Below are positions 1 through 64,000 of a DNA stretch of 64,000 nucleotides, in pieces. Each line of letters opens with the position of its first letter. Within the stretch, counting starts at the first letter, position 1. The notes below the pieces were generated by a model that saw only the letters and a program-made list of their open reading frames with translations, was not told where the DNA came from and ran no database searches. A program made the translations under genes and the position numbers. The DNA is from Candidatus Latescibacterota bacterium (GTDB taxonomy: Bacteria; Latescibacterota; UBA2968; GCA-2709665), in NCBI GenBank assembly GCA_965237675.1, contig OZ250150.1, forward strand, positions 3,520,001-3,584,000. The letters are read 5' to 3'.

Positions 1-5
1 GAGCC

Positions 6-842
6 GTGACCACGAGACTGGCATGCTCTGATTTTACTTTTCCCCTGCTTACGCACAATGGGGCGCTTCAACTGGTCTCCATGCTGGGATTTGCGGGTGT
101 GGACATAGGCCTCTTCGAGGAGCGTTCTCATCTATGGCCATCCAACGAGTTTCGGAATGCGGCGCGGTCGGCGCGCTCGCTGAGAAGGAAACTGGATGAC
201 CTGGACCTGGAGCCCGCGGATATTTTTTTGCAGATGTCGATGGATTTCGCGCCGTATGCGATCAATCATCCACAGCGTACACGTCGGCAAAAAGCGCGAG
301 ACTGGTTTCTGAAAGCGGTGGAATACGCCGCTGAGTGCGGGTGTCGGCACGTAACGACATTACCGGGTGTGCGCAATCCTGGTGAATCGCGCGCCGATTC
401 CTTTGCCCGATCAGTAGAGGAATTGAACTGGCGTGTGGCGCGGGCCGGTGCGCACGATATTGTTTTTGGTGTGGAACCGCACGTCGGTTCTCTGGTTCCC
501 CGGCCGAAATCGGCGGAAAGACTGGTGGAGGCCGTTCCCGGTCTGACGTTGACGCTGGATTACACACACTTCACGCGGATCGGGCTGCCGGATTCGGATG
601 TCGAGCCGCTCATGAAATATGCCAGCCACTTCCATGCGCGCGGCGCGCGGCGGGGTCGGTTGCAGACGTCGTTCGATAAAAATGCAATTGACTACAGACG
701 GGTTGTTGAAGTGATGAAGGCGACGGGATATGCGGGATGGCTTGGCGTCGAGTACATATGGATCGACTGGGAGCATTGCAACGAATGCGACAACGTATCC
801 GAGACGGTGAGGTTTCGAGATTTCTTCAGATCCCTGTATTAA
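6..842 (+). CDS. Sugar phosphate isomerase/epimerase (xylose isomerase-like TIM barrel)
   Basis: GFAGVDI, VEPHVG, TLDYTHF, FHARG and GYAGWLGVEY metal-binding pattern of the AP_endonuc_2 family; GTG start. Confidence 0.85.
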   Translation: MTTRLACSDFTFPLLTHNGALQLVSMLGFAGVDIGLFEERSHLWPSNEFRNAARSARSLRRKLDDLDLEPADIFLQMSMDFAPYAINHPQRTRRQKARDWFLKAVEYAAECGCRHVTTLPGVRNPGESRADSFARSVEELNWRVARAGAHDIVFGVEPHVGSLVPRPKSAERLVEAVPGLTLTLDYTHFTRIGLPDSDVEPLMKYASHFHARGARRGRLQTSFDKNAIDYRRVVEVMKATGYAGWLGVEYIWIDWEHCNECDNVSETVRFRDFFRSLY

Positions 843-1005
843 AACACGCATGGGAATCATCAATCCGACCATGGACACGAACCTGCAGTCTTGATGTGAC
901 GCTTTCCAGGCGAGGAATTTGGGTGTGTTTCATTCAGTTCGCATCGAGACGCGTGCTTCGTTCGGCACTTCGGCGGCGGCCGGGCCCGGCTGGTTTTTTG
1001 ACCTA

Positions 1006-1034
1006 TTGACAAGCCTTGAAATCAAGAGTATATT
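1006..1034 (+). promoter_or_regulatory. Sigma70-type promoter of ssb
   Basis: TTGACA (1006-1011), 17-nt spacer, TATATT (1029-1034); spacer contains the palindrome CTTGA-AA-TCAAG. Confidence 0.65.
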
Positions 1035-1112
1035 CGTTTGATCGCTCTTGCGGAAGGGATGGTGCCATCATTTCTATCAGGTTGTTTTTATTTTATTTAA
1101 AGGAGGCCTATT

Positions 1113-1619
1113 GTGGCACGTGGAGGCGTAAACAAGGTGATTCTGATTGGCAATATCGGGGCGGATCCTGAGTTGAGATACACACCCAACGGGACTGCCG
1201 TTTCAAACTTCAATGTGGCGACCAACGAAAATTGGACGGATAAATCGGGAGAACGCCAGGAACGAACCGAGTGGCACCGGATTGTGGTATGGGGCCGGCT
1301 GGCCGAGATCTGCAATCAATATCTGCGGAAAGGCAGCAAGGTCTATATTGAGGGGCGTCTGCAGACCAGTAGCTGGGAAGGGCAGGATGGTCAGAAGCGA
1401 TACACCACCGAGGTGGTAGCCAGAGACATGCAAATGCTGAGTTCTCGCGACGACCCCGATACCGATACCGGTAGCGGTTATTCTCAGGGGCAGCGCGCGC
1501 CCGCGGACGGAACACCGGACAATCGACAGGGCTCCGTCGACACCGGGGGCGGCCCCGATACGGGGTCAGGCGAGTCGGGCCCGCCGACCATTGGCGCGGA
1601 CGACGACCTTCCGTTCTGA
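1113..1619 (+). CDS. ssb: Single-stranded DNA-binding protein
   Basis: VNKVILIGN...[27 protein letters not shown], acidic tail DDDLPF; AAGGAGG RBS. Confidence 0.98.
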
Positions 1620-1692
1620 ACGGAGGGCGCCGGCATCGCGAAATCGTCTTGAGTTCTGTCCCGGGAATAATTGCCGAAGTTCGGCCGCCGAG

Positions 1693-1795
1693 CGCGTCCC
1701 GACAAGCCCGTTTCGACGAGCTCAACGCACGCAACGCAGCGTGTCGGGATGAACCGGCGCCTGCCTGTGCGTGCTGCCTCACGCACGCAGACAGG
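1693..1795. repeat. Stacked REP-like hairpins downstream of ssb
   Basis: TCCCGACA...TGTCGGGA inverted repeat around TTCGACGAGCTCA, followed by CCTGCCTGTGCGTG...CACGCACGCAGACAGG (1760-1795). Confidence 0.4.
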
Positions 1796-1981
1796 GAAGA
1801 ATGGCGACATATTTCCGGGGCAGGACTCCAGGATATCCCCAGATCCGAGGGCTGCGAAATCTTGTTGCAGCCCCATGTTCTGTACGTAAATTGAGGGCAC
1901 TTGTATGGCCGGGACGAGTTTCGCATCCGCCGGTCGGCCGGACATCCGGTGGTCCGGTGTGGAATTTCATTTGGTACGGGT

Positions 1982-2611
1982 ATGTTGAGATTAATTGCGT
2001 TTTTTTCGGGTGCGGCGCTCATGGGGTTGGAAATTGTGGGTAGCCGGGTGCTGGCGCCGTATTTCGGCAGTTCGGTTTTCGTCTGGGGCAGTCTGATCGC
2101 AGTCGTGCTGGCCGCGTTGAGTCTGGGAGCGTATACCGGAGGGAGGCTGGCGGACCGGATGCCATCGGGACGGCCGCTGGCGGGGATGTTGAGCCTGTCA
2201 GGACTGATGGCGCTGGTTCTGCCCTGGGTGGCGGCGACGGTCAACCGGGCCGTTTTTGTTATGGAACTGGGTCCACGCGGCGGTCCGTTGCTGGCCTCGG
2301 TCGTGCTCTTTGCGATACCGGGAGCGGCTTTGGGAGCGATCACGCCGTTTATCGTCCGGATGCTGGCGGACCGCGTGGACAGGGTTGGAGGTGTTGCGGG
2401 GACGGTGTCCGCATTGTCAACAGCGGGTAGTATTGCGGGGACGCTGGGCACTGCGTTTTATCTGATACCCACAATGGGGGTGCGGCTTATACTGCACCTG
2501 ATCGGAGTGGTGCTTCTGGTGTTGGCGGCGATGGCTCTGTGGGGAACGGATAAGCGTGCCGGAGAAAACGAGAGCCCGCGGCAAGAACCCACGAGGCGAA
2601 GAACAGGATGA
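1982..2611 (+). CDS. Membrane (MFS-like) half of a fused MFS/spermidine synthase family protein
   Basis: MGLEIVGSRVLAPYFGSSVFVWGSLI and STAGSIAGTLGTAFYLIP signatures; about 7 TM segments; ATG 1982 preferred over TTG 1901. Confidence 0.85.
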   Translation: MLRLIAFFSGAALMGLEIVGSRVLAPYFGSSVFVWGSLIAVVLAALSLGAYTGGRLADRMPSGRPLAGMLSLSGLMALVLPWVAATVNRAVFVMELGPRGGPLLASVVLFAIPGAALGAITPFIVRMLADRVDRVGGVAGTVSALSTAGSIAGTLGTAFYLIPTMGVRLILHLIGVVLLVLAAMALWGTDKRAGENESPRQEPTRRRTG

Positions 2612-2694
2612 CAGACGTATACGCGACGTGGAACCGTGGGGCGGTTGGAGCGAGGCAAGGATACGTAGATACGAAGACCGCATCCGGACCGACC

Positions 2695-3636
2695 TTGAAC
2701 CGTCTCAAACTCAATCTGCTCCCATTCAAAATATCCTTTCTCAATGTCCTTATTTTTCTTATTACAGCATGCGACGTCCGGCCGGAGATACCCGAGCGAG
2801 AACGGCTGGTCTACGTCCATGATTCGTTGTATAATCATATCGTGATTTCGGAAGACAGTGAAGCCCGGTATCTGAGGTTCGGTTATCGCCAGAAACAGAG
2901 CGCGATGACGCTATCAGATCCAACGGCGTTGCGCGTACCGTACACCGCGTACCTGGCGGTTGGAATGGCATTTACGAATCCGGAATCGATGCTGATGATC
3001 GGGCTGGCGGGGGGTTCGGTGGTCCGATTTGTCCGGTCCTACCGTCCGGCAGTAACCATGGATGTGGTCGAACTGGACGCGGACGTGGTTCGCGTGGCCA
3101 AGCGGTATTTCGGTGTCGAGGAAGGCGCCGGTCACAAGATTCACGTGGACGACGGGCGGATGTTTGTGAAGCGGACGGCGGGCCGGTACGACTGGGTCAT
3201 CCTCGACGCGTTTCACGCAGATTCGATGCCGTACCATCTCGCAACGGTGGAGTTTTTCAAGGAGGTCAGGAAAATCCTGAATCCGGGTGGCGTCGTGACA
3301 GTGAACGTGGCGCCTCTGGGTCCGGGTGTGTTGTATCTGTCAATCATTCGAACCCTGGCGGAGGCGTTTCCGCAGGTGTACCTGTTTCAGGTTCCTGAGC
3401 GAAGCAATGTCGTGGCGGTGGCCACACTGGACGACGAGCGGCGTTCTGGACGCGATATCGCACAGGCTATAGGCGTGTTGAAGTCGGAAATGGGTGACGC
3501 GCTGGAATTGCTGAACGTGACAACTCCGTACGGAGACCATAAGCCGGTGGTTCGAGGCAGTCCGGTGCTGACGGACGATTATGCGCCGGTTGACTGGCTG
3601 AGATACTGGCGGGCACCGGCGGCGAGCATCAAGTAG
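2695..3636 (+). CDS. Spermidine synthase-like SAM-dependent transferase domain with putative lipoprotein signal
   Basis: DSLYNHIVI, LMIGLAGGS, VVELD, DDGR, DWVILDAF, LTDDYAPVD; in-frame TTG 2695 gives a basic-hydrophobic-ITAC signal; frame is open from ATG 2608, so the start is uncertain. Confidence 0.8.
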   Translation: MNRLKLNLLPFKISFLNVLIFLITACDVRPEIPERERLVYVHDSLYNHIVISEDSEARYLRFGYRQKQSAMTLSDPTALRVPYTAYLAVGMAFTNPESMLMIGLAGGSVVRFVRSYRPAVTMDVVELDADVVRVAKRYFGVEEGAGHKIHVDDGRMFVKRTAGRYDWVILDAFHADSMPYHLATVEFFKEVRKILNPGGVVTVNVAPLGPGVLYLSIIRTLAEAFPQVYLFQVPERSNVVAVATLDDERRSGRDIAQAIGVLKSEMGDALELLNVTTPYGDHKPVVRGSPVLTDDYAPVDWLRYWRAPAASIK

Positions 3637-3695
3637 AGGCGGTATTGCGCGGTGTTGTCACACCGCGCGATGCCTTAAGGTAAGGGAGGCATGCA

Positions 3696-5351
3696 ATGGC
3701 CGAGATATGGAATCCGGAACCCGAGTTGCTGGCGTCTCTGGATGCGGCTGTACCTGGGATTCTGGCGTCTCAGAAGGAGAACGGGGAGTTTGGCACAGAG
3801 CCGTGGGTCTGTGGGGATCAGAATATTATTTTTCCTCTGGCTGCGGCGTGGCATCTTGAAGAAAGTCGATATCACCGGAACAACGACGTGCTGGCGGCAA
3901 TCGTCCGTGGCGGGGACGCTCTGATTGATGCACAGGATGAACAAGGGAAGTGGACGTTCTTGAAGAAGGACTATTCGGAGTGGGGCCAGATCTTCATGCC
4001 GTGGACGTACAGCCGATGGATCCGTGCGTATCAGATCGTGCAAGAAGCAATGGAACGCGATGCTCTTGTCCGGTGGGAGGAGGCGCTTCTGAAGGGGTAC
4101 GACGGGATTTCCCGGACGTGTCTGCATCACGTTCACAATATACCGGCCTATCATTCAATGGGCCTGTTTTGCGCTGGCACGGTATTCGGGCGGGAAGACT
4201 GGAGTGCGCAGTCGCGAGCGTTTATGGCAAGGGTGGCGGGCCGGCAGTCGCCGCAGGGTTGGTGGGCCGAGCACAATGGGCCCGTCGTGGCGTACAACTT
4301 CGTATATTCGGATGCATTGGGGATCTATTACGGGATGTCGGGCGACGGGGAGGTGTTGCCCGCGCTTGAACGGGCGGCGCGATACCACGCGAGTCTGACC
4401 TATCCGGACGGGAGTCCCGTGGAGACTGTGGACGGGCGCAACCCGTACCACCGCGGCATCCATCTTGGCAATCCGGGGTTCAGCCATACGGCGTCGGGAA
4501 GAGGGTACCTGGCGCGGCAACACGAGCTGTTTCTGGAAGAGGGCAACCGGTTTGACCCGGATTATGCTGCAAGTCTACTGCTTCACGGCGGCCGGGGTGA
4601 GGCTAAGGAGACCACCGCCGGGCAGGAGCGGCACGTCTATCGGATGGGGAATGAAGCGACCGCAGTGAGACACAGCCCATGGTTCTTCTGTCTGTCGGCT
4701 TTCGTGGTGGATTTTCCTCAGAATCGGTGGGGTCAGGATCGACAGAATTTCGTAAGCGTGTTTCACGATAAGGTGGGGTTGGTTGTGGGCGGCGGGAACA
4801 CAAAGCTGCAACCGTTGTGGAGTTCGTTCACCGTAGGGGACAAGCGCCTCTTGGCACACACCCCCGGGGATGAAGATCCGGATTTCGATGTGCCCGAGGG
4901 ATTGATCCACGTGCCCGGCGAACTTTCCTACGTCTCCGGAGAAGATCGTGGCCGGTTGAGCATGGGTTACGGCGAGGAGACGTGTGGGATCGAGGTTGCG
5001 GTTGAGACAGAGACGAAACTGACGCTGGTGTACGAGGCGACGGCAAATTCCGGGATGCCTGTGGCCGGGCATGTGACGCTGATGCCGCATCTGGATCTGC
5101 CGGTTGGTCTCGCCTCGGGTGCGTCGGTCATGCTGGCTGACGAGAGGCTGGAATGGTCGGAGGAGGCATGGATAGACCATGCAGGCTGGCGATTGCATAT
5201 GTCGCCTGGCAGCCAGGTGGTCTGGCCGGTGTTGCCGCACAATCCGTATCGGAAGGCCGGTGATTCGACCATTGAGGAGGGGAGACTGGTGGTGGTTCTG
5301 CCCTTCTCAGCCGATGTACGCCGCCACGTGTTGAATTTGGAGGTGTTGTAG
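3696..5351 (+). CDS. Hypothetical protein, probable alpha/alpha-barrel plus beta-sandwich (lyase/heparinase-like)
   Basis: 551-aa ORF with GGGAGG RBS; helical repeats ending QxxxGxW/F (SQKENGEF, AQDEQGKW, RQSPQGWW); beta-rich C-terminus. Confidence 0.7.
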   Translation: MAEIWNPEPELLASLDAAVPGILASQKENGEFGTEPWVCGDQNIIFPLAAAWHLEESRYHRNNDVLAAIVRGGDALIDAQDEQGKWTFLKKDYSEWGQIFMPWTYSRWIRAYQIVQEAMERDALVRWEEALLKGYDGISRTCLHHVHNIPAYHSMGLFCAGTVFGREDWSAQSRAFMARVAGRQSPQGWWAEHNGPVVAYNFVYSDALGIYYGMSGDGEVLPALERAARYHASLTYPDGSPVETVDGRNPYHRGIHLGNPGFSHTASGRGYLARQHELFLEEGNRFDPDYAASLLLHGGRGEAKETTAGQERHVYRMGNEATAVRHSPWFFCLSAFVVDFPQNRWGQDRQNFVSVFHDKVGLVVGGGNTKLQPLWSSFTVGDKRLLAHTPGDEDPDFDVPEGLIHVPGELSYVSGEDRGRLSMGYGEETCGIEVAVETETKLTLVYEATANSGMPVAGHVTLMPHLDLPVGLASGASVMLADERLEWSEEAWIDHAGWRLHMSPGSQVVWPVLPHNPYRKAGDSTIEEGRLVVVLPFSADVRRHVLNLEVL

Positions 5352-5408
5352 CAACGCAAAATCGTATTGCAGCGGTAATTATCGCTTCGTCTGATATGCC
5401 AGGTTTGT

Positions 5409-6263
5409 ATGGGGTGGTTCAATATACGCGTGAAACTACCGCGCAACGCTTCGGATACAGCCGCCGGGCTGCTGTTTGACCTGGGAAGTTGCGGCCTCGA
5501 GGTCGAAGACGGCCTGGCCAACGCGGCGACGCGGCTGACGGCATACTTCCCCGACAACCCGGACCGTTGCAGCGTGGCGTCTGACTTCAGGGATCGGCTG
5601 AATACACTGGTTGCAGGCCTGACGGGTGTGCGCGTTGACGTCGCGACGGTGCCGCCGGAAGATTGGTCGGCCACCTGGAAAGCCTGGTTTAAGCCCGTTT
5701 TTCCGATCCCGTCTCTTGCAATATGCCCACCCTGGGAACGGGTCGCCGACTCCGATGGAGGAGTCAGTCTGGTTATCGAGCCGAAGACGGCTTTTGGAAC
5801 CGGGCACCACGAGACAACCCGATTGGCCCTGCGGATGATGCACGCCGTTCTGGAATCCGGTAACGAAGTGCTGGACGTCGGCACGGGCTCCGGCATCCTG
5901 AGCCTTGCGGCGGCCAAGTTGGGCGCAGGTCGGGTGATGGGCATCGATACTGATGCTCTGGCCGTAGAAAATGCCCGCGCGAATAGGGGATTGAACGAAA
6001 TAGCAGTCAACGTGGAGTTTCGCAAGGGAACGGTTAGCGACGTGTCGGGCATGTTCGACGTCGTCGTGGCGAATATCTCAAGCCGAACGCTTGTGACACT
6101 GCTGCCTGCGCTGGCTTCACGGCTTGGGCCGCGGGGGAGTCTGATCCTCGGGGGGATGCTGGTTGGAGAAGAGGCAGTGATGCTGGATGCACTCGGAGAG
6201 GCCGGGTTGCAGGCCCTGGACGTATGCGCCGAGAACGGCTGGTTGGGCATTCGAGCCGCTTGA
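5409..6263 (+). CDS. prmA: 50S ribosomal protein L11 methyltransferase
   Basis: EDWSATWK, IEPKTAFGTGHHETT, VLDVGTGSGIL, FDVVVANI. Confidence 0.95.
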   Translation: MGWFNIRVKLPRNASDTAAGLLFDLGSCGLEVEDGLANAATRLTAYFPDNPDRCSVASDFRDRLNTLVAGLTGVRVDVATVPPEDWSATWKAWFKPVFPIPSLAICPPWERVADSDGGVSLVIEPKTAFGTGHHETTRLALRMMHAVLESGNEVLDVGTGSGILSLAAAKLGAGRVMGIDTDALAVENARANRGLNEIAVNVEFRKGTVSDVSGMFDVVVANISSRTLVTLLPALASRLGPRGSLILGGMLVGEEAVMLDALGEAGLQALDVCAENGWLGIRAA

Positions 6264-6452
6264 AGAATCGGGATTGAAACCTGCGGATCACGTGTGCCGG
6301 TGAAACCGTCGCTACCTGGATTACGATCGATTTGGAGACGTTCGGTAAGCAGGCCCCGACGCATTGCAAGAGCCGATTCAATCGGTTGACGATGAACGCC
6401 GGGAACCGGGGCTCGCGGACGACGTTTCGGGCGATATGACGGGGATCGGCTT

Positions 6453-7565
6453 CTATGCGAGTTTCAGCATTTTCTCGGTCGACTTGAGACCATGTCCCGT
6501 CAGGGGTGCCACAATGCACTCGTCTCCGTGCGCGGAGATTTTTTTAAAGGCCGCTATAGCGGTTGCAGACGTCGGTTCGGCGTATAAGCCCTGTTTACAG
6601 ATATCCAGCAGGGCTTTTTCAATTTCTACATCGGTGACGGCGATGACCTGGCCACCGGTCTCGTTAATGATGTCCAGGATTTGAGAGGCACGCGTGGGTT
6701 CCGCGATGGCGATTCCTTCGGCAACGGTATCGCCCCAGGAGGTGGGGGGAAGCTCCGACAGCTGATCCCGCCACATTCGATAGAGGGGGGCGCAGGCGGC
6801 GGCCTGCACAGCGATCATTTTGGGCAGCCTGGCGATCAGCCCGTTCTTCAGCAGATCCTGGAACCCAAGATAGGCGCCGATCAGCAGGGTGCCGTGCCCT
6901 GTGGGAACGATTAAGGTATCGGGTGCGTGGAAATCGAGTTGTTCCCAGATTTCGAATGCGTAGGTTTTGGTGCCCTGAAAAAAAAACGGGTTCCAGACGT
7001 GGCTTGCGTAAAAGTGGCGTTCGGCCGCTTCCATTGCCGCGCGGGCGGTGGCTGCCCTGGAGCCGGGAACGCGGTTCAGTTTCGCGCCGTAGAGCCGGAT
7101 TTGCGCGAGTTTTCCTGGAGAAGTGGATTCGGGCACGTATATTTCGCATTGGATGCCCGCCTTTGCCGCATACGCGGCCACAGCGGCGCCGGCGTTGCCC
7201 GAGGAGTCCTCCACGACTTTCTCGATGCCCAGTTCGAGAGCGCGGCTGATCAGGAGAGAGGCGCCTCGATCCTTGAAGGATCCCGTTGGAAAGAGGTTTT
7301 CCTGTTTGACGGTAATGGGTTTGCCGTCGATCTGTGTCCGAATAAGGGGTGTGGACCCTTCGTTGAAAGAGACGATGTGGGTATCCGCCCTGATCGGCAG
7401 CGCTTCTCGATACCGCCACATTCCGGGCGGCCGCATCCTGATCCTGCTGGCGTCGATGGTACCCTCGAAACCAACATCCAGGGGCGCGCCGCAGTCACAT
7501 CTCCAAAGTCGGGTGTCCTCGGAATGGATCGCGTCGCAGGCCCGGCAGAGGATCTGTAATTTCAT
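6453..7565 (-). CDS. thrC: Threonine synthase (PLP-dependent, fold type II)
   Basis: MWRYREALP, EGSTPL, PTGSFKDRG, EDSSGNAG, PTGHGTLL, EPTSA, LTGHGLK. Confidence 0.85.
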   Translation of the reverse strand: MKLQILCRACDAIHSEDTRLWRCDCGAPLDVGFEGTIDASRIRMRPPGMWRYREALPIRADTHIVSFNEGSTPLIRTQIDGKPITVKQENLFPTGSFKDRGASLLISRALELGIEKVVEDSSGNAGAAVAAYAAKAGIQCEIYVPESTSPGKLAQIRLYGAKLNRVPGSRAATARAAMEAAERHFYASHVWNPFFFQGTKTYAFEIWEQLDFHAPDTLIVPTGHGTLLIGAYLGFQDLLKNGLIARLPKMIAVQAAACAPLYRMWRDQLSELPPTSWGDTVAEGIAIAEPTRASQILDIINETGGQVIAVTDVEIEKALLDICKQGLYAEPTSATAIAAFKKISAHGDECIVAPLTGHGLKSTEKMLKLA

Positions 7566-8350
7566 GACAGGGTTCTTCCTTTGAGCATGGCGGAGGTGAC
7601 AGCGATCGCCGTGCGGCGCGGAATGAATCGTCCTGTGAAATTGAGCATTTTATTGGTAAGGCCATGGATTACAGAGGGTTTTCTGCCGAGTTTCTTCAGG
7701 GCAAGCGATACGACGGCATCGGGTGTGGCCTCTCTGAAGCCGCTGGCATCCTTGATATGGGCAACCCGAGTGAATTCGGTTCTTGTGAATCCGGGAGAGA
7801 GCGCCAGGCAGTCGACGCCTCTTGCCCTGTATTCTTTCCAGAGGGATTCACCCATCAGCAGGTTGAAGGCTTTGGTGGCGCCGTAGACGCCGAGGTACGG
7901 GGTCGCCTGGTATGCAGCAGTGGATGCAAGAAAGATGAGGCCCCCGCGACCTCTTTTGAGCATTAAGGGCAGATAGTGGTTGGTGAGCAGAACCGGCACC
8001 ACGCAGTTCAACACGGTCATATTAACGACGCGATCGGGGTCCAGGTCCGCATGTGCGCCTGAAAGGCCAAATCCGGCATTGTTGATCAGCAGGCCGATTT
8101 CCAGGTCGCTCGTTTGATCCCCGACCAGGCAACAGGTATTGTGACCCGTGAGGTCGGCGGGAACGACGCGGGTCTGTACGCCGTGAGCCCGTTCGACACC
8201 GTCGGCGAGGGCCTCCATTCGTTCTGCCCGGCGGGCTACGAGCGCCACGTTCAGGCCTCTGGCCGCCAGTTGCTTCACAAATTCCGCTCCGAGGCCGGAT
8301 GAAGCGCCGGTGACGAGGGCCCAGGGGCCATACTTCTCGTGCCATTGCAT
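7562..8350 (-). CDS. SDR family NAD(P)-dependent oxidoreductase
   Basis: TGASSGLG, NNAG, YGATK; 4-nt overlap with the thrC start. Confidence 0.93.
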   Translation of the reverse strand: MQWHEKYGPWALVTGASSGLGAEFVKQLAARGLNVALVARRAERMEALADGVERAHGVQTRVVPADLTGHNTCCLVGDQTSDLEIGLLINNAGFGLSGAHADLDPDRVVNMTVLNCVVPVLLTNHYLPLMLKRGRGGLIFLASTAAYQATPYLGVYGATKAFNLLMGESLWKEYRARGVDCLALSPGFTRTEFTRVAHIKDASGFREATPDAVVSLALKKLGRKPSVIHGLTNKMLNFTGRFIPRRTAIAVTSAMLKGRTLS

Positions 8351-8432
8351 AGAGACGGCTCCTTCCCGGTCGGTGAGACCGCCGCCGGGTCACGTCCTGC
8401 GAAGCGGTACGTAAATTCTCCTGTGGGGGAGT

Positions 8433-9284
8433 CTATTCTTTCAGCGCGGCCTCAGCCAATGCGTCGGTATCGGCCACCATCTCTTTCCAGGCGACGTTGG
8501 TATAGTCGGGACCGAAGTCAAATGGCGGGGTCTCGATGCACATTGTACGTTTGTAGCCGATGTGAGCGGCATGCCGGAAGAATCTGCGCCAGTCGACCCG
8601 TCCGTGGCCGGGCGCGAGGTGGGAATCCCGGTCGCCCGCGTTGTCCGCCAGATGAAATGCGACAATCAGGGGGCCCATGACTTCAAAGAAGCGGTGCGCA
8701 TCCCCGCGGCCGGCCACCAGCGCGTGGCCGGTATCCAGGCAGAAGCCCAGCTTGGGGTGGGCGAAGTCCCGGATGATCCGCTCGAAATGCTCGGGTGTGG
8801 AGGTGAATCGCCCGCCGCCGGACGGCAGCATATTTTCCAGGGCGATCGTGAAGTTGAGGGCTTCCGCTTCCCGCAGGAGGACGTCAAGGCTCTTTCCGAT
8901 TTGACGGAAATAAGTTTCAAGGCCTTCCACATCGGCGTCCGTCCGGTTGGTAGTGGGATGCTGGATGCCGATCCTGGCGCCGATCAGCGAGGCTTTTCCC
9001 ATCCAGAGGCGCATTTTGTCCACGGCTCGCCGGCGTACGGTTTCATAGAAGGAAGCGATGTCGTCATCGGGAGAAAACGGCAGATGAAACGTCTCAACGT
9101 GCAGTCCCGCCGCTCGATAGCTTTCGCCCATGGCCTGCAATTCGGCTTCCGTTTTTCCGTTGAACAGCGGCGGCGCGCCTTCGATGCCTGCCAGACCAGC
9201 GAAGTGACAGGTTTCCATGATCTCGCCGTGGGACTTTTCAGCCAATCCATAACCTGTCGTGGTCCACGTCCAGGTTTTCTGCAT
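8433..9284 (-). CDS. Sugar phosphate isomerase/epimerase (TIM barrel)
   Basis: IALENM, CLDTGHA, FHLADN, DSHLAPGHGRVDW, MCIE. Confidence 0.88.
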   Translation of the reverse strand: MQKTWTWTTTGYGLAEKSHGEIMETCHFAGLAGIEGAPPLFNGKTEAELQAMGESYRAAGLHVETFHLPFSPDDDIASFYETVRRRAVDKMRLWMGKASLIGARIGIQHPTTNRTDADVEGLETYFRQIGKSLDVLLREAEALNFTIALENMLPSGGGRFTSTPEHFERIIRDFAHPKLGFCLDTGHALVAGRGDAHRFFEVMGPLIVAFHLADNAGDRDSHLAPGHGRVDWRRFFRHAAHIGYKRTMCIETPPFDFGPDYTNVAWKEMVADTDALAEAALKE

Positions 9285-9401
9285 GATGGTTTCCTTCCCG
9301 TATGGGCGAACCCGGTGTGGTCATCGTTTGACTTGAATGGTTTCCTGATACCCGCTTTTTTGCTGATCAGATCGAATGCGAAGTGCGATATCATCCTGAA
9401 T

Positions 9402-10178
9402 CTATTCCTTAGCTGGTTGCGCCCGTTTGCGTTCCCAGCGATCATACCAGTCCAGCAGTTCAGAGCTCGGCGCGAAATCGTGAATGGTAACGCGTCTGCG
9501 TCCGGGCAGATAGTTGCCGATGTGCCAACCGTTGGGATGGTAGAGCGCGAAATCGCCTGCATCCATATACAACCGCTCCGACCGCGGCATCGCCTGGGTA
9601 TACTCCAGACATGCGCGTTCCCGTTCTTCGTACGATTGGTCTTCCGGTGGTAGCGGCCCCCCTGCGGCGTCGATTTCATCCGGCAGGTCGTCTCGCAGAT
9701 AGCTGCCAGGTACATACCACGTGCAGTTGTCTTCGTAGAGCGGGCAGTTGACTTGGTTGAACCAGAGCGGATCGTGGCTCACCCGGCGAAACTCTTCCAC
9801 GTCGGGTACGTTTGATGTTTCACGCAGGTCCCGGTGCCACCGTGTGCACCAGGGTTTTTCCTTCGGGTCCAGCAGAAGCCCCAGTCGTTCAAGTTTGCCA
9901 TTGGCTATCTTGTGCCGGGGCGTGAGGACTCTACCGATGGCATCCACCAGCGGTGGCAGCTCCGCATAGTCCTGTAAGGGCTTCATGTCGATGGCGTAGT
10001 TGACGATGGGCTGAAGGCGCTGTGCCTGAGAACCGCGTATTTCGCGCGCATAATGCTGCGCTTTCGCAGTGGCCCGACGAAGGTCCCGAATGAGCGATGG
10101 GGGCAGGATCTGCCGGAACACGACGCAACCACGCGCGCGATAGTTGTGGATCATTGAATCACAGAACTTGAAACCCAT
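9402..10178 (-). CDS. Phytanoyl-CoA dioxygenase (PhyH) family Fe(II)/2-OG dioxygenase
   Basis: WHRD (HxD), YVPGS, AGDFALYHPNGWH, RRR. Confidence 0.8.
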   Translation of the reverse strand: MGFKFCDSMIHNYRARGCVVFRQILPPSLIRDLRRATAKAQHYAREIRGSQAQRLQPIVNYAIDMKPLQDYAELPPLVDAIGRVLTPRHKIANGKLERLGLLLDPKEKPWCTRWHRDLRETSNVPDVEEFRRVSHDPLWFNQVNCPLYEDNCTWYVPGSYLRDDLPDEIDAAGGPLPPEDQSYEERERACLEYTQAMPRSERLYMDAGDFALYHPNGWHIGNYLPGRRRVTIHDFAPSSELLDWYDRWERKRAQPAKE

Positions 10179-10355
10179 GTGTTACCCCCGGTTAGCCTTT
10201 CATCGATTCACGGACGATGCAGTGGATATCGGAAATCGGCTGTCGCCGGGTTCCACGGGATCCGCAGGTTCTGCTTCGCCTGTTTTGATGCCCCGATCCG
10301 GTGCGGATTACGACGATCGGGCATCGGAATCACTCCATGTCGTCTCCGCCCGCGT

Positions 10356-10901
10356 CTACACTTTTTTTATGGCGTCTCCCACCCGCACGGTTCCCGGTTG
10401 AACAACTCGCGCGTTCAGGCCGCGCAGGCGGAGACGCTTTCCCACGCGCGAATTGACGAATTTCATGGCATCCACCCCAAACCGCGACACGAATTTCCGG
10501 CAACCCGTGTGGGGGATTTCGGTCACCTGGATTATCGCGTTGTCGAGCGAGAGCCGAGTTCCCGGCGGCAGGTTTTCTTCGCTCAGATTCAAGTCCACGT
10601 AGAGCTGATCTCCAGCCAATTCCCAGCGGTGGTTATTTTGTGCGACAAGAGCGGCGCACCGGGCGTTCATGACGTTGAGTTGCGTGTCGGGATCCGGCGT
10701 CCGGGAACTGCCGCGTGTTTTCCAGTTATCGCCGACGAGGCCCTCCGACGGGCTTAGTTCGCCTTCGGCAAGGACTTCGCGCTGGCCGATTGCCGGCCGT
10801 CGCACAATCAATTTTAGGATGCCCTCATCCTCCGGTGAATCACAGACCTCGTCCAATCCCGCTTCGAGTTCTTGCATTGTCAGATGTCTCACACTAACCA
10901 T
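10356..10901 (-). CDS. MOSC domain-containing protein
   Basis: GLVGDNW, AGDQLYVD, PHTGCRKF, RGLNARVVQPGTVRVGD. Confidence 0.9.
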   Translation of the reverse strand: MVSVRHLTMQELEAGLDEVCDSPEDEGILKLIVRRPAIGQREVLAEGELSPSEGLVGDNWKTRGSSRTPDPDTQLNVMNARCAALVAQNNHRWELAGDQLYVDLNLSEENLPPGTRLSLDNAIIQVTEIPHTGCRKFVSRFGVDAMKFVNSRVGKRLRLRGLNARVVQPGTVRVGDAIKKV

Positions 10902-11020
10902 TACCGGCCTCCGTTTTCGTTAGCGATTGGATCGTCCGTGGAATTTCAGGCCCTTCTCGGGATACGATCCGGATCGGGCCCGCATGATGCTGCAAATGCG
11001 CAATTGTCTTGCTGGACCTG

Positions 11021-11716
11021 TTACGTTGACGGCACTGGCCAGTCAAAGCCGTAACCCACTCCCCTCACGGTGGAGATCGCGGCGCCAATGCCAGCCAACT
11101 TCGTACGGAGACGCGCGACGTGCACGTCTATGGTGCGCATCCCGCCGTGATAATCGTATCCCCAGATCCGGTCGAGCAGATCGGACCGCGTAAAGACGCG
11201 TCCGCTGTTGGCAACGAGGTATTTCAACAGGTCGTACTCTTTCAACGTGAGTTCAATCAGTTCGCCTCCGACGCGAACTTCAAAGCGCGCCAGGTCAATG
11301 ATCAGATCGTCTACCTTGATCGTGTGCTCGTCGTCTCGCCTGACGGCGCGCCACAGTGCCAGGCGCAGGCGAGCTTCCAGTTGACCGAGAGAGTAGGGCT
11401 GGATGATGAAGTCGCTTATCCCCGTGGAGAAGTCCAGGTTCGGGGCGCGTTCCTCGTCGGCGACCAACAGCACCGGGGTGTTCCGGGCCCGGGAAGTTCG
11501 TCGCAAATTCAGAACGGTTTCAGGCAGACGGTCCGGGAAGGATTCGTCGTCAACGACGATCAGGTCCGGGGGTTCGACCTGTACGCTGCTGGGAACCGGC
11601 GTGTCTCCGTGGCTCGGATTCCACGGGGGGTATGACACGGTATACCCGATCGATTCCAGGTCTGACTTCAGCCGGTCGCCATAATTTTTATCAGCCAGCA
11701 GCAGTATATTGGACAT
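11021..11716 (-). CDS. OmpR/PhoB-family response regulator with atypical receiver (GlnR-like)
   Basis: Winged helix LTLKEYDLL...RTIDVHVARLR...TVRGVGY; receiver DLIVVD but IIQPY in place of xxKPF; ATG 11716 preferred. Confidence 0.85.
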   Translation of the reverse strand: MSNILLLADKNYGDRLKSDLESIGYTVSYPPWNPSHGDTPVPSSVQVEPPDLIVVDDESFPDRLPETVLNLRRTSRARNTPVLLVADEERAPNLDFSTGISDFIIQPYSLGQLEARLRLALWRAVRRDDEHTIKVDDLIIDLARFEVRVGGELIELTLKEYDLLKYLVANSGRVFTRSDLLDRIWGYDYHGGMRTIDVHVARLRTKLAGIGAAISTVRGVGYGFDWPVPST

Positions 11717-11996
11717 AGCGTCGGCCTGGCGTCGTGTCGATGGCGCATCCGGGATCGGGACAAGGACCGGGTTCCACCCTGTCCCGTCCGAATTGAGACT
11801 TGCAATCCGCAAGTCGGAAAATTACAGCGCGGAGAGCAACGTTGTCAAGAATTATCTGGCCGTGGCGGGGTCCCGAAGCGCGGCGGATTTTTGGGATGGG
11901 AGGCAGGACGGCCGGGCTTCAATTCGGTTCGGATTGAGCAGGAAGAGACCGATACGTCTCGCGCTTTGAACCAAAGCCACATCTGCAACGGTTTAT

Positions 11997-12086
11997 ATAT
12001 TACGATATTCCGGCGCGAAGTCAATAAATTTAAATCCTTTAAAAACAATTTATTATATTGACTTTTCCGGGTTCAGTCCTTATTTT
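11997..12086. promoter_or_regulatory. Back-to-back divergent sigma70-like promoters in an AT-rich spacer
   Basis: Minus strand: TTGACT (12024-12019), 16 nt, TAATAT. Plus strand: TTGACT (12058-12063), 17 nt, TATTTT (12081-12086). Confidence 0.45.
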
Positions 12087-12175
12087 CATGGGAAGTATAT
12101 CCGATCCGGTTCAATGCTCTCTTTTTCCAGCCACGTCCGGAGGGATCTCATTGTCTTACGAGGGAGAGGATACCT

Positions 12176-13189
12176 ATGGTCCCGAATCCGCATAGGTCCG
12201 AGCAGAAGCGATGTGAGGTTTGCGGGGTTGAGATTCCGACAGTCCGCATGGCAGAGGTGCCGGGCGTAATGAGGTGTGTGAAGTGTCAGAAGCTGCGCGA
12301 ACTGGGTAGACGATCCGACGTTGTTCAAAAGGGCCTGGTTGACCCGTCGTCGCCAGGTGAAGAGGAATCGGTGGAGGTAAGGGGGGATCAGGTCGTGTTG
12401 GGCAATTGGTCGGGGAGTTTAATGGAACTCGCAGGACGCGGCAGTCAGCTGATACGACTTGCGCGTATGGGCGACGTCAGCCGGGCTCGAGCGCTGGTGC
12501 AGGCGCTGCCGGTCGAGGAACAGGCGGCGTTGGTGGCGATGAGTGAAGAGCCCGAAGAGATGCTTTCGATGACCGGTGGAGACAGTTCCGGTGGACCCGG
12601 CTACAGCCGGCAGGTAGTGGAACTGCTGCCCACAGAGATTCTGGGAAACCTGATTTCAGTGAACCCGGACGAACGTAAGTTCAACACGGAACTGATCCGG
12701 GCGATGTCGCCGCCGGCTTTCCGGCGCGCAATGGCCGAAACCCTGGATCGAGTGGACGATTCCCGTTTGCGAACACGCGTATCCTGGGAGTGGCTCCAGG
12801 CCCTCGCCACACTTACGGATGTCGACCACCGGACAAAGTTGCTTCGCGCCGTGGATCCGGCCTTATTGGAGGATGCGCTGCTGGACCGCCAGACACATCT
12901 GGATTTGAACGCGGTCGTCGGCTTCGGCGGTTTTCAGGTGTATCGTTTTCGCCTCTTCTCGATCGAGGGGCTGGGCGGTACCCGCCCCAGCGCGTTCATC
13001 GACGATCCGGAAACTGGTATCGTGCTCGACGCGCTTTATGAAGCGTCGCCCGCCCTGCTTTCCAATATTATTCGCGTGGCCTGGGAACGAGGGAGGGACG
13101 ACGTCCAAGAGCAAATCACGGGTGAAACGCGCAAGCAGGAGTCGGCAGAGAACGGAGAGCAGACCAATGAGTGTTCTCGCACGAGTTGA
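12176..13189 (+). CDS. TraR/DksA C4-type zinc finger fused to a helical DUF6178-like N-terminal region
   Basis: CEVCGVEIPTVRMAEVPGVMRCVKCQ; ARALVQALPVEE and WEWLQAL...LRAVDPALL recall DUF6178; GAGGA RBS. Confidence 0.7.
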   Translation: MVPNPHRSEQKRCEVCGVEIPTVRMAEVPGVMRCVKCQKLRELGRRSDVVQKGLVDPSSPGEEESVEVRGDQVVLGNWSGSLMELAGRGSQLIRLARMGDVSRARALVQALPVEEQAALVAMSEEPEEMLSMTGGDSSGGPGYSRQVVELLPTEILGNLISVNPDERKFNTELIRAMSPPAFRRAMAETLDRVDDSRLRTRVSWEWLQALATLTDVDHRTKLLRAVDPALLEDALLDRQTHLDLNAVVGFGGFQVYRFRLFSIEGLGGTRPSAFIDDPETGIVLDALYEASPALLSNIIRVAWERGRDDVQEQITGETRKQESAENGEQTNECSRTS

Positions 13190-14075
13190 TTTTGAAAGTC
13201 TCAGGGGCGAGTCGGATGGGTTTTTGGGTCAGGCCATCACCCTGGGGGTAACGTATGGGAAACTGCCGGAACATACGCCGGACGCCCTGTTGGCCTATCT
13301 GCGAGCAGAAGGCACGAGGTTTGGACTGCGGTATCGCACAGGAATCGCAGTATCACGCGATGTACTCGAACGAGGGGTGCGCCAGGCGCTGGTCTGCCTG
13401 GAACTGGGTCTGATCGTCGCCGCGAAGGAAGACTTGAACCGGGCCGTGGAACTGCTTGCGGGGACCGATTTCGACGTGATCCGCAAACAAGGTTGGGAGG
13501 AAGCGTTTGTCCGCCTGGACGAGATGCGCCGAGTCTGCCGTTCCATAGCGGGGAGGCCTGAAGCGAATCTCCTGCAGGATTACAACTGGCAGATCGATCG
13601 TTGGTCCCGCATTGTCCAGGAGACGTGGACGGTTTCTGAGGGAGGGGATAACGACGAGGGTGAGATGCCGGTGGATCCGTTGCGGGACTTCGGGACGTTT
13701 CGAGAATTGCACGCCCGGTTTCGCTTTATCCGCCTTTTGCCGCCAGGGGTTTTGCGGGGTTTCGCGGAAGCTGTGAACGAGTGCACGTTCAGGGATTTCC
13801 TTCGACACCTGGTTCTGGCGCTGGCGCTGGACCTCAGGACGCTGGTCCCGACGTCAAGCCAGATAGCCGCATTCGAATCTGAATGTCTCGGGGACCGTGG
13901 GATGGCGGCCTGGGCGGGCGACAAGGTGACGACAAAAGCGAAGGAAATGGCACGCAGGGCGGTTGATGATTCCGGTTTACAGGTGCTGCTGATTCAGGAG
14001 GTGGAAGCGGAGATCGCTTCTCTTGAAGGGTGCTCTCACGATTCGCTATCCGGGTCTTTTGTGGCGGGCGTTTGA
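13167..14075 (+). CDS. Hypothetical helical protein (DUF6178 C-terminal/DUF6179-like)
   Basis: ATG 13167 with GGAG RBS, overlapping the upstream stop by 23 nt; LELGL...EDLNRAVELLAGTDFDVIRKQGW. Confidence 0.65.
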   Translation: MSVLARVDFESLRGESDGFLGQAITLGVTYGKLPEHTPDALLAYLRAEGTRFGLRYRTGIAVSRDVLERGVRQALVCLELGLIVAAKEDLNRAVELLAGTDFDVIRKQGWEEAFVRLDEMRRVCRSIAGRPEANLLQDYNWQIDRWSRIVQETWTVSEGGDNDEGEMPVDPLRDFGTFRELHARFRFIRLLPPGVLRGFAEAVNECTFRDFLRHLVLALALDLRTLVPTSSQIAAFESECLGDRGMAAWAGDKVTTKAKEMARRAVDDSGLQVLLIQEVEAEIASLEGCSHDSLSGSFVAGV

Positions 14076-14369
14076 GCGGATCTGGCCGGCTTTGTCCGTA
14101 TGAGACACCCGAGGGGCCCAATATCGGGCGAATCCGGGTGTTCGCACTCGGGGCTGAAATCCGCAGCGGCAGGGTGACCACGGTAGGCGAAGGGCGGCCG
14201 TCGGTCTGGGGGCGTCGTTGGTTCCTTTTCTTTAGCACAACGACTGTAATCGGGTGTTGATGGGTGTGAATATGATGCGGCAGTGGTTGGAGCAGGACGA
14301 CCCCGCCCCGGCCGCTTGTGCAGACGGGAAACGAGCCTGTGCCGATGCACGGGCCACATTTGGACCGCT

Positions 14370-15869
14370 TCAGGAAACGGATTTTCCGAAATGCCTGGCG
14401 AAGGCCAGAAAATCGGGGAAATTGACCTGACCGTCCCCATTCAGATCGAAGGTCGAATCGAAGTCGAGCGCGCCCTCCTCTCTGCCAAAATTCCGCGCGA
14501 ACAGGACGAAATCATTGAAATCCACCTGACCGCTGGCATCGAAATCGACGCTGATGATCGCCTCCCGCTCCCACGTGCGCATCCTGCCCATAAACGCGAG
14601 AATCGCTTCGGAATCGACGAAATCGTCACTTTCCAACATCAGCACGTCCCGCCCGTCTTGGGATACGGCAATTGATCCGGTGTCGGACGGATACTTCAAA
14701 GTGAGCAATTCACGATAGGCATCCACGAAGTCGTCCGCGTCGTCCTCCGTATCCCAACTCGTGTACACCAGAAGCAGCAGGTCCCGTCCGTCCCGCGACT
14801 GGAAGACCGCGTATCGGTCTCCGTTCCATCCTTGTGCCGCCGATTCACCGCGGACCTCCATGTCGAACTCGGCGAATACGATCCGCCACGTCAATTCTCC
14901 GATCGTATCCTCGTCCAGCAGCATCCAGTCGTCGAACAGACCCGCTTCCTGAAACGGCGGCCACGTAAACCGGTCCGGTTTTTCCCCGGTGACCCATTTT
15001 CCCGGATGCAGGATCTGTTCGGTCGAAACCGGGGGGTCCGCGTAGAGCCGGTTGACGGTGTTCCATCCGTACCCCTGAATCTGGTGGACAAAATTCATAC
15101 CGAAGATGTAGACGATGGCCTGCTGCAATATCATGAAATCAGGAAGTTTATCGATTGTCTGCAGTTCCTGTGGTGAACTGCCCTGCAATCTCGCAACTTG
15201 CTTCATCCCGCCCCGGAGTGACTCGACATCAAATCGCATCTGGCTTCCGATCATGCTCTGTAACAGCCCGCGTCCCGGCATCCGCCCATTGCGGTTGTTC
15301 AGGGCCCAGATGGTCTCGATGTACGTGGCCTCGCCCTCCCCGACCGCCTGGCGCGCGAGCTGTTCGTCGGAATTTAAAGAATCGACTTGCGCGGGCAGGT
15401 ATCGGTTCAGATCGAAATGCTGGTCCTGAAGACCATGGCAGAGTTCGTGAGCCAGAACAGCGTCCAGCACATTCTCAGGAAGGTTTTGCTTCAGGATGTA
15501 AAACCGGTCCACGTCGGGATCGTAATATGCGAGCGCGCCGGCTTGCAGAAACGTGAGTACCAGCGAGCGATCGAGGATGAACGCTCCGCTGTACAGCCCC
15601 AGTTTTCGAATCACGGGATCGTAATATTCCCAGTCCATAGCGGAATATTGCCGGTCGATCTGGCGTTCGGCGTACGCCTGAAACTCGGATGGACTCTGCA
15701 CCGCGACGTCGATGGACCACTTGAACTGCAGCCCCCGGATCTGCGAGATCTCTCCTTCAATCTGCCTGGCCCTGCGCCTGAGTTGAGCCAGACTCTGCGC
15801 CCTTGCGGGGACCTCCGAAAGGACGACTGCAAGACAGGCGAGCGGCGCCAGATATCGGATGAAGCCCAT
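14370..15869 (-). CDS. Secreted zinc metallopeptidase-like protein with C-terminal dockerin/EF-hand-like domain
   Basis: Signal peptide ending PARA; AHELCHGLQDQHF (HExxH) plus EGEA; PPVSTEQILHP; GWNGDRY; tail DFDASGQVDFNDF...DLNGDGQVNFPDF. Confidence 0.8.
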   Translation of the reverse strand: MGFIRYLAPLACLAVVLSEVPARAQSLAQLRRRARQIEGEISQIRGLQFKWSIDVAVQSPSEFQAYAERQIDRQYSAMDWEYYDPVIRKLGLYSGAFILDRSLVLTFLQAGALAYYDPDVDRFYILKQNLPENVLDAVLAHELCHGLQDQHFDLNRYLPAQVDSLNSDEQLARQAVGEGEATYIETIWALNNRNGRMPGRGLLQSMIGSQMRFDVESLRGGMKQVARLQGSSPQELQTIDKLPDFMILQQAIVYIFGMNFVHQIQGYGWNTVNRLYADPPVSTEQILHPGKWVTGEKPDRFTWPPFQEAGLFDDWMLLDEDTIGELTWRIVFAEFDMEVRGESAAQGWNGDRYAVFQSRDGRDLLLLVYTSWDTEDDADDFVDAYRELLTLKYPSDTGSIAVSQDGRDVLMLESDDFVDSEAILAFMGRMRTWEREAIISVDFDASGQVDFNDFVLFARNFGREEGALDFDSTFDLNGDGQVNFPDFLAFARHFGKSVS

Positions 15870-15882
15870 ACGGATCCGACCC

Positions 15883-16293
15883 TCAAGTCCCGGATTCTTT
15901 CTCAGCGGCGCGGTGGCGGGCCTCCCGGCCCTTTTCGGGGGTGGAATCTTTAACGAGGCCGTAGGATTCCCTGCCTTCGTGTCCTTCCGGCAGGTATTCG
16001 GTGATGGGCAGGCCTTCGGGGGTAACAAAGAGCAGGCAATGGCAGTACTTGTAGATTTTCATCTCGTCGCAGGCGCAGATCCACTCTCTGCTGCGTTCGA
16101 GTTCCGCTTTCTTGTCAGGGTAAAAGTTGCATGGGCACAGGGGACGGCCGAGTTCGTCGACGTGTGCGGCCAGACCGTTGACAACGGCTTCCGTGATGCC
16201 CCGGTCGGGATGGCCGGTCGTGCCGGTTTTCTCGCAATATTTCTCAAAGTAGACCCACATTCGCTTCAGACTTTTTTCCGATGGCTGGTCCAT
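15883..16293 (-). CDS. Ferredoxin:thioredoxin reductase catalytic subunit
   Basis: LCPC, ICAC and YCHCLLF cysteine motifs in a 136-aa protein. Confidence 0.9.
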   Translation of the reverse strand: MDQPSEKSLKRMWVYFEKYCEKTGTTGHPDRGITEAVVNGLAAHVDELGRPLCPCNFYPDKKAELERSREWICACDEMKIYKYCHCLLFVTPEGLPITEYLPEGHEGRESYGLVKDSTPEKGREARHRAAEKESGT

Positions 16294-16431
16294 TGGGGAT
16301 CTCCGGGGTTCGGGGGCGTGTCAGGGTCGATGGGTGAAGCGGAAGCGTCGGCGTGGCGCCCGCTGGCATCTGCGGGAACCGACAACAGCACGCTGTTGCA
16401 TTTTCGCAGCATGTGCGGTTCCGTGTTGACC

Positions 16432-16806
16432 CTATACATGTTGATCGACAAGAATCGGATTGCCGTCCGGGTCGACGACGACGAAGTTGGCAGGCCCTGA
16501 TGTATCTTCATCCGCTTCAGTGTGTATTTTTACACCCTTTTCCTTGAGTTGGCGCTGTAATTCTCTAACGTCCGTGTATGAATTCAGTTTCGCGGCATTT
16601 TCGTCCCATCCAGGGTTGAACGTCAGGATGTTCCGTTCAAACATCCCCTGGAACAATCCGACTGTACATCCCCCATTTTTCATAATCAGCCAGTTTTGCG
16701 ATACGTCGCCACCAAAGACGTGAAAACCCAGCTTCTCGTAGAATGATTTTGAGGTCTGAATATCGTTAACGTTCAAACTTACCGAGAATGCACCCAATAT
16801 CATCAT
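16432..16806 (-). CDS. VOC (glyoxalase/bleomycin resistance) family protein
   Basis: [42 protein letters not shown]. Confidence 0.92.
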
Positions 16807-16951
16807 TTCTCCCGGGCAGGCTTGCTACGTTGTGGTTGACTCTGCCGTTTGACAGTTCTTGATTCGATCCGTGCGGCCGATCGGATTGGTTGTGAACGGG
16901 CGGCAAGGGATAACAGAAGCCCGCCGTGGCCTCAACCCTAAATGTGGAGGA

Positions 16952-16980
16952 AAATTCAAAACCCCGGGTTTACCGGGGGT
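16952..16980 (-). terminator. Putative rho-independent terminator after the TIM-barrel gene
   Basis: Minus strand CCCCGG-UAAAC-CCGGGG hairpin followed by UUUUGAAUUUU. Confidence 0.4.
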
Positions 16981-17086
16981 AAATTGGTCTTTTCTTTTCC
17001 AGTTTGACAAACCGTTTCGACAGTCTCAGCCACAGCAGCATTGGGATACAAGACACCAGGGGTGTGCGATTGGGGAATTCCGGCCC

Positions 17087-17902
17087 CTAATATAGACTGT
17101 TGAGATAGTTCATCGATTTCTTGAGCTCGGCTTTGGGATCGCTCCCCCGCGGGATAGCGCATTCAAAGCCGCTGAAATGTCTATAGGATATGTCTTCCAG
17201 GGCTTCGAGGACAGGTCTGAAGTCCGTATGCCCGTAGCCCGGGAGGATTCGGTTGCTGTCGGCCAGGTGCACATTGGTGATCTGTTCGCCGCCGTTGCGA
17301 ATGGCTTCGGCCATATCGGACTCTTCAATACTCATGTGAAAGAAGTCGGCCATTAAAGTGACGCCGGGGCTATTGACGGCATTGCAGATCTCGAGCCCGT
17401 CCGCAATGGTGCACGGCCACCACTGTTCGTATCGGTTGAGCGGTTCAATAATGACACTGCATCCGCAGGCTTCGGCGTGCGGGGCGATATCGTGCTTGAG
17501 AATGTCGGTGAGCAGGCTGGATTCCAGCCGCGCGGTGGTCGCAAAAGGAGATAGATCCGGAATGCGGTGCCCATCCTGGAGTTTTATTGCAATCAGCGGA
17601 GGGAATATGACCCCGACGCCGCCCAGGTCGCCGCAGAGTGTGAGCGCGTCTTTCAGGTCTTGCGCCGCCTGCTTTCTTTCCGTGAGCCGTGCATCCAGAA
17701 GGCCCATCGTTCCCCGGATTGAAAAGATGTTGGGGATGACGCCGGTCTCCGCCGACGCATTGCGGATTTCGTTGGCGTGTTCCGCTGTGCTGCTGGTTGT
17801 GATTTCGATGCCTTCGATGCCGATCTCCGCAAGGATGCGGAATTTTTCCAGGATGGAATTTCCCGGCGCCATGGTTTCACGAATGGAGTATCTTAACGAC
17901 AT
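17087..17902 (-). CDS. Sugar phosphate isomerase/epimerase (TIM barrel)
   Basis: IEPLNRYE, MADFFHMSIEE, VHLADSNRILPGYGHTDF, GFEC. Confidence 0.92.
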   Translation of the reverse strand: MSLRYSIRETMAPGNSILEKFRILAEIGIEGIEITTSSTAEHANEIRNASAETGVIPNIFSIRGTMGLLDARLTERKQAAQDLKDALTLCGDLGGVGVIFPPLIAIKLQDGHRIPDLSPFATTARLESSLLTDILKHDIAPHAEACGCSVIIEPLNRYEQWWPCTIADGLEICNAVNSPGVTLMADFFHMSIEESDMAEAIRNGGEQITNVHLADSNRILPGYGHTDFRPVLEALEDISYRHFSGFECAIPRGSDPKAELKKSMNYLNSLY

Positions 17903-18003
17903 CTGCGGTTCCCTGGAAATTTGGCCGCCGGCCTACGGGTCGAAGTGAATTGGCGGAGCCCGTAAGTAGGTGGGAATAAGGCCCCGCGTCGCGTCGCGCG
18001 CGC

Positions 18004-18032
18004 AATATAGGGTCCGTGACGTGAAATGTCAA
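18004..18032 (-). promoter_or_regulatory. Sigma70-type promoter of the 17902 gene
   Basis: TTGACA (18032-18027), 17 nt, TATATT (18009-18004). Confidence 0.6.
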
Positions 18033-18105
18033 GGTTCGCCCCCGACGCGTTAGCAGAACCGTTCGAATCTCGTCGGACGCCGGGACGTGTAAGACCCGGG
18101 TCCCA

Positions 18106-20673
18106 TCAGCCCTTTTCTGTATAAGAGCGACGTTCGCCAGTCAACCGGGCGTTCCGAATTCTGTCAAGACGGAACATCCGCTCTCCTTTGCGTTGCCTGC
18201 AAAAGCCGTAAAGTACACCATCAACTTCGAAGATCGGTTCGATCGAACGAGATGAGGTATTGGCACCGCGTTCGGCGCGGTAGTCAATTTCAAGGCATAG
18301 GCGGTGGCCAATAGCGTATTCAATGAGACACCGTATGTCGGCCGCGACGGTGGCGGGGTTAATACCCGGGTATTGTACAAGCGCCTGGATGCCGTCACGT
18401 GACGGAGGACCGCTAAACAGCGCTTCAAACGTCCTGCAATAGTCGTCCAGCGCGTCACGACACTCGCTATCAGGAATGCCCCGAAGACTCCGGCGCAGGC
18501 GTTTCAGCAGACGGTCCAGGTCTTCAGGCAGCGGAACCGACCGGGCCGCAAAGGCCTGTATGGCGGTTTCGAGAAATCCCGCCAGCTGCAACAGCTCCGA
18601 ACTCTTCAGAACAATCCGGTGTTGGTCGACGTGTGACTCCTGACAGGCCATTTTCGGCATATAGCCCCTGCTGCTCAGGATATCGAGCAGTTCATCGACG
18701 CGCGACGACGGGTTGAGTGCGGCCGTCGTTGGTGAGAGTCGAGCGCCAAGATGGGTTGCGATCTTTTTCTGAACGTAAAGTTCGTCCAGTAGCTCGGGTC
18801 GCACGCCCGTAAGATAGCCGGACGCTGGCGCGATTTCAATTTCACCGTGTTTGCTTTCGCACTCGTGGATCAGGGCGTCCACAATTTCCGGCAATCCCGA
18901 CGTGCTATGGGTCCGAAGAAACTCTCTGAGAGACGTTCCGTTCCAGCCCCTGCTCATTGCCTTGTGAACGGATTGAGGCGAAATCCGAAAACGTCCCAGG
19001 ACGTCGACTTCCTTGAGTTCCGCTACGGAGAAAAGTCGGATGTAAAGGGCAAAGCAGAGGTCCGGTGGAGAAAGTATTTCAAGGTTTGGTTGTACGATAA
19101 ACTGCCCAACGGGATTGGCCGTCGATTCTCCGGGAATATCCGCCGATTCACGTCCACGGAGAAGCGCCACGCCGGGGCCGGTGAGTTTGAAGACACCCCG
19201 GTGGTCCGGTTGAAGGGGCTCCTTGAACGAATCAGGGTTTCCCAGGCCGACCAGACCCATCCATGTCAAAGCCGAAACGAAGATACGCCGGAGCAGTTCG
19301 TCCGCGCCGCCGCCGATCAGATCTCCCCCGGCCGGTGGGCGTCCATCGAGGTGGGCGAAGGTATCGGACCTGCGGGTGAGTAGCTTGTAGAATTGTGGAT
19401 ACGATATCCAGCTGTCCTCGGGACACCGGGCAAGGCTGTCGAGCAGGTCGCGGCGAAGGGCTCTCAGCGTGTCAATCCGGTTGCGGGTCCGCCCGGGGGA
19501 ACGTTCCGCGGCCCACTCATTCCATCGGTTGGTTTCGCGCCAGACCGTGAGCATTTCCTTTCGGACGTCAAACACCCGTGAAAGTCTGTCCGCAGCGTCA
19601 CCGGCGAGTCGCCACGTTCTGGCTTCGCACCTGATGAACCCGGCCGTTTCTGCAAAAAGGAGGAGAAACTCGGAATAACCCGGATCGATGTGGCCGCGGT
19701 AGTATTTGCTGACATCCCGGAGTTGGGCCCTGGAAACACCTCCCTGTTTGAGCGCGCGCGGCCTGCGTTGCTCGATGAAACCCAGCAGGGTGCTCAGATT
19801 GGGCACCAGGCAGGACGTCTGCTCCCGGGTCTGGGTGGGCTTCTGACCGGTGGGTACGACGATCTCCTCGGATACGTTCTCAATATGGTCGTCCACGGCC
19901 TGAATTCCCGGCTTCAGGTCGGAGGCCAGCCGGAACGGTGTATCGCTCCGGAGCCGCTCGTTTGAATAAAAAAACAGGGGTGTTTTCCAGATCATCTCGT
20001 CGAGTGCTCGAAGCCCCCCTTCTCCCAGAGAATTCAGGATTTCATCCTGCGTGATGGCATCCTTGCCAAGGGCCAGGTTGAGAATGGCCTTCTTTGTTTC
20101 CGGCAAGGCGGTGATATAAGTCTTCAGGTGCTCGTGATCCATTAAGCGGTTGCGGATGGCGCGTGCCACGAAAGCACGTCGCGCATCTTCGTATGGACAG
20201 CCCAGTTCGCTCGCGAAGGCGCGCAGGAGACCGATGGATCGAGACTGCATCAGGCGGCGGAGCCGCCCCTGATCCTTCGCCGGCAGGTCAATCGCCTTGA
20301 GCACCGGTTCCGGAATACCCACCAGACAACCGTCCGCGCCAAGTGTTTCGGCGTCTTCAAAGACCAGACCCAGGTCGGAGACCACGTCTTGCATCGCCTG
20401 GAAGCGATGGGTAAAGCCGGCCCCCAACTCGTCAATGGCATCTGCCTTGAGCAGTTCGCCTCCCTCGGCGGCCAGATTGACGACAAACTCGCGATGTTCG
20501 GCCTGAAGCGAATCCAGTCGTTCCTGTACACGCGATGGGTTGGAAAGATGGCTGCACAGCAGGTCTATCAGGACCGTTTTGTTCGCGCCTGCGTGAATCG
20601 GCAGATCAGTCGAAGCGGCGGTCCGGCAGAGCCTGTCGATGGGTTGGAGGCTAAGGACGGCTCGCAATTTCAT
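18106..20673 (-). CDS. Helicase-associated (Helicase_C_3-like) protein with C-terminal WYL domain
   Basis: FIVQPNLEILSP...FRISPQSVHKAMSRG...FLRTHSTSGLPEIV (Helicase_C_3 pattern); IDY...RSIEP...LYGFCRQRKGERMFRLDRI (WYL). Confidence 0.85.
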   Translation of the reverse strand: MKLRAVLSLQPIDRLCRTAASTDLPIHAGANKTVLIDLLCSHLSNPSRVQERLDSLQAEHREFVVNLAAEGGELLKADAIDELGAGFTHRFQAMQDVVSDLGLVFEDAETLGADGCLVGIPEPVLKAIDLPAKDQGRLRRLMQSRSIGLLRAFASELGCPYEDARRAFVARAIRNRLMDHEHLKTYITALPETKKAILNLALGKDAITQDEILNSLGEGGLRALDEMIWKTPLFFYSNERLRSDTPFRLASDLKPGIQAVDDHIENVSEEIVVPTGQKPTQTREQTSCLVPNLSTLLGFIEQRRPRALKQGGVSRAQLRDVSKYYRGHIDPGYSEFLLLFAETAGFIRCEARTWRLAGDAADRLSRVFDVRKEMLTVWRETNRWNEWAAERSPGRTRNRIDTLRALRRDLLDSLARCPEDSWISYPQFYKLLTRRSDTFAHLDGRPPAGGDLIGGGADELLRRIFVSALTWMGLVGLGNPDSFKEPLQPDHRGVFKLTGPGVALLRGRESADIPGESTANPVGQFIVQPNLEILSPPDLCFALYIRLFSVAELKEVDVLGRFRISPQSVHKAMSRGWNGTSLREFLRTHSTSGLPEIVDALIHECESKHGEIEIAPASGYLTGVRPELLDELYVQKKIATHLGARLSPTTAALNPSSRVDELLDILSSRGYMPKMACQESHVDQHRIVLKSSELLQLAGFLETAIQAFAARSVPLPEDLDRLLKRLRRSLRGIPDSECRDALDDYCRTFEALFSGPPSRDGIQALVQYPGINPATVAADIRCLIEYAIGHRLCLEIDYRAERGANTSSRSIEPIFEVDGVLYGFCRQRKGERMFRLDRIRNARLTGERRSYTEKG

Positions 20674-20710
20674 AGGGCACCGTTAGACTCAGCGTTGTCG
20701 AAACAGGGAT

Positions 20711-20951
20711 ACATCCGCATCCCGAATCGGGTCCCGGCAGTTGGCTCACGACATCGAATGCGTTGTCGTCGTCAACCTCCGCGTGCCACGCCATGGACGG
20801 TAGGAATCGGCAGTTGGGTAGCGCCGGGCGTAAATAATAAGGATTCCTGGGTGGGGCGCATCATCGTGCCTGGACTCCACTTATTAGCATACACATCGGC
20901 CGTGAGCCGGGGCGGGGTGAGCCTGGCAGGTACCGCCAGGAATGCGGATGC
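20711..20951 (-). ncRNA. Candidate ~240-nt structured RNA of unknown class in the leader of the WYL gene
   Basis: Nested helices: 20951-40/20722-11 (12 bp), hairpin 20940-22, 20908-899/20752-43 (10 bp), 20898-91/20763-55, 20886-80/20841-35; five G-U pairs that form only on the minus strand. Confidence 0.6.
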
Positions 20952-21036
20952 GTAGAAAGGCTTCATCGATGCGAGAGTCGGGGACCCGGTGTACGAAAAA
21001 AACCGACTCCCTCCGGCCGGTAAACCATCCTAAAGC

Positions 21037-21065
21037 AGTATATAATAAACAGTAAGCCTTGTCAA
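21037..21065 (-). promoter_or_regulatory. Near-consensus sigma70 promoter upstream of the structured RNA/WYL gene
   Basis: TTGACA (21065-21060), 17 nt, TATACT (21042-21037). Confidence 0.7.
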
Positions 21066-21090
21066 GCCGCAATATCCGGGTCGCGTCTGA

Positions 21091-21258
21091 GAAGCTGTCT
21101 TAAAACACTCAGAGGTCTTCGCGCGGCTGCAAAAGCGTCGGTCTGCGTTGGGTCAAACCCACCCGTATCTTCAGTCGAGGCTGCGCGCCCCTCGCGCCTC
21201 ATCACCGACACCTCTTCGCTCGCGCTCGGGAACGCAACGGGAATTTGAAAACAGCTTC
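21091..21258. mobile_element. 168-bp MITE (non-autonomous IS derivative)
   Basis: TIRs GAAGCTGTCTTAAAA and TTTGAAAACAGCTTC (13/15 match); TGA direct repeat on both sides (21088-90, 21259-61). Confidence 0.7.
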
Positions 21259-21368
21259 TGAATCGAAAAAAGAGGAATTTCGAGCATTCAATTCGTATAT
21301 TGTCGCGTCGCTTGACAACCGTTTATTCGGGGTTTCGCCCGCGATACCTGGAAACTTTCAGAGGATCG

Positions 21369-21968
21369 ATGACCCGGCTCTACGTTCAACAGGTTGTGGC
21401 ACGGACAATATCGGCGGTACTCAGCCCGCCGTTCGCAGCGGCCGGCCTGTCGATACTGTTGATTTGCCGGCTTCCAGCGCCCTTGGTGCACCGCGCAGGA
21501 TGGCTGGGCATCTGTTTGCTATTTGCGACATGTTTGCCAACGATATATGTTGGATTCCTGGTGGCGCGCAAGGTGGTGGATGGCTTCTATATTTCAATTC
21601 GATCCCGCCGGAGGAAGCCGCTGCTGGTGAGTTCCGCGAGTTGTTTTGCCGGATTTGTCCTGTTGTGGGCCACGGACGCGCCGCCGATGGTAAGTGCACT
21701 TATGCTCAGCTATGTTGTGTTGGGGCTTGTGGCCGCGGGGACGAACGCACGATGGAAGATAAGCCTGCACGCGGCGGGTCTGTGCGGTCCATTAGCGATG
21801 CTTCATCATTTGCTCGGACCCTCGTCCGTATACTGGCTGCCGCTGCCAGTGGCGGTTTGCTGGGCGCGTATTGTTCTGGGCGCGCACACTTATCCGCAGG
21901 TTCTGGCTGGCTGCGGGATGGGATTTCTTGTCGTCTGGACAGTAGCCGCCGTGTATATGGCCGTGTGA
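21369..21968 (+). CDS. PAP2-like integral membrane protein
   Basis: About 6 TM segments; KISLH and WARIVLGAHTYPQVLAG motifs; ATG 21369 with GAGGA RBS. Confidence 0.75.
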   Translation: MTRLYVQQVVARTISAVLSPPFAAAGLSILLICRLPAPLVHRAGWLGICLLFATCLPTIYVGFLVARKVVDGFYISIRSRRRKPLLVSSASCFAGFVLLWATDAPPMVSALMLSYVVLGLVAAGTNARWKISLHAAGLCGPLAMLHHLLGPSSVYWLPLPVAVCWARIVLGAHTYPQVLAGCGMGFLVVWTVAAVYMAV

Positions 21969-22146
21969 ACCGCCGAACCCGGTCCGAATTTCGATCGGGA
22001 TGACAAGAGATGCGGTCGATCTGGTCGACTCGGCAGTGCGGTTCTGTGAGGGGAAACGGACGGGGGCGAGCTCCGGGATTTCGTCTCAGCCTCCTGACGA
22101 AAACTCCGTGTAATCGCTTGTCGGGCTCTGGAAAAACTGGAACCAA

Positions 22147-23379
22147 CTATTTTTCATAAACTTCCGTGTCCTGCCAGAACGTGATCCAGGCGAACCAGAA
22201 GGCGCCGTGCCCGGGAATTTGTAGCAGCACATTGTCTTTCATGGGCCCCGCAATAGCCCGGCCCTTCAGATCCCAGGTGGAATGGGTCTCCCGATCTCGC
22301 AACATAAATGGGTAGGTCTGCAAGCTAGACGGAATTTTGTCGAAGTTCAGGGTCAGTTGTGCGTAGTCCCGACTGAAGGCGACAGCCATCTGTTCGGCGC
22401 CATACCATACCACAACGATGTTCCTCTCCGCCAGCGTGTCATTGATCACCGCCTCTTCGCCCAGGGCCGACAGGGGATATGCCTTTGCTTTCTCGACAAA
22501 CCGAATCCCGAACGTCAGGTTTTTTGGCGAAAAGAGCCCCGCGAGCGGATTGTCTTCAAGCCGTGGAAACACCTGGGACCACGGGGCCGATTCGGTGTCC
22601 CGGTATAGTCCATAAGGATATACATTATATTCATTTACGCCAAATGTCCCAGGTGTGTTACTGCTGATGACGAAAGTGTCGGGATAGAGTTGTTTCCAGT
22701 ATCGCCAGGTGGTTTCAACAAAGGGCGGAGTATTCAGAATCCATCCGGTCCTCACGCCTGAGATGCCCGTATGTGTCATCTGGGGAAAGCGAATCTGTTC
22801 GTCGTTCAGATCGTACATAATCAGGTTGTTGTTGAAGAGTTCTCCGGATGCGCCGAACATGAGCCGGTTGATCGCGCCCCCGCTCCATGCGGCAAATACG
22901 ATGCCGCTGCCTGTGAGCGGAGAGAATGTGACCACAATCGGCTGGCCACCGATGCGGTCGTTGACGATCTGGTGGTACCAGGCCATCTTGTGCGGATAGG
23001 CTTTTGAGATGCCGTTGAGACGCACGCCGATCACCACGTCGTCGTCCGACAGATAGGCGGCTTCAGCGGAAGCGGCCGGAACAAATCGCGGGTCGATCAG
23101 GGCCTGCGTGGCGTCCTTTTGATAAACCCGCTCGATTTTGTCGTGGGGAAACGTCAGCGGGTCGAGGAAATTGCGCCCGTTGAAGACGGCGGACGGGGTT
23201 CCGCTCGAGTCCGAATTGCCGCCCGCGCCGTCCTGGACGATGGTTCTGAAGGTCTCGGCGCCGGAACTTTCCGACGAGTCGGTTGAATCGGTGGGTGGTT
23301 CCCTTCCGCAGTTGGAGACGCTCAATAGAAGAAGGGACAGAAGAAGAGGGAATGGGTTTCGGGCAATCGAGGATATCAT
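22147..23379 (-). CDS. DUF3179 family lipoprotein (Ser variant)
   Basis: Signal ending VSNC; KAYPHKMAWYHQIVND, TFSPLTGSG, SGELFNNNLIMYD, FWFAW. Confidence 0.88.
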   Translation of the reverse strand: MISSIARNPFPLLLSLLLLSVSNCGREPPTDSTDSSESSGAETFRTIVQDGAGGNSDSSGTPSAVFNGRNFLDPLTFPHDKIERVYQKDATQALIDPRFVPAASAEAAYLSDDDVVIGVRLNGISKAYPHKMAWYHQIVNDRIGGQPIVVTFSPLTGSGIVFAAWSGGAINRLMFGASGELFNNNLIMYDLNDEQIRFPQMTHTGISGVRTGWILNTPPFVETTWRYWKQLYPDTFVISSNTPGTFGVNEYNVYPYGLYRDTESAPWSQVFPRLEDNPLAGLFSPKNLTFGIRFVEKAKAYPLSALGEEAVINDTLAERNIVVVWYGAEQMAVAFSRDYAQLTLNFDKIPSSLQTYPFMLRDRETHSTWDLKGRAIAGPMKDNVLLQIPGHGAFWFAWITFWQDTEVYEK

Positions 23380-23535
23380 GTCGATTCGTCATCGGCGTGG
23401 AATTCGGATGGTATGGTTTCCGACCACGTTTGTTTGCGAACGAAACCGCTCGGTGTGACAAGCCCGTTCCTCGCCGTAAATGGCCCGGCCTCATCGATGC
23501 GGGACCGGGCCGACCGTATTACGTTCTACCGAGGT

Positions 23536-24159
23536 CTATTTGAAGAACATCGATACCCCCACCGTCGCAACGTGCCGGTTCATACGCCGGCCTTCGGTGA
23601 ACAGGGCCACGTAAGAGTACCGGGTGGTGAGTGCCGTCCGGTAGGACAGGACGCGCCTGAACCCTATTCCTCCGCCCAGCTCACTTACACCCGCCCATCC
23701 CCAGAAATCTTTCCCGGCGAACGCCTCGAGGAATGGCGACGTGCGCTTGTCCACCTTCAGCGGAATATTGAGCCGGTAAAAGCCGGAAACCGACGAGCCA
23801 AATCCGTCTTCGGCCGTTACGGGGAATCCGGCCGTGGTTTGCACAGGCGCCCGCGGCGTATCGATTATCTCCCTGCGTTCTCCCCAGCGATCGTCCGCCC
23901 GATTGCCCGCCACAAAGGCCCCGCCTATCTGGTGCAGGCGGCTCAACGAATAACCTACCGATACGCCGCCCTGATAAACCACTGAACCATCGGATATGCC
24001 GACCGACAGGATGGGAATGACCTCCAGACGACCTGCGCGCACGGGATTCAGCGTCACGCCAATTCCCTCTTCAGGTTCTTCCCCCGGAAAAATGTCGGCG
24101 TTCGCGGGGGCCCCCCAGGCCAGCAGTCCGGCTGTCAAAAAGACGACTGCATGTCTCAT
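23536..24159 (-). CDS. Putative small outer-membrane beta-barrel protein
   Basis: Signal peptide ending ANA; alternating amphipathic strands; C-terminus VGVSMFFK. Confidence 0.65.
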   Translation of the reverse strand: MRHAVVFLTAGLLAWGAPANADIFPGEEPEEGIGVTLNPVRAGRLEVIPILSVGISDGSVVYQGGVSVGYSLSRLHQIGGAFVAGNRADDRWGERREIIDTPRAPVQTTAGFPVTAEDGFGSSVSGFYRLNIPLKVDKRTSPFLEAFAGKDFWGWAGVSELGGGIGFRRVLSYRTALTTRYSYVALFTEGRRMNRHVATVGVSMFFK

Positions 24160-24266
24160 GGTTCGATTCCTTTCGTTCTGAGGTGTGCGTTCAGCGCGCC
24201 GGCGGACCACCTTTATAAAATGGCGACGGTCCAGGTGTCATTGCCTTCCCCGAAAAGGATACATCC

Positions 24267-25031
24267 TCAGATACAACCCGGGATGGAGGCGCCCCTGACC
24301 AGCATGGCGTCGTTGTTTTCGGCCGGACCTGTATAGCGGCACCTTGCGCTGACGTAGTGCGTGGCATAACCGCGACGGCGCAGATTGGACTGGTTTGGCC
24401 TGCTGGAGTGCAGAATCAGACCATGGTGAAAACTGCAACTGCCCGCCTTCAACTCGATGGGGCGCTCTGCCGGCAGACTTCCGTCGAGTGACATTTGTTC
24501 GCAGTCCGCCCATTTCTCCTTGGGCATGATCCCGAACCTGTGGGTACCCGGCAGCATCCAGAGGCATCCGTTTTCTATGGTTGCATCATTAAGCGCTGCC
24601 CAGCATGTGACCATATCGGGCGGGTCGATGAAGAACCCGAGTGGCATATCCTGGTGATAGGGCTGCCTGGAACCAATCCTGGGTGGCTTCATGAACCACT
24701 GGTCCTGGTAGAGCTTGAGGTCCGGCCCGATGAGAGACTCGATGACGTCCAGTACCTTCGGGTTGCGCGCATGCGCTTCAAAGACTTCGTCGCAGAACGC
24801 GAGGTGGCTCATCTTTCTCAGCGAATCCGCATAGGTGTGGGCGGCCGTCTTTCCCTCGCGCACGTCGGGTTCCACCTGCAACCGCTGTTTCGAGACGTGG
24901 GGCGCCCGGCCGCTGGCCACCCATTCGGCTCTGTCGAGGAGCGCGTCGACTTCATCCGCGTTCAGCAGGTCGTCAACCACCAGCACGCCGTCTTCCCGGA
25001 ACCTCGTCACCTGGGTTTCGGACAGCTTCAT
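24267..25031 (-). CDS. Phytanoyl-CoA dioxygenase (PhyH) family
   Basis: FMKPP, PYHQD, ENGCLWMLPGTH, HHGLILHSS, RRG. Confidence 0.93.
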   Translation of the reverse strand: MKLSETQVTRFREDGVLVVDDLLNADEVDALLDRAEWVASGRAPHVSKQRLQVEPDVREGKTAAHTYADSLRKMSHLAFCDEVFEAHARNPKVLDVIESLIGPDLKLYQDQWFMKPPRIGSRQPYHQDMPLGFFIDPPDMVTCWAALNDATIENGCLWMLPGTHRFGIMPKEKWADCEQMSLDGSLPAERPIELKAGSCSFHHGLILHSSRPNQSNLRRRGYATHYVSARCRYTGPAENNDAMLVRGASIPGCI

Positions 25032-25193
25032 TTCAAACCTCTCTTTCACCGAGTTCCAAAATCCAAACAGGGGTGATGGACCCCTGGGAGGTTGCCGGCA
25101 AACTCAGGCAGACGCTTCCGGTCTCTACGCTGCCGATGCAACCCGATATCCGATACGCACGGTCCATGAACCGCCAGGATCGGGACCGATTCT

Positions 25194-26141
25194 TCATCTC
25201 GCGCCGGGCATAGAGCCCTGAGGAAAAGGGTTGCCTTTATAGGTGATGCCAATGACTGCCATCCAACCGGCGGGATAGTTCCGGCCGCCGACGGAAATGT
25301 TCATGGCCGTTTCCAATGTAAACGCGCGAAATGGTCCCAGGTTAATAGTAGGGGAAATATAGGTAATTCTCTTTATGTCTGAAGGGATTCTGGCGTTAAA
25401 GACGGTGGCGGCCTTTCCCCGGATGCCATGCAGTTTTACGCCGATCAGCGCCATTCGGTGCGCCTGGAGGCCGGCCTCCGCGACAAAGACCCATTCGTTG
25501 CCGGGATCCCTGTCGATCTCGCGGTTCTTGAGCCGAAACCGGTATCCGACATCCGAGTTGACGTATGCCGGAATGGGCCAAAAGGATCGTCCGAGTTGGA
25601 ATACGACATCGAAGTCCCACTGTCCTTCCCCGACGGGGATCAGACCGTCTTCGTTGACAAACTCGCCGGTAGGCGCCTTGAATCCCAATTTCAACGTGCC
25701 CACGGCGCGCTGGTTCAACAGGTTGACTTTGAGGAACCCCCGGATATCACCGAACCCGGTTGCCGTTCGGGGTTCTCCGAAGCCGGTGAGAAGGGCCACG
25801 TCCTGGTACTGCTGCCGGAAAAAGGGTGCCTGTAGTCCGACATCGAATCTGTCCGTTGCACCGTAGAACAGATCAAAGAACAAGGCACGAGAGCTGTACC
25901 TGCCGTTAAACCGAAACCTGGCGCGGTTTCCTTCCTCGTAGACGCGGGTGGGATCCGGCCCCCTTCCCGATCCACTCGCGCCGACGTATTCCTCGTCGGT
26001 CGCCTGGCTCAGGAAGGCAACCTTGCACCACATGTGTTTCCTGGGCAGTGTCCAGGCGCCTGCAATCACGTCGATTGGCGTAAAGCATTCGACGATCAGG
26101 AGCAGGGCGAACGCGGCCGGGCCCGGGAACACTGTCTTCAT
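25194..26141 (-). CDS. Putative outer-membrane beta-barrel transporter (phenol-MetA-like)
   Basis: Signal peptide then AGAWTLP; GFGDI, KAPTG, PVGEGQWD pattern; amphipathic strands. Confidence 0.7.
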   Translation of the reverse strand: MKTVFPGPAAFALLLIVECFTPIDVIAGAWTLPRKHMWCKVAFLSQATDEEYVGASGSGRGPDPTRVYEEGNRARFRFNGRYSSRALFFDLFYGATDRFDVGLQAPFFRQQYQDVALLTGFGEPRTATGFGDIRGFLKVNLLNQRAVGTLKLGFKAPTGEFVNEDGLIPVGEGQWDFDVVFQLGRSFWPIPAYVNSDVGYRFRLKNREIDRDPGNEWVFVAEAGLQAHRMALIGVKLHGIRGKAATVFNARIPSDIKRITYISPTINLGPFRAFTLETAMNISVGGRNYPAGWMAVIGITYKGNPFPQGSMPGAR

Positions 26142-26260
26142 GAAATTGCCCACTGGGCGGGATTTGGACCCGGGAGCCGCGTCGGCGGTACACGGTAAGC
26201 CGGAGTAGCCGATAGCCCGTCCTTTTGGGTTCAGTTTGCCGCGTGTTTTCTGTCGTGTCG

Positions 26261-27436
26261 TCAGGGCGAATAGACCCCGGTGTCCTGCCAGAAGGTTGCC
26301 CAGGCGAACCAGAATGCGTTGTGCGCCGGGATCTGATAGAGTTGGCTGCCTCTGAGCTCGCCCGCCAATGCCTGCCCCAGAAGGTTCCAGCTGGTACCGG
26401 TTTCTCTGTCCCTTAACGCAAAGGAAAACCGTCGATCTGTCGAAGGCGCCCTGTCGAAGGTCAGTGTCCGATCGCCCAGATCCCGGCTGAAAGGCAGGGC
26501 CATCTGCGCTTCGGCATCGTAGAGTACGAGCACGTTGTGCCCTCCGATCTTATCGTTGATCACGGCCTGGTCGTCGCCCATTTGCGAATAGGGATAGGCC
26601 TTGGCGACGGTCCCGAATCGAACGCCCAGTACCATCTCTTTCGGAGGGTAGTCGAAAATGATGGGATTGTCGTCCGGTTCCGGATAAAGGGGGAACAGCG
26701 GCGCCGACCCCGGGTTGCGGTAGCCCGTGTACGGGTACACGGTGTAACGTTCCGAGTGGAACGTTCCCCTGGAGCCGGAACTGACGACCGACGTGCCCGG
26801 GTAGAGCCTCTTCCAGTTGCCCCACGTGGTTTCGATCACGGGCATCAGCGCGAGTTCCCTTTCCGTACCGTATCCCTTAATGCCTATGTGAGTCATCTGC
26901 GGGTACAGGGTGTCGTCATGACGGCGGTCGTACATCACGAGATTGTTATTGAATAGCAGTCCGGATACACCGAGTTCCAGTCGCTCTTCGCCCTCGCCCA
27001 GTCCTTCGAAGACCATGCCCGTGCCGGTGAGCGGGCAAAGCGTCGCAACAACCTGCTGGCCGCCGATGACGTCGTTGATGATTTCATGGTGCCAGCCGAT
27101 ATTGTGGGGGTAGGCCTTTGCGACACCGTTGAGGTAGAGGCCAAGTACGAGATCCTCGTCTTTCAGATAGGCCGCGTAAACGGAACCCTCGCGGACAAAG
27201 TCAGGATCGGTCAGCGCGGGAATTCCTTCTTTGGCCGCGCCGCCGCTGATCAGGCGGTTGAGGGGAAAGCGGGAGACGTCGAGGAAATTCCTGGCCGGCA
27301 CCGACGTGGAACTTCCGGCTTCGCCGCTGCTTCCGGTTCCCGCCGGGGCCACGGGACTGGGGGGACTCTTGCCGCCGCAGGCCGATAGCGCGCCGGCAAC
27401 AAACAACGGATACAAGAGATGGAAGAGGCGTTTCAT
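26261..27436 (-). CDS. DUF3179 family lipoprotein (Cys variant)
   Basis: Lipobox LSAC; KEGIPAL, KAYPHNIGWHHEIIND, TLCPLTGTG, VSGLLFNNNLVMYDR, FWFAW. Confidence 0.92.
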   Translation of the reverse strand: MKRLFHLLYPLFVAGALSACGGKSPPSPVAPAGTGSSGEAGSSTSVPARNFLDVSRFPLNRLISGGAAKEGIPALTDPDFVREGSVYAAYLKDEDLVLGLYLNGVAKAYPHNIGWHHEIINDVIGGQQVVATLCPLTGTGMVFEGLGEGEERLELGVSGLLFNNNLVMYDRRHDDTLYPQMTHIGIKGYGTERELALMPVIETTWGNWKRLYPGTSVVSSGSRGTFHSERYTVYPYTGYRNPGSAPLFPLYPEPDDNPIIFDYPPKEMVLGVRFGTVAKAYPYSQMGDDQAVINDKIGGHNVLVLYDAEAQMALPFSRDLGDRTLTFDRAPSTDRRFSFALRDRETGTSWNLLGQALAGELRGSQLYQIPAHNAFWFAWATFWQDTGVYSP

Positions 27437-27757
27437 ATAGGATCCGACTCAATCGGGAGTGCCCGTGGGTGTCCCTTTCGGACACGAGAGAGACGCCGGT
27501 CCTGCGGATGCCTCCAGATAATTAAATTTAACCAGTTTATAAGGAAAATAAAAGTACAATCAGTCCGAATCCGATGTATTTTTATGGCCGTCTCTCCGAA
27601 CACGGATTCTTCGCGCGCCGCCGCATAGCGCGTCGGTCGGATAACATTGATCGTCACGTCGGAGAACATGTGCATAGTTCTTGCTTTTCCCTCGTTCCAT
27701 GTCTAAATTATCTATACATTTGGTCACTGTCTTTTAGACTACGAAAACACCGCGAGG

Positions 27758-29773
27758 TTGATCATGGCGAGGTTCCGGGTCCAGGCACCGTTCGAACCGT
27801 CGGGCGACCAGCCAGAGGCCATTGCCGAATTGAGCGAGGGCGTTCGACGGGGCGACCGGTTTCAGACCCTGATGGGGGCGACCGGCACGGGCAAGACGTT
27901 TACCATTTCGAAGGTCATCGAGGTGGTACAGATGCCAACCCTGGTCATCTCGCACAATAAGACGCTGGCGGCTCAGCTCTACGGTGAATTCAAGACCTTC
28001 TTCCCGGACAACGCGGTGGAGTTTTTTATATCCTATTACGACTACTATCAGCCTGAGGCCTATAAGCCGGTAACCGATACGTTCATCGAAAAGGAAGCGG
28101 ACATCAACGATGAGATCAACCGGCTGCGCCTGCGCGCGACGAGTGCGTTGATGGAACGCCAGGATGTGATTATCGTGGCCAGCGTATCCTGCATTTACGG
28201 AATCGGCAATCCGGAAGAGTACGAGGGCATGCACGTCATGATCGACCTGGGGGACAGACTGGACCGGGACGAACTGCTTCGCCGGCTGGTGGATATTCAC
28301 TATACCCGGAACGACGTGGACTTCGGTCCTGGTACGTTTCGGGTTCGCGGCGACGTGGTGGAGATCTATCGACCTGAACGGGATGATCCGGTTCGCGTGG
28401 AATTCTTCGGCGACGAAGTGGATGCGATCAGTATGGTGCGGCCAGTGACCGGGGAGGTGCTGGAGACGCGAGAACGAGCGGCGATTTACCCGGCGCGGCA
28501 TTTCGTGACCAGCGGGCAGCGGATCGAGCAGGCGATCGAACAGATTGAGATCGATATGGCCAGGCAACTTGACGATTTCAAAAACCAGGGAAAATTACTG
28601 GAAGCCCAGCGGCTGGAGACCCGCACGCGGTACGATATCGAGATGATGCGTGAGATCGGCTACTGTGCCGGAATCGAAAACTACTCGCGGTATATCGACG
28701 GGCGGGAACCCGGGCAGCCACCCCACGTTTTGCTGGACTATTTCCCGGAGGAGTTCCTGGTTGTAATCGACGAGTCCCACGCGACGCTGCCCCAGATACG
28801 GGGGATGTGGAACGCGGACCGGTCTCGGAAGACGACGCTTGTGGATCACGGGTTCCGGTTGCCGGCGGCACTGGACAACCGCCCGCTCTATTTTCAGGAA
28901 TTCGAAGGCATGGTGAACACGGGGATTTTCATGTCGGCCACACCCGCGGATTATGAGCTGGAGAAGACGCAGGGCATTGTGGTTGAGCAAATTATTCGTC
29001 CGACCGGCGTCCTGGATCCGGAGATGCTTGTGCGCCCCGTCCGCGGGCAGGTGGACGATCTGATCGACGAGGTCCGTGAGCGGGTGGACCGGAAAGAACG
29101 GGTGCTTGTAACCGCACTGACCAAGAGAATGTCGGAAGACCTGGCGGAATACATGCGGGATCTGGGTATTCGGGCCCGCTATATGCATTCTGAAATCGAC
29201 TCATTGGAGCGTGTGGAAATCATCAGGGGATTGCGGCTGGGCGAGTTCGACGTTCTGGTGGGTGTGAATCTGTTGCGCGAGGGGTTGGATCTGCCGGAAG
29301 TGTCCCTGGTCGCAATTCTGGATGCGGACAAAGAGGGCTTCCTGCGCTCGACGCGTTCGCTGATTCAGACGGCAGGCCGGGCGGCCCGGAATCTGGCCGG
29401 CAAGGTCATATTGTACGCAGACAAAGTGACGGACTCGATGCGGCGGGCAATCGACGAAACCGACCGCAGACGGCAGGTGCAGCAGGCATACAACGAGCGA
29501 TCGGGCGTTGTGCCGCAGACGGTCTACAAGAGCAGGGATGAGATTCTGCGGGCGACGGCAGTCGCTGATGTCAGGCAGGAGGAGGTGTCGCTCGCCGCGG
29601 AGGAGGCGTCCGGGTACGAGGCGGGCGCGAACCTGTTGGACGTCATCGCGGATCTGGAAGACAAAATGGCCAGGGCCGCGGCGGAACTGGCGTTCGAGAA
29701 AGCGGCCGGATACCGCGACGAGATTACCCGGCTGAAAGCGGGCATGAAGGGGGTCGTGGACGGCGCTGTATAG
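27758..29773 (+). CDS. uvrB: Excinuclease ABC subunit B
   Basis: [41 protein letters not shown]-terminal UVR domain. Confidence 0.99.
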
Positions 29774-29791
29774 GCTGGAAGATGGAGTGGC

Positions 29792-30655
29792 ATGGCGAAC
29801 CTACCCGAACGGGATGGCATCGACCACGTTGTCGACGCAGCGATTCTGGAAGATGTGGGCGACGGAGACATTTCTACTGCATGGACCGTGCGCGAGCATA
29901 CCACGGCCCGAGCCGTGCTGATCGCAAGGACGCCGGGTGTGGTCGCGGGGTTGAGGGTAGCGGAACGGGTGTTTCGGCGGGTTGATTCGCGAATCGCGGT
30001 GACACCGCAAATTTCGGATGGCGCCCGCGTTGAAGTCGAGGATCTGCTGGCGAACGTCCTGGGCCCCGCCCGGGGCATCCTGACGGCGGAACGGACGGCG
30101 TTGAATTTTCTGCAGCGCATGTCCGGAATCGCAACGACGACGGCGGCCTTCGTGGCCGCAGTTGCCGGGACGGGCGTCAGGATTCTGGATACGCGGAAGA
30201 CCGCGCCCGGCCTGAGGATGCTCGACAAGTATGCGGTTGTCGCGGGGGGAGGAACGAGCCACCGGATGGGACTCCACGATATGGTGCTCCTCAAGGATAA
30301 CCACATCCAGGCGGCAGATGGAATCGGGCCGGCGGTTGCTGCGGTGAAGGCCGCAATGGCCCGGGACCGGAGGCGCGTGATGATCGAAGTGGAGGTGAAA
30401 ACCCTTCGCGAACTGGACGATGCGCTGGCCGTGGGGGTGGAGCGGGTGATGTTGGACAATATGGATCTGCAGACTACACGTCTGGCGGTGGCGCGGGCGA
30501 AGGCGCTCGGACCGAAAAGACCCCTTCTGGAAGCATCCGGCAACGTCACACTCGATACCGTTCGCACCGTGGCCGATACCGGTGTAGACCTGATCTCGGT
30601 CGGTGCGCTGACGCATTCGGCGCCCGCCATGGATATGAGCCTGTTATTCCGATGA
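29792..30655 (+). CDS. nadC: Nicotinate-nucleotide diphosphorylase (quinolinate phosphoribosyltransferase)
   Basis: EDVGDGDIS, ERTALNFLQRMSGIAT, DTRKTAPG, KDNH, EASGNV, VGALTHS. Confidence 0.98.
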   Translation: MANLPERDGIDHVVDAAILEDVGDGDISTAWTVREHTTARAVLIARTPGVVAGLRVAERVFRRVDSRIAVTPQISDGARVEVEDLLANVLGPARGILTAERTALNFLQRMSGIATTTAAFVAAVAGTGVRILDTRKTAPGLRMLDKYAVVAGGGTSHRMGLHDMVLLKDNHIQAADGIGPAVAAVKAAMARDRRRVMIEVEVKTLRELDDALAVGVERVMLDNMDLQTTRLAVARAKALGPKRPLLEASGNVTLDTVRTVADTGVDLISVGALTHSAPAMDMSLLFR

Positions 30656-31689
30656 GCGCCAGGCGGCCGTGTTTCGCCACGGAATCACACACCAGACGCG
30701 GTTGCGTTGAGACCCCATGTGCCTATCGTGTTCTCGAGGCGCTGGGCGAACCGCGGAAAGAGCCGGTCTCGGTCGAAAATCTGGCCGCGGCACTGTCATG
30801 TAAGCCCAACGATGTTCTGGGAGCCATAGGTGTAATGCGGCGCCTGGGATATTCCGTTTCGGATTGTCCCGGAGCAGGGATACGTCTGGACACCGAAATG
30901 GATGTGATCCTCCGTGCCGACCTGCTCGGACGCCTGAGGACCCGTGTCCTGGGCCGGTCTCCCGTATGCTTCCTGGAGTTGGATTCAACAAACAACGTGG
31001 CCACGCAGGCCGCTCGCGCCGGCGCGCCGCACGGCATGGTTGTCGTTGCGGAACATCAGAAGGCCGGTCGCGGCCGACTGGGTAGAGAGTGGTTTTCGCC
31101 GCCCGGCGTGGGACTCTGGTTCTCACTGATTCTCCGATACGACCTGGCGATTTCACGTGCCTGGATGCTTACACTCGGCGCGGCCGTCGCACTGGCCGAT
31201 GCCGTTGAGGAGGTAACAGGCGCCCGGCCGGACGTCCGGTGGCCGAACGACCTCTACCTGAATGGTCGCAAACTTGCAGGCATCCTGACGGAGGCGCGCG
31301 GCGCCGACAGGTTGCGCTTCGCCGTTCTCGGCATCGGGATAAACGTGAACCAGGAAGCGGCAGACTTTCCTGCGGGTTTGCGAGAAACCGCAATATCCGT
31401 CCGGTGCGCAACGGGTCGGTTGTTCGAGCGGACAGTGCTTCTGGCCGAGGTGCTGTGGGCGCTGGAGCAGGTATACGCCAACCTGGATGCCGAGCGGATT
31501 CGAGAAATGTGGAAGGGCAAGGCCCGGATGCTGGGTAAGCCGGTTCGTATCACGACGGATGCAGGCCTAATTGATGGCCTGGCGGAGGATTTGGGGACCG
31601 ATGGCGCCCTTCTGGTACGGGGTGTCGACGGTGGAATCAGGAAGGTCATGGTCGGAGACGCACGAAGCACAAGAACGGTCTTGCGTTAG
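30652..31689 (+). CDS. birA: Biotin--[acetyl-CoA carboxylase] ligase with HTH-like N-terminus
   Basis: DSTN, QKAGRGRLGREWFSP, RWPND, RKLAGILTE, GIGINVN; ATGA overlap with nadC. Confidence 0.95.
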   Translation: MSARRPCFATESHTRRGCVETPCAYRVLEALGEPRKEPVSVENLAAALSCKPNDVLGAIGVMRRLGYSVSDCPGAGIRLDTEMDVILRADLLGRLRTRVLGRSPVCFLELDSTNNVATQAARAGAPHGMVVVAEHQKAGRGRLGREWFSPPGVGLWFSLILRYDLAISRAWMLTLGAAVALADAVEEVTGARPDVRWPNDLYLNGRKLAGILTEARGADRLRFAVLGIGINVNQEAADFPAGLRETAISVRCATGRLFERTVLLAEVLWALEQVYANLDAERIREMWKGKARMLGKPVRITTDAGLIDGLAEDLGTDGALLVRGVDGGIRKVMVGDARSTRTVLR

Positions 31690-31758
31690 ATAACCGAATG
31701 ATCGCTGTCTGCGGCAGGCATGTGGTTTCGGGCCTGGTTGCCGCTATTGAGTACGTCT

Positions 31759-32532
31759 ATGTTTCTTGCGCTTGACATCGGGAATTCCAGTATCGGCTGT
31801 GGCATATTTGATGAAAGCGAAATGCTGGCTCGCTGGTCCATGGAAACCGACGTCGGTCTGGATAGCCGCGCCTACTCGACGCGCCTGAGCGCCGTACTGG
31901 ACAAATCGGGTATCGATATCCGGGCGTTGGATGGGGCCATTGCTTCGTCGGTGGTTCGGGGAATGACAGAAGTCATTGGAGGGGCCGTCCAGGCATTGTC
32001 CGGGTATCATTTGGTTGAAGCGGATGCGCGCACCGATCCCGGGATCGACGTGGCTTCTGCGCGTCCCGAGGCCGTGGGCGTCGACCGGCTTCTGGCCGCA
32101 GGAGCGGCCTTCCGGCTGACCCGCGGCGCCGTCATTGTGGTGGATGCGGGAACTGCCCTGACAGTGGACCTGGTTTCAGCCGCGGGATGTTTTATGGGCG
32201 GAACCATCGCGCCGGGCCTGGCGGCCATGGCGAGTGTGCTCGCGTCGGGGACCAGTCTGCTGCCCGAGGTGACGCTCGAAGCACCGGAATCGGTGCTGGG
32301 GCGGGACACGCCGGAGTGTATCCGGGCAGGTGTGGTGTTCGGGGCGGCTGGAGCGGTGGATCGTGTGGTCGAAGAGCTGAACGAATCCGGGGGCGCCGCG
32401 ACGCGCGTGTTCCTGACCGGTGGAGATGCGTCGTTCATTTCACCCTATCTGAAATCGTCCCACCGTTCAGTACCGGACCTGGTGCTTCACGGTCTGGCCT
32501 ATGCGTTCAGGAAGCGTCACGATCCATCGTAG
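31759..32532 (+). CDS. coaX: Type III pantothenate kinase
   Basis: LDIGNS, SSVV, VGVDR, VDAGTALT, GGTIAPG, LTGGDA, LVLHGL. Confidence 0.96.
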   Translation: MFLALDIGNSSIGCGIFDESEMLARWSMETDVGLDSRAYSTRLSAVLDKSGIDIRALDGAIASSVVRGMTEVIGGAVQALSGYHLVEADARTDPGIDVASARPEAVGVDRLLAAGAAFRLTRGAVIVVDAGTALTVDLVSAAGCFMGGTIAPGLAAMASVLASGTSLLPEVTLEAPESVLGRDTPECIRAGVVFGAAGAVDRVVEELNESGGAATRVFLTGGDASFISPYLKSSHRSVPDLVLHGLAYAFRKRHDPS

Positions 32533-32629
32533 GATGCCGGTCTGAGAATAAAATCCCGCGGGCGGCAACGCATGCAGCGGGATTTTCGCGTACGTTTGCG
32601 ATGGAATCGTTCGTTCTTCCTGTGTTCCT

Positions 32630-33469
32630 TCAGGAAACCGCGCTTCCGCCTGGTTCCGCGGCGGCCGATTCGACCAGGGATTTCAGGATTCTCAGGTTAC
32701 GTTCTGCGGTTGAAACCGCGTCTTCCATTGGAGGCGTCTCAAAAACCAGCGGGCCCCGGTATTCCACTTCGGCCAATGCCTTCAGACAGCCCGCCAGGTC
32801 GATGTCACCGTCGCCCACATAACAGGGCGTCCGGTCTTCCCGCGGGTCCTTGATGTGGACCTGTCGGATTCGGTCTCCCAGGCAGTGGATGTCCGCGACC
32901 GAGTTGCTGCCGAGCATCTGCGCGTTGCCGACGTCGAAGTAAGCCCCTACGTACGGATTGTCAACCGCTTCAATCAATTCCCTCAAGTGTTCGCCGGTGA
33001 CGACGTGGCTGCGTCCCACGTTCTCCAGACCAATGTGAATGCCCTTGCTGGCCGCCTGCGTGGCAACAGCCCGTGTTTCGTAGGTCCACCGACGGGCGGC
33101 TTCGTCTGGGGGTAACGCCAGTGGATTGGTGACCGGAATGAGTATGGTGTCGATGCCCAGGATCTTACACGCATGGATGGCCTGGAAGACGATCTGTTTG
33201 GCCATAAAGCGGTTCGCAACGTCCGGGTCGGCGAAAGAATAATGCCAGAACGTGTGGAGGCAAACGGAGAAGATGGGGACGCCGGCCGATTCCGCGCGCT
33301 GTCCCAGGGCTTCAATGTCCTCCTCGTTCCACAGGTCGGAGGCGCGATAGGTGTTCCCCCGAATGCCCAGTTCGACGCCGTCGTAGCCGAGTGCCTTCGC
33401 TTTCGGGAACACATCCACCCAGTCTGATTGTAAAACGTCTTCCAGAATACCGAATTTGAACCGGCTCAT
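32630..33469 (-). CDS. Sugar phosphate isomerase/epimerase (hexulose-6-P isomerase-like)
   Basis: GYDGVEL, IGLENV, YFDVGN, VHIKD, GDGDIDL, LVFE. Confidence 0.9.
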   Translation of the reverse strand: MSRFKFGILEDVLQSDWVDVFPKAKALGYDGVELGIRGNTYRASDLWNEEDIEALGQRAESAGVPIFSVCLHTFWHYSFADPDVANRFMAKQIVFQAIHACKILGIDTILIPVTNPLALPPDEAARRWTYETRAVATQAASKGIHIGLENVGRSHVVTGEHLRELIEAVDNPYVGAYFDVGNAQMLGSNSVADIHCLGDRIRQVHIKDPREDRTPCYVGDGDIDLAGCLKALAEVEYRGPLVFETPPMEDAVSTAERNLRILKSLVESAAAEPGGSAVS

Positions 33470-33645
33470 TGCCTTCCTTCCGGTTGCGGATCGATTCAAT
33501 TCGTCAAGACACCCAATTTACGGCACACCGCGTGAGATTGGAGATGGATCGCGGGGGGCACCAGATCCCGAAAAACTGCAATCAGCGTGTCGGGCGGAAG
33601 GGGCGAAGAACGGGTTCCCCTGCCACGATACACCTGCCATCCGCT

Positions 33646-33887
33646 AAAGTACAAAAGGTCCGGAGCGCTGTCAATAAGATCCTGAATTCACACGAACGGG
33701 TTCTGGCGGAATTTTCTACCGGAGCTCGATGTTCCCGGCCGGCGCGGCAGGCGTGTCTGTACGTCACGCGGACGCCGTATTCGACTTCCTGGCTGCATTG
33801 CGTCGAACCTGGGCGACGCCCTGATCAGTTAAGTGGCATCCGAATACAGCCATTCGGTTTGACATCCGGATGGGGTCAACGTATTAT
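33646..33887. promoter_or_regulatory. Divergent sigma70 promoters
   Basis: Plus strand: TTGACA (33859-64), 17 nt, TATTAT (33882-87). Minus strand: TTGACA (33674-69), 17 nt, TACTTT (33651-46). Confidence 0.55.
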
Positions 33888-33913
33888 AGGTCGATTTCCA
33901 AGGAGACGCGACG

Positions 33914-34696
33914 ATGAAGACAGCGCTTTGTACGATTGCATTTAAAGATCGGTCGATGGTAGAGGTCCTGGATCTTGCGGTCCGGGCCGGTTTGGACGGT
34001 GTCGAGCCGTGGGGCAAACCCGATCACATGCCTGCCTCGTACGACGCGGAATATAACCGGCGAATGGCCGATGCGATTCGGGAACGCGGGTTGGAGATAT
34101 CTCAGTATGGATCGTACATCAATCCGGCCTCGGACGATTTTGATCAGGATATGGCGGAAGGGTTGGACCTCGCGTCGGATCTCGGCGCGAACAAAATCCG
34201 GGTGTGGGCCGGATCCTGCGGTTCGGCGGAGGCGACCGATGAGGACTGGCGCGTTGCTGTCTCGCGGTTTCGCAGATTCGCGGAGCGTGCCGGTGGCGAG
34301 GGCACGAGTCTTGTCCTTGAGATGCACCAGGGTTATCTGTCCGACACGGCATGGGGAAGCCTGCGTTTATTGGAGGGCGTGGATCGGCCCAATTTTCTTC
34401 TGAACTTCCAACCGATGTATTCCGACAGCGCAGACCGGGTCATGGCGGTGGCGCGGCAGGTAGCGCCTCTTGTGGCAACGGTGCACGCGCAGAACTATAC
34501 CGCCATGGGGCAGAACGCACGCAGCCTGATTTCGGACGGTTACGTGGACTATACCGCGGTCGTCGGTGAACTCGCGGCGGCCGGTTTTGACGGATTTCTG
34601 GAGGTCGAGTTTGTCCGGGATGGCGACCGAGAGGCCGCGCTGATGGCGGATGCCGCGTTTCTTCGCACGTTGTGTGCGAGAACGGATTCAAAATAA
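33914..34696 (+). CDS. Sugar phosphate isomerase/epimerase (TIM barrel)
   Basis: GLDGVEPWG, YGSY, IRVWAG, LEMH, VHAQN, GFLEVEFV. Confidence 0.88.
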   Translation: MKTALCTIAFKDRSMVEVLDLAVRAGLDGVEPWGKPDHMPASYDAEYNRRMADAIRERGLEISQYGSYINPASDDFDQDMAEGLDLASDLGANKIRVWAGSCGSAEATDEDWRVAVSRFRRFAERAGGEGTSLVLEMHQGYLSDTAWGSLRLLEGVDRPNFLLNFQPMYSDSADRVMAVARQVAPLVATVHAQNYTAMGQNARSLISDGYVDYTAVVGELAAAGFDGFLEVEFVRDGDREAALMADAAFLRTLCARTDSK

Positions 34697-34720
34697 ACTT
34701 CTGAAACAGGAGGTCGGGCA

Positions 34721-35476
34721 ATGGACTGTCTGCTGGCGTGTATTGTGTTTCTTGCAGTTCTCCTGGCGGTGGATTCAGCTCGGGCCGAAGGCCGGCCGAG
34801 CTATACGATTTATCGCACCGGAACGCCGATTACGGTTGACGGACGGTTGGACGAACCGGCGTGGGTCGCTGCGCCGGACGTTGGGGCGTTCGTTTTCCCG
34901 TGGTACAGTGAAGGCAAACAAGAGCAGACGGTGGCGAAGATGCTCTGGGACGATACCCACCTCTACGTGGCGTATATCTGCGAAGACGCGCATATCTGGG
35001 CGGATCATACCGAGCGCAACAGCGCCGTATACGATGACGACTGCGTGGAGGTGTTTACCGCGCCGAATCCGGACCTGCCGCACGTTTATTTCAATATTGA
35101 GATGAATGTACTGAGCATTTTTCTGGACCGGTTCAATCCGAAGGGGGCGGGTGAGGTGGTGGACACGGGGTGGCGGGCAACAGGTCTTCAGGTTTCAACG
35201 TTTATCGCTGGCACGCTGAATAACGACGAGGATACCGATTCGTACTGGGTCCTCGAGGCCGCCATACCGTTCGAGAATTTCGACGGCGTCGCGAAACACA
35301 CACCACCGTTGCCAGGTGACGTTTGGCATTTGAACCTGAACCGGCTGGGGGGAAAAACCAACGTCCAGTTCAGCCAGTGGACCGCCAGCCGGACGGACGA
35401 GCCGCAGTTTCATGCGCCGGACGATTTCGGGCGCGTTACGTTTTCAGACGTAGCGAGCCCATTCTGGAAACGATAG
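34721..35476 (+). CDS. Secreted carbohydrate-binding family 9-like (DOMON-like) protein
   Basis: Signal peptide; ITVDGRLDEPAW, LWDDTHLYV, DDCVEVF, EAAIPF, FHAPDDFG. Confidence 0.88.
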   Translation: MDCLLACIVFLAVLLAVDSARAEGRPSYTIYRTGTPITVDGRLDEPAWVAAPDVGAFVFPWYSEGKQEQTVAKMLWDDTHLYVAYICEDAHIWADHTERNSAVYDDDCVEVFTAPNPDLPHVYFNIEMNVLSIFLDRFNPKGAGEVVDTGWRATGLQVSTFIAGTLNNDEDTDSYWVLEAAIPFENFDGVAKHTPPLPGDVWHLNLNRLGGKTNVQFSQWTASRTDEPQFHAPDDFGRVTFSDVASPFWKR

Positions 35477-35541
35477 TGAAGACGAACTGCAAGTCAGGCG
35501 GCCGGTGTGGCAGCCGACACCACGCGATCAAGGAATACGTG

Positions 35542-36294
35542 ATGAGGCGATTGCTTCCATTGGCGCTGGCCGGACTGTTTTTTGGGTCCCCATGTGGCGT
35601 CTTTGGCGAAGAGATCCGTGACATACTGGTGCTTGTGGACCGGGTTGACCGGTTGTACCGGAGCCGGACCAGTTACGCCGAGTTGGAAATGGAAATTCAG
35701 ACCCCTCACTGGCGCCGCACCCTCCGAATGAAGATGTGGACCGAAGAGATGCACAAGACCTTCGTCACAATCCTGTCGCCCAAGAAAGAAGCGGGGACCG
35801 CGACATTGCGCGTGGGAAACGAGATGTGGAACTATTTTCCCAGGATCGACAAAGTGATTAAAATCCCGCCGTCGATGATGATGGGGTCCTGGATGGGTTC
35901 CGATTTTACCAATGACGATCTGGTGAAGGAGAGTTCGCTGGTGGCGGACTACATTCCGAGTTTCGGGACGCCCGAGAACGACGCGGTGTACGAAGTCGTG
36001 CTGATTCCGAGGGATGAGACGCCCACGGTTTGGGGAAAGATTGTCGTCACGATACGGAAGTCGGATTTGATTCCCGTCTCGTGCGTTTATTTCGACGAGC
36101 ATGGCGGCGCAATGCGGGAGATGACGTTTACGGACCTGAGGGCGTTCGAAGGGCGGACGCTGCCCGCCGTGCTGGAGATGACGCCGTTGAAAAAGGCAGG
36201 ATATCGAACGGTAATCCGGTACGTGGACGCGCAGTTCGATCGTCAACTGCCAAAGCGGACGTTTACGCATCGGAATCTGCGAATGCGCCGGTGA
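35542..36294 (+). CDS. Outer-membrane lipoprotein-sorting (LolA-like) protein
   Basis: Signal peptide; EMWNYFPRIDKVIKIPPSMMMGSWMGSDFTNDDL. Confidence 0.9.
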   Translation: MRRLLPLALAGLFFGSPCGVFGEEIRDILVLVDRVDRLYRSRTSYAELEMEIQTPHWRRTLRMKMWTEEMHKTFVTILSPKKEAGTATLRVGNEMWNYFPRIDKVIKIPPSMMMGSWMGSDFTNDDLVKESSLVADYIPSFGTPENDAVYEVVLIPRDETPTVWGKIVVTIRKSDLIPVSCVYFDEHGGAMREMTFTDLRAFEGRTLPAVLEMTPLKKAGYRTVIRYVDAQFDRQLPKRTFTHRNLRMRR

Positions 36295-36442
36295 AAAGCA
36301 TCCCATATGGCGTCCGGATCGGGGAATGATCCTGGGTGACGCCTGGAGAATGCTGCGGTGACCGGAAGTCCGGAGCGGATCAATCGGGTGAAGAAAACGC
36401 TCGGTTTGTCTTCTGTGAAGAACGCGAGGCGGATACTTGACT

Positions 36443-37657
36443 ATGGTGATCAGGATTGCGTATCGGAATCTCTTTCGTCAGCGGCGCCGGTCACTATTGA
36501 CCGTGTTGGCAATGGCTGTGGGCTTTGCGCTGTGTTCACTGTCCATTGGCATTTCGGACGGTACCTACATGGGCTTGATCGAGGCGTTCACCCGGGACCG
36601 GACCGGGCACGTTCAGGTTCATAAGAAGGGGTACCTGGACAAACCGACGCTCTACAATACCATCGTCGATCCGGATCGGGTCGGACAGATCATCGGGTTT
36701 TTGCCCTCCGTGGAGGCCTGGGCCCCGCGGGTATATTCTGCGGTGTTGGCCGCGGCCGGCAACAAGACCACGGGCGCGCGGATCGTGGGGGTGTTACCCG
36801 AACGGGAAGCGCAGACAACCAGGCTCAAATCGAAGGTGCGTGCAGGGCGGTTCCTGTCCAAACGCCAGGGTCCGGAGGTGATGCTGGGCTATGGTCTGGC
36901 GGAGGTCTTGAACGCAACCACGGGCGATGAGGTGGCGTTGATCGGGCAGGCGGCGGACGGGTCGATCGCCAACGACGTTTATCGTGTTGTGGGCGTCGTC
37001 GGCGACGGGAAGGATCCGTACGATCGTGTGGCATGTTATATGCACCTCGAGACCGCCCAGGCATTCCTGGCGCTGGACCGCCGTGTACATGAAATTGCTG
37101 TTGTGGTTGAGGATTTATCCCTGTCGGTGCGCATTGCCGGCAAGATGCGGGGTCTGCTCGACAATGGTCTGCTGGACGTGTCGCCCTGGCAGGTGGTGGA
37201 GAGGACATTCTACCGGGCAATGCAGGCCGACGTTCAGAGTATGTGGATTTCGCTGGGAATCATCATGTTGATTGTGGCCATCGGCGTATTGAATACGGTG
37301 CTGATGGCCATCATGGAGCGTACACGGGAGTTTGGCGTGCTGCGTGCACTCGGAACGCGTCCGTCGAACGTGTTTTTTCTGATCCTGGTAGAAACCGTCT
37401 GTCTGTCGATTCTGAGCATTCTGCTGGGTGGAGCATTGAGCCTGCTCGGTAATTTCATGCTATCAATATATGGGATAACGTACCCGACGCCCGTGGAATA
37501 CGGTGGATATGCCTTCGACCGTCTGATCAGCGTGGTCACGTTTCGGTCGATCTGGATTCCGGCGGTGTTGACCCTCGGCACCGCCGTCATCGTGAGTTTT
37601 TTCCCCGCGACGCGGGCGGCGCGGGTCGCGCCGGCGCGAGCGATGCGGACACACTAA
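36443..37657 (+). CDS. ABC transporter permease (LolE/FtsX-MacB family)
   Basis: IAYRNLFRQRRRSLLT; NTVLMAIMERTREFGVLRALG; PATRAARVAP. Confidence 0.93.
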   Translation: MVIRIAYRNLFRQRRRSLLTVLAMAVGFALCSLSIGISDGTYMGLIEAFTRDRTGHVQVHKKGYLDKPTLYNTIVDPDRVGQIIGFLPSVEAWAPRVYSAVLAAAGNKTTGARIVGVLPEREAQTTRLKSKVRAGRFLSKRQGPEVMLGYGLAEVLNATTGDEVALIGQAADGSIANDVYRVVGVVGDGKDPYDRVACYMHLETAQAFLALDRRVHEIAVVVEDLSLSVRIAGKMRGLLDNGLLDVSPWQVVERTFYRAMQADVQSMWISLGIIMLIVAIGVLNTVLMAIMERTREFGVLRALGTRPSNVFFLILVETVCLSILSILLGGALSLLGNFMLSIYGITYPTPVEYGGYAFDRLISVVTFRSIWIPAVLTLGTAVIVSFFPATRAARVAPARAMRTH

Positions 37658-37761
37658 GCGGTGATGGCAACGCTTCAGTGCCAGGGGCCAGGTATTGTCG
37701 CGTGGCGATGACAGGCCGCGATCAACGCGAAAGTACGTGCCGGTTTCCAAGGGCAGATGCG

Positions 37762-38988
37762 ATGTTGTTTTTGATGAAAATCGCGTGGCGAAATACGTTT
37801 CGAAATACGCGGCGGACGATCCTGGCCAGCCTCGCCATTGGTATCGGACTGGCGGCGTTGATCTTTACCGACGGATTGATGATCGGTATGTCCGATAGCA
37901 TAATACGGACGGCGACGGATACGTTTATGGGGCATGGGCAGATCCATGCCGACGGCTTCAGAAGCACGCACGAAGTCGAGCGGGTTGTGAGGGGGTTGCC
38001 GCAGATTGTGGAACGACTGACGGCCGATCCTGACGTGAAACGCATATCGCTGCGCGTTCAGACGCACGGAATACTGGCTTCGCCGGCGAATTCCGGCACG
38101 GTATTGCTTTACGGGATCGATCCACGACTTGAACGGGCGTTTTCCAAGGTTGACAAGGCCATCGTTGAAGGCTCGTTCCTCGGTCGGAATGACAGGCGGA
38201 AAATTCTCGTGGGGTCGAAGCTGGCCGAATCGCTGGAGGTCGGCGTCGGCGACCGCGTGGTGATTACGGCCGCGGAGGCGGAGACAGGAGATCTGGCCCA
38301 GGAGATGTTCCGGGTGGGCGGAATCTTCCACTTTGGTATCGGAGAGATGGACGTCGGAGTGGGTTTCGCACACATAGAGACCATCCAACGCATGCTGGGC
38401 CTTCCAGGCAAAGTGCACGAGATTGCCGTTAAATTCAGATCGTTCTCTCGAAACCACGACGTGGATGCTGATTTCCGGACGAAATATTCACAGGAAGGCA
38501 ACGAGGTCCGGAACTGGAAGGCCCTGATGCCTCAGCTTGGCGTGGTCGTTGAAATGGCTGAGTTCTCGTCGTTGATAATGGGTTTCATTCTATTTGCGGT
38601 CGTGTCGCTGGGTATCGTCAACACGCTGTTTATGTCGCTCCACGAACGAATGTTCGAGTTTGGTGTCCTGCGCGCGGTGGGCACCCGTCCCGGCCGTATG
38701 GCGATGCTGATTTTGTGGGAGGCGGGCGTGCTTTCCATGCTCAGCATTCTGATCGGGAGCGGAATTGGATTTGTTGTGATTTTCCTCTTTTCCATCTATG
38801 GAATCGATTACGTGGGCATCGAGCTCGCGGGCGTGACGCTGCGGGAATTGATATATCCGGCCCTGCGGTTGGAACAATTCGTTATTTTTCCGGTGTGCGT
38901 ATTTCTCTTTACGCTGGTTGCCGGGGTCTATCCGGCGATTTACGCGGCCCGGCTTAATCCGGCTCAGGCAATGAAGACGTACGAGTGA
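37762..38988 (+). CDS. ABC transporter permease (LolE/FtsX-MacB family)
   Basis: IAWRNTFRNTRRT; NTLFMSLHERMFEFGVLRAVG; YPAIYAARLNP. Confidence 0.93.
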   Translation: MLFLMKIAWRNTFRNTRRTILASLAIGIGLAALIFTDGLMIGMSDSIIRTATDTFMGHGQIHADGFRSTHEVERVVRGLPQIVERLTADPDVKRISLRVQTHGILASPANSGTVLLYGIDPRLERAFSKVDKAIVEGSFLGRNDRRKILVGSKLAESLEVGVGDRVVITAAEAETGDLAQEMFRVGGIFHFGIGEMDVGVGFAHIETIQRMLGLPGKVHEIAVKFRSFSRNHDVDADFRTKYSQEGNEVRNWKALMPQLGVVVEMAEFSSLIMGFILFAVVSLGIVNTLFMSLHERMFEFGVLRAVGTRPGRMAMLILWEAGVLSMLSILIGSGIGFVVIFLFSIYGIDYVGIELAGVTLRELIYPALRLEQFVIFPVCVFLFTLVAGVYPAIYAARLNPAQAMKTYE

Positions 38989-39713
38989 AAACGAACCGCA
39001 CGGAACTGGAGGGCGGGATGCCAGGAGACTCCATAGTGATTGAGGCAGAAGGCGTGAGTAAGATTTATCGCGCCGGGGACGTGCGGGTGCCGGCGTTGAG
39101 GTCCGTGGATCTGAGCGTCGAACGGGGTGAGTTTACCGCCATCGCGGGACCGTCCGGATCGGGGAAGTCTACGTTGCTCAACATCCTGAGTGGACTGGAT
39201 TCGCCTACGTCCGGCCGGGTGTTGCTGGGTGGACGGCCGATCAGCGAGATGGGAGGCCGGGCACTGTCGGATTTTCGGCGGGACCATATCGGGTTTATAT
39301 TCCAGGCGTATAATTTGATCCCGGTACTGACGGTGCTCGAGAACATCGAATATGTCATGCTGCTGCAGGGGGTGCCGCAGCAAGCGCGCCGCGAACGGGT
39401 GCGAGAGATATTGGCCCTCGTGGGTCTGGAGGGGATGGAGGGCCGGCGTCCACCCCAGCTTTCCGGCGGGCAACAGCAACGTGTGGCGATTGCCCGGGCA
39501 ATGGTCTCGGAGCCGGACCTGATTCTCGCGGATGAACCCACGGCGAATCTGGACTCGAACACCGGATCGGCGCTGCTGGATCTGATGAGAGAATTGAACA
39601 CGCGCCGGCGCATGACATTTCTGTTTTCTTCGCACGATCAGATGATTGTGGATCGGGCGAAACGGCTGGTGGTGCTCAAGGATGGACAGATTGCGCAGGA
39701 TGTTACTCGTTGA
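38985..39713 (+). CDS. ABC transporter ATP-binding protein (LolD-like)
   Basis: Walker [10 protein letters not shown], signature [13 protein letters not shown], Walker B LILADEPT. Confidence 0.96.
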
Positions 39714-40965
39714 GGTTAGCAGCCGGTCTTATCCGCAAGAGCATGGGTCGCTCCTTTGTTGTCTGGTTCTTTTGGCTCTGATGATCCCGACACCGGGGTG
39801 GACGGACGAAGGCCGCCTTAGCCTGACCGGTTACGTGAAGGGTTTCGCGATGGTCCGGGAGCCGGTGTCCGATACGGAAATCCGGGACCCGGAGACCCAA
39901 CGGATATTGTTGAACCGCGTTCGCTTGAAGTTGTTCTGGCGTCCGGGTTTCGGGGTGACGGGAGAGTTCGCGTACGAATTGTCCGGAAGAGCCCCTGGGG
40001 CGCCGTCCTCTGATGCCTCCCGGTTGCCGGCGCCCGCGCCATTCGATTACCGGGTGAAGGATCTCAGGACGAGACTGTATCCCGCCCCGGGCGCCGAGCG
40101 CCGCGGGTTTACCATCACCCAGAATTTGGACCGGGCGGTGGTGACGATTTCACTGCCACGTGCGGATGTCTACCTGGGCCGGCAGGTCGTCGCTTTCGGT
40201 TCGGCACGGGTGGTGAATCCGACCGATGTCGTGGCGCCTTATTCCCCGCAAGCGCTGGACAAAGAAGAACGCGTTGGAGTGGATGCGATCAGGTTGCGCG
40301 TGCCGGTTGGGATGATGGGCGAACTGGACGCGGGTGTCATTCCAGGATGGGATCTTTCGAAGAAGAGTGGCGCCGGCTTTGTACGCGGCCGTTTTTTTTC
40401 GCACGGAACCGATGTTTATGTGATGGCGATGGGGTTCCAGGATCGTCTGCTACTGGGTGTAGACCTGGCCCGGTCGCTGGGGGATGCGGGCGCGTGGCTG
40501 GAGGCCGCGTGGACCCGCACTCCGGCGGGCCGGTCGTTTCTGCGGGTTTCGACCGGTCTCGACTATCGATTTTCCAATGGTGCCTATGGAACCCTCGAGT
40601 ATCACCTGAACGGCGCGGGTGTTTCCAGTACACGAGACTATTGGAGGTTGTTCGCCGATCGGACCTATGCAGCGGGGGGAGTCTACCTGTTGGGCAGGCA
40701 CTATGTCGCGCCGGCTATGGCATGGCAGCTCACACCGCTCTGGTCGGTTCGCATGCCCGTGCTGTGGAACCTGTCGGACCGGTCGGCATATCTGTCGCCC
40801 GCATTTGAGTACGGATTCCTGCAGGATGCGTTTGTTTCCGGCGGCGTGCTTTATGGGTATGGACGGGGCCCCGCACCGGTACGCACCGGGGTCTCAGAGA
40901 AAGTTGAATCGGAGTTCGGACTTTATCCGACAGTGTGTTTCGCGTCTTTGCATTATTATTTCTGA
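39700..40965 (+). CDS. Putative outer-membrane beta-barrel protein
   Basis: Hydrophobic signal; NLDRA, GRQVVAFG, NPTD, GVDAIR; C-terminal ASLHYYF beta-signal; start uncertain. Confidence 0.75.
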   Translation: MLLVEVSSRSYPQEHGSLLCCLVLLALMIPTPGWTDEGRLSLTGYVKGFAMVREPVSDTEIRDPETQRILLNRVRLKLFWRPGFGVTGEFAYELSGRAPGAPSSDASRLPAPAPFDYRVKDLRTRLYPAPGAERRGFTITQNLDRAVVTISLPRADVYLGRQVVAFGSARVVNPTDVVAPYSPQALDKEERVGVDAIRLRVPVGMMGELDAGVIPGWDLSKKSGAGFVRGRFFSHGTDVYVMAMGFQDRLLLGVDLARSLGDAGAWLEAAWTRTPAGRSFLRVSTGLDYRFSNGAYGTLEYHLNGAGVSSTRDYWRLFADRTYAAGGVYLLGRHYVAPAMAWQLTPLWSVRMPVLWNLSDRSAYLSPAFEYGFLQDAFVSGGVLYGYGRGPAPVRTGVSEKVESEFGLYPTVCFASLHYYF

Positions 40966-41106
40966 CGGTGGCAGGGCCTGCGTACACCGTCGATCGGACG
41001 TCCGCACTTCGGCGTCGTCCGGGCATGGTTCGGCGCTTCGATCGCCGGTTTTGTCTTTAACTCACCGACGGAAAACGGAGTCTGGCATATCAACGGAGAG
41101 ATTTTC

Positions 41107-42150
41107 ATGAATGACGGAAGCAACGCGGCACGCGTACATAGAGACGCTCTGGTGATCGATTCGCACAACGATGCGATCGTCAATCATATTCGCCGGGGAA
41201 ATCTGGGATTTTCCGGCGCCCCCCCACCTGACGGAGACCGCCGGAACGCGAGTGTGGCCGGATTGAGAGGGCTGCTGGACCGGCAGGCCATCGAAGCCCC
41301 GGTACAGATCGATTTTCCCAAGATGCGAAAGGGAGGCCTGGACGCCGCTTTTTTCGCCGTCGATGTCACCCTTGCCGTGAAGAACCATCTGACCTATGCG
41401 CTGGACGCCATGGGGTTTTTCGACTCTGAACTGGAAGCACACGGTGGCGAAGTAGTGCTGGCGAAATCCGCCGGCGACATCTTGCGCGCAAAACGGGACG
41501 GCAAACTGGCGGTCGTGCTGGCGATCGAGAACAGCGACGGGGTGGAGGGCAGCGTGAATGTACTTCGCATGCTTCACAGGATGGGCATACGTTCGATCGG
41601 ACTGACGCACGATGTCAGCAGTCTGGCCGCACACGGAAATGCCGAGGCACGTACCCGCGGCGGACTGACCCGTTTCGGCGTGCGGCTTGTAGAGGAGATG
41701 AACGGCCTGGGGATGCTGGTGGATGTGTCGCACATCAGCGAAGCCGGATTCTGGGATGTGATGGACGTTTCTCAAAAGCCGGTGATCGCTTCGCACAGCA
41801 ACTGCAAGGCGGTATGCGACCACCCAAGAAACTTGAGCAACGAACAGATCAGAGCGCTTGCGAAAAACGGAGGGTCGATGGGTGTGACCTTTGTGCCCCG
41901 TTTCGTCGATACGACAGCACCCACATTCATGCGCCTTATTGACCATGTGGACCACGCCGTGCAGCTTGTGGGCGTGGATCACGTGGGCATCGGATCGGAT
42001 TTCGACGGCGGGGGCACGCTGTTGGACGACGCGACTACGTTTCCTCGAATTACCGGGGGATTGTTGGCGCGGGGTTATTCGGAGGGTGAGGTGGGCAAGA
42101 TTCTCGGCGAGAACCACCTCAGGGTGCTGAGGGAAGCAATAGGATGCTGA
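41107..42150 (+). CDS. Membrane dipeptidase (peptidase M19 family)
   Basis: IDSHND, IEN, LVDVSH, ASHSN, HPRN, GIGSDFDG, ILGEN. Confidence 0.95.
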   Translation: MNDGSNAARVHRDALVIDSHNDAIVNHIRRGNLGFSGAPPPDGDRRNASVAGLRGLLDRQAIEAPVQIDFPKMRKGGLDAAFFAVDVTLAVKNHLTYALDAMGFFDSELEAHGGEVVLAKSAGDILRAKRDGKLAVVLAIENSDGVEGSVNVLRMLHRMGIRSIGLTHDVSSLAAHGNAEARTRGGLTRFGVRLVEEMNGLGMLVDVSHISEAGFWDVMDVSQKPVIASHSNCKAVCDHPRNLSNEQIRALAKNGGSMGVTFVPRFVDTTAPTFMRLIDHVDHAVQLVGVDHVGIGSDFDGGGTLLDDATTFPRITGGLLARGYSEGEVGKILGENHLRVLREAIGC

Positions 42151-42241
42151 AGCCGGCCTCCGATCGGGATGGTATGATCCTCGGGCCGGCTGCGTTCGGG
42201 TGGCGCAGCGCGGAGACACCCTGACGGGGGCCGATGTGCCT

Positions 42242-43111
42242 TTACCCGATGGACGGTACTTTGATTTTCTTTTTCTGGGCGATGGATTTTTCCATCGCTT
42301 CCAGTACGGCAACCGGCTTCAGCATGGACTCGCGCGTTTCGTCGGTGATACCGGTTTTAAACATGCCGCAGAAGGCTTCTGCGCCACCCAGATAAGGATT
42401 GTCGTCATAGCGGATGGTGCGGTCGACGCGTCCTTTTTCGCAGATGACAGACACGTGAAAGGCGGTGTGACCTTCGGCGAAAAGATTGAGTGTGGAGATG
42501 GCTCCGCTTGAGGAGTAAAGCGTGCCGGTATGATTCTTTTTACCCCGGTTGACCTCCGCGTGGGTAATGTCGTTGTCAAGCAGACGCACGACCATGTCGA
42601 CCTGGTGGATGCCATAGAAGAAGACGCCGCTCCACCTGGATTTGATATCGCACGGACCGGTCGTGACCACGGAGACAACCCGACCCAACTCACCGATCTC
42701 TTTTTTGAGTTGGCTGAAGGACTTCTGTTTGGGTAGCACCGAGAAGGAGCAGACAGGCACCCCGAGTTCCGCCGCACGGTCCAGGAAACGCTTGCCCTCC
42801 GAGACGCGATAGCAGAACGGTTTGTCCACAAATACGGGGATTCCGGCTTCTATTAACGGCCAGACCGCGGGCAGGTGGTATTTCGCGTCGCGATGGTCCA
42901 CGCATGCGGCGTCGACCTGACCGATCATATCTTCGGGGTTCCTGACGATATTGGGAATCTGTCCACGATCCTGGGCGTCTTTGGCGTACCGGGCGGCTTC
43001 GCCCCATACATGGGTGACGCGGCAGCCCGGTACTTTTTTGTCGATGTTCAACGTTTTCGAAATGGCGACGGTGTGGCTGTTCTCCGCGCCGACGATTCCG
43101 ATATTGAGCAT
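42242..43111 (-). CDS. Gfo/Idh/MocA family oxidoreductase
   Basis: IGIVGAENSH, VFVDKP, FYGIH; ATG 43111 preferred over the longer ORF that overlaps the next gene. Confidence 0.88.
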   Translation of the reverse strand: MLNIGIVGAENSHTVAISKTLNIDKKVPGCRVTHVWGEAARYAKDAQDRGQIPNIVRNPEDMIGQVDAACVDHRDAKYHLPAVWPLIEAGIPVFVDKPFCYRVSEGKRFLDRAAELGVPVCSFSVLPKQKSFSQLKKEIGELGRVVSVVTTGPCDIKSRWSGVFFYGIHQVDMVVRLLDNDITHAEVNRGKKNHTGTLYSSSGAISTLNLFAEGHTAFHVSVICEKGRVDRTIRYDDNPYLGGAEAFCGMFKTGITDETRESMLKPVAVLEAMEKSIAQKKKIKVPSIG

Positions 43112-43181
43112 ACGGGTCCTCCTGGGTTGGAATTGAGCTTGCGGCCGTGCGAAGACCGCTGGGGGTTTTTTGGGCAGCTTC

Positions 43182-44381
43182 TCAAGGCCTGGCGGGTGAG
43201 CCATCGGGCAGGCGGGTCTGCGTCCAGCCGATAATCTCATCCTGACAGGGGTGCTTCGAGGCGAGGTCCTCATTAATGTCGATTCCGAGGCCCGCCCGGT
43301 CGTTGGGATACATGTAACCGTCTTTGACTTCAGGCGTGCCCGGAAAGATTTCGTAGACGAGTTCGTTGAAACGGCACCACTCCTGGATGCCGAAGTTGGG
43401 CGCCCAGAGATCCAGGTGCAGGTTGGCGGCGTGGCCGACGGGCGAAACGTCGCCGGGACCGTGCCAGGCGGTGCGAATGCCGTACATGCCGGCAAAAACA
43501 GCCACATTGCGGGCGGGTGTCAGGCCACCCATCTGGCTGATGTGCATTCGGATAAAGTCAATCAGCCGATCCTGGATGAGTGGGGTCCACTCCCGCGGGT
43601 GGTTGAAGAGTTCCCCCATGGCGATGGGCGTGGCGCATTGACGCCGGATGTTGCGGAACCATTCCAGATCTTCCGGGGCGAGCGGATCCTCGAGGAAGAA
43701 CAGCTTGAAGGGTTCCGCATTTTTCGCGAACTGGACCGCATCTATCGGGACGAGACGTTCGTGTATGTCGTGGAGGAGTTCAATATGCGGGGCGGTGTTT
43801 GCACGGACATGCCCGATCATGTCGAGGATCCCGCGGGCGTATTCCCGTGGGTCATAATACGCACCCTCCTGTGCACCGTCCGGGCTGCGCATCCGGGATG
43901 TCCTGCCGCCGTACCCGCCCATCTGAACGCGAATGTGCTGGTAGCCATGTTCATGAAATTTCAGGACGTTGTCGAGGACTTCGTTTTTGTCTCGACCGTC
44001 GGCGTGTGCGTAACAGGCTGCGGCTTCGCGGCATTTGCCGCCAAGGAGCTGATAGACGGGCATGCCCGCGCGCTTGCCCTTGATGTCCCACAGCGCGATA
44101 TCGACGCCCGAAATCGCGTTGTTGAGTACCGGGCCGTTGCGCCAGTATCCGTTGACCATACACATCTGCCAGATGTCTTCGATTCGGTCGACGTCACGTC
44201 CGATGAGGAAGGGTTTGAGGTGTTTTTCAAGGGCGGTGCGGACCGCACGGAAACGCTGGGTGAATGTGGCGCAGCCGAGGCCGTAGAGACCGGGTTCGGA
44301 TGTGAGGACTTTGACCACGATGAGGCGTGATCCGGCCGGCTGGGTGAGGATGGTTCTGACGTCGCGGATGGTGACGGGCAC
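43182..44381 (-). CDS. Enolase-superfamily sugar-acid dehydratase (RspA/mannonate dehydratase-like)
   Basis: YWRNGPV, DIALWDIKGK, LLHDIHER, FLEDP, AMGE, TAWHGPGDVSP, QE. Confidence 0.93.
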   Translation of the reverse strand: MPVTIRDVRTILTQPAGSRLIVVKVLTSEPGLYGLGCATFTQRFRAVRTALEKHLKPFLIGRDVDRIEDIWQMCMVNGYWRNGPVLNNAISGVDIALWDIKGKRAGMPVYQLLGGKCREAAACYAHADGRDKNEVLDNVLKFHEHGYQHIRVQMGGYGGRTSRMRSPDGAQEGAYYDPREYARGILDMIGHVRANTAPHIELLHDIHERLVPIDAVQFAKNAEPFKLFFLEDPLAPEDLEWFRNIRRQCATPIAMGELFNHPREWTPLIQDRLIDFIRMHISQMGGLTPARNVAVFAGMYGIRTAWHGPGDVSPVGHAANLHLDLWAPNFGIQEWCRFNELVYEIFPGTPEVKDGYMYPNDRAGLGIDINEDLASKHPCQDEIIGWTQTRLPDGSPARP

Positions 44382-44540
44382 GGGCGACTCCCGGACGAGA
44401 CAACGGTTGCGTAGGCGGCGCGATCCCAGTCTACTTTAATAAGGCCTGTCCGGCGAAATGTCCACGGATATTTTCAGGGGTGATCCGTGGGGGCCGTATT
44501 CCGGTCGCCGATCAGCCGCGAATCGGAAAATGGACGGGGT

Positions 44541-45845
44541 CTAAAGCCGTCCTTCTTTCTGAAGAATATCTCCGGCGATGGCATAGGTCGTCCCGTGCAT
44601 GCCGATCACCACGAGGCCGATGCCTTCGGCCAGGTAACCGCCGGGGTACATGTTGGGAATGGTCGTGGATTCGTAATTGTGCGGATGTATGGGCAATTGA
44701 TTGAGCTGAAAACGATAGTTGTCGTATTTGTCCACCAGGGGCAGTTCGGGAAACCCCTCGAGGAGGGAGTAATCCGCGATGCCGCCGATTTCCACGATGA
44801 CATGGTCGATTTCCAGGGTCTCCCGGTTATTCCTGCAGGCAAGGGTGGCGAGGCCGCCGGACGTGCCCTGCTCGAAACTGACGATTCGGGTTTCATACCG
44901 GGTATTCAGCCGGGGGGACCGTCTTTCCATGATATCGGCAATGCGCGCGTAATAAGGAAGGCCGTAACGGCTGTCGGAAATGAGGCGCCAATGACGATCG
45001 AAGCGCTGGCGCATGACGTATTCTACATGTTTACCCGCGTCGTGCAGTTCGGTTGCCGCCCAGTCCGCGGATCGGCCGCCGCCCACAACGAGGATGCGTT
45101 CGCCGGTATAATCTTCCGGTTGGTCGTATCCGGAAGAAACGAACGGGAGGTGTTCGCCGGGAACATCAAGCTCGCGCAGGATGCAGCGCTGCCCGACCGC
45201 GTATACGAGGTATTTGCAGGTGTAACGCCGGACCGTATCCGTGTCGACTTCGCAGCATGTGAGCATGAAACCCTCGTTGTGCGGCTGGATGAGCGTGACT
45301 CGCTCGTATGTGCGGATGTGGTCGGCGACTTCGAAGCGGTCAGGGACGGCGTGGTAGTAATCGATGAGGTGATGTTTGGCGATTAAGGCGTTGACATCCA
45401 GGTCGATCTGGTTTTCGCGGCAATGGCGGTCGAGCGGATAGAAGGCGAATTCCATCCACTGCCCGGGAGAGAGCGTGAGCATGTTCTTAGGTACATTGTT
45501 CCAGACCCCGCCTACTTTCTCCTGGGTAATCAGCAATACGTCGACCGGTTCGCGTCTGTGGAATTCCATAGCGATTTCATCCAGCCCGCGGTATTTCTGT
45601 CCCGGATGGTGTAGAAGGCGAAACAGGTCCACCGGACGGATGCCGGCGTCCACGACAGCTCTGAAATCCAGCCCAAGCAACGTGCCGTTCGCGCCACGAA
45701 GGTAGCGGTCGACGGGCGCGTACCGATCGCGGAAGAGCGCCCCGCCGCGGTAATGCGGATGCCATCCGCCGAGCACGACGGCCAATGGCAGACCCGCCGG
45801 CCCCCCGCCCACGATGATGACGGTATGGTGTTCGGGTGTGACCAT
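44541..45845 (-). CDS. FAD/NAD(P)-dependent oxidoreductase, OSGIN1/OKL38-like
   Basis: Two Rossmann motifs (IVGGGPAG, VVGGGRSA); GGVWNNVPKNMLTLSPGQWM, LDVPGEHLPFV, HPHNYES. Confidence 0.85.
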   Translation of the reverse strand: MVTPEHHTVIIVGGGPAGLPLAVVLGGWHPHYRGGALFRDRYAPVDRYLRGANGTLLGLDFRAVVDAGIRPVDLFRLLHHPGQKYRGLDEIAMEFHRREPVDVLLITQEKVGGVWNNVPKNMLTLSPGQWMEFAFYPLDRHCRENQIDLDVNALIAKHHLIDYYHAVPDRFEVADHIRTYERVTLIQPHNEGFMLTCCEVDTDTVRRYTCKYLVYAVGQRCILRELDVPGEHLPFVSSGYDQPEDYTGERILVVGGGRSADWAATELHDAGKHVEYVMRQRFDRHWRLISDSRYGLPYYARIADIMERRSPRLNTRYETRIVSFEQGTSGGLATLACRNNRETLEIDHVIVEIGGIADYSLLEGFPELPLVDKYDNYRFQLNQLPIHPHNYESTTIPNMYPGGYLAEGIGLVVIGMHGTTYAIAGDILQKEGRL

Positions 45846-46006
45846 GAAATTCCCGGAACCGCCGTTGGCTCACCTGGCGCGGCGAGATGTCGGTTGCCGC
45901 ACACCCTTAAAGGGTGAAACAATCGACCTCCGGCGGTACGTAATCCACACGGGAAGCGGTCGGCCCGCTGCGTGCGAGGGCCGGACGTAAACCTGCGGGG
46001 TTGACC

Positions 46007-46035
46007 TTGACTTCAGCCGTTGAATAGCGTATGAT
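46007..46035 (+). promoter_or_regulatory. Sigma70-type promoter of the aminotransferase operon
   Basis: TTGACT (46007-12), 17 nt, TATGAT (46030-35); overlaps ATG 46031, which supports the later start. Confidence 0.6.
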
Positions 46036-46120
46036 GGAGCTTCTGATATCGAGGCTACAAAGTAGATCTGACGCCCCGGAGAGTCAAGCCAAATATCATC
46101 AATTAAAACGGGAGAAGCCG

Positions 46121-47488
46121 GTGTCCGACACACATCAACTGGATGTTGGGGAAATTCGGGCGCAGGACCGCGCGCACGTGTGGCACCCGATGGTGCAGCA
46201 CCGGTCTCTGGAGCACCTGGATCTGATGGTGGTCCACAAAGGGAAGGGAACAAGGGTGGTGGACGCCGAGGGTCGGGAGTACCTGGATGCGTACGCGGGA
46301 CTCTGGAATGTCAACGTGGGGTACGGCCGCCAGGAGATTGCCGCGGCCGTGTACGAGCAGATGTTGCAGCTTTCGTACTATCCACACCTCCAGGTGAATC
46401 TGCCTGCGGCAAAACTGGCATCCAGACTGGCGGACATGCTGCCCGGAGATCTGAACCATCTGTTTTTCTGCAACAGCGGTTCGGAGGCGAACGAGACGGC
46501 GTTGAAGATTGCGCGGCAGTACGGCCGGCAGAAATTTCCGGGCCAGAACCGGTACAAGGTGATCGCGCGATACCAGGGTTACCATGGGTTTACATTTGGT
46601 GCTATGTCGGCAACGGGACAGGTTGCGAGGCGGGCCAAGTTCGAACCCCTGATGCCGGGGTTCTTCCACGTGGACCCTCCCTACTGTTATCGCTGCCCGT
46701 TGAAACTGACCTATCCCGACTGCGGCGTGGCGTGCGTGGACGAGGTCGAAGAGGTCATTGTCCGGGAGGATCCGGCAACGGTAGTTGCGGTCATCGCCGA
46801 ACCGATTATCGGCGGCGGCGGCGTGATCATCCCGCCGGACGAGTACCTTCCCCGCCTGCGTGAGATCTGCGACCGGTATGGCGTGCTTTTGATTCTTGAC
46901 GAAGTGATTACGGGGTTTGGCCGTACAGGCAAACTGTTCGCGTCGGAACACTGGGATGTGGTTCCGGACGTGATGACCATGGCCAAAGGGGTGTCCAGCG
47001 GATACCTCCCCCTCGGGGCATGCGCGGTGACGTCGGAGGTGTTCGAAACATTTAAGGGCGAGCCCGGCGAAGAGCGGGAATTCTCCTCGGTGGCCACCTA
47101 TGGCGGGCACCCGGTTTGTTGCGCTGCGGCCCTGGCGAATCTGGACATTCTGGTGGCCGAAAGATTGTGGGAGAATTCAGCGGAGGTGGGCGCGTACCTT
47201 CTGGACGAATTGAGAGGGCTGGATTCACCGTTCGTCGGCGATGTGCGAGGCAAGGGGCTGATGATCGCCGTGGAACTCACCGCGGAGAATGGCGCCATGG
47301 TCGATGCCGCGCGGGTTGCTGCCGTGCAGGCGGGCATTATGGAACACGGCGTGATCGTGGGGCGCATGAGCCACGTGATGGCCGGGCCGGAAAGCATTTT
47401 CTTTCTGGCGCCGCCCCTGATACTGACCCGGAAAGAAGCGGATCGAATTGTGTCGGCGTTCTATGCGGGGCTCAAGCGCATCTCCTGA
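46121..47488 (+). CDS. Class III PLP-dependent aminotransferase (omega-amine/BioA-like)
   Basis: YLDAYAGLWNVNVGYG, SGSEANE, YHG, DEVITGFGRTG, TMAKGVSSGY, TYGGHP; GTG start with GGGAG RBS. Confidence 0.95.
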   Translation: MSDTHQLDVGEIRAQDRAHVWHPMVQHRSLEHLDLMVVHKGKGTRVVDAEGREYLDAYAGLWNVNVGYGRQEIAAAVYEQMLQLSYYPHLQVNLPAAKLASRLADMLPGDLNHLFFCNSGSEANETALKIARQYGRQKFPGQNRYKVIARYQGYHGFTFGAMSATGQVARRAKFEPLMPGFFHVDPPYCYRCPLKLTYPDCGVACVDEVEEVIVREDPATVVAVIAEPIIGGGGVIIPPDEYLPRLREICDRYGVLLILDEVITGFGRTGKLFASEHWDVVPDVMTMAKGVSSGYLPLGACAVTSEVFETFKGEPGEEREFSSVATYGGHPVCCAAALANLDILVAERLWENSAEVGAYLLDELRGLDSPFVGDVRGKGLMIAVELTAENGAMVDAARVAAVQAGIMEHGVIVGRMSHVMAGPESIFFLAPPLILTRKEADRIVSAFYAGLKRIS

Positions 47489-47499
47489 CAGAGGACGTT

Positions 47500-47658
47500 G
47501 TGGCGAACGGCTACGGAACATCCGAACTATCGAGCGGGAAGACAGGCGCACGTATTGATGCATTGATGGAGGTGACGCATGAACTCCTCGCCCTGGAGGA
47601 CCGGGATGCGGAAAAGATCCCGGGTCTGGCGACGCTGCTTATGAAAGCACTATCGTAG
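47500..47658 (+). CDS. Possible 52-aa small protein
   Basis: GAGGA RBS plus GTG; fills the gap between two co-oriented genes; amphipathic helix. Confidence 0.35.
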   Translation: MANGYGTSELSSGKTGARIDALMEVTHELLALEDRDAEKIPGLATLLMKALS

Positions 47659-47665
47659 AGCGTAT

Positions 47666-49225
47666 ATGCAGTGTTTCTACCGACATTACCTCGCCCTTCG
47701 GAAGGAGATGGAAGCCTGGTTGTCGCAGAGCCGGAGGATGGACCCGCCGGGCCGGCACGGCGGGGGAGAGGATGAAGCGAACTATGCCCTGGCCTGGTTT
47801 CCGCACTTTCTGGTCACGGGCAGTTCAGCAGTTGTGGAACATTTTGAGCATCTCCGGGATCGCCTTGCGGGTTGGGTCCAACGGGAATGTCTGCACGGCT
47901 ACGAGCCGGAGGCCGAGGCGCATCATGGTACCGAACCGTTTCTGCTTTTCCTCCCGCGCTACCTGGGTCTTTTTCCGGAAGATCGGGTGGCAACGGGACT
48001 ACTCGCCGATGCGGCGGAACATATCGGGAACTGGGTCAAGGGGATTCCGGCGTGGTTCGACTGGGAGCGGAATCGGTTCTACGGATACCACATCGGAACC
48101 CGAACCGTGGGGCGGGATCCGGAGCACGCGGTGGAACTGGCGGAGCATTTTCGGTTCATTCATATCTCCCTGGCGGCTTTCCGTGTGCTGAACGACGAGC
48201 GGTATCTGGATTGGGCGTTGCGATACGGCCGGCGTCGCGCGGAGATGATCGTGGCAGCGCCGACAGGACCCGTGCCGGTGATGTGGGGGCCGGATGGCCA
48301 GCCGATCAGCGAAGGCGGTTACACGGAATCGCAGCGCAGGATGAGTGGCGCCAGCCATCATGTACGGGGGGATCCGTCCGTGGGCGTGGAGGTGCTTCTC
48401 GCCTCGGGCGCTGTCTACGCGCTGGGGGATCTGTACCTTCTTTCCGGGGAGCATGTATTTCGTGACGCGGCATTTCGGATCGTTGAGACGCTTGTCGACA
48501 TGCTACGTGACCCCTATGGCGATCCGGGCGCGGTTGCTGTCTCCTATTATCGTGGCACATTTGGCGATGATACCCTGGATGGCCGTATCCGTGAGATGGT
48601 TGTGCAGATCCCGGACGAGGAAGCCGGTGAACTCGTGTTGATGGTGCCCGAGATTCCGAGGATGGTCTTTTCCGGCGTCGGAAAACGGGCGGATATGGTG
48701 TACTGGGGTGTGCAGGCAGACGGCATGGAACTGGTTGCACCCACGCGCGAGCTCTGTACGGCCTCGTTGACGTTGGCCTACCAGATTACCGGCGATGTTT
48801 CTTTTGCATCGCGGGCGTTGAGGCAGGCGTCCAGAAAGTTACGGGTGGCGCGGCGCGTCTTGAGGGGAGGTCGGGAGCACGCGGACATGGGCGGGGCGGT
48901 CTGCTCCGTGGCGGCCGGCCACGGGCGAAATTGGGGTTCGGGAACGGTGACCGGATGTTACGGGCCTCTCTTGCTGGGTACCAGAGAACGCCTGAGCGCC
49001 GTGATCCCTGTGGTGGAGTTTCGCCGGTCGGACGGTGCGTACGGTTTGCCGGAACAGGTCGTTTCGCTGGTCATCCCGCCGGGGCCGGCGGAGGGGAGCG
49101 TTCGAATTCACAACGGCGGTGACACGGATGTAACCGTTTCCTGGAGGCAGCCGGAAGCGGCGTGGCAGGATGTTACGCTGCCGCCCGGCGGCGAGACAAA
49201 GGCGGTGCTGGAGGAGGATACGTGA
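47666..49225 (+). CDS. Hypothetical protein, probable (alpha/alpha)6 glycosidase/epimerase-like fold
   Basis: 519-aa ORF; helical repeats DERYLDWA, LYLLSGEHVFRDAA, AYQITGDVSF; EAHHGTE motif; stop overlaps the next start. Confidence 0.7.
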   Translation: MQCFYRHYLALRKEMEAWLSQSRRMDPPGRHGGGEDEANYALAWFPHFLVTGSSAVVEHFEHLRDRLAGWVQRECLHGYEPEAEAHHGTEPFLLFLPRYLGLFPEDRVATGLLADAAEHIGNWVKGIPAWFDWERNRFYGYHIGTRTVGRDPEHAVELAEHFRFIHISLAAFRVLNDERYLDWALRYGRRRAEMIVAAPTGPVPVMWGPDGQPISEGGYTESQRRMSGASHHVRGDPSVGVEVLLASGAVYALGDLYLLSGEHVFRDAAFRIVETLVDMLRDPYGDPGAVAVSYYRGTFGDDTLDGRIREMVVQIPDEEAGELVLMVPEIPRMVFSGVGKRADMVYWGVQADGMELVAPTRELCTASLTLAYQITGDVSFASRALRQASRKLRVARRVLRGGREHADMGGAVCSVAAGHGRNWGSGTVTGCYGPLLLGTRERLSAVIPVVEFRRSDGAYGLPEQVVSLVIPPGPAEGSVRIHNGGDTDVTVSWRQPEAAWQDVTLPPGGETKAVLEEDT

Positions 49226-50205
49226 TGAAATACCGCACGCTTGGACAAACCGGACTGGAGGTTTCTGAAATCGGGTTGGGCGCATTTCCGATATCCGGGA
49301 TGCAGCGGCAGGCGGATGGCAAGCGGTTCGGATGGACCGGAACAGAGGATTCCGAGTCGATTGCGCTGATTCATCGGTGCGAGGAACTCGGGATCAATCT
49401 GATTGATTCCGCTGAGAGTTATGGCGAGGGGCACAGCGAAGTCCTGGTGGGAGAGGCCCTTCGGGGCCGGAGAGACAGGTGGGTCGTGGCATCCAAGGTC
49501 CAGCCGAACGCGGGGATTGACTCCGGTACGCGGGATGAGTTGGCCGTGCGGATCAGGATTACAGAGGCGTGTGAGCGAAGCCTGGATCGGATGGGAATGG
49601 AGTACATCGACATCTACCAGTTGCACGCCATTCCCTACGACTGGGCGATGCCGGCGGTAATGGATGCGCTCGCGAGGCTCCGACAGGCGGGGAAGGTGCG
49701 GTGGTACGGAATTTCGACCAACGACCGGCGAGCGGTCGATAAGCTCCGGTCACTGGGTCCAATTCATATGTTGCAGGTCGGCTATAATCTCCTGGAACGC
49801 ACGGCGGACGGGTTTCTACACTGGGCGAAGGCCGAGGATATCGGCACGTTGATTCGCGTGCCACTGGCAAAGGGGCAACTGACGGGCAAGTATTTCGGCG
49901 CCGGGGCTGACGTCATCCCCGAAAACGACGTGCGATACGAACGCTTCAATAAACCGGAGACGGTCGATGGGCTCAAGCGGCTGCCGCAGCTGCTGTTCCT
50001 GCAAAACCGGCAACGAACCATGGCGCAGGGGGCGCTGCGTTTTGTGCTGGATCACCCGGGGGTGTCTTGCGTCATCGCCGGGGCCAAAAACCGGCGCCAG
50101 GTGGAGGAGAACGCCCGTACCGTAGAAATGCCGCCGTTGACCGATGCGGAGCTCCAACGGGCGATCCCGATCGCGGATACCATTGGTACGCCCGGCTGGA
50201 TCTGA
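49225..50205 (+). CDS. Aldo/keto reductase
   Basis: MKYRTLGQTGLEVSEIGLG, IDSAESYG, ASK, IDIYQLH, PLAKGQLTGK; GAGGAGG RBS. Confidence 0.95.
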   Translation: MKYRTLGQTGLEVSEIGLGAFPISGMQRQADGKRFGWTGTEDSESIALIHRCEELGINLIDSAESYGEGHSEVLVGEALRGRRDRWVVASKVQPNAGIDSGTRDELAVRIRITEACERSLDRMGMEYIDIYQLHAIPYDWAMPAVMDALARLRQAGKVRWYGISTNDRRAVDKLRSLGPIHMLQVGYNLLERTADGFLHWAKAEDIGTLIRVPLAKGQLTGKYFGAGADVIPENDVRYERFNKPETVDGLKRLPQLLFLQNRQRTMAQGALRFVLDHPGVSCVIAGAKNRRQVEENARTVEMPPLTDAELQRAIPIADTIGTPGWI

Positions 50206-50325
50206 TGTCAACATTCCCGGGCGAACCGGCCTTAACGGCATGCCGGTATACACAGAAGAACAATGGTGATTTGACGTAAAAGTTCCAGGATGCTTAAGGT
50301 CACTCGACGTGAACGGAGAAAACAT

Positions 50326-50383
50326 CCATTTGAACGACCTAAATGCCCCGTTTCTGAAGTTTTCGCCGTGGTGTCGCCCTGCT
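50326..50383 (+). repeat. 58-bp imperfect direct repeat, left copy
   Basis: CCATTTGAACGACCTAAATGCCCCGTTTCTGAAGTTTTCGCCGTGGTGTCGCCCTGCT; 53/58 identical to 55239-55296. Confidence 0.9.
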
Positions 50384-51177
50384 GGTTTTTTTTATCCACC
50401 TCCACCATTCTCTTCCAACCCCCCACCGCCCGTGGGCTCCCCAACCTGTCTCGCTACGCTCGCCAGTTCGTATCAGCGATAAAACTCCTCGACAGCCTCC
50501 GCCACTGACTTTAGTTCAGCAAGGGCTTGAAATGCCTCGTGAGGAAATGCCGTGCCGTGCCCAGGGGATGGCAGAAAACTCCGGAGGGCGATTTCCCCAT
50601 GTGGGCCAGCGAAGTCTATGTTGTGGATCTCCGGTATTATAAGACTGATCCACCGTTGAGCCCTGAGGCAGAAAGTACGTGGTTGTTCTTTAGATATAGT
50701 AAACCAGAACGAATGGCTCCACGTCGAGTGCGATAAATCGTGTTTTGCTGAAAGGGACAGTAGATTACTACCGTCTCTTGCTATATATACGCTAATCAGT
50801 AGGGAACAAAATGCGCTGCTTCTTATTGATTTTCGTAATACTATACCCTTACCAAGCCCTCACCTGGGCAAATGAAATACAACCCTGCTCGGTGATTGAG
50901 TTTGACGATTATCCAGAAGTTGCCGCAAAACAGACCCTTAATTTGGATGTAGGTCCACCGCGCAAGGTTCGTTTGATCTATTTTCATTATAGAGATCGGC
51001 CTGTGCGCAGTCACGTAATTATTGGTATGCGCGAAACGATTCTAACCGCCCAGAGTCGTTTTGGTCAGCACATGCAAGCTCGACGTTTAGGGTATAAAAC
51101 CTTTGATATTGAACTTACAAATCAGAATGTACCACGTGTGTATATAGTAAAGAGTCAAGAATTGAGTTATCACTATA

Positions 51178-52399
51178 GTACCCATTGACGGCTAAAGCGC
51201 CGCGTAGTCTGGGTACAGCTTTCTCAGTTTGATCCGAGCATCGTTGGTCGTGAACCGCCAATGGACAGCCTTGCTTTTGTTGTTGCGATCGTTCGTCCAG
51301 GCGGAAATCTGCTCTTTGAGGGATTCAATATCGGGGATGCGTTCCTTCAAGCATTGGTTGCTCAAGACGCTGAGTTCGATCTCGGCGATGTTGAGCCAGC
51401 TCCCGTGTTTGGGCGTGTAGTGGATTTCGAGACGCTTGGCCAGACGGCGAGCTTCTTCGGGTGAGAACGCCTTGTAGAGTGCCGCGGGCGTGTGCGTGTT
51501 GAGGTTATCACACACCAAGACGACGGTTTCGGCTTCACGGTAGTGAGTATCAAGGAGATCCTTGATCTCTTGGGCCCAGTCCACCGCGGTCTTGCGTTGT
51601 CTTACACGGACCTTGCGCCAGCCCGCCAGCGGTTCGGTGAACATGAAGTTCACGGCGGTTCCGTTACGTTCATACTCGTAGTCGTAGCGTTCAGGTTTGC
51701 CCGGACGTGTTGCGATCACAGTACGCGTCTCCCTGACCAACTGGACCGGGTGTTCGTCCATATTGACAACGGGCCTCTTGGCGTCGTACGGCCGCTGATA
51801 GACGTCCAGGATATCCTCCATCGCGGCGACAAACGCGGCGTTTTGCTTGGGCGGAATCACCCAGCACGTTCTCAGGTGAGGCCTAAGTTTGTTTTTTTTA
51901 GCGTCCGCTGCACCGTTCGGTATGAGATGCTATCGATGATCTCCAGGGCCACGAGTTCATCGGCCAGCAGCTTCAGCGTCCACCGCTTATGTCCCTTTGG
52001 AGGTTCACTGCAAGCCAACGCGATCAATCGGGCTTCCTTAGCACCATCCAGCTTTCTTTCGGTGGGAGGATGGGCTCGCTTCTTTCGCTCAAGGGCCGAA
52101 TCCAGGCCCTCCAACACAAAACGCTTCCGGATGCCCTCAACCGTAGACCGATTGCACGAAAAGGCCTCCGCGATCTGCCGATCCAGCCAAGCCGGACCCT
52201 CTGCATCGGCCTTGAGAAGTACGTGGGCGTGCCTTATTCGGTAGGCTTGCGTCTTGCCTTTGCTTACCAGATCCTGCAGCCGCTCCCGTTCTTCGGGCGT
52301 CAGACGTACAACGTATTTCTTCGGCATGCCGATGGCTCCTTCGTCTTGAGGGGAGACATCAAACTATAGGCACGCGCAGTATTAGAAGTCAACAGGTAA
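51178..52399 (-). mobile_element. IS630-family insertion sequence
   Basis: TA duplication (51176-77, 52400-01); imperfect TIRs GTACCCATTGAC and TTACCTGTTGAC; two-ORF transposase. Confidence 0.93.
51192..52327 (-). CDS. IS630 transposase (HTH orfA plus DDE orfB joined by a -1 frameshift)
   Basis: orfA 52327-51872 (RWTLKLLADE); orfB MDE...CDN...NIAEIE; A8 run at 51899-51892 gives KKNKLRPH in the -1 frame. Confidence 0.93.
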
Positions 52400-55084
52400 T
52401 AGAGAGGATACACTTACACCTGTACTCGACGAATTGGAAACAAGATACGATTTAACCAAAAATATTTATTTTATCGTAATTGACAACAGGGAGCGTTGGA
52501 TTGCGCGTGGTGAAGGGAGACGGTCGGGGGGCATAGGTGGGCGACACGGTAAGGCTGGGGGGATTGCAGTGATGCCTACTGAGTATAGTGTAGATACTGC
52601 GATGCACGAACTAGGACACGCGTTTTCTCTCCATCACGATTTCAGTGATCGTCGATACTTAATGTCCTATGAGCGAGATCGTGACAGATTATCGGTTTGC
52701 TCTGCACAGTTGTTATCTGTGCATCCGCATTTCAACAGGGATATTCCCGTACATCAATTGAGTGAGGATAAAGGGCCTCTGCGTACCTTGACTTCATCTT
52801 ATGAATATATACTCGATACCACACCCGTTCCTATTCGTATAAGAGCGACAGATCCTGACGGTATTCACCAGGTGGTATTGTTTGTTGAAACTGGTAGTTT
52901 ACACCAAGCGGCGGGATTCTTAGAAGTTAAGTCTTTTGAATTGTATCGAGGGCGTGAGAACATTACCGTTTCCTTTGATTATGATGGTAAGGTTCCTTCT
53001 CATTTGGCACAAGGGCACAGTTATCCTACCCCAACACCCTTGCGCGGTCGTCAGAGATTCTTTCTTTATTTCTATGACCGATTAGGTAACAGGGGTGTGA
53101 TGCATTTTGAGTTGTTGTCTATTCCGTCCCGGCGCGAGGTTAAGTTTATCCACAGTAATTCGCACATTAGTGTGGGTGATCGAGTGGCTCCACTTATCGT
53201 TACTTCTGTAGCTTTTTCGCCTGACGGTAGATATGTTGCTTCGGGTTCTGGTAAGGGCGAGGTTAAATTGTGGGACTTGGACCGGAAACGGAATATCTGG
53301 ACAAAGAAACATGGTAACTCTGTAGGGGCTTTAGCGTTTTCGCCGGACGGTAAGGTCTTGGCTTCCGGTGGTTCTGAAGGTACAGTCAAGTTCTGGAATA
53401 TGGCTTCGGGCACGGACGCTCGAATATTGCAAACCGCTACTGTCGAAAAATCTATTCGTGCGTTGGTTTTCGCTCCTGATGCTACTTTTCTTTATGCCGG
53501 TTTAACACGCAATAAAATTGTTTTCTGGAATCTAACGAAAGGGGCCGTGACCTACGGCCTTTCTTATATCGGAATGGGTAATGTCAATTCACTTGCCCTG
53601 TCTCCAGACGGCACAACACTTATTTCTGGTTCGGGAGATGGGAAAATACGCGCTTGGCGCCATCGCTCTGGAGATGAGGACTTACAAGAACTGTGGGCGA
53701 TTAACGCACATACGGAATCCGTACACTCTGTAGCATTTGCGCCCGATGGCAATTCAATTGCCTCTGCAGGATTAGAGACAGACCCAAGCGTTACGGTTCG
53801 AGAGAATACCCGTACGAGCGATCGGACAGACAGCGTTGTTAAGTTTTGGGATTTTAATACTCGAAGGCAACTGGGCACTATTGAAACGGATACTCGACCA
53901 GGCTTTTCCTACCAGGTGCGGTCGATAGATTATTCACCCAGTGGAAAACAACTGGCTGTAGGGTCTTGGGACAATACGGTGAAGTTGTATGGCACACAGA
54001 CCCCTTTTCGTGAGATCGTTAATCTTGGCTATCACAATAAGCCGGGTGGGTGTGTTGGTTTCGTCTACTCTGTTGATTTTGCCGCAAGTGGAACTTTGTT
54101 GGCTTCCGGAACATTAACCGGTAGTTGCGGAGGTTACGTGGGTTCGACTAAACCGTTTTTTGGTGAAGTTCATTTGTGGAATATGGAAGGCTTGGGGACG
54201 GGCACTCGTTGGACAAATTTCAATATGTATCTGGACGGAAATTTAGCGCCCGGTAATCACGCGGTCTCCGCGTTAGACGTGGCTCCTGGAACTACCGTTA
54301 CTCTACAGGTTCTACTTTATTATGTTCCCAGGGCAAAGGGCGTTAAGTTTAGCATAGAGTATGATGCTAAACAACTTGAGTTTCAAGGTTTCAAGCCCAG
54401 TAACCTTTTGCCAAATGCTCAGGTATTAATTACACATCACGAGAATCCCAATGCCGTTGAAATTAATCTTGTCTCTTTCGATGGCGAAATTACAGATGGC
54501 CAAGGTGGTACACTGGGTGAGCTTTCTTTTACCAGCCGGGAGGAATTTACCGGAACAACAATCCGATTGACCCAGGCCGAAGTTGGACAAGCCGACCAGA
54601 CAGAAAGCAAGAACTTTACGAATCGGACAATGGTGTTGAATCTTAAAGAAACAACGCCTTCGGCTGATTTCAACAAGGATGGCGTTGTAAATTTCGCCGA
54701 TTTCTTAGCTTTTGGGGAGCACTTCGGACGCAAGAAAGGTCAACCGGGGTGGGATGCGAAATATGATTTGGACAGCAATGGCGAGATCGGATTTGGGGAT
54801 TTCTTGATCTTTGGGGCATCGTTCGGAGCGTGAATTAAATTACTCGGAACAACGCCATGACTTAGTCAGAGATTCCCCCATATTACTGAGCACCTCGCCG
54901 CTTACAGCTGCCTGACGATACGGTACTTGCTGACAACCGTATAACTAAAGGCCCGGACTGGACGAGCGTAAGCCAAGATAAAGGCTGCCTGGGCTAATAG
55001 ACAAGTAACTTAAACATAAAGGGCAATTAGGTGGGATTGAGGATAGCGAGGAACAGTGGGGGCCTTTGGTTATTGACGTCAGTT

Positions 55085-55223
55085 GCCACAAAAGGCACAA
55101 AAACAGTTATCCTGTTACCGGGCCTAAAGCGACAAGAAAAAGCGAAATAATCTCAGGATCACGGCGTTACAACACACGCCGTTCAGCACCTGTACCTTCT
55201 GTGTCTTTTGTGCGTTTTGTGGC
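55085..55223. repeat. REP/MITE-like inverted repeat element
   Basis: GCCACAAAAGGCACAAAA (55085-102) and TTTTGTGCGTTTTGTGGC (55206-223), 17/18 complementary. Confidence 0.7.
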
Positions 55224-55238
55224 CAATTAAAAGGTTAA

Positions 55239-55296
55239 CCATTTGAACGACCTTAATACCGCGTTTCTGAAGTTTTCGTCGTGGTGTCGCCTTGCT
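55239..55296 (+). repeat. 58-bp imperfect direct repeat, right copy
   Basis: CCATTTGAACGACCTTAATACCGCGTTTCTGAAGTTTTCGTCGTGGTGTCGCCTTGCT. Confidence 0.9.
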
Positions 55297-55338
55297 ATTT
55301 TTTAAATTGAGGTTAGGCGGCGATTCTGGAGATCGCGA

Positions 55339-56601
55339 ATGTCTTCTGCAGTCCGGATTGGTGTGATCGGTTGCGGCCGCATCCTGAATGCGCATTTACG
55401 TGGGTATGGGATTCTACAGGAAAATGGATTCGGGGATCTCTTCAGGGTGACGGCACTCTGCGCGAGGAGAACCGAGGATGCCCTCCGGTTTCGGACGCGG
55501 GGCGAAGGGCCCGGACCCAGACCGGCGCCAGTGGAGGCGCCGGGTGACCCCTTGAACGCGCCGCACGTCTATATAAGCGATCTGCATCCCGGTCAGGAAA
55601 CGGCGATCTTTATAGGTTATCGCGAAATGCTTGAACACGGACCGGTCGACGCAGTGTGCGTCCTGACGGGGCACGATACCCATCACACCATCGCCATCGA
55701 TGCGATGCGGGCCGGCAAGCATGTGACGGTTGAGAAGCCCATGGCGATTTCGGTCAGGGCCGCACAGCGGATGTGCGAAGTGGCATCCGATACCGACACG
55801 GTGTTGAGCGTTGCGGAGAATGTGAACTTCAATCCGGCGGTCCGGGCGAACCGATGGGCCGTCAGGCGGGGATTGATCGGCAACGTGCAGATGGTCTACC
55901 GCGGAGCGATCGGGTTCAGGTCTCACCGGCCGGATCTGGTTGCCGCCCGTACGCCGTGGAGGCAGTCAAAGCTGGGTGCCGGCGGCGGGGTCTCCATTGA
56001 TCTGGGTGTGCATCTCTTTAACGGCGTGCGGTCGATTTGCGGACCGGTGCATTCGGTGCAGGCCGTGTGGCGGATTCTCGAGCCGATGCGGGTGTTGATG
56101 TCGGACGACGACCGCAGGATCGCGGATGAGGTCGAGAACCAGGTCGACGACGTGTTCTTTTCGAATTTCAGGCTTGCAAACGGAGCAATCGGGCATATGG
56201 CCGTGGCACGCAGCGCAAGAGGCACGCAGATTGGGGTGCCGGGAGGTACCAATGTTTTCGGCAGCAGGGGGGCGTTGTCCGACGGAAAGATCTTCACCGA
56301 GGATCGGGCGGAGGAAGACGTTATCGAGCGTTTCCAACGGGAGGCCCCGGAAAAGGAACTGGCCGAAGCGATGCCCGCCGGGATCACGGATGCATTCGCG
56401 TTGGAGAACCTGAACTGGCTGCGGGCTATACACGACGGGTCGCCGGTGCGGATGTCGGGCGAGGAGGGAACGATAGACCTGGCGTTGAGCTATGCGATTC
56501 TGGAGTCCGGACTGCTGGAACGGGAGGTGACACTGGATGAAATGTTGCTCGGCGAGGTGGCCGGATACCAGCGGGCAATCGACGAACACTACGGGTTGTA
56601 G
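55339..56601 (+). CDS. Gfo/Idh/MocA family oxidoreductase
   Basis: IGVIGCG, AGKHVTVEKP, VAEN, DLGVH. Confidence 0.92.
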   Translation: MSSAVRIGVIGCGRILNAHLRGYGILQENGFGDLFRVTALCARRTEDALRFRTRGEGPGPRPAPVEAPGDPLNAPHVYISDLHPGQETAIFIGYREMLEHGPVDAVCVLTGHDTHHTIAIDAMRAGKHVTVEKPMAISVRAAQRMCEVASDTDTVLSVAENVNFNPAVRANRWAVRRGLIGNVQMVYRGAIGFRSHRPDLVAARTPWRQSKLGAGGGVSIDLGVHLFNGVRSICGPVHSVQAVWRILEPMRVLMSDDDRRIADEVENQVDDVFFSNFRLANGAIGHMAVARSARGTQIGVPGGTNVFGSRGALSDGKIFTEDRAEEDVIERFQREAPEKELAEAMPAGITDAFALENLNWLRAIHDGSPVRMSGEEGTIDLALSYAILESGLLEREVTLDEMLLGEVAGYQRAIDEHYGL

Positions 56602-56703
56602 GGGCACTCGTGCACGAGGCCATTCGGCTGATTGCGTACGAGTGCGGAACCGCTGGCATCGGCATACCGGCCACGCAATTCCTTTCGCACCCGGACTGGA
56701 GTG

Positions 56704-57282
56704 TCAGCGTTTTTCGATTTCTATGTTGCGGAACCAGATCCGGCTATTGTGGTCCTGAAGGCCGATGTAGCCGACTTCGGTCATTTCACAGTATGCCCGG
56801 TTGAATTTGTTGGGCGTGCCGTCGGGGTTCCGGTTCGGGGTGGTCCAGCGGCTGAGGTCCATGTCGATGATTTGCTGCCCATTTAGGGTGACGCGGATCA
56901 TGTCGTCGTTGGCCTCGAGGATCATGTGATTCCATTCGCCCGCGGGTTTGCATGTGTTGTGCGTCGGGGCCTGTAAATCATAGACTGCGCCGCAGCATTT
57001 GGTGGTAGCGGGCTCACGACCATAAGTATCCAGAATTTGGATTTCAATACCGGTTTGCACGGGGTTGTCCGGATCGGTCCAGCGGAAGAATACGCCGCTG
57101 TTGGCTCCGGGCGGGTGTTTGAACTCAAGCGATAGTTCGAAATTCTTGAATTGGTCTTTCGTGTAATACAGGTATTTGCCGTTTTCTGCGGTACAGAAGA
57201 TACAGCCGTGATCTACGGTCCAACCTCCGGGATTTTCGGTGGCAGCCCAGCCGTTGAGGGTCTTGCCGTCGAAGAGTTGCAT
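56704..57282 (-). CDS. DUF1080 (3-keto-disaccharide hydrolase-like) protein, no signal peptide
   Basis: LFDGKTLNGW, NSGVFFR, EIQILD, GEWN, GYIGLQDH, FRNI; GGAGG RBS. Confidence 0.93.
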   Translation of the reverse strand: MQLFDGKTLNGWAATENPGGWTVDHGCIFCTAENGKYLYYTKDQFKNFELSLEFKHPPGANSGVFFRWTDPDNPVQTGIEIQILDTYGREPATTKCCGAVYDLQAPTHNTCKPAGEWNHMILEANDDMIRVTLNGQQIIDMDLSRWTTPNRNPDGTPNKFNRAYCEMTEVGYIGLQDHNSRIWFRNIEIEKR

Positions 57283-57535
57283 GTTGCCTCCTTCCAGTAT
57301 GCGATTGCGAGGGGTCCTGCGAAACGGCCGACGCTTTGCTGCCGATTGAACACCTTGGCCATTTCATCTAGTGGCACTTGCCCAATCGCGAAATATCGGG
57401 TTGCCAATGCCTGGGAGCCTCTCTATCGCGTCGCCTATTGGGAACGCGGGAACATTTAAAAGGCAATATCTGTCAAATTGGATGAAAAACAAGATGAAAG
57501 TCACACTATTGAGGAGGATGAAAAACAAGATTCAC

Positions 57536-58837
57536 ATGGTTGGACGAATGTTCCGCATGGTATGTATCCTTGCACTCTTTCCGCTGGACATTTGCGCGGA
57601 TAATTGGCCGCAGTGGCGCGGTCCGCAGCAAAATGGGGTGGGTTCGGCCAGGAATCTGCCCGCGTCATGGAGTCTTGAAAAAAATATCATCTGGAAGACC
57701 GAATTGCCTTCATGGAGCGGTAGCACGCCCATTATCTGGGAAGATCGCATTTTTCTGACTTCTCCGTCACCTGCGCAGAGGCCGGAAGAACGGGAGCCGG
57801 GCGGGCCGGAGATTTATATTCTGTGTCTGTCGAGAAAAGACGGCGGTGAACGCTGGCGGTACAAGTTGGATGAGGGCAATGTTCTTTGGCGCAAACACAA
57901 CAACTCGTCGCCTTCGCCCGTTACGGACGGCGCGCATGTGTGGGTGGTTACGGGCAACGGCGTCGTGACGTGTCTGGATATGGATGGAAAGGCGGTCTGG
58001 ACGCGCAATCTACAAGAGGACTACGGCAGCTTTGGCCTGAATTTCGGGTATGCGTCGTCTCCGATTCTGTGCGATGACAAGCTCATCCTGCAGGTGCTTC
58101 ACGGAATGCGCACGGATGATCCCTCGTATATCGTCGCGTTGGACGCCAAAAATGGAAAGGAAGTCTGGCGCGAAGAGCGTGCGACAGGTGCTTTGCGGGA
58201 GTCTCCCGATTCGTACACGACCCCCGCGCTGTTGAAGCATGATGGCAAGACTCAGATTGTCATTACGGGCGGGGACTGTGTGACGGGGCACGATCCGGAT
58301 ACCGGGCGTGAAATCTGGCGGGCTAATGGGTTGAATCCCGAGCAGAGGGGTAATTATCGGATTGTGGCGTCCCCGGTAGTGGTCGGCGGTATGATTTATG
58401 CGCCGACCCGGAAACGTCCCTTGCTGGCGCTTTCTGCCGGAGGTACGGGCGACGTTTCCAGCAATGTGGTGTGGAAGTGGGAGGGCGCTGCCGCGCCTGA
58501 TGTGCCTACGCCGGTCTGCGATGGGAGGTACTTTTATATGGTTGATGATCGCGGCCGGGCAATGTGTCTCGACGCTAAGACCGGTGCCGTGGTGTGGGGG
58601 CCCGAGAGGACGGCGCAGGGGGCTGTGAGCGCGTCACCCCATCTGGCTGATGGCAAGTTGTTTCTGCTGAATGAATATGCTGTGACGACTGTCCTGGCCG
58701 CTGGCCCGGAGTTCGAGGTTTTGGCGACCAATGAACTGGACGGTAGTTACACGCTGTCATCGCCCGTGTCTTCCGGATCACAGCTTTTTATTCGGACGGC
58801 GACGCATTTGTATTGTATCGGGTATAATACCGATTAA
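57536..58837 (+). CDS. Secreted PQQ-binding-like beta-propeller repeat protein
   Basis: Signal then DNWPQWRGP, NIIWKTELP, STPIIW, SPSPVTDG, ASSP; start uncertain (57518/57536/57548). Confidence 0.9.
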   Translation: MVGRMFRMVCILALFPLDICADNWPQWRGPQQNGVGSARNLPASWSLEKNIIWKTELPSWSGSTPIIWEDRIFLTSPSPAQRPEEREPGGPEIYILCLSRKDGGERWRYKLDEGNVLWRKHNNSSPSPVTDGAHVWVVTGNGVVTCLDMDGKAVWTRNLQEDYGSFGLNFGYASSPILCDDKLILQVLHGMRTDDPSYIVALDAKNGKEVWREERATGALRESPDSYTTPALLKHDGKTQIVITGGDCVTGHDPDTGREIWRANGLNPEQRGNYRIVASPVVVGGMIYAPTRKRPLLALSAGGTGDVSSNVVWKWEGAAAPDVPTPVCDGRYFYMVDDRGRAMCLDAKTGAVVWGPERTAQGAVSASPHLADGKLFLLNEYAVTTVLAAGPEFEVLATNELDGSYTLSSPVSSGSQLFIRTATHLYCIGYNTD

Positions 58838-58982
58838 GAATTGGCCCTGATCCCGAAAATTCCGGGCGGCATTTCGTAGGCCTGCGCAGATTATTCGGTA
58901 CCGGGTTTCCATTTCCGTCGAACGCCGTCCGACTTTCGCTTTTCGGCGTTTGTGAATCCAAATTCGCGAAATTGGATAGGCG

Positions 58983-59010
58983 TTGACAGGGGGTTGCAGA
59001 ATCATATATT
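58983..59010 (+). promoter_or_regulatory. Sigma70-type promoter
   Basis: TTGACA (58983-88), 16 nt, TATATT (59005-10). Confidence 0.5.
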
Positions 59011-59060
59011 GAACCGTTTCAGATTCGGACTCGAAAAAGGACTGGGAAAAGGGGGATATT

Positions 59061-60230
59061 ATGGCCACGCGATTGAATATCGGGCTGTTGGGATATTCGT
59101 TTATGGGCAAGGCCCACAGCAATGCGTTCCGTAAGGTATCGATGTTTTTTCCGGATACGGGCATCGAGCCGGTCATGAAGGTGATTTGCGGTTCGAACAG
59201 GGACAACGTGGCGGCGGCGGCACGGACGTTCGGATGGGAGGAATACCATACGAATTGGGAGGACGTGGTTGCGCGGGATGATATTGACGTGATCGATATC
59301 TGTACCCCCGGAAATCTGCATATGCCTATGGCGATTGCCGCCCTGGAAGCCGGCAAGCATGTCATCTGTGAAAAACCCCTTGCGAATAACCTGCAAGAGG
59401 CCATGTCGATGCTACGGGCAGCCGAGAATTCCGACAAGAAGACAATTGTCGCGTACAACTATCGGCGAGTGCCGGCGGTCGCCCTCGCGAGACAGTTGAT
59501 TGAAGAGGGGCGGATCGGTCAGATCTATCACTGGCGCGCGGTGTATCTTCAGGACTGGATTATCGACCCGGGTTTTCCTATGGTGTGGCGTTTCGAGAAG
59601 GACGTGGCAGGTTCCGGACCGCACGGAGATTTGAATGCGCATATTATCGACCTGGCGCTGCATCTCGTAGGGGGTATCGATTCCGTCGTCGGGGCGGATA
59701 CGACGTTCATCAAGGAACGGCCGCTGGCGGCGTCGATCGATGCGTCGCTGGGTGCAACGGGTGGGTCGTCCGACCGGATGGGAACCGTCACGGTGGACGA
59801 TGCAACCCTTTTTCTGGCTCGATTCAACAACGGCGCGTTGGGTTCTTTTGAAGCCACCCGGTTCGCGGCCGGAAGGCGAAACCACAATCGATTCGAAATC
59901 AACGGAAGCAAAGGCAGTCTCGCCTTCAATCTCGAGAAGATGAACGAACTGCAATTTTATTCACGGGAGGATGAGGGGCATATTCAGGGGTTCCGAGAGA
60001 TTATCGTGAACGAGGGCATACATCCGTACATTTCGGCCTGGTGGCCGCCGGGCCATATCGTCGGGTGGGAACACACGTTTGTGCATGAGGTGAAGGATTT
60101 CTTTGAAGCGATCGCCAACGACCGGGAGGCTTCGCCGAATTTCAGAGAAGGCACCAGGGTCCAGGCCGTGCTGGAGGCAGCCAGCGATTCGGCGAAATCG
60201 GGCCGGTGGCACGACGTCCCTGGCGTGTAA
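59061..60230 (+). CDS. Gfo/Idh/MocA family oxidoreductase (sugar 3-dehydrogenase-like)
   Basis: [46 protein letters not shown]. Confidence 0.95.
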
Positions 60231-60300
60231 CCCCCGTTCCAGCCGCCCGCGCATCGCGCAGGGAGAACCGGGGCTGGGGCCATTGGAAGGAGAGTTGGAT

Positions 60301-61299
60301 ATGGCAAGACCCTGTACATTGTTTACCGGGCAGTGGGCGGATCTCTCGCTGGAGGTGATGGCGCAGAAAGCCGCCGAGTTCGGGTACGACGGATTGGAGT
60401 TGGCCTGCTGGGGAGACCATCTGGATGTCTGCGAGGCGGCTTCCAGCGATGCCTATTGCCGCAGTCGTCACGAAATTCTGGAAAAACACGGGTTGAAATT
60501 CTGGGCGATCAGCAACCATCTCGTCGGGCAGGCGATATGCGACAATATTGACGATCGCCACCGGGCAATTCTGCCGCCGCACGTATGGGGCAAAGGGAAA
60601 CCGGATGAGGTGAAACGCCGGGCGGCGGAGGACATGATGACATCGGCCGAGGCCGCGAGAGCGCTGGGAGTGAGCGTGGTGAACGGCTTTACCGGGTCGT
60701 CCATCTGGCATCTGCTATATTCTTTCCCGCCGGTGTCTCCGGACGCGATCGAGGCGGGCTTCAAGGATTTCGCGGACAGATGGAATCCGATTCTGGATGC
60801 GTTCGCAAAGAACGGCGTGCGTTTCGCCCTGGAGGTGCATCCAACGGAAATCGCGTTTGATAACGCGTCTGCCGCACGGGCGGTGGGCGCGTTAGGGGGC
60901 CGGAGCGAATTCGGATTCAATTACGACCCCAGCCATCTGGTGTATCAAAACGTGGATTACGTGGCATTCATCCATGAGTTTAAAGACCGGATCTACCACG
61001 TGCATATGAAGGATGCATATCTGTCTCCGCTTCCCACGCGCGCGGGGATATTTGGTGGCCATACCGATTTCGGCGACCCCGACAGATCCTGGGATTTCCG
61101 TTCCCTGGGTCGGGGCAGCGTGGATTTTGAAGCGATCATTCGGGCCTTGAACGATGTGGGCTATGGCGGCCCGCTATCCGTGGAATGGGAGGATTCAGGC
61201 ATGGACCGGGAACACGGGGCGGCGGAGGCCTGTGCGTTTGTGAACAGCGTGGACTTCGAACCGTCGGCCGTGGCGTTCGACGCGGCGTTCGCCGAGTAG
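60301..61299 (+). CDS. Sugar phosphate isomerase/epimerase (TIM barrel)
   Basis: [38 protein letters not shown]; AAGGAG RBS. Confidence 0.95.
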
Positions 61300-61371
61300 T
61301 AAACGGATGTCCGACGTCGGCGGTCATCAGGGTGTGCCAAACGGCCTGCCGGCCGCTTTTTCGTAGGGAGA

Positions 61372-62940
61372 GTGTCTATGCGGATGCGTGTTCTTCTACT
61401 GGTTGTGTCGTTGGCCGCCGTCGCCTGTGTCATGGAACGCCCACGGACCCTGGTATTTGGCCGGGGCGGCGATACAGTGGGGTTGGACCCGGCCCTGGAG
61501 ACGGATGGCGAGTCGTTCAAGGTCTGTGACAACATCTATGATACGCTGGTGACGTTTCGTCCGGAGACGACCGAGTTGGCGCCGGGTCTGGCGGTGGCCT
61601 GGAAGGTGTCAGAAGACCTGACAACATGGACATTTCAACTCAGGAAAGACGTTCAGTTCCACGATGGTACTCCGTTCAATGCGGATGCCGTCGTGTTTTC
61701 CCTCGCGAGGCAGTACCAGCCCGACCATCCGTTTCATCGTGTGGAGGGCGCATATCAGTATTGGAACAGTATGTCGATGAGCGAGATCGTCAGGGATGTG
61801 AAGAAAGTGGACGATCATACGGTTTCCATCGCGCTGACGCGTCCAAACGCACCGTTTCTGTCGAATCTTGCGATGAATTTTTGCGGGATCGTGAGTCCCA
61901 CAGCTGTACGGAAACACGGCGCGGACTATCCGCGGCATCCGGTGGGCACGGGCCCGTTTCGGTTTGTGCAATGGATTAGGGATGACCGCGTGGTCCTGGA
62001 GCGAAATCCCGATTACTGGGGAGACGCGCCACAGATCGACCGGTTGATTTTCAGGAGTATACCGGAAAATTCCGTGCGTCTGATTGCGCTGATCCAGGGT
62101 TCGATTGACGGCATGGATAACCTGGTACCCGATTTCATTCCGAATATAGAGAAGCATCCGAACCTCCGGCTCCTGACTCAACCGGGAATGAATGTGGGGT
62201 ATCTGGCAATGAATATGGATCGGGCGCCGTTCCACCTCCTCAAGGTGCGACGGGCGGTGAACCATGCCATTCACAAACAGGCGCTTGTGGATAATCTGTA
62301 TCAGGGTCTGGCGTTGCCTGCGGTCAATCCGATTCCACCGTCGATTTGGAGCTATCACGAAGGCATTGAAGGATACGCTTACGATCCGGAACGAGCCCGC
62401 GAGCTTCTTGCCGAGGCAGGTTATGCGGATGGATTCAAGACCACGCTGTGGGCCATGCCTGTGCCACGGCCGTATATGCCGCAGCCGAGGAAAATAGCCC
62501 AGGCCATCCAGGCCGATCTGCAGGCGGTCGGTATCCTGGCCGAAATCGTAAGTTTCGAATGGGGAACCTATTTAGACAAGGTTTCGAGAGGCCAGCACGA
62601 TATGGCACTTCTGGGTTGGACCGGAGACAACGGTGATCCGGACAATTTTCTGTACGTACTGCTGGACAAGAGCGCGACCCGACAACCGGCCAACAATATT
62701 GCGTTCTACCGAAGCGACGAACTGCACGATGTGCTGGTTCAGGCACAGCGGGAAGTGGACATCGACCTGAGGTCAGCGCATTACCGAAAGGCGCAGGAGA
62801 TCGTGTTCCACGATGCACCCTGGGTGCCCCTGGTGCATGCCGCGCAGACAGCTGCGTTCAAGAAGACGGTGAGTGGCTTCACCCTGCATCCTACGGGCAG
62901 CAAGTGGTTCCAGAACGTGCGAATTGAGGAAACGGATTGA
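61372..62940 (+). CDS. dppA: Peptide ABC transporter substrate-binding lipoprotein (family 5)
   Basis: Lipobox AVAC; LRKDVQFHDGTPFNADAVVFS, PVGTGPF, RPYMP, GWTGDNGDPDNF. Confidence 0.92.
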   Translation: MSMRMRVLLLVVSLAAVACVMERPRTLVFGRGGDTVGLDPALETDGESFKVCDNIYDTLVTFRPETTELAPGLAVAWKVSEDLTTWTFQLRKDVQFHDGTPFNADAVVFSLARQYQPDHPFHRVEGAYQYWNSMSMSEIVRDVKKVDDHTVSIALTRPNAPFLSNLAMNFCGIVSPTAVRKHGADYPRHPVGTGPFRFVQWIRDDRVVLERNPDYWGDAPQIDRLIFRSIPENSVRLIALIQGSIDGMDNLVPDFIPNIEKHPNLRLLTQPGMNVGYLAMNMDRAPFHLLKVRRAVNHAIHKQALVDNLYQGLALPAVNPIPPSIWSYHEGIEGYAYDPERARELLAEAGYADGFKTTLWAMPVPRPYMPQPRKIAQAIQADLQAVGILAEIVSFEWGTYLDKVSRGQHDMALLGWTGDNGDPDNFLYVLLDKSATRQPANNIAFYRSDELHDVLVQAQREVDIDLRSAHYRKAQEIVFHDAPWVPLVHAAQTAAFKKTVSGFTLHPTGSKWFQNVRIEETD

Positions 62941-63001
62941 AGGCGCCACCCGAAGCCGCGAGACGTGGCATCTTCCTGGATGTTTCGAGGTGACACCCGT
63001 C

Positions 63002-64000
63002 ATGGGCGTCTACGTCTTGAAAAGGTTGCTTCTCCTTGTCCCCATGCTGCTGGGGATTGTGGTCGTGGTGTTTCTGATGGTTCATTTCGTTCCGGGTGAC
63101 CCGGCGCAGGTGATGCTGGGTGAACGCGCCAGCGCGGAACAGGTGGCGGAACTGAGAAAGCAGCTGGGGTTGGATCAGGACCTGCACGTCCAGCTGGGCC
63201 TCTACCTGTGGGGTTTGTTGCAGGGCGACCTCGGCCGTTCCTTCAAGTCCCACACGAAAGTTTCGTCCGAGTTGCTGGCCCGGTTTCCCGCGACGCTTGA
63301 GCTCACAATGACGAGCATGATGCTCGCCTGCGGGATCGGAATTCTCGCCGGGGTGGTTTCGGCGTCCCGCAAAGGTACCGTGATGGATTACCTCGGCATG
63401 ACGGCATCCCTGGCGGGGCTCTCGATGCCGATTTTCTGGCTGGGCTTGATGGTAATTCTGCTGATGTCGGTGTTCCTGGGGCTATTTCCCGTCTCCGGGC
63501 GGCTCAGCACCCATCTGTTCATTCCAGAGGTTACCGGACTCTATCTGATTGACAGTGTGCTGGCGTGGGATTGGCACGCTTTTGGAGACGCCGCCTGGCA
63601 CCTCGTGTTGCCCACTCTTACCCTGGGTACCGTGCCGATGGCGGTAATTGCTCGGATGACGAGGTCCAGCCTTCTGGACGTACTCAAAGAGGACTATGTG
63701 CGTACGGCCTGGGCGAAGGGGCTGTCGGAGCGAGTCGTGGTCTTCCGGCACGCCTTGAAAAATGCGTTTATTCCCGTGCTGACGGTGATCAGTCTGCAAT
63801 TTGGATTCTTGCTCGGTGGAGCGGTAATTACGGAAACCATTTTCGCCTGGCCGGGCGTGGGTCGGTGGCTCCTGCTTGCGGTCTACTCGAGGGACTTTCG
63901 GGCTGTCCAGGGAGGGGTGCTGCTGGTTGCCCTGATGTTCTCGCTTATCAATCTCATTGCGGACGTCATGTACGCCTGGTTGGACCCGCGAATCAGACAT
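63002..64000 (+). CDS. dppB: Peptide ABC transporter permease (no stop codon inside the window)
   Basis: ATG 63002 MGVYVLKRLL...PGDPA; EDYVRTAWAKGL (EAA loop); ends LDPRIRH at the window edge; absent from the ORF track because it is unterminated. Confidence 0.93.
   Translation, partial: MGVYVLKRLLLLVPMLLGIVVVVFLMVHFVPGDPAQVMLGERASAEQVAELRKQLGLDQDLHVQLGLYLWGLLQGDLGRSFKSHTKVSSELLARFPATLELTMTSMMLACGIGILAGVVSASRKGTVMDYLGMTASLAGLSMPIFWLGLMVILLMSVFLGLFPVSGRLSTHLFIPEVTGLYLIDSVLAWDWHAFGDAAWHLVLPTLTLGTVPMAVIARMTRSSLLDVLKEDYVRTAWAKGLSERVVVFRHALKNAFIPVLTVISLQFGFLLGGAVITETIFAWPGVGRWLLLAVYSRDFRAVQGGVLLVALMFSLINLIADVMYAWLDPRIRH

Follow-up and report, generated by a model that had tools for sequence, protein, structure and literature searches.

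The window, by which we mean the whole stretch of 64,000 nucleotides analyzed here, carries an intact gene for a flavoprotein of 434 aa (P0001) at 44541..45845 on the minus strand, with an ATG start and 0 internal stops. The protein has a single match in its own genome, which is 99.9% complete. Pfam recognizes Pyr_redox_3 and Pyr_redox_2, and the best NCBIfam family is YpdA with 72.1 bits against a cut-off of 339.9. The predicted model has a pLDDT of 92, and residues 412–415 are the sole segment below 50. A prediction for a homodimer with FAD scored 0.00 and gave no verdict. A 299-aa ORF (44487-45386, plus strand) runs antisense over the gene; such frames, very variable in length, are seen in 59 of 63 related loci, and the ORF is most likely a codon-bias shadow. 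In 40000-52000 nothing reached the gathering score of an Rfam family, and no terminator-like site was found in 44300-46200.

The class III aminotransferase gene that the earlier note placed divergent from the flavoprotein gene is present at 46121..47488 on the plus strand (PF00202, E 1e-101). Downstream, at 43182..44381 on the minus strand, lies a ManD-like enolase-superfamily dehydratase, assigned below the curated cut-offs and adjacent only in close relatives. A candidate sigma70-type promoter of the flavoprotein gene (TTGACT, 17 nt, TACTTT; 46059..46087, minus strand) was read from the sequence as a consensus match only; our consensus scan did not list the site, and its TTGAC is invariant in 12/12 aligned close relatives. 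In 46007-46087 each strand has a sigma70-like promoter that faces the one on the other strand; both are kept in the 12 aligned close relatives, and transcripts from the two would overlap by about ten bases. Because ATG 46031 falls inside the plus-strand -10 box, GTG 46121 is the likelier start of the aminotransferase. Between the aminotransferase and an aldo-keto reductase, a 519-aa protein (47666-49225, plus strand) is kept in about 14 related loci and gave no Pfam or NCBIfam match. At 51192-52327 on the minus strand, two ORFs (151 and 222 aa) interrupt a low-GC WD40-like gene region and are presumably the halves of a split IS630-type transposase.

The divergent aminotransferase had been taken as a hint at an amine substrate, and this did not survive comparison with 63 loci, in which genes had been predicted by a rough heuristic based on composition, with shadow frames at times retained. 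An upstream, divergent aminotransferase occurs in only 15 of them (12 directly adjacent, three within 1.4 kb), all close relatives: it was found in 15/20 loci at ≥66% identity and in 0/43 at ≤65%, four of the latter having less than 1.8 kb of upstream sequence. No conserved operon emerged from the synteny comparison. The neighbors at other loci vary (PhyH, GGT, SDR, ADH, Gfo/Idh/MocA, DUF4252, Cas1), and since they vary outside the close relatives the gene looks stand-alone. We therefore consider it quite improbable that the protein acts as an N-oxygenase on amines or amino acids in concert with the neighboring aminotransferase. The divergent arrangement with its conserved promoter-like sites in close relatives would fit such a role, as would a weak Lys_Orn_oxgnase match (E 5e-5, residues 175–277) and the appearance of ornithine hydroxylases at Z about 26 among the known folds; yet the linkage is restricted to loci at ≥66% identity, and N-hydroxylases rank well below Bdr in the structure comparison.

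A protein search in which 7999 candidates were scored gave 298 homologs at E ≤ 1e-3, and the best 120 of these share 57–100% identity over nearly the whole length. The 63 loci come from a genome scan; where a title names a taxon, this is mostly Latescibacterota, besides Gemmatimonadota, Poribacteria and one Planctomycetota label; more distant family members are titled Chloroflexota or Dehalococcoidia. With a 90-member profile, 95 of the 168 genomes of the phylum gave a match, once per genome except for one assembly with two pieces. Carriers are found in five families (f1 20/21, f2 10/31, f3 1/3, f4 61/76 and f9 2/2) and in 0/34 genomes of the other nine. These five are families with heme-copper oxidase, and the aerobic genus g11 is without the gene (0/21); the link between gene and aerobic families is one phylogenetic pattern and not independent evidence. 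Among genomes sampled from the phylum to which a Poribacteria-titled record belongs, the same profile found a match in 25 of 151. Neither a plasmid collection (four partial matches) nor viral contigs contained a full-length relative.

Several parts of the protein can be assigned a putative role from the alignments. The FAD-binding GxGxxG motif (G13–G18; 45792..45809, minus strand) has G13, G15 and G18 invariant in 90 rows and Pro16 in 88/90. Pro16 would be the equivalent of the Pro needed for FAD binding in OSGN-1 and OSGIN1. The motif reads GGGP in this clade and GNGP in animal and Nitrospirota-type OSGINs, and the position of Bdr Cys14 is not occupied by a Cys. The second Rossmann motif GGGRSA (255–260) and Arg279 (together 45009..45083, minus strand) are similarly conserved, with G255 to R258 and R279 invariant in 90/90 rows, which puts Arg258 alongside Arg279 as an invariant arginine. 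Arg279 is the expected 2'-phosphate contact for NADPH. The protein is devoid of CxxC, and the clade alignment contains no invariant Cys. The motif FxGxxxHxxxY/F/W, which we take to be the FMO fingerprint, was looked for in the protein and is absent.

The OSGIN-type insertion covers residues 27–97 (45555..45767, minus strand) and has a G-x-x-P-x-Y start and an LF-x-x-L-x-HP motif. It is followed by an L-T-L-S-P-G-Q-W-M-E block (123–132; 45450..45479, minus strand), placed beside the flavin by alignment, in which L123, T124, L125, G128, W130 and M131 are common to the clade and the OSGINs and not to YpdA or the outgroups. L125 probably occupies the place of the FAD-stacking Phe of YpdA, a role described for Phe51 in Bdr (10.1101/2020.12.02.408641). 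A second, smaller insertion forms a predicted helix (138–151; 45393..45434, minus strand) and is present in OSGINs too, with a median span of 22 residues here, 21 in animals and 12 in YpdA, an indel of about ten residues. Near the C-terminus, a clade-specific loop on the flavin side (402–417; 44595..44642, minus strand) replaces both the GDNFVRF of OSGINs and the FIEN motif of YpdA.

The earlier note had proposed a bacterial homolog of animal OSGIN1 with colinear motif blocks. The six motifs that it quoted are all present (residues 10–32, 73–81, 112–131, 226–236, 251–260 and 386–394); the human OSGIN1 blocks set beside them are taken here as an assumption, and colinearity was tested on named OSGINs other than the human one. 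A profile of 45 animal proteins named OSGIN1/2 at source (fish, reptiles, amphioxus, arthropods, molluscs and echinoderms) covers residues 5–430 of the protein with model positions 15–480 of 487 at 105 bits, and the best YpdA-like protein scored on the same profile reached 69 bits. Identity to animal OSGIN1/2 is 21–28%. When 1.84 billion representatives were searched without a filter, the matches over the full length that follow the protein's own clade carry OSGIN motifs, and two of them are named OSGIN2-like (Cimex, E 3e-15, residues 5–406; and Oratosquilla). Both come ahead of the best YpdA, which has E 4e-12 and matches residues 176–279 only.

The insertion after the first Rossmann motif, said to be lacking in ordinary relatives, bears this out: its median span, measured from the first Rossmann helix to the next core strand, is 74 residues here and 80 in animal OSGINs, against 3 in YpdA, ArsO and TrxB. 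An insertion-only profile matched animal OSGIN with a probability of 92% and a score of 36.6, where 60 column shuffles gave at most 15.8, and matched the Nitrospirota-type insertion with a probability of 97%. An HMM of the animal insertion alone did not detect this single protein. Within the insertion, strands and helices appear to follow one another in a similar order in the models predicted for this protein (pLDDT 92) and for a fish OSGIN1 (pLDDT 85). In the Atlas feature search, OSGIN1 clusters were listed directly after two bacterial clusters. The Atlas model of P0204, a member of a third small clade discussed below, aligns over 381–391 residues (TM 0.81–0.85) with the OSGIN1 clusters and the two bacterial clusters nearest this protein, and over 319–330 residues (TM 0.71–0.72) with shorter bacterial flavoproteins.

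A core tree was built from 65 rows and 319 columns with the insertion excluded, the rows comprising 12 of this clade, 27 other OSGIN-like, 12 YpdA-like, 7 ArsO-like and 7 TrxB/FNR proteins. With these outgroups, the clade groups with the OSGINs at a bootstrap/SH-aLRT support of 100/98 under a site-mixture model (98 in a quick tree). It is sister to all other OSGINs, which themselves join at 100/99, has a long branch and is not nested among the eukaryotic ones. In likelihood mapping, 2779 of 4000 quartets were fully resolved for the OSGIN grouping, with 33 and 31 for the alternatives. Ten core columns are common only to the clade and the OSGINs and one only to the clade and YpdA, and four unite OSGIN and YpdA against the clade. 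P0203, a YpdA-like protein without the insertion, has an OSGIN-like C-terminal GPL.G start and comes out as the closest to the OSGIN lineage in the careful tree, a position that has no support (65/43).

These results have to be weighed against similarity scores, several of which put YpdA ahead of animal OSGIN. The protein scores 132 bits on the YpdA-like HMM, 102 on animal OSGIN and 157 on the Nitrospirota type, and profile-profile comparison gave E 6.5e-42 (296 columns) for YpdA-like and E 3.3e-37 (417 columns) for animal OSGIN; the YpdA-like rows had been picked as matches of this very protein, which favors YpdA in such scores. A divergent offshoot of YpdA, with an insertion that arose separately and long branches pulling it to OSGIN, would explain why YpdA is the best scorer among named families and profiles, why the insertion escaped the single-sequence HMM search and why an AU test did not reject a grouping of the clade with YpdA (p 0.262). 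It would leave unexplained the same insertion site, the similar length, the second indel in common and the significant insertion-only profile matches, and it conflicts with the site-mixture tree (100/98), the quartets (2779 vs 33) and the longer and better alignment of the P0204 model with OSGIN1 and the nearest bacterial clusters than with shorter flavoproteins. We consider this explanation improbable. Best matches among YpdA proteins, one part of what the earlier note named as grounds for abandoning an OSGIN relationship, were found in the family library, the PDB and the profile scores.

The protein differs from the core of the family in one respect that bears on how close a relative it is. 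GNGP and G-x-L-x-G-D/E-N-F-V-R, invariant in a 39-row alignment of animal proteins, are both missing here; across animal and Nitrospirota-type OSGINs, GNGP and GDNFVRF show little or no variation. Another bacterial clade is much closer to the animals. The protein belongs to a separate sister clade and is not a close copy. The description as a bacterial OSGIN homolog can be kept for homology including the insertion and has to be given up for a close or transferred copy, since the clade is a separate and deepest-branching one. From the alignments and trees, we read the protein as a member of a sister clade of OSGIN and not as a core member. We hold with considerable confidence that it is a soluble, two-dinucleotide-binding flavoprotein from the deepest known branch of the OSGIN/OKL38 lineage.

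The closer bacterial clade was met in a search with P0160, which returned about 28 proteins at 49–72% identity and then animal OSGIN1/2 at about 40%. Three of these relatives are named Nitrospirae, Leptospirillia or Nitrospirota. The Nitrospirota-type proteins (P0160, P0278, P0297 and P0300) keep GNGP and GDNFVRF, reach 303–373 bits on the animal OSGIN profile and group with eukaryotic OSGINs in the core tree. They have 25–33% identity to the protein in the window and the same insertions, and provide the best profile match overall to its clade (E 4.6e-48, 404 columns). Their loci L098, L102 and L103 (metagenome contigs; proteins P0160 and P0275-P0300) are bacterial, with a conserved gene run of DUF3015, Lnb_N protein, SLT transglycosylase, GHMP kinase, TPR protein and NAD kinase. 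As a bacterial model of human OSGIN, this type is better suited than the gene in the window. A third small clade (P0141, P0186 and P0204) has a shortened insertion and branches between this family and the rest; its relatives were looked for in viral contigs and none were found. P0163 is a further OSGIN-like protein.

The branching order among these groups bears on where the family came from. The Nitrospirota type was sister to animals in one quick tree, with only YpdA as outgroup and the careful search unfinished, and not in the others. Monophyly of the eukaryotes was not rejected (p 0.596, the constrained tree being 4.3 lnL higher), nor was a single clade of this family and the Nitrospirota type (p 0.162). 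The trees were built without fungal OSGINs, the nematode-like P0217 was used only in the first tree, and the label 'protist-like' is our own reading of mostly unnamed proteins, with Euglena named. One scenario, which we find doubtful when taken as a whole, is that OSGIN is bacterial in origin: a Bdr/YpdA-type enzyme would have gained the 70-residue insertion, the clade studied here would be the deepest branch to survive, the eukaryotes would have their gene from a later bacterial branch near the Nitrospirota type, and for animal OSGIN1/2 the label of cysteine-independent thiol/disulfide redox enzymes, like Bdr, would be more fitting than that of classical FMOs. If it is true, the bacterial proteins share a sulfur substrate with OSGIN1/2 and are compact proteins with which to find it.

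Among solved folds, the nearest to this protein is Bdr/YpdA (Z 33.2, rmsd 2.4, 321 residues aligned; PDB 7A76, 7A7B and 7APR), followed by type II flavin monooxygenases at Z 28.8 and then the ornithine hydroxylases. The fish OSGIN1 model gives the same top fold, with Bdr at Z 30.3 (rmsd 2.5, 318 aligned) and the best FMO at Z 25.3; no OSGIN entry came up in our sequence and fold searches of the PDB. As Bdr/YpdA leads the solved folds for the fish OSGIN1 model too, this top rank does not discriminate between YpdA and OSGIN. Judged from the predicted models, it belongs to the OSGIN lineage as a whole, and would place OSGINs nearer to Bdr than to the FMOs after which they are named.

Both parts of this relationship come with known chemistry. 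Worm OSGN-1 and OSGIN1 from humans have been described as binding FAD and oxidizing methimazole with NADPH in vitro, and OSGN-1 also as oxidizing TNB directly (10.1101/2023.08.06.552159). Bdr is reported to reduce its disulfide without an active-site Cys and to be reoxidized by O2 (10.1101/2020.12.02.408641). For the protein studied here, we picture an enzyme with the Bdr/YpdA fold plus the OSGIN insertions, in which the first Rossmann fold would hold FAD and the second NADPH. The flavin would be reduced by NADPH without a redox-active cysteine pair, and the reduced flavin would, by analogy, react with O2 at C4a and oxidize a small sulfur nucleophile (a thiol, thione or thioether). The form of the substrate channel is probably set by the insertion together with the C-terminal loop peculiar to the clade. 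We rank oxidation with O2 first because no other activity has been reported within the OSGIN clade, because the gating residues of Bdr are replaced and because carriers are confined to families with heme-copper oxidase. Our preferred reading, which joins placement and chemistry and which we would put at slightly under an even chance, is a cysteine-independent FAD/NADPH enzyme of the OSGIN lineage that oxidizes a small sulfur compound with O2; to the same joint reading, and at the same tentative level, belongs a stand-alone, single-copy gene of aerobic lineages that is not part of an amine pathway.

The main rival keeps this placement and supposes an NADPH:disulfide reductase that works like Bdr, independently of cysteine, on a low-molecular-weight thiol other than bacillithiol, with aerobic NADPH oxidation as a side reaction such as Bdr shows; we regard it as possible but on balance unlikely. 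Bdr is the nearest solved fold (Z 33.2 vs 28.8 for the best flavin monooxygenase) and works without an active-site Cys while being reoxidized by O2, this clade is the deepest OSGIN branch, and a true YpdA scores above cut-off in only 1/168 genomes of the phylum, a non-carrier. On the other hand, the fish OSGIN1 model also tops with Bdr, which leaves the fold unable to tell the two chemistries apart; the gating residues of Bdr have apparently been replaced, and no thiol pathway tracks the gene.

Candidate thiol partners were examined across the phylum. bshC is present in 19/168 genomes and in 0/134 of the carrier families, and a bacillithiol partner was rejected because bshC is absent from the carrier families; bacillithiol is unlikely as the substrate thiol. 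A link to glutathione or gamma-Glu-Cys was also rejected, GCS2 being found in 21/21 genomes of the non-carrier genus g11 and in 0/31 of the carrier genus g25. A role as stand-in for TrxB failed as well: the protein's own genome and genus are without TrxB, but family f4 has both (gene 61/76, TrxB 68/76) and g11 neither (0/21). The window's own genome gave no match to GshB, OvoA or EgtD, and matches to EgtB, BshA and MshC only under the cut-off. Worm OSGN-1 S126, mapped by offset in nematode-like proteins, gave no match.

Some observations on thiol systems in the phylum stand apart from the gene. Canonical TrxB is missing from the window's genome (G000) and was found in 0/14 genomes of genus g1 and 0/21 of g11, although G000 has thioredoxins. 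GCS2 glutamate-cysteine ligases are found in 14/14 genomes of g1 as well as in 21/21 of g11, with no GshB match in G000. YpdA-like domains under the cut-off (mostly model 1–265) occur in frames of 430–990 aa at L066-L069 and in 15 further genome matches, in Latescibacterota without bshC; these are probably fused forms.

A review from 2025 states that OSGIN genes seem to be restricted to eukaryotes, prokaryotic orthologs not having been called by any database, in line with the earlier note's view of OSGIN as a eukaryotic family; it also mentions that InterPro putatively assigns 81 bacterial proteins to the OKL38 family and that a likeness to a Bacillus YpdA was remarked on in 2004, and it gives no full OSGIN phylogeny (PMC11940746). 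A 2026 preprint on OSGIN likewise contains no phylogeny and describes OSGIN2 as largely insoluble in E. coli (10.64898/2026.09.08.750123). Apart from the remark in that review, our literature search, which covered mostly papers outside subscription journals, turned up no study on OSGINs of bacteria and no description of the Nitrospirota type. Two distinct bacterial clades would move the origin of OSGIN and tie the family to Bdr/YpdA more than to FMOs, and they offer compact proteins for work on OSGIN structure and substrate. The gain is tempered by the bacterial entries already in InterPro according to the review, by the YpdA likeness known since 2004 and by neighbors that give no substrate.

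Among known systems, TrxB is the label that JGI gives to several homologs, but the protein lacks its CxxC and scores 25 bits on TIGR01292 against 343. Class B FMOs (type II FMO/ArsO/CzcO; PvdA, SidA and KtzI) have the two-dinucleotide fold in common with it at Z 24–29, and ArsO also has GGxW and S-P..W motifs; the ArsO model gives 36 bits against a cut-off of 425, and ArsO lies outside the OSGIN clade in the tree. Bdr/YpdA (TIGR04018) shares the lack of a redox-active Cys pair, the PGE.LP motif and the NADPH site, whereas the protein is about 100 residues longer, does not keep the FIEN motif and, as far as the alignment can tell, has Arg220 in place of the gating Tyr128 and Leu125 in place of Phe51. 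To our knowledge there is no RhoA or cytokinesis context in bacteria. With animal OSGIN1/2 and C. elegans OSGN-1 the protein has in common an end-to-end alignment, both insertions and the GxGP FAD motif, and further with OSGINs the TLS..WME and PGE.LPFV blocks and the Arg after the second Rossmann strand. It differs from the animal proteins in having GGGRSA and GQR where these have GAGLSA and GTxD, and in being free of their low-complexity insertions.
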